DNA of 18,196 nt, taken from Candidatus Fermentibacteraceae bacterium (GTDB lineage: Bacteria; Fermentibacterota; Fermentibacteria; Fermentibacterales; JCC-6). The notes beneath the pieces are model-generated. The model had not been told where the DNA came from. It saw nothing but the letters and a program-made list of their open reading frames with translations, and did not search any database. The position numbers were made by a program, and so were the translations under genes. The stretch covers positions 1 to 18,196 of the forward strand of contig JAWLEP010000047.1 of assembly GCA_041686025.1 (NCBI GenBank). The letters run 5' to 3'. Positions 1-18,196 of the stretch are shown one piece after another. Every line of letters begins with the position of its first letter. Within the stretch, counting starts at the first letter, position 1.

Positions 1-97
1 AGCGAACGACTCATCATCCCCGCGCAGTGGCAGCGCGGGGCCCATCTTCAGGCAGCCCAATCTATTGTCCCCCGACGCTCCCCTGTCAACCGCCAAC

Positions 98-125
98 CGG
101 GGACGGAGTACAACTTGTACAACTT
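98..125 (+). repeat. Left terminal inverted repeat CGGGGACGGAGTACAACTTGTACAACTT
   Basis: Exact reverse complement of 2773-2800 (28/28). Contains GTACAACTT twice in tandem (108-116, 117-125). Confidence 0.95.
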
Positions 126-190
126 GATGGCCATTTATTGCACGCAGATTGTGTCTAGACGCTAGGTTTGCTGTCAGGTACGATGGGTAA

Positions 191-1717
191 CTAGCCAATC
201 ATGACACTGGTACTGGGGAAGAAGGGATCGCTGGTGAGATTCACTCCCAGCTTTCGCAGTCCGGTTTCATCCCCGGAACATGGCATGTGTGTGAGATGAA
301 CCTCTGTGCCCCTAAGCTCGGGCAGCATGGCCATGGCCTCACCGGTGGCGGGGCTGGTGGTGGCGCTGATGCTGAGGGCGATAAGTACCTCATCCAGTGT
401 CAGCTGAAGGCTTGACTGGCCCAGAGAGCTTTCCAGGCCCTGTATGGAATCGATGGTCTGTGGCGTAAGGAGGTGAATCTGCTCGGGGATACCGGCCAGT
501 TTCTTGATGGCGTTGAGCACAACGGCTCCAGCCGCATGCATCAGCTTCGAGCTTCGCCCCGTTACTATCGACCCGTCGGGAAGCTCCAGAGCGGCGCCAC
601 TTCTCTCTTCGTCTCCATCGATATTGCGCATTGAGACTGTAGCGGCCTGCCTTGCCGGCGGAACCACCGATCGGTCCTTTGGCTCGATATCGTTGTCTCC
701 CATCAGCAGCTCCACCTTCTGCACAGTTTCCTCATCCTCGATGCCCATCACGTACTCGCAGCGGTAGCGGAAGTACCTGCGGACGATCTCCTGACAGGCG
801 GCCTCGCGGACGACATCGTCGTCCACGATTCCGAAGCCCGCCCGGTTTACGCCCATGTCTGTGGGCGAAGCGTAGGGCGATTTGCTTCCCGAGATGCGCT
901 CAAGTATCCGCCTCAGCAGGGGGAAAGCCTCCACGTCCCGGTTGTAGTTGACGGCGGTTTTTCCGTAAGCGTCCATGTGGAAGGGATCCAGTAGATTTAC
1001 GTCTCGAAGGTCCGCCGTGGCAGCTTCGTATGCGGCGTTTACCGGATGTTTCAGAGGGAGGTTCCATATGGGGAATGTTTCGAACTTGGCGTAGCCGGCC
1101 TCCCTGCCACGGCGGTGCTCGTGGTAGAGCTGGCTGAGGCATGTGGCCAGCTTGCCGCTGCCGGGGCCCGGCCCGGTAACCACCACCAGAGGCTTCTCTG
1201 TCTCCAAGAAGTCGTTTCGGCCGTAGCCTTCCTCGCTGACGATAAGATCCACGTCGGTGGGGTAGCCCTTGGTGTAGTAGTGTCGGAAAACATCTACCCC
1301 TCTGCGCTCAAGTCTCTTCTGAAAGGTGACCGCAGCCGGCTGGTCATCGAATCTGGTGATAACGACGCCCCGCACGCTGAGCCCGTTCTCCCGCAGGCCA
1401 TCGATGAGCTTCATGGCGTCGGCATCGTAGGTGATGCCGAAGTCGCCCCGGAGCTTTCTCTTCTCGATGTCTCCCGCATAGATGCATAGGATGATCTCGG
1501 CTCGATCTGACAGCTCACGAAGAAGCGTTATCTTGACATTAGGCTTATAGCCGGGAAGCACCCTTGCGGCGTGGTAGTCATACATCAGCTTGCCGCCGAA
1601 CTCCAGGTAGAGCTTGCCGCTGAACCTCTCAATCCTCTCCACGATGGACTCGGTCTGCTCCCGGAGGTACTTGTGGTTATCAAAGCCGACTTCTGCCGTC
1701 GTGGAGCCGTTCTTCAT
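191..1717 (-). CDS. DUF1846 / UPF0371 family protein (uncharacterised, P-loop-like)
   Basis: 508 aa. Family-typical segments GFDNHKYL..Q, KLYLEFGGKL.D.HAARVLPG, VVVTGPGPGSGKLATCLSQLYHE, GYAKFETFPIWNLPLKHPVNAAYEAATADL, NYNRDVEAFP, SPTDMGVN. Confidence 0.9.
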   Translation of the reverse strand: MKNGSTTAEVGFDNHKYLREQTESIVERIERFSGKLYLEFGGKLMYDYHAARVLPGYKPNVKITLLRELSDRAEIILCIYAGDIEKRKLRGDFGITYDADAMKLIDGLRENGLSVRGVVITRFDDQPAAVTFQKRLERRGVDVFRHYYTKGYPTDVDLIVSEEGYGRNDFLETEKPLVVVTGPGPGSGKLATCLSQLYHEHRRGREAGYAKFETFPIWNLPLKHPVNAAYEAATADLRDVNLLDPFHMDAYGKTAVNYNRDVEAFPLLRRILERISGSKSPYASPTDMGVNRAGFGIVDDDVVREAACQEIVRRYFRYRCEYVMGIEDEETVQKVELLMGDNDIEPKDRSVVPPARQAATVSMRNIDGDEERSGAALELPDGSIVTGRSSKLMHAAGAVVLNAIKKLAGIPEQIHLLTPQTIDSIQGLESSLGQSSLQLTLDEVLIALSISATTSPATGEAMAMLPELRGTEVHLTHMPCSGDETGLRKLGVNLTSDPFFPSTSVMIG

Positions 1718-1747
1718 GTCAGTCGTCCTCTGGTCGGTGTCAACCCA

Positions 1748-1776
1748 TTGAAGTTTTGCCGCTGTCCGTATAAACT
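1748..1776 (+). promoter_or_regulatory. Putative sigma70 promoter of the transposase (probably leaderless mRNA)
   Basis: TTGAAG (1748-1753), 17 nt, TAAACT (1771-1776). The ATG at 1785 follows the -10 box after 8 nt, with no Shine-Dalgarno. Confidence 0.5.
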
Positions 1777-1784
1777 AATAGTGT

Positions 1785-2765
1785 ATGCCAAGACTTGCGA
1801 GGCCCGATTACGAAGATGCTGTCCATCACGTTATGGGTCGGGGGATCGAAAAGCGGCCGATCTTCACCTGCCATCGCGACAGATCGGAGTTCCTCGACCG
1901 AATGGAGGCCGTATGTCCTGAATGCGGTCTCGAAATATATGCCTGGTCACTGATGCCCAACCATTTCCATCTGCTCCTCAGGAGGAAGAAACAGAAGCTG
2001 GGCCATGGAATGCGCAGGTTGCTCTGCGGTTATGCTTCCTGGTTCAACCGTCGATACGAGAGGAGCGGCCGTCTGTTCCAGGGGCGCTACAAATCCAAGC
2101 TTGTTGAAACCGAGCGCTACCTCGCCAGACTCGTAAGGTACATCCATCTGAATCCCGTCAAGGCCGGAATGATAGATAACGAAACCCTAGAGTCTTATCC
2201 CTGGACGGGACACAGGGCACTCATGGGGACGGTGAAGCTCTCCTGCCAGAATACTTCGGCAGTACTTGCCTTCTTCGGGGACTCTGAGAGCTCTGGAAGA
2301 AAAAACCTCTCGGAATACATGTCGGTCGAAGACCCAGAGCCGGAGGAGTTGGGACGATGGTGCTGGACCCTCAGCTTCGGAGAAAGAAAACGGAAATGCC
2401 ATGTGGCTGCAATTGGCTCCGAGGAATTCAGGCGCAGCATTGCCATGCGTTCCGAACCCGGAGCCAGATCAACTCGCGTTGGGAACCCCGGACATCTTGC
2501 ATCTGCGATGGACGATCTCTGCAGAGAGATGGGCGCCAGCCCCGCGAGAATCCGGGGCGGGGCAAAGGGCGGCAGTCTCTCCGAAGTCCGAGCTGCCATA
2601 TCATTCCTGGGTACAGTTGTGCTGGGTTTGACCACCACCCAGGTTTCTCGACACTTAGGAGTGTCTCAGCAGTCAGTAAGTAAATCAGTTGCTCGGGGAA
2701 GAAGGATTCTGGCAGAGAACCCCGACATGCGCAGTAGACTTATCTCTATGCTCACCAACAAGTAA
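1785..2765 (+). CDS. REP-associated tyrosine transposase-like protein (Y1_Tnp HUH domain + C-terminal DnaA_C-like HTH)
   Basis: 326 aa. N-terminal MPR.AR...HHVMGRG, HUH motif MPNHFHLL, GRLFQGRYKS, catalytic Tyr motif RYIHLNPVKAGM, YPWTG. C-terminal HTH-like LTTTQVSRHLGVSQQSVSKSVARG. Confidence 0.92.
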   Translation: MPRLARPDYEDAVHHVMGRGIEKRPIFTCHRDRSEFLDRMEAVCPECGLEIYAWSLMPNHFHLLLRRKKQKLGHGMRRLLCGYASWFNRRYERSGRLFQGRYKSKLVETERYLARLVRYIHLNPVKAGMIDNETLESYPWTGHRALMGTVKLSCQNTSAVLAFFGDSESSGRKNLSEYMSVEDPEPEELGRWCWTLSFGERKRKCHVAAIGSEEFRRSIAMRSEPGARSTRVGNPGHLASAMDDLCREMGASPARIRGGAKGGSLSEVRAAISFLGTVVLGLTTTQVSRHLGVSQQSVSKSVARGRRILAENPDMRSRLISMLTNK

Positions 2766-2772
2766 CTGAATT

Positions 2773-2800
2773 AAGTTGTACAAGTTGTACTCCGTCCCCG
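2773..2800 (-). repeat. Right terminal inverted repeat AAGTTGTACAAGTTGTACTCCGTCCCCG
   Basis: Exact reverse complement of 98-125, immediately downstream of the transposase stop codon. Confidence 0.95.
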
Positions 2801-2815
2801 AAAGGGCCGTCCCCG

Positions 2816-2849
2816 GAAGGGGGGCGGCGCCGAAGCGCCGCCCCCCTTC
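2816..2849 (-). terminator. Strong stem-loop, probable terminator or 3' stabilising hairpin of the C25 peptidase gene
   Basis: Perfect 15-bp stem GAAGGGGGGCGGCGC/GCGCCGCCCCCCTTC. On the - strand the loop reads C(UUCG)G. Lies 25 nt past the peptidase stop. No clear U-tract. Confidence 0.65.
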
Positions 2850-2874
2850 TCTGCGTGGCTGTGGTAGTCTGCGG

Positions 2875-5145
2875 CTAGCGGATCACCATCGCCTGTCGGG
2901 TAAGGGTACCCTCGGGGGTGGTGAGCCGGACGAAGTAGACGCCGCTGGTGATGTCGGTGGGCGTCCAGTTGTAGGTGTAGTTGCCGGCATCCATCTCGCC
3001 GCTTATCAGGGTACGCACCTTGCGGCCGGTGACATCGAAGACCGTCAGCTCGACATGGCCCGGGCTGGGCATGCCGTAGCCTATGCTGGCGCTCACCGTA
3101 ACCGGGTTGGGCGCGGGGTTGTTCAGGTGCAGCGAGTAGGGCCTGGAAGCTGTCTGGTCGACTGCCTCGGGCCAGATGTCGATGTTGTCGACGTCGAAGG
3201 TGTAGTTGTGCTTGAAGGCGCCCACCGTCAGCTCGCCGTTCTCGGGCACGTCGACGCTGATGGTCACCTGCCCGGAGGAGTTGGTTGTGGCCTCCTCGTA
3301 GACGGTGAGGGCGTCAATGCCGTCGACGCCGTCGCAGATGGTGACGTCCGCACCCTCAACCGGGGAGCCGTTGGAGTTCACTGTTACGGTGATGTCCTGC
3401 GGCCCCGGGTTGACGTGTCCCGCGGTGACTATGTCCAGCGGGGTGGGGAGGGCGTCGTCGTTGGTCCAGGTGTCAACCGCCGGGTCGCCGAACCAGATGT
3501 ACATCTTGGCGTTGGACTCGCCCAGGCTTCCGTGGTAGTCGAGTATGTACTCGGTGGAGTACATGATGGTCTCGCCTATCCGGTAGAGACCCTCGTCGTA
3601 GAGCCCGCGGTAGATGCGCTTCATGTAGTCGTGGTTGGGCACTGTGTAGGAGGGGTTGGTGGCCGCCAGGTTGCCGTAGCAGCCGTTATCGGCCCACTGC
3701 CAGGCCTCGGCCAGGCAGGTGCCGGACTCATTGTAGCGGCCGCAGTAGCAGGCGATGTTGAACACCGGCGGCATGAAGTCGTTGGTCAGGCTGTTGATGT
3801 TGCTGGAGTTCCAGCCCGGTGACCAGGACCAGTAGGTGACGTCGCCGTGCCCGCGGTAGCCGACCGTACCTATACCGTCGTTGATGAGGTTCTCGAGGTC
3901 GTCGGCGGTGGCCCCCTCCGGCGGGTAGAGCTTGTCGAAGCTGACGTCGCAGAGGGAGTACGGGTAGGCGGCTATGCTGTCGCAGCACTCGGTGTACTTA
4001 CCCGGGTACTGTTCCTCGTGGGCGGCGAGCACCGTCTCGCTGGGAGTGATGCCGGTGGTGGCGAGGTCCTCCCACGCGTAGTTGATGTAGCCGTCCATGG
4101 TCTTGTCCACCTGGTGAGCTATCTGGGCCTCGTCGCCGGTTAGACGGCCCACGGCTATCTCGGGGTAGAGGTCTCCGCCGGTAAGGCAGGCGTAGTAGTA
4201 GTCCCCGACGTGGGAGCCGTAGCTGTAGGACGGCATGTCATCGTGGTCGCCCGCTATCAGGGCGAACCTCATGACGCCGGTGTCGTAGTTGTCGGCGATG
4301 GCTCCGAACATCTCACCGGGGTCGGAGGGGTTGGAAAGGGTCTCCACCCTGGCCTTCAGCCCCATGGCGTTGTGGTGCTCTATCAGGGGCTGGACGTCGT
4401 CGATGTTGTCGGCGTTCACCAGGAACACGTACTCCGGAGCGTCGTCGGCACCGTCGGCCTGGGCCGCGCTGTGGAAGTCGGCGAAGTTGATGACGCGATC
4501 ACGGTAGGCGGCGAACATGGCCCTGTTGCTCGGGTGCGCCGGAACCTCCATCTGCCCGGTGAAGTCCACCCTCACCAGTATCCTGGAGGCCGCCATCAGC
4601 TCACCCGTCTGGGGGTTGTACCGGAAGGGGTGCACGTTCAGGCGCGCCACCCGCAGGCCCGACCAGATGCCCTCGTTGTCCGCGTCGACCCAGCTTCCGG
4701 GGAAGACCCTGTCGGAGGAGTAGTAGGCCTGGTCCATCTCGAAGGGGTAGGGGGCGTGGGGCATGTCGATCTCGGGAGTCTGCCTGGGCATCAGCTCGAC
4801 GTCATCGAAGGTGGAGTACTCGACGTCCTCCACCGAGACCTCCGGGCTGGTTCCGAAGGGCAGGGCGAACAGCTTGCGCCAGGACTGGACCTCCGGAAGG
4901 CCCACCATGTCGTGGGTACGGCACTGCGAAAGCGCCAGCCTCTGCCATACCTGGCCCTCGGCCGGGAAGTCGTAGAGCCAGAACCCGGGAACCTCGAGCT
5001 CCACCAGGATATGGTCGAAGTCGGACTCCAGGAGCCTGACCTCTATCCCCTCGCCGGAACGGCCGCCCAGGGACTGCCAGTCGGCGGGCCCGTATGCCAT
5101 GGCCACCACGGCGATTAGAAGTGACGCCAGAAGAGAGAGTCGCAC
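2875..5145 (-). CDS. Gingipain-like peptidase C25 with propeptide and C-terminal T9SS/FlgD-Ig sorting domain
   Basis: 756 aa, GTG start with AAGGAGG upstream, signal peptide. Propeptide-like VGLPEV..., RVARLNVHPFRYNP. C25 motifs ALIAGD, GDYYYACLTGGDLYPEIAVGRL, YRGHG (His), IACYCG (Cys), WFGDP. C-terminal PNP...VFDVTGRKVRTL...SGVYFVRL. Confidence 0.88.
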   Translation of the reverse strand: MRLSLLASLLIAVVAMAYGPADWQSLGGRSGEGIEVRLLESDFDHILVELEVPGFWLYDFPAEGQVWQRLALSQCRTHDMVGLPEVQSWRKLFALPFGTSPEVSVEDVEYSTFDDVELMPRQTPEIDMPHAPYPFEMDQAYYSSDRVFPGSWVDADNEGIWSGLRVARLNVHPFRYNPQTGELMAASRILVRVDFTGQMEVPAHPSNRAMFAAYRDRVINFADFHSAAQADGADDAPEYVFLVNADNIDDVQPLIEHHNAMGLKARVETLSNPSDPGEMFGAIADNYDTGVMRFALIAGDHDDMPSYSYGSHVGDYYYACLTGGDLYPEIAVGRLTGDEAQIAHQVDKTMDGYINYAWEDLATTGITPSETVLAAHEEQYPGKYTECCDSIAAYPYSLCDVSFDKLYPPEGATADDLENLINDGIGTVGYRGHGDVTYWSWSPGWNSSNINSLTNDFMPPVFNIACYCGRYNESGTCLAEAWQWADNGCYGNLAATNPSYTVPNHDYMKRIYRGLYDEGLYRIGETIMYSTEYILDYHGSLGESNAKMYIWFGDPAVDTWTNDDALPTPLDIVTAGHVNPGPQDITVTVNSNGSPVEGADVTICDGVDGIDALTVYEEATTNSSGQVTISVDVPENGELTVGAFKHNYTFDVDNIDIWPEAVDQTASRPYSLHLNNPAPNPVTVSASIGYGMPSPGHVELTVFDVTGRKVRTLISGEMDAGNYTYNWTPTDITSGVYFVRLTTPEGTLTRQAMVIR

Positions 5146-5402
5146 TTTGGAAACCTCCTTGCTTATGGTTGTACGAGTGACTGCCAGGGTAAGATAGGTA
5201 CCTTGTATCCTTATCCTTGTAACGTATCCGGGTCAAGACCCGCGTCGGTGCGAAAGCAGCTGAGGAAGCGTACCGGATACCGCAGAAACCCGCTTCTCTC
5301 CTTATTCCAAACGTCTCCGGCGCCTGTGGGTTCCCGCCGACGAAACTTGACCTTCCTCCGTCGGCAGGGCAGTGTTGTACGGCATGCACCGAAAGGAGAG
5401 AG

Positions 5403-6104
5403 ATGAGATCACGTTTCTATGGAGTGTTACTGCTTTGCGCCGCCGCCGCTTTCGCGGGCCCCAGGTTCGGCGGCAGGCTGGGATGGTACCAGGGTGAGCA
5501 GCCGAGGATGGGGGACGACGCCTCCAACCTGGCCTTCGGCGGACAGTTCGTCTTCCCGATAATGGGAATGGTGGACCTGGAGTTCAGCGCAGGCTACACC
5601 TCCCAGGAGGACGACATCACCCTCGAGAACTACCTGATGAACTACCTGGAGGAGGAAGAGGGCATCGAGTTCGGCGGGGACGTTGACTCCCTGATGGGCT
5701 ACGTGGAGGACGAGTGGGGCTGGTCTCCCTCCACCGACACCCTCACCCAGACCTACACCAACAAGTTCCACGACCTGGACCTGGGTGCGACGCTGAAGGT
5801 CAACCTGCCGCTGGGCGGCATGCCCTTCAAGCCCTACATCGGCGGGGGCGGGGGCGCTCACTTCATCGTCAGCGAGGCCGACGCCCTGATACAGCTGGTG
5901 AACGCCCAGGCGGGCAACTCAGTGGACATAGACCCCTACGACCACGTGCATCCGGGCATACACGGCGTGGTGGGCGCCACCTTCCAGCCACCCATGTCGC
6001 CCATCAGCGTCTTCGCGGAGTACAAGCTGGCCAGGGCCCTGGGAGACGAAGCGGGAGCGGGGGGGATAAACTCCTTCGCAGCAGGCGTTAACCTGGGCTT
6101 CTAG
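5403..6104 (+). CDS. Outer-membrane beta-barrel protein (small, OmpA/OmpW-like)
   Basis: 233 aa, AAAGGAG RBS, signal peptide, amphipathic strands (FGGRLGW, DLEFSAGY, KPYIGGGGG, VFAEYK), C-terminal AAGVNLGF ending in Phe. Confidence 0.7.
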   Translation: MRSRFYGVLLLCAAAAFAGPRFGGRLGWYQGEQPRMGDDASNLAFGGQFVFPIMGMVDLEFSAGYTSQEDDITLENYLMNYLEEEEGIEFGGDVDSLMGYVEDEWGWSPSTDTLTQTYTNKFHDLDLGATLKVNLPLGGMPFKPYIGGGGGAHFIVSEADALIQLVNAQAGNSVDIDPYDHVHPGIHGVVGATFQPPMSPISVFAEYKLARALGDEAGAGGINSFAAGVNLGF

Positions 6105-6919
6105 TCGGCGGATCCCAACAGGGGGCCGGAGCTTTTCCGAACGGAAGCTCCGGCCCTCATCAGCTCGAACAGGTTGGGGCCGGAGGCCACGATTCCGGCA
6201 GACCCCAGGACCCAGTCGCCCCCCTCGAAGGCTCCCACCCGTCCCCCGGCCTCGGCTACCAGCAGCGCCCCCGCCGCCATGTCCCAGGGCTTGAGGTGCT
6301 GCTCGTAGAACCCGTCCGCCCTTCCGCAGGCCACGTAGGCCAGATCCAGCGCCGCAGACCCGGCCCTCCGCACCCCCTGGGCCCGCCCCAGGAAGTGGAC
6401 CAGTGGGGCCAGCTCCAGGCCGGGGTCGGACTCCGAGCGGTGGTAGGGAAACCCGGTGCAGATCAGGGCGCGGTCCAGCTCGGACACCTCGGAGGCGGCA
6501 ACCGGCCTCCCGCCCAGGAATGCGCCCCCGCCCCTGACGGCCGAGAACAGCTCATCCCTGGTGGGGTCGTAGACGACGGCCGCCAGCGGGCCGCTTTTGT
6601 CGCAGAGGGCCACGCTGACGCAGAAGACGGGAAAGCCGTGGGCGTAGTTGTTGGTTCCGTCCAGCGGGTCCACAACCCACAGAGGCGGGTCGGGAATTCT
6701 GCCGTCCCAGTCCTCCTCTCCCAGGAATGCGGCGTCGGGACGCAGCCCGCAGAGGCGCTCCCTCAGGAGCTCCTGGGAGGCCAGGTCGGCGGAGGTCACC
6801 AGCTCGTGGTCGTCCTTCCGGTAGACGCTGACACCACGCCTGAGGTGCTCCATCAGGATCTCTCCGGCGTCGCGGGACGCCTCCGAGATGGACTCTGCAA
6901 GTCCGTCGGTTTCGCCCAA
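6101..6919 (-). CDS. suhB: Inositol monophosphatase family protein (SuhB-like)
   Basis: Motifs LVTSADLASQ, FLGEE, WVVDPLDGTNNYAHG, RRAGSAALDLAYVACGRADG, LKPWDMAAGALLVAEAGG. Start re-assigned to TTG at 6919 (GGAGG 9 nt upstream) instead of ATG 7000. Confidence 0.9.
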   Translation of the reverse strand: MGETDGLAESISEASRDAGEILMEHLRRGVSVYRKDDHELVTSADLASQELLRERLCGLRPDAAFLGEEDWDGRIPDPPLWVVDPLDGTNNYAHGFPVFCVSVALCDKSGPLAAVVYDPTRDELFSAVRGGGAFLGGRPVAASEVSELDRALICTGFPYHRSESDPGLELAPLVHFLGRAQGVRRAGSAALDLAYVACGRADGFYEQHLKPWDMAAGALLVAEAGGRVGAFEGGDWVLGSAGIVASGPNLFELMRAGASVRKSSGPLLGSAD

Positions 6920-6987
6920 GGGTTGCGGCCTCCCTTCATCGCATGATCCCCAGCCGGCGTCGGGTGCATGATAAGGCCCGGTCATGA

Positions 6988-7016
6988 TTGTGCAACCCAA
7001 GTCAAGGGATTATTAT
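6988..7016 (+). promoter_or_regulatory. Putative sigma70 promoter for the channel operon
   Basis: TTGTGC (6988-6993), 17 nt, TATTAT (7011-7016), in an AT-richer patch between divergent genes. Confidence 0.4.
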
Positions 7017-7079
7017 GATGGGCGAATAGTCATTCCGCTACGCCGGAGCGACGAAAGGGCCCTTGAAGAGGGGAATCTG

Positions 7080-8963
7080 GTGGACGGCTTCTCCCTGAAG
7101 CAGCGGATCCGCTACAGGATCGACCGGCTGGTTGCCAAGAGCGCCATATGGCAGGTCCTGATGCTGGCCGTGGTGGTGGTGGCGCTGATGGTGATCGGCG
7201 CCCTTGCGGTTAGCCAGTGCAACCCCGAGAACCTGGGCCGGGACGGCGACGCGCCCTGGACCTACCGGCTCTGGTGGGCGGCGATACGGGTGATAGACCC
7301 CGGCAACTTCGCCGGTGACTACACCGAGGAGATAGTGGCCGTAACCGGCGTGACAATCAGCCTGGCGGGCATACTGATCTTCTCGCTCCTCATCGGCATA
7401 CTCTCCTCCAAGCTCACCGAGAAGATGGACCTGATGAAGCGCGGCAAGTCGCCGGTGGTGGAGAGGGACCACACGGTCATAGTGGGCACTGGTGACAAGC
7501 TCTTCGACGTGGTGCGGGAGATAGTGGAGGCCAACGAGAACCACAGGGGCAGGGCCATAGCCGTCTTCTCCCCCGTGCCCAAGCAGGACATGGAGGAGGC
7601 CATGGACGAGCGGGTGGGGGATTTCAAGGGCACCCGCATGGCCTACAGGACGGGGAGGGCCTCGGACCTGGACGCCCTGAGGATGCTCAACCTGGGCGCC
7701 GCCCGCAGCCTGGTGGTTCTGGGGGAATCGGACCCGGCGAACATCAAGGTGCTCATGGCCGCACGGAGCCTGATGAGCGGGAAGAGGCAACGGAGGATCA
7801 GCGCCGTCTGCGAGATACGCGAGCAGCGGATGGGCCACATCGCCGAGCTCTCCTTTCCCGGCGTCCGCTGGGTCCCGGTGAGGGAGGTGATCACCAGGCT
7901 GGTGGTCCAGGTCTGCCGCCACCCAGGCCTGTCCAAAGTATACTCCGAGCTGCTGAGCTTCCAGGGCAACGAGATCTACTTCGTGGCAAAGCCGGGAATG
8001 GCCGGACGCAGCTTCGGGCAGATGGCCCTCTGCACCACGGAGAGTGTGGTGCTGGGAATCGCCAGGGGCGGGAGGATCATGCTCAATCCTCCGCCAGATA
8101 CCGCCATCGAGAAGGGCGATGATCTCGTAGTGCTGATGCTGGACGACGACAGGTTCGACCCCGACCTGTCCAGGGATGCGAAGCCGGTTGAGATCTGCGG
8201 CGATTGCCCTCGGCCCGAGCCCGGAAGGGAGCGGATACTGATCCTCTCGGGTGACCGGAGGAACCTGACGCTGATGGTGACCCTTCTGGACAGCTACGTG
8301 GGCCCGGAAAGCTCGGGCGTAATCGCCGGCTCTCTGCAGCCGGAGGAGGCGCGGAATCTGGTGGAGGGGATAGGAGACACCACGAATCTGGCGGTATCCT
8401 ACCGGAGGATGGCCAGGAGCGACCCCCGGGAGTTGGAGGAGCTGGCCCCCTTCGGCTACGACAGCGTGATAGTGACCTCCAGCGAGAGCGAGGACGACGA
8501 GACCTCCGACACCGAGTGCATCACCACCCTGCTGATAATGAAGAGGATACGCGAAGGGCTCTCCGCGCCACCGGAGACCACGGTGGTCTCGGAGATAAGG
8601 AACCCCCGCAACCGGAGGCTGGCCAACACCGCCGAGATAGACGATTTCGTGGTGAGCAACGAGGTCACCAGCATGGTCATGGCCCAGCTGGCCGAGGAAC
8701 CCAGGATCTGGGGCGTCTACAGGGAGATCTTCGACCCCAGGGGGTCCGAGATATACCTGCGCGGGGCCACCTGGATATGCCCCGGACAGGACACCGCAAC
8801 CTTCCGCGAGCTGGTGAGGTGCGGCCTGAGCAGGCGGGAGATAGTGATGGGGTGCATAGACTACGCGGGTGACGACGAGGGGGAGCTGGTTCTGAATCCG
8901 CCGCCGGACACCGTGGTGGACCTGCGCAACGGATGCCAGCTGGTGACCCTGGCGAAGGGATAG
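7080..8963 (+). CDS. CASTOR/POLLUX (DMI1)-like cation channel with tandem RCK domains
   Basis: RIRYRIDR N-terminus, TM helix, pore-like WW...IDPGNFAGD, second TM, then KRGKSPVVERDHTVIVG (RCK1), LSFQGNEIY, LNPPPD, DDFVVSNE..SMVMAQLAE, FDPRGSEIYL. Likely start GTG 7080 after GAGGGG; the ORF extends to 6984. Confidence 0.8.
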   Translation: MDGFSLKQRIRYRIDRLVAKSAIWQVLMLAVVVVALMVIGALAVSQCNPENLGRDGDAPWTYRLWWAAIRVIDPGNFAGDYTEEIVAVTGVTISLAGILIFSLLIGILSSKLTEKMDLMKRGKSPVVERDHTVIVGTGDKLFDVVREIVEANENHRGRAIAVFSPVPKQDMEEAMDERVGDFKGTRMAYRTGRASDLDALRMLNLGAARSLVVLGESDPANIKVLMAARSLMSGKRQRRISAVCEIREQRMGHIAELSFPGVRWVPVREVITRLVVQVCRHPGLSKVYSELLSFQGNEIYFVAKPGMAGRSFGQMALCTTESVVLGIARGGRIMLNPPPDTAIEKGDDLVVLMLDDDRFDPDLSRDAKPVEICGDCPRPEPGRERILILSGDRRNLTLMVTLLDSYVGPESSGVIAGSLQPEEARNLVEGIGDTTNLAVSYRRMARSDPRELEELAPFGYDSVIVTSSESEDDETSDTECITTLLIMKRIREGLSAPPETTVVSEIRNPRNRRLANTAEIDDFVVSNEVTSMVMAQLAEEPRIWGVYREIFDPRGSEIYLRGATWICPGQDTATFRELVRCGLSRREIVMGCIDYAGDDEGELVLNPPPDTVVDLRNGCQLVTLAKG

Positions 8964-8966
8964 TCC

Positions 8967-9710
8967 ATGTCCACAGCCCAAATCGTGAGGGCATCCGCCA
9001 GGCTGATGGGCCTGGTTCTGGGTGTACTGGCCCTGACGGCAGGGGCCGTCATAGTGCTGGTGGCACTCTCCTACAGGGGAAGCCTGGACGACTCCATGGA
9101 CACGGTATACGGCGGGCTGGAGAGCGCCCGGTCGGCGGTGGAGGCCGTATCCTCCGGCGCCTCGTCCTCCACCGACCTGGTCTCCCGGGTAAGGGAGTCG
9201 CTGGAGGCCAGCGGAGAGGTGCTGCAGGAGACCGGGGACGCCCTGGGGGGCACGCGGACCTCTGTGGACAGGCTGGGGAGCCTGACGTCGTCTGCCGCTT
9301 CGGAGCTGGCCGCGATCAGCGAGCGGGCGGCCGTGGTCCTGGGACGGAACAGCCTCGGCGCCACCATCGGCCAGCTACAGCAGAGCAGCCAGACCTCGCA
9401 GATGCTCTCGGCAAGGCTGGACACGCTGCGGGTCAGTATTCTCCACTTGAGGCAGGACGTACTGGAGGTGGCCCTGGCGGTGGAGGGCCTGGAGACGGAC
9501 ATGTTCTCCACGGAGGCGGCCTTCGGCAAGGCGGAGGAGCACCTGGCCGGCGCCGCCGAGGCCGCCGAGCGGCTTTCCGGCTCCGGGGCCCTCTTCTGGG
9601 TCCTGGCCGGTCTGGGTTGCATCGTTTTCCTGGCCGGCGTTCATCTGGTACTTCTCTCGGCCGTCCTGGCGGGCGTGCGGGAGGCAAAGGACGAAGGAGG
9701 TGAGGCATGA
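8967..9710 (+). CDS. Hypothetical membrane protein (TM - long heptad/helical region - TM)
   Basis: 247 aa, hydrophobic stretches near both termini, Ala/Ser/Leu/Glu-rich heptad-like middle. Starts 3 nt after the channel stop; host-like codon usage. Confidence 0.7.
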   Translation: MSTAQIVRASARLMGLVLGVLALTAGAVIVLVALSYRGSLDDSMDTVYGGLESARSAVEAVSSGASSSTDLVSRVRESLEASGEVLQETGDALGGTRTSVDRLGSLTSSAASELAAISERAAVVLGRNSLGATIGQLQQSSQTSQMLSARLDTLRVSILHLRQDVLEVALAVEGLETDMFSTEAAFGKAEEHLAGAAEAAERLSGSGALFWVLAGLGCIVFLAGVHLVLLSAVLAGVREAKDEGGEA

Positions 9711-10222
9711 GATATTTCTTCCCCGTTCTGTTCGCCGGCCTTGCGGCCTGCGCCTGGGCCGGCTCTGTAAGGATACTGGACCACGACCTGGAGATCCCGG
9801 TGGGCGGTTACAGGTACGTGGCCATCCCCGTGCAACCCTCGCAGGAGGAGGACGCTCGCATCGTGGGCGACCTGAAGGTAGACCCGGACACGCTGGGGGT
9901 GGAGCTGCTCCTGATATGGGAGTACCAGATGCCCGGCTGGACGGAGCTCGAGGCCGAGGTCGATACCCTCTACCACAGCAGACAGGCCTCCGGGTCCGTG
10001 AACATCCCCCTTCTGGGCTTCGGCCGCTACGCCCTGATACTCAGCAACCGCGGCAACTACGCGCCGGCGGAGGTGCACGGCACCCTGAGCCTGGTCTTCG
10101 AGGGCGAGGGCCGGGTCTACGACCCCCTTCAGACCGCGCTCTACCTGGCTCTTGCGCTGGTGGCACTGGGCGGTATCGTAACGCTGGTGGTTGTGGCCGT
10201 CAGGACTTTCAAGAATAAATAG
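9707..10222 (+). CDS. Hypothetical type I membrane protein (signal peptide, beta-rich domain, C-terminal TM)
   Basis: 171 aa, GGAGGT RBS, ATGA overlap with the upstream stop, N-terminal signal (..ACAWA), C-terminal hydrophobic helix and basic tail RTFKNK. Confidence 0.7.
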   Translation: MRYFFPVLFAGLAACAWAGSVRILDHDLEIPVGGYRYVAIPVQPSQEEDARIVGDLKVDPDTLGVELLLIWEYQMPGWTELEAEVDTLYHSRQASGSVNIPLLGFGRYALILSNRGNYAPAEVHGTLSLVFEGEGRVYDPLQTALYLALALVALGGIVTLVVVAVRTFKNK

Positions 10223-10288
10223 CGCGTGCAACCGGAAGAAGATGACTGACATAGAAGAGCTCAGATACATTGGAGAAAGGGAGTTCAC

Positions 10289-10741
10289 ATGCTGATTTCA
10301 ACCCGCAGCCGTTACGGTCTGAGAGCCCTGGCCGAGCTGGGAAGGAGTGATCCGGACGAGCCTCTCTCCCTGGCCAGCATCGCCGAGTCCGAGCTGATAC
10401 CCGTCCGTTACCTGGAGCAGATCTTCGGCAAGCTCAGGGCGGTGGGGATCATCTGCGGACGCCGGGGGCCGGGCGGGGGGTACATGCTCTGCAGGCCCCC
10501 CGAGGAGATCAGGCTCTACGACGTGGTCAACGTGCTGGAGACGGACTTCCTTCCCATCAACTGCCTTACCGACAGCGCCGAGTGCGGCGAGGCCGACGAG
10601 AACTGCCGCTGCAGGCTGGAGGACCGGTGCGTTACGAAGGAGCTGTGGGAGAAGATGCGTGATATCTACTTCACCATCCTGAGGGAGAACACACTTGCCG
10701 ATCTCATGGCCGGAGAGCTGCACAAGGTAGACCTCCGCTGA
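10289..10741 (+). CDS. Rrf2 family transcriptional regulator (IscR-like, Cys-rich)
   Basis: [37 protein letters not shown]; Cys cluster in the C-terminal half; AGGGAG RBS; heads nifU-nifS. Confidence 0.92.
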
Positions 10742-11313
10742 TGTGGAACTACAGCCAGAAGCTCCTCGACCACTTCACCAATCCCCGCAACGTGGGCTCC
10801 CTGGACAACCCCGACGGCCACGCCGAGGTGGGGTCTCCCGAGTGCGGCGACGCCATGCAGCTGGACATAAGGGTGGACGCAGATGACAGGATCGAGGAGG
10901 CGCTGTTCATGACCTTCGGCTGCGCCAGCGCCATCGCCTCCGCATCGGCGCTCACCGAGATGGTGAAGGGGCGGACCCTGGCGGAGGCCGAGAGCCTCGA
11001 GAACGACCAGATCGTGGAGTACCTGGGAGGCATGCCGGAGGAGAAGATCCACTGCTCGGTGATGGGCAGCGAGGCCATGCGCAGGGCCATTGCGGACTTC
11101 AGGAGCCGGCGCGACCGCGTTCGGCAGGCCATAGCCTCCCTGCCGCCTGAGCTGTCCCGGGCCCTGGAGGGCTGCAGTCTGCCCCTGGAGAGGGCGGGTG
11201 CCACCCGCGTGGAGCTGGTCTGCGGGGGCGAGGGCCGCCCTCCGGTGGAGGAGCTCGAGCGGTACCTGGCCGACAGAGCGGGGCATTCGGTGGAGGTGAA
11301 GGTCAGCGTATGA
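10741..11313 (+). CDS. nifU: Fe-S cluster scaffold (IscU/NifU N-terminal domain) with C-terminal extension
   Basis: [33 protein letters not shown] (three scaffold Cys); TGATG overlap with rrf2. Confidence 0.88.
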
Positions 11314-12458
11314 CGGCCTACTTCGACAGCAACGCCACCACCAGGCTGGCCCCGGAGGCCCTGGAGGCCATGCTTCCGTTCCTGGGGGAGAGCTACGGCA
11401 ACCCCTCGGCCTTCTGCCGCTTCGGCAGGGCGCTTCTGGACCCCATGGAGGGTGCGCGGATAGAGCTGGCCCACCTGCTGGGGGCCGACCCCTCCGAGAT
11501 CATCTTCACATCGGGCGGGACCGAGAGCAACAACATGGCCATCAAGGGGGCGGTAAGGCTCATGCCGGGAAGGAACAGGATAGTGGCCTCCGCCGTGGAG
11601 CACCCGGCGGTGATGGAGCCGCTGGCCTTCCTGGAACGGAACGGCATGGAGATAAGCTCCGTGCCGGTGGACGGCGAGGGCATGCTGGACCTTGCCGAGC
11701 TGGAATCCCTTCTGGACGAGGACGTGGCCCTGGTAACCGTGATGATGGCCAACAACGAGACCGGCGTGATCTTCCCCATGCAGCAGGTGGCCGAGATGGC
11801 CCACCGGGCGGGAGCCCTCTTCCACACCGACGCGGTGCAGGCGGTGGGCAAGATCCCGGTGGACGTGCAGCAGATAGGCGCAGACATGATCAGCGTGTCC
11901 GCCCACAAGCTCCACGGCCCCAAAGGAACGGGGGCGATATACATAAAGGGGGGCATAGACCTGCCGCCCCTGATACACGGGGGGCACCACGAGTGCGGCC
12001 TGCGGGCCGGCACCTACAACGTCCCGGGAATAGTGGGTCTGGGCAAAGCGGTGGCGCTGGCGGCCCGGGAGCTTGACCGGCAGGGCAGAGACCTCTCCTC
12101 CATGCGCAGGAGGATAGAGGAGATGATACTGGAGAGCTGCCCCGGCTCGTCCATCCTGGGCAGCGGCAGCCCGCGGCTTCCCAACACCATCTGCGTCGTC
12201 TTCGAGGGAGTGGAGAGCGAAGCGGTGCTCACCATGCTGGACATGGCGGGCATATGCGCCTCGTCGGGGTCGGCCTGCAGCACGGGCCAGTCGGGGCCCA
12301 GCCACGTGTTCAGGGCCATGGGCCTCAGCGACGCCCTGGCCAACAGCGCCGTGAGGATCAGCTTCGACCGCTACACGACCGAGGGGGACGAGAGGCTGCT
12401 GGCGGCGCACCTGCCGCAGATAATCGAGAAGCTGAGGGCCATCTCGCCCTACTCCTGA
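11310..12458 (+). CDS. nifS: Cysteine desulfurase (NifS/IscS group I)
   Basis: [51 protein letters not shown] (PLP Lys), RAGT.N, SSGSACS (catalytic Cys); ATGA overlap with nifU. Confidence 0.95.
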
Positions 12459-13108
12459 CCGGCCCCGCTCCCGTCCCGGCCCCTGAAGGCGGTGACCACC
12501 ACGAAGCTGCCCTCGTCGCGGCCCTCCTTCACCGGTTCTTCAACGTGTACGCTCTCCGCGTCTCCGAATAGGGTCTGCCGCCACTGCAGGCCCGACAGAC
12601 CGCAGCCTCGCACCAGCTCCTCGATCTCCGCCGAGGAGAAAAACGCGGCCGAGGCGTAGAACGGGCTGGCGTCCCGGTTGCCGCGGTAGAGCTTCCCCAG
12701 GCTGCTGTCGCGGTCGATGTAGCCGATGACCAGCCTCCCGCCGCCGCGCAGCACCCTTGATGCCTCGTCCACGCATGCCCGGGGGTCGTCCACGAAGCAT
12801 ATGGTGGTAACCACCAGCACCAGGTCGAAGGTGTCGTCGGCGAAGGGCAGGTGCTCGGCAACTCCGGCCACCGGCCTCATGCCCCTCTGCGCCGCCCGGC
12901 GGCGCATGGCGGCCGCCGGCTCTACCCCCATGCCTATGTGCAGGGGAATGGCGAACCTGCCCGTTCCCGAACCCACCTCCAGGCCCCTGCCCTGCTCATC
13001 GGGGGGGCCGGCGGCCGCCCGCACCGCCGCCAGCTCGGAGCGGTAGGCGGCTGCGTTGGTCCGGAACCAGCTGTCGTAGCGGTCGGCCTTCCTCTCGAAG
13101 ACGCTCAT
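12449..13108 (-). CDS. Class I SAM-dependent methyltransferase (Methyltransf_11-like)
   Basis: FERKADRYDSWF, LEVGSGTGRF (motif I), GVEPA, AEHLPFADDTFD, ICFVDDP, RVLRGGGRL. Start re-assigned to ATG 13108 (ATGA overlap with the upstream gene); 219 aa. Confidence 0.88.
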   Translation of the reverse strand: MSVFERKADRYDSWFRTNAAAYRSELAAVRAAAGPPDEQGRGLEVGSGTGRFAIPLHIGMGVEPAAAMRRRAAQRGMRPVAGVAEHLPFADDTFDLVLVVTTICFVDDPRACVDEASRVLRGGGRLVIGYIDRDSSLGKLYRGNRDASPFYASAAFFSSAEIEELVRGCGLSGLQWRQTLFGDAESVHVEEPVKEGRDEGSFVVVTAFRGRDGSGAGQE

Positions 13109-13710
13109 TTGATCTTCAGCGTGATGGCTCCGAAGGGGCACACCTCCAGGCAGGCTCCGCAGCGGACGCAGCGCCACCGGTCCACCATGGCCAGGCCATC
13201 GGCGGATATGGCCCCCACCGGGCAGGCCGGCTCGCAGAAGCCGCACTCCTCGCAGAGGCCGGCGTCCACGGAGGCCGCCATGGTGACGGAGACGCCGTTT
13301 CGGAGCCTGACATGCTCCCTCTCGGGAGCGGGCCGCATCCATTCACGCTCCACCCGGTCCCAGCGGAGGTGCAGCCTCTCCAGCACCTCGCCGGCCGGAG
13401 CGGGGTCGTCCATCACCGGCACGAAGTGCCTCACCAACCTCTTTATGTTGGGCCCGAAGCACCCGCCCACCACCACCTGCACTCCATGGGACTCCAGAAG
13501 CTGCCGCACGGACCCCGCCTTCGCAGAGGCGTCGTCCTCGGATACTTCCAGCGTCTCGTTTCGCACCAGGGTCAGCTCCCGGAAGCCGTCCTCTGAGTAC
13601 CTGTAGAGACGGTAGGCCTCGGCCGAGCCGAAGTGACGTCCGCTGAGCCTTCCCTGCGAGTCCACGGCCAGCGCCGCCGTGAGGTCGTCATTCGTCCCTT
13701 CCGGAGACAT
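13105..13710 (-). CDS. NifB/NifX-family domain fused to a 2x[4Fe-4S] ferredoxin domain
   Basis: HFGSAEAY, GVQVVVGGCFGP in the N-terminal domain; CEECGFCEPACP and CVRCGACLEVCP at the C-terminus; GGAAGG upstream of ATG. Confidence 0.85.
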   Translation of the reverse strand: MSPEGTNDDLTAALAVDSQGRLSGRHFGSAEAYRLYRYSEDGFRELTLVRNETLEVSEDDASAKAGSVRQLLESHGVQVVVGGCFGPNIKRLVRHFVPVMDDPAPAGEVLERLHLRWDRVEREWMRPAPEREHVRLRNGVSVTMAASVDAGLCEECGFCEPACPVGAISADGLAMVDRWRCVRCGACLEVCPFGAITLKIK

Positions 13711-13743
13711 CGTATCCCTTCCGTTGAACGTGGACAGCCGCTT

Positions 13744-14493
13744 CTAGAAGCCGAAGCCGGTCCAGGAGGCGCCCGCCTCCAGGCGGTAGCGCCAGGGTCC
13801 GTCCAGCCCCGCCCTGACGGCCCCGTGCAGGCCCATGGCTCCCGCCAGGTCGTAGGCGCAGCAGGCGGAGGCGGTGAGCTCGCCGGCGGTGCTTCCCTCC
13901 AGTGACCCCGCCAGCTGAAGCCCCCGGGAGACGAAGCTGGAGCTCCCGAAGACGAACCGGGCGTAGTCGTCGATGTCGTCGCTGAAGGGGTCGTTGCCGG
14001 AGGCCAGGCCGTACAGGCCTGTGGCAGAGAGCCGGAAGAGCCTGAAGGTGGTCCCGGTGGAGGCTCCCATCTCCAGACGCGATCCGCCGTCCCGGGACTC
14101 CGAGCCGGTGGGAAGCGAGGCCCTGGCCCGCAGGACCAGGTTGGTCCCGCCCCTGGCCCTCTCGTAGAGGTAGGAGGCCCCGACGCTGATGTTGCCCAGC
14201 GCCCCGCCCTCCATCCCGTCGTCGTCCAGGTAGAGGGGAAGGGCGGTGCAGACCTCCAGGTTCGAAAGCGCGCCCCAGCAGCCGCGAAGGGGAAGGCGGA
14301 CCAGATCGCTGCCCCCCTCCAGCTCCCCGAAGCCGGCTGCCGCGGTTATGCGCAGGCCGCCCACCGGCATCACGTCTGCGGTGGGAAGGCCGGGGAAGCC
14401 CGAAAAGCCGAACTCGTCGGTAAGCACCGCCGGCGCGTCCTCCGCGGGCAGCTGGAGCGGCAGCAGCAGAACCAGAAGAAGAGAGCAAGCCAC
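13744..14493 (-). CDS. Putative outer-membrane beta-barrel protein
   Basis: Probable GTG start at 14493 after AAAGGA, signal peptide, alternating strands (LGNISVGASY, RASLPTG, LEAGASWTGFGF) and terminal Phe. Confidence 0.6.
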   Translation of the reverse strand: MACSLLLVLLLPLQLPAEDAPAVLTDEFGFSGFPGLPTADVMPVGGLRITAAAGFGELEGGSDLVRLPLRGCWGALSNLEVCTALPLYLDDDGMEGGALGNISVGASYLYERARGGTNLVLRARASLPTGSESRDGGSRLEMGASTGTTFRLFRLSATGLYGLASGNDPFSDDIDDYARFVFGSSSFVSRGLQLAGSLEGSTAGELTASACCAYDLAGAMGLHGAVRAGLDGPWRYRLEAGASWTGFGF

Positions 14494-14655
14494 GGCGTGT
14501 CCTTTCTTCTCTCGGAATGGCAGTACGGGCCAGCAGTCGGCAGTTGCAGACCTGCTGTCCGTCTTACTATGAAATAACGGTCCCGCAGGGAATATAGTCA
14601 ACCGACCGGGAGGGTTCGTATCACAGCCTCGAAGACCCCGACGACTGGAGGGCGC

Positions 14656-15060
14656 ATGAAGCTGTCAGAGGCGGCCGTGATGCTGCTCACCGCCGCGGCC
14701 GTTTTCGGCCTGGTGATCGTCATCCTCCATCCGGAGCCCCCGGCCCGACCCGTGCCGGAGCCCGTACTGGAGCAGGCGGCGGAGTCCTCCTTCAGCCGGG
14801 AGTGCATGGAGGTGGGCTACGGCGCCGGGCAGTCCCCCCGGGTGGACTCCCTCAGCGGCGACACCATAGTGATGAGTATAGACCTGGACACCACCCGGTT
14901 CACCCAGCCCCAGGCGAACCTGCGGATCACCCGCCTGCTCCGGGAGCACGGGTACACCCACCATCTTACCCGCAGGAGGGCGGACGGCGGCCTTTCCTTC
15001 CTTGCCGAGAGGCCGGACGGGTACCCGCTGAGAATAGAGCTGAAGATCCCCGCCAGGTAG
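14656..15060 (+). CDS. Hypothetical protein with N-terminal membrane anchor
   Basis: 134 aa, GGAGGG RBS, hydrophobic N-terminal helix, Pro-rich linker, small alpha/beta domain. Confidence 0.65.
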   Translation: MKLSEAAVMLLTAAAVFGLVIVILHPEPPARPVPEPVLEQAAESSFSRECMEVGYGAGQSPRVDSLSGDTIVMSIDLDTTRFTQPQANLRITRLLREHGYTHHLTRRRADGGLSFLAERPDGYPLRIELKIPAR

Positions 15061-15114
15061 CCGGACTCCGCGCCGGAACGGGACACCTCCTGCCGTGGAG
15101 CCGAGGCCTGATCG

Positions 15115-15143
15115 TTGACAAGACGGCCTCGGGGAGGTATTTG
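15115..15143 (+). promoter_or_regulatory. Possible promoter of secDF
   Basis: Perfect TTGACA (15115-15120), 17 nt, TATTTG (weak -10). The -35 lies inside the inverted repeat CCGAGGCC/GGCCTCGG (15101-15108 / 15125-15132). Confidence 0.35.
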
Positions 15144-15306
15144 TCGCACCCTGTAAGCCCGATGGAGTTGGTTCGAGAGACGCAATTAGGAGTCCGCGCT
15201 CCGCGCCTGCGCCTTCCCGACAGGAGGCGGCGCCGGAGGCGCCGGACCGCCTGAGGCCGGAGTCCCCCGTCAAGAGCCGGCCCGTTACGTCCTACTGGAG
15301 GTCCCC

Positions 15307-18196
15307 ATGAAGAAGTCTGCCCGGTGGCGCCTGTGGAGCTCGCTCGCACTGTTCGTGGTGGCGGCCCTGATGATCTGGCCGACCATCCGGTGGTACTCAC
15401 TGCCGGAGATAGAGCGGGACAGCGCTGAGGCCAGCGTACAGCCCGAGACGGACAACCCCTACTACCGCGGCCTGCTGGACAGCCTCAGGGCCGAGGGCGG
15501 CCAGGAGCTCATAGACCACTACAAGGACCTGCACCAGCTCAAGGAGGGCACCATAAAGCTGGGCCTGGACCTGCAGGGCGGCATGTACCTGGCCTACACC
15601 GTCCAGCCCGTGGAGGGCATGGACGAGGGCGAGTCCATCGACCTGGCGCTGGAGGTGATCCGCAACAGGATCAACGAGTTCGGCGTCTCCGAGCCATCCA
15701 TAACCAAGCAGGGAAGCGACCGGATAGTAGTCCAGCTCCCCGGCGTTCGCGACCCCGGCAGGGCCCGGGAGATCGTGGAGAAGCAGGCGCTGCTGGAGTT
15801 CAAGCTGGTGGTCTTCCCCAACGACGAGCAGTCCAGGCCGGGCGACGTGCGGGTGATACGGCAGATCGACTCGTTCCTGGCCGATGAGTCGGGCATAGAG
15901 ATCCCCGAGGAGCCAGAGCAGGCGGAGCCCGCGGAGATCACCGAGCCCGACGATGGGGGACCGACTGCTCCGGACACCGGCGGCAGCCTCCAGCTGCCGG
16001 AATCTCCCCCTGCCGACCAGGAGTTCGGTCTGGGCGACCTCGAGGGCGGCGGCGAGCCGACTCAGCCGGAGGTCCCGGAGACGCCCACCATCGAGATGCC
16101 GGAGGAGGGCGGAAGCCTCTCGGGCCTCATCGTGCAGCTGGGGGAGGCGGACGCCAGGGCCCTGGGCGTTAGCCCCGGGGACTGGGCCATACCCCAGGGC
16201 GAGCCGCTGGACGTGTTCAACGAGACAATCCGTCGCCCCGAGGTGGACTCCATGCTGGCCGAGCAGAACCTGGAGTTCTCCCTGAAGAAGGCGGGGCAGA
16301 CCTCCCGCGGGATGATGGTCCCGGTGTTCCTGGTCCCCAGGGACGTCACCAGGGGGACGGTGGACGACACCGATGACCGCCATCCGGACTACCATCTCAC
16401 CGGGGCCAGCCTGGAGGACGTCCGGGTGCAGACGGGCGGCGCCGGCGCAGTCACCAACGAGCCCTACCTGATACTGCAGTTCGACGGCCAGGGCGCGGAC
16501 AACTGGGAGCGGATCACCGGCGAGAACGTGCAGGAAAGGGTCGCCATCCTCCTCGACGGTACCGTCTACTCCGTGGCCACCATCCGCGAGAGGATCTCCG
16601 GCGCCGGCGGTACACGCCTCTCCGGCGGGTTCGACCTGCAGGAGGCCAGGGACCTGAGGCTGGTGCTCCGGGCCGGCTCCCTTCCCGCCGCCCTGGAGAT
16701 CGCAGAAGAGCAGACCATAGGCCCCAGCCTGGGACGCAGGTCCATAGATCAGGGCATGGTGGCCGCCCTGCTGGGCCTGGCCCTGGTAGCGGCGTTCATC
16801 ATCGTCTACTACGGCGTGGGGGGCGTGCTGGCGGTGCTGGCGCTGGTGTTCGACATGCTGCTGGTGCTGGCCGTGCTCTGCTTCCCCGGCCCGCTGAGCT
16901 CCATCGGGATGACGGGCCTCAACGCCACGCTCACACTTCCGGGAATAGCCGGTATCATCCTCACCATCGGCATGGCGGTGGACGCCAGCGTGCTGATCTA
17001 CGAGCGGATTCGCGAGGAGCGCGACCAGGGCAAGAGCATGAAGGCGGCGGTGGAGTCTGGATACGGCCGGGCCTTCGTCACCATACTGGACGCCAACCTC
17101 ACCACGCTGATCACGGCCATGGTGCTGTACAAGTTCGGCACCGGTCCCATCAGGGGATTCGCCGTGACGCTCTCCATCGGTATCCTGGCCAGCATGTTCT
17201 GTTCGCTGGTCTTCACCCGGGGCGTGTTCGACCTGATGCTGCGCAGGCGGGGCAACAAGCCCATCAACCTGGGCAAGCTCCACTTCCTCAACAAGGCCGC
17301 ATTCAACATCACCAGGGTCCGCAAGAAGACCTACATCCTCTCCGCGGCGGTGATACTGATAGGCGTCATAGCCTTCTTCGCCCACGGGGGCCTCAGCCTG
17401 GACATCGACTTCACCGGCGGCCTGGAGACCACGGTGGTCACCGATGAGGCGGTGGCGACCGAGGACGTCTCCTCCGCCCTGGAGGAGCGGGGGCTGCAGA
17501 ATGTGCAGGTGCAGAGCCTGGTGGACTACGCCGGCGACGGCGGAGCCTACGTGGTGCGCACATCCACCAGCGACAAGGAGACGGTGAACTCCGCCCTGGA
17601 GGCCTCCGGCTACCGGATGATGGAGGGCGAGGAGGAGGGACTGTCCTTCATCAAGCAGATCGGGCCCAAGGTGGGCTCGGAGCTCCGGACCAAGGCCATC
17701 AACGCCATCATCGCGGCCATGGTCTTCATCGTGCTCTACATCTGGTACCGGTTCCAGTTCAAGTGGGGAATCGCGGCGGTGGCGGCCCTGACCCACGACA
17801 TCATCATAACCATCGGTCTGCTGGCCCTGCTGCAGCTGGACGTGTCGCTGACCATAATCGCGGCGCTGCTGACCATCGTGGGGTACTCCATCAACGACAC
17901 CATCGTGGTCTTCGACCGCATCCGCGAGGACAGGAAGCTGCGCAGGGGCAAAACCTTCGAGGAGACCGTCAACTACAGCATCAACGAGACCCTGAGCCGG
18001 ACCGTGATAACATCGCTGACCACCTTCATGGCCGTGCTGATGCTCTACATCTTCGGAGGCTCCACACTGGCCGACTTCTCGCTGACCCTGCTGATGGGCA
18101 TCATCATCGGAACCTACTCCTCCATATTCGTGGCCAGCCCCATACTGGTGGACTGGACCAGGAAGGTGCACAAGGCCACCAAGCGGGTCAGAAGGG
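15307..18196 (+). CDS. secDF: Protein translocase subunit SecDF (fused SecD-SecF), 3' end truncated by the window
   Basis: Hand translation from ATG 15307 (GGAGGT RBS): KLGLDLQGG, IRNRINEFGVSEP, RIVVQLPG, LRAGSLPA, IGPSLG, LTLPGIAGIILTIGMAVD, ERIREE, then SecF motifs IDFTGG, HD, GYSINDTIVVFDRIRE, ETLSRT, GTYSSIFVA. No stop seen before the window end. Confidence 0.95.
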   Translation, partial: MKKSARWRLWSSLALFVVAALMIWPTIRWYSLPEIERDSAEASVQPETDNPYYRGLLDSLRAEGGQELIDHYKDLHQLKEGTIKLGLDLQGGMYLAYTVQPVEGMDEGESIDLALEVIRNRINEFGVSEPSITKQGSDRIVVQLPGVRDPGRAREIVEKQALLEFKLVVFPNDEQSRPGDVRVIRQIDSFLADESGIEIPEEPEQAEPAEITEPDDGGPTAPDTGGSLQLPESPPADQEFGLGDLEGGGEPTQPEVPETPTIEMPEEGGSLSGLIVQLGEADARALGVSPGDWAIPQGEPLDVFNETIRRPEVDSMLAEQNLEFSLKKAGQTSRGMMVPVFLVPRDVTRGTVDDTDDRHPDYHLTGASLEDVRVQTGGAGAVTNEPYLILQFDGQGADNWERITGENVQERVAILLDGTVYSVATIRERISGAGGTRLSGGFDLQEARDLRLVLRAGSLPAALEIAEEQTIGPSLGRRSIDQGMVAALLGLALVAAFIIVYYGVGGVLAVLALVFDMLLVLAVLCFPGPLSSIGMTGLNATLTLPGIAGIILTIGMAVDASVLIYERIREERDQGKSMKAAVESGYGRAFVTILDANLTTLITAMVLYKFGTGPIRGFAVTLSIGILASMFCSLVFTRGVFDLMLRRRGNKPINLGKLHFLNKAAFNITRVRKKTYILSAAVILIGVIAFFAHGGLSLDIDFTGGLETTVVTDEAVATEDVSSALEERGLQNVQVQSLVDYAGDGGAYVVRTSTSDKETVNSALEASGYRMMEGEEEGLSFIKQIGPKVGSELRTKAINAIIAAMVFIVLYIWYRFQFKWGIAAVAALTHDIIITIGLLALLQLDVSLTIIAALLTIVGYSINDTIVVFDRIREDRKLRRGKTFEETVNYSINETLSRTVITSLTTFMAVLMLYIFGGSTLADFSLTLLMGIIIGTYSSIFVASPILVDWTRKVHKATKRVRR

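Follow-up and report, generated by a model that had tools for sequence, protein, structure and literature searches.

Anatomy of the locus

Near one end of the window, by which we mean the whole analysed stretch of 18,196 nt, two divergently oriented genes lie between perfect 28-bp terminal inverted repeats: positions 98-125 are the exact reverse complement of 2773-2800, and only about 3e-8 such repeat pairs would be expected by chance in a window of this length. A preliminary description of this DNA had pointed out both the repeats and the enclosed genes, an HUH/Y1 RAYT-like enzyme and a divergent DUF1846 gene, and in this we find it correct. In the following feature list and throughout, the source genome (G000) is compared with a sister species of the same genus (G001) and with an outgroup from another genus (G006); ends of types A and B share an outer block but differ in their inner 18 bases.

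91..97, + strand: 7-bp tandem duplication at the outer left junction; not present in the sister species
98..125, + strand: left end repeat, type A; junction CG at 98-99, outer block GGGACGGAG, then two 9-bp tandem units
126..190, no strand: spacer from the left end to the DUF1846 stop; unalignable with the spacer of the sister species
191..1717, - strand: DUF1846 gene, 508 aa; PF08903 and PF20921; native single-copy host gene
1718..1784, no strand: divergent intergenic region; the expected inner left end is missing
1785..2765, + strand: Y1_Tnp transposase (TIRYT), 326 aa; PF01797, E 4e-11
2773..2800, - strand: right end repeat, type A; exact reverse complement of the left end
2801..2815, + strand: 15-bp junction duplication in which the final 9 bases of the end recur; missing from the sister species and from the contig of run X7
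2816..2849, - strand: terminator-like hairpin belonging to the C25 peptidase gene and not part of the element; found as well in four relatives without the element
2875..5145, - strand: C25 peptidase gene, flanking and outside the element; ancestral upstream neighbour of DUF1846

At the position of the left end, the sister species carries a type-B end and the outgroup no end at all. The sister-species counterpart of the spacer 126..190 holds a second, decayed type-B end, and the left end there keeps in this way a nested copy as is typical of type-B dimers. In the divergent region, the best match to an inner left end, which is present in the outgroup, has 10 mismatches in 24 positions. A weak sigma-70-like promoter for the transposase is readable by eye at 1748-1776; it is absent from the promoter-scan output.

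With a GC content of 56.7%, the unit stands apart from the rest of the window (65.9%) and from the genome (66.9%), and earlier hand counts for three 60-nt lines (28, 29 and 41 of 60) were accurate. In the source genome, the transposase has a GC3 of 0.62 and DUF1846 one of 0.73, compared with 0.85-0.90 in five neighbours. The precise boundary depends on how the terminal bases are read. Set at 99|100 and 2798|2799, it leaves a 2-bp direct repeat, CG, on either side of the unit. CG stands before 9 of the 11 type-A ends and 14 of the 19 type-B ends; of the five type-B ends without it, four are nested inner copies. The earlier statement that there is no target-site duplication thus holds if the terminal C/G is counted as part of the repeat, but not with this boundary; only an empty allele would decide between these two readings.

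The transposase belongs to a described class

The transposase carries the HUH motif NHFH at residues 59-62 (class criterion NH[YF]H) and the catalytic motif YIHLNP at residues 119-124 (class criterion Y[IV]HLNP). A C-terminal helix-turn-helix at about residues 280-305 is matched below the Pfam cut-offs by the HTH_23 (E 0.006) and MarR_2 (E 2e-4) profiles, as is the C-terminus of the orthologue in the sister species by Bac_DnaA_C (E 6e-4). On the basis of the two motifs and this weakly scoring helix-turn-helix, we assign the enzyme to Y1 subclass 2.1 and, as far as sequence criteria go, the element is a TIRtron, or TIRYT. TIRYTs were described as RAYT-like tyrosine transposase genes between terminal inverted repeats, many of them of the form GGGGWSAS (Di Nocera, De Gregorio and Rocco, 2013, PMC3733652), and the first eight bases of the end studied here (GGGGACGG) agree with this consensus at seven of eight positions. 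TnpA-Y1 subclass 2.1 has been equated with these TIRYTs and represents the second-largest Y1 subclass, found in 14.9% of species (Quentin et al., 2018, PMC6006769). The suspicion that such a class had already been noted was therefore well founded, the TIRtrons or TIRYTs having been described in 2013.

REPtron identity was considered and rejected, as no GTAG-tagged palindromic REPs flank the element and its ends fold weakly; a repeat scan found no REP array, and the score against NF047646 is 64.8 bits, under the cut-off of 80. IS200/IS605 identity was likewise rejected in view of the protein length of 326 aa, the motif Y-x3-NP rather than Y-x3-Q, and the presence of terminal repeats. A solved-structure search with the transposase gave no significant match, metagenome and genome contig collections, when searched for close homologues, each returned one distant locus at 35% identity, and our literature search found no bench study of the TIRYT class, including any cleavage or strand-transfer assay.

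DUF1846 is a native host gene

What can be said about the gene enclosed with the transposase? DUF1846 is single-copy in 33 of the 35 genomes of the order, namely the source genome and 32 of 34 relatives (in one case in two fragments), and occurs in none of six genomes outside it. Its surroundings were inspected in 29 of 31 further genomes with a match, mostly with 1.5-kb flanks and in ten with longer ones. In 13 of the 29, the C25 peptidase lies upstream and two genes that we take from their translations to be rpsF and ssb lie downstream, with no Y1 gene; rpsF/ssb are downstream in 15, and an intact Y1 gene adjoins DUF1846 in none. In four relatives, the interval between C25 and DUF1846 consists of a terminator-like hairpin and a short spacer, and it is the spacer between this terminator and DUF1846 that the TIRtron occupies. 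DUF1846 is a native host gene, not foreign cargo.

The protein shows full-length homology to PDB 7F00 (E 7e-165), which is labelled UPF0371 protein SPRM200_0309 and which we infer to be the orthologue of Spd_0310. The latter, PyrJ, is a DUF1846 protein acting as ammonia-dependent CTP synthase (bioRxiv 10.1101/2024.09.24.614635), and the full-length DUF1846 protein encoded here is, as predicted from homology, likely a CTP synthase of the same PyrJ type. The source genome also has pyrG, with which DUF1846 would then be redundant. The idea of an essential gene held hostage, in the strict sense, is weakened by this pyrG gene, although DUF1846 is essential in Clostridioides difficile (PMC12157513), and was set aside.

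These findings bear on the original interpretation, in which the unit is an intact transposon of recent insertion that takes DUF1846 along to new sites as cargo. Its perfect ends, intact reading frame, low GC content and matching non-autonomous elements would fit such a transposon, and the anticipated repeat-only elements do exist, in the form of four type-A dimers elsewhere in the source genome. However, DUF1846 is native and single-copy, with relatives (13 of 29) keeping it at this locus without the transposase, an outcome that the preliminary description had itself named as refuting its view. The unit occupies the orthologous site in the sister species, which speaks against a recent insertion; it is present once per genome, including in the source genome itself. 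Type-A ends were found in none of 40 relatives and had no match in viral contigs, and the plasmid matches listed (10 of 24 records) are all below 40% identity. Contigs of 4 of the 20 runs containing the stretch were compared, one of them possibly from the source; they can show the presence of a joint but cannot prove its absence, and while end-to-end joints (dimers) are visible in these contigs, neither a left-flank-to-right-flank nor a circle-closing joint was seen. The proposed search for an empty site, a second copy or a circular junction thus yielded none across the source genome, the 40 relatives, the contigs of the four runs and the viral contigs, and we give the cargo interpretation hardly any credence.

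Both ends differ in type between sister species

Within each species, the two ends of the unit are of the same type, A in the source genome and B in the sister species. Type A comprises 11 ends at six sites of the source genome, that is this unit, four dimers of 97-165 bp with unrelated interiors, and one single end. Type B has 23 matches in the sister species, while 19 ends remain in the source genome, where a B enzyme was not found (assembly 95% complete). As type B occupies orthologous sites in both genomes and persists in these 19 ends without a B enzyme having been found, it is the older type. Ten B sites of the sister species could be aligned to the source genome, where seven are B, two are A and one is a gap; at two orthologous dimer sites type A has replaced type B at the same nucleotide junction, and the two comparable orphan B ends (C23 and C53) have remained B. 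As both ends of the unit changed together after the species split, their perfection does not date the insertion.

The divergence of the enclosed genes is equally uneven. Between the two species, the transposases are 55-56% identical and the DUF1846 proteins 93%. The four-fold-site difference has a median of 0.34 and a 95th percentile of 0.51 over 132 ORF pairs, some wrong-frame ORFs included; it is 0.41 for DUF1846 and 0.37 for a repeat-less Y1 homologue, and 0.70 for this transposase and 0.67 and 0.56 for two other TIRtron genes. After correction, DUF1846 stands at 0.62 against a genome median of 0.50, and the transposase is saturated at about 2.5. Thus, TIRtron genes either undergo replacement in place or have a high mutation rate, two alternatives that these values cannot separate.

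A concerted switch of the inner halves of two ends 2.7 kb apart, between sister species, looks to be undescribed, and no description of an 'orthoswitch' for terminal repeats was found in our literature search. The left end could also have been converted independently, since B-to-A changes occurred at two of nine scorable dimer sites without a link to any transposase gene.

A probably site-bound element around a resident gene

The unit of the sister species has the order end, DUF1846, transposase, end, spans 2722 bp and lies between the same flanks. All three TIRtrons of the source genome are at orthologous sites in the sister species; the genus is sampled by these two species only. In the outgroup, a 535-bp internally deleted TIRtron lies in the same orientation at the start of DUF1846. 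Only 11 bp separate its inner end from the start codon, whereas the stop codon is followed by no end; its ends are of a third type with 29 matches in that genome. The inner end has been lost in both the source genome and the sister species. We read the outgroup arrangement as the ancestral state, but its TIRtron could also be an independent insertion at a hotspot.

For comparison, we inspected 80 related Y1 loci (78 matches from other genera, with two loci of the sister species and one distant locus counted and duplicates and three loci excluded). Plain end-gene-end units make up 59 of these, with a median length of 1133 bp, and 12 have no repeat pair, several of them near contig ends. At the eight loci where the best pair is long, four are plain units with extra ends nearby and four are low-scoring (12-14). 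A plain unit with extra ends nearby is the expected intermediate on the way to gene enclosure.

Taken together, we favour, with a probability of roughly 60%, the following view: a TIRtron sits at one site in two sister species with its ends enclosing a native host gene, it is likely immobile as a unit, and its enzyme likely spreads and renews short end-repeat dimers. As the host gene was already at the spot, the unit likely stays put rather than carrying cargo. In the scenario that we envisage, an ordinary TIRtron would first have occupied the gap from the C25 terminator to the start of DUF1846, as in the outgroup; in the ancestor of the two sister species, a repeat dimer would have landed after the DUF1846 stop codon, and the loss of inner ends would then have left a single end pair around DUF1846. 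Later, transposase and both ends would have changed from type B to type A. That the left end was relocated past the resident gene is suggested by the inner end of the outgroup TIRtron, which still lies beside the DUF1846 start. This order of events is our reconstruction from the anatomy, synteny, B-to-A switch and dimers observed.

Alternatively, the functional remnant could consist of transposase and right end only, the left repeat being an orphan half-dimer and the 2.7-kb unit without meaning. Orphan single ends are indeed common in the source genome, extra ends lie near 4 of the 80 related TIRtrons, the left end of the sister species resembles half of a nested B dimer, and two of the nine scorable dimer sites changed from B to A. 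However, the ends match each other in both species, in type and at nearly every base, the orphan B ends C23 and C53 stayed B, and the inner end is lost in both species. We therefore consider a coincidental pair unlikely, and retain the enclosing, site-bound TIRtron as our preferred reading.

End architecture and a possible mechanism

The ends are composed of a constant outer block and 9-bp tandem repeats. In 39 non-redundant ends of long TIRYTs, the mean best match at a 9-bp period in the inner half is 5.54 of 8, against 3.37 in shuffles, of which 0 of 500 reach the observed value; other periods are not significant in these ends, and the loci tested are kin rather than independent cases. The recognition helix differs between the A and B enzymes. 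Hairpin recognition as in IS200/605 was rejected, since type A forms a weak 5-bp hairpin (z -1.0 to -1.3) and type B has none.

The 9-bp tandem units, which lie in the inner half of every end, are likely the binding sites of the C-terminal helix-turn-helix. By analogy with the single-strand chemistry of TnpA-REP (PMC8266576) and IS200/605 (PMC6006769), the HUH/Tyr119 centre would cut and rejoin single-stranded DNA at the CG beside the outer block, and with symmetric ends either strand could serve. The two ends of one element would likely be renewed together, so that neither falls out of step with the other or with the resident enzyme. Carried further, TIRYTs might be end-exchange enzymes. Reading a two-part end, made of a constant cleavage block and 9-bp sites for the helix-turn-helix, they might replace existing ends and the intervening DNA at set positions of the chromosome, their own gene included; ends astride the conserved CTP-synthase gene, with its upstream control region inside the element, might then tie the survival of the locus to the host gene. 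We put this generalization forward as speculation that is distinctly unlikely to hold in full.

Signs of activity at the ends and possible exchange between strains

No clean empty site was found for ends of type A or type B; the sister-species sequence at two candidate sites (C6 and C39) is unrelated or rearranged. For type C and D dimers, there are three orthologous sites without the dimer in one species, which have extra junction bases and no clean target duplication. Short tandem duplications occur at junctions, here at 91-97 and 2801-2815 and at several dimer sites. Among 24 overlap junctions, two assembly breaks fall at TIRtron ends, one exactly at the left junction 99|100 and one 4-5 bp from the end of a second TIRtron; the former is compatible with either an empty allele or a junction-repeat variant, between which it cannot distinguish. 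The junction duplications, the strain without the 15-bp one and the two assembly breaks suggest continuing activity at the ends.

The whole unit with DUF1846 could also be swapped between strains or species by recombination at this one locus, perhaps started by a nick of the enzyme, and thus be mobile only into its own site. Strain differences are indeed low inside the unit: the transposase contig of run X6 differs at 10 of 1212 bases, six of the ten differences being synonymous, against 28 of 514 in C25, and that of run X7 at 9 of 1213, against 80 of 885 in C25. The breaks at the left junction and near the second TIRtron end (2 of 24 overlap junctions) would also fit, as would the low GC3 of DUF1846, which is found only where the gene is enclosed, at 0.73 and 0.79 in the two genomes, that is 0.17 and 0.09 below C25 compared with a mean of 0.03 below in 13 relatives. 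This GC3 deficit and the low strain divergence inside the unit are both compatible with allele exchange. However, DUF1846 diverges near the genome median while the transposase is saturated, such that the two have not travelled together throughout; the left part of the unit in run X7 differs at 42 of 1182 bases; and metagenome contigs may mix strains and here allow comparison with one flank. As an account of the whole unit, site-faithful exchange therefore appears very unlikely to us.

Comparison with known systems

The locus offers one site in three natural states, in the outgroup, the sister species and the source genome, and matched A and B enzyme-end pairs with a common outer block but different inner repeats and recognition helix. 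With these three states and the matched pair, it becomes possible to test directly how the ends are recognised, where they are cut and what lies behind the 'orthoswitch'. They also provide a caution, as perfect inverted repeats around a gene prove neither a recent insertion nor cargo.

The element resembles TIRtrons in having a RAYT-like gene between GGGGWSAS-like terminal repeats and dispersed repeat families in dimers; it differs in the distance of 1.66 kb that separates its left end from the transposase and that takes in an entire host gene, and the TIRtron passages of the original description mention neither enclosed genes nor a target motif, 9-bp sub-repeats or an end-type switch (PMC3733652). 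With subclass 2.1, which corresponds to RAYT group 1 (PMC6006769; Bertels et al., 2017, PMC5581495), it has in common NHFH and YIHLNP, a long C-terminal tail with a DnaA-like or HTH_23-like helix-turn-helix, and the lack of REP hairpins. Quentin et al. doubted that this tail binds the ends, as the outer consensus is unlike a DnaA box (PMC6006769); the 9-bp tandem units in the inner half, however, present a candidate binding site.

The REP 'orthoswitch' refers to syntenic RAYT loci with different cognate repeats in related genomes, the REPs being GTAG hairpins (Nunvar et al., 2013, PMC3686654). The situation here is similar in that the transposase locus is orthologous and the old repeat class is left behind, but different in that it concerns non-hairpin terminal repeats at both ends across a host gene, and in that, at dimer sites, the new type has taken the place of the old at the very same nucleotide junction. 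With IS200/IS605 elements (IS608, ISDra2) and TnpA-REP, the enzyme shares the HUH/Y1 core and presumably single-strand cleavage and rejoining (PMC8266576, PMC6006769); unlike IS200/IS605, the element has no conserved subterminal hairpin, no tnpB, the motif Y-x3-NP and a single copy. The feature is thus real and its class known, and the novelty lies in a core gene being enclosed where it stood, together with a concerted switch of the ends.

End-repeat families and possible further enclosed genes

Four end-repeat families stand side by side across the source genome (G000), with 11 type-A, 19 type-B, about 21 type-C and 13 type-D ends. Families A (contig C47), C (end of contig C22) and D (contig C74) each have one cognate TIRtron there, a Y1/HUH tyrosine transposase gene between terminal inverted repeats; genome-wide, no type-B cognate TIRtron was found in G000. 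At G000:C13:20456-20489, a collapsed dimer of the D end type of the sister species (G001) is directly adjoined, at the same site, by a newer D dimer.

A citrate-lyase-like gene (PF03328) lies in front of a lone type-A end (locus L068:1500-2900; G000:C7:65529-66930). On its opposite side the assembly has a gap, at a place where an inward-facing B end stands in G001; the gene is possibly a second enclosed host gene. Another lone end, of type C (G000:C14:62256; locus L112), precedes the type-C TIRtron by about 1.7 kb on its upstream side, as placed by G001 synteny, with a peptidase C13-like gene between them, a possible intermediate of gene enclosure. In the relative G033 (L149:1871-6259), a second left end stands 3.2 kb upstream of a plain TIRtron, so placed that it encloses a HipA-like gene and one more ORF.

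Placement of ends

At window 84-99 and at dimer sites, many ends of types A and B directly follow a stop codon or adjoin a -35-like motif, TTGAC. In the window TIRtron, the left end abuts a conserved motif, which may be the rpsF promoter. In the outgroup G006 (L055:7300-7323), synteny extends no further than the right end of its deleted TIRtron, where a gene other than the C25 peptidase is the neighbour.

Other genes

Elsewhere in the window lie:
6984-8963, CASTOR/POLLUX-like ion channel gene (PF06241, TrkA_N)
10289-12458, ordinary rrf2-nifU-cysteine desulfurase cluster (iron-sulfur assembly)

A further Y1 homologue in G000 (C14:19517-20530; L115) lacks end repeats, and its HUH motif is degenerate. 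Its GC3 of 0.91 is host-like and its divergence ordinary; it is likely a fully domesticated copy. In addition to TIRtrons, the genome carries a classical short IS200/605-type TnpA (G000:C20:51365-51727).
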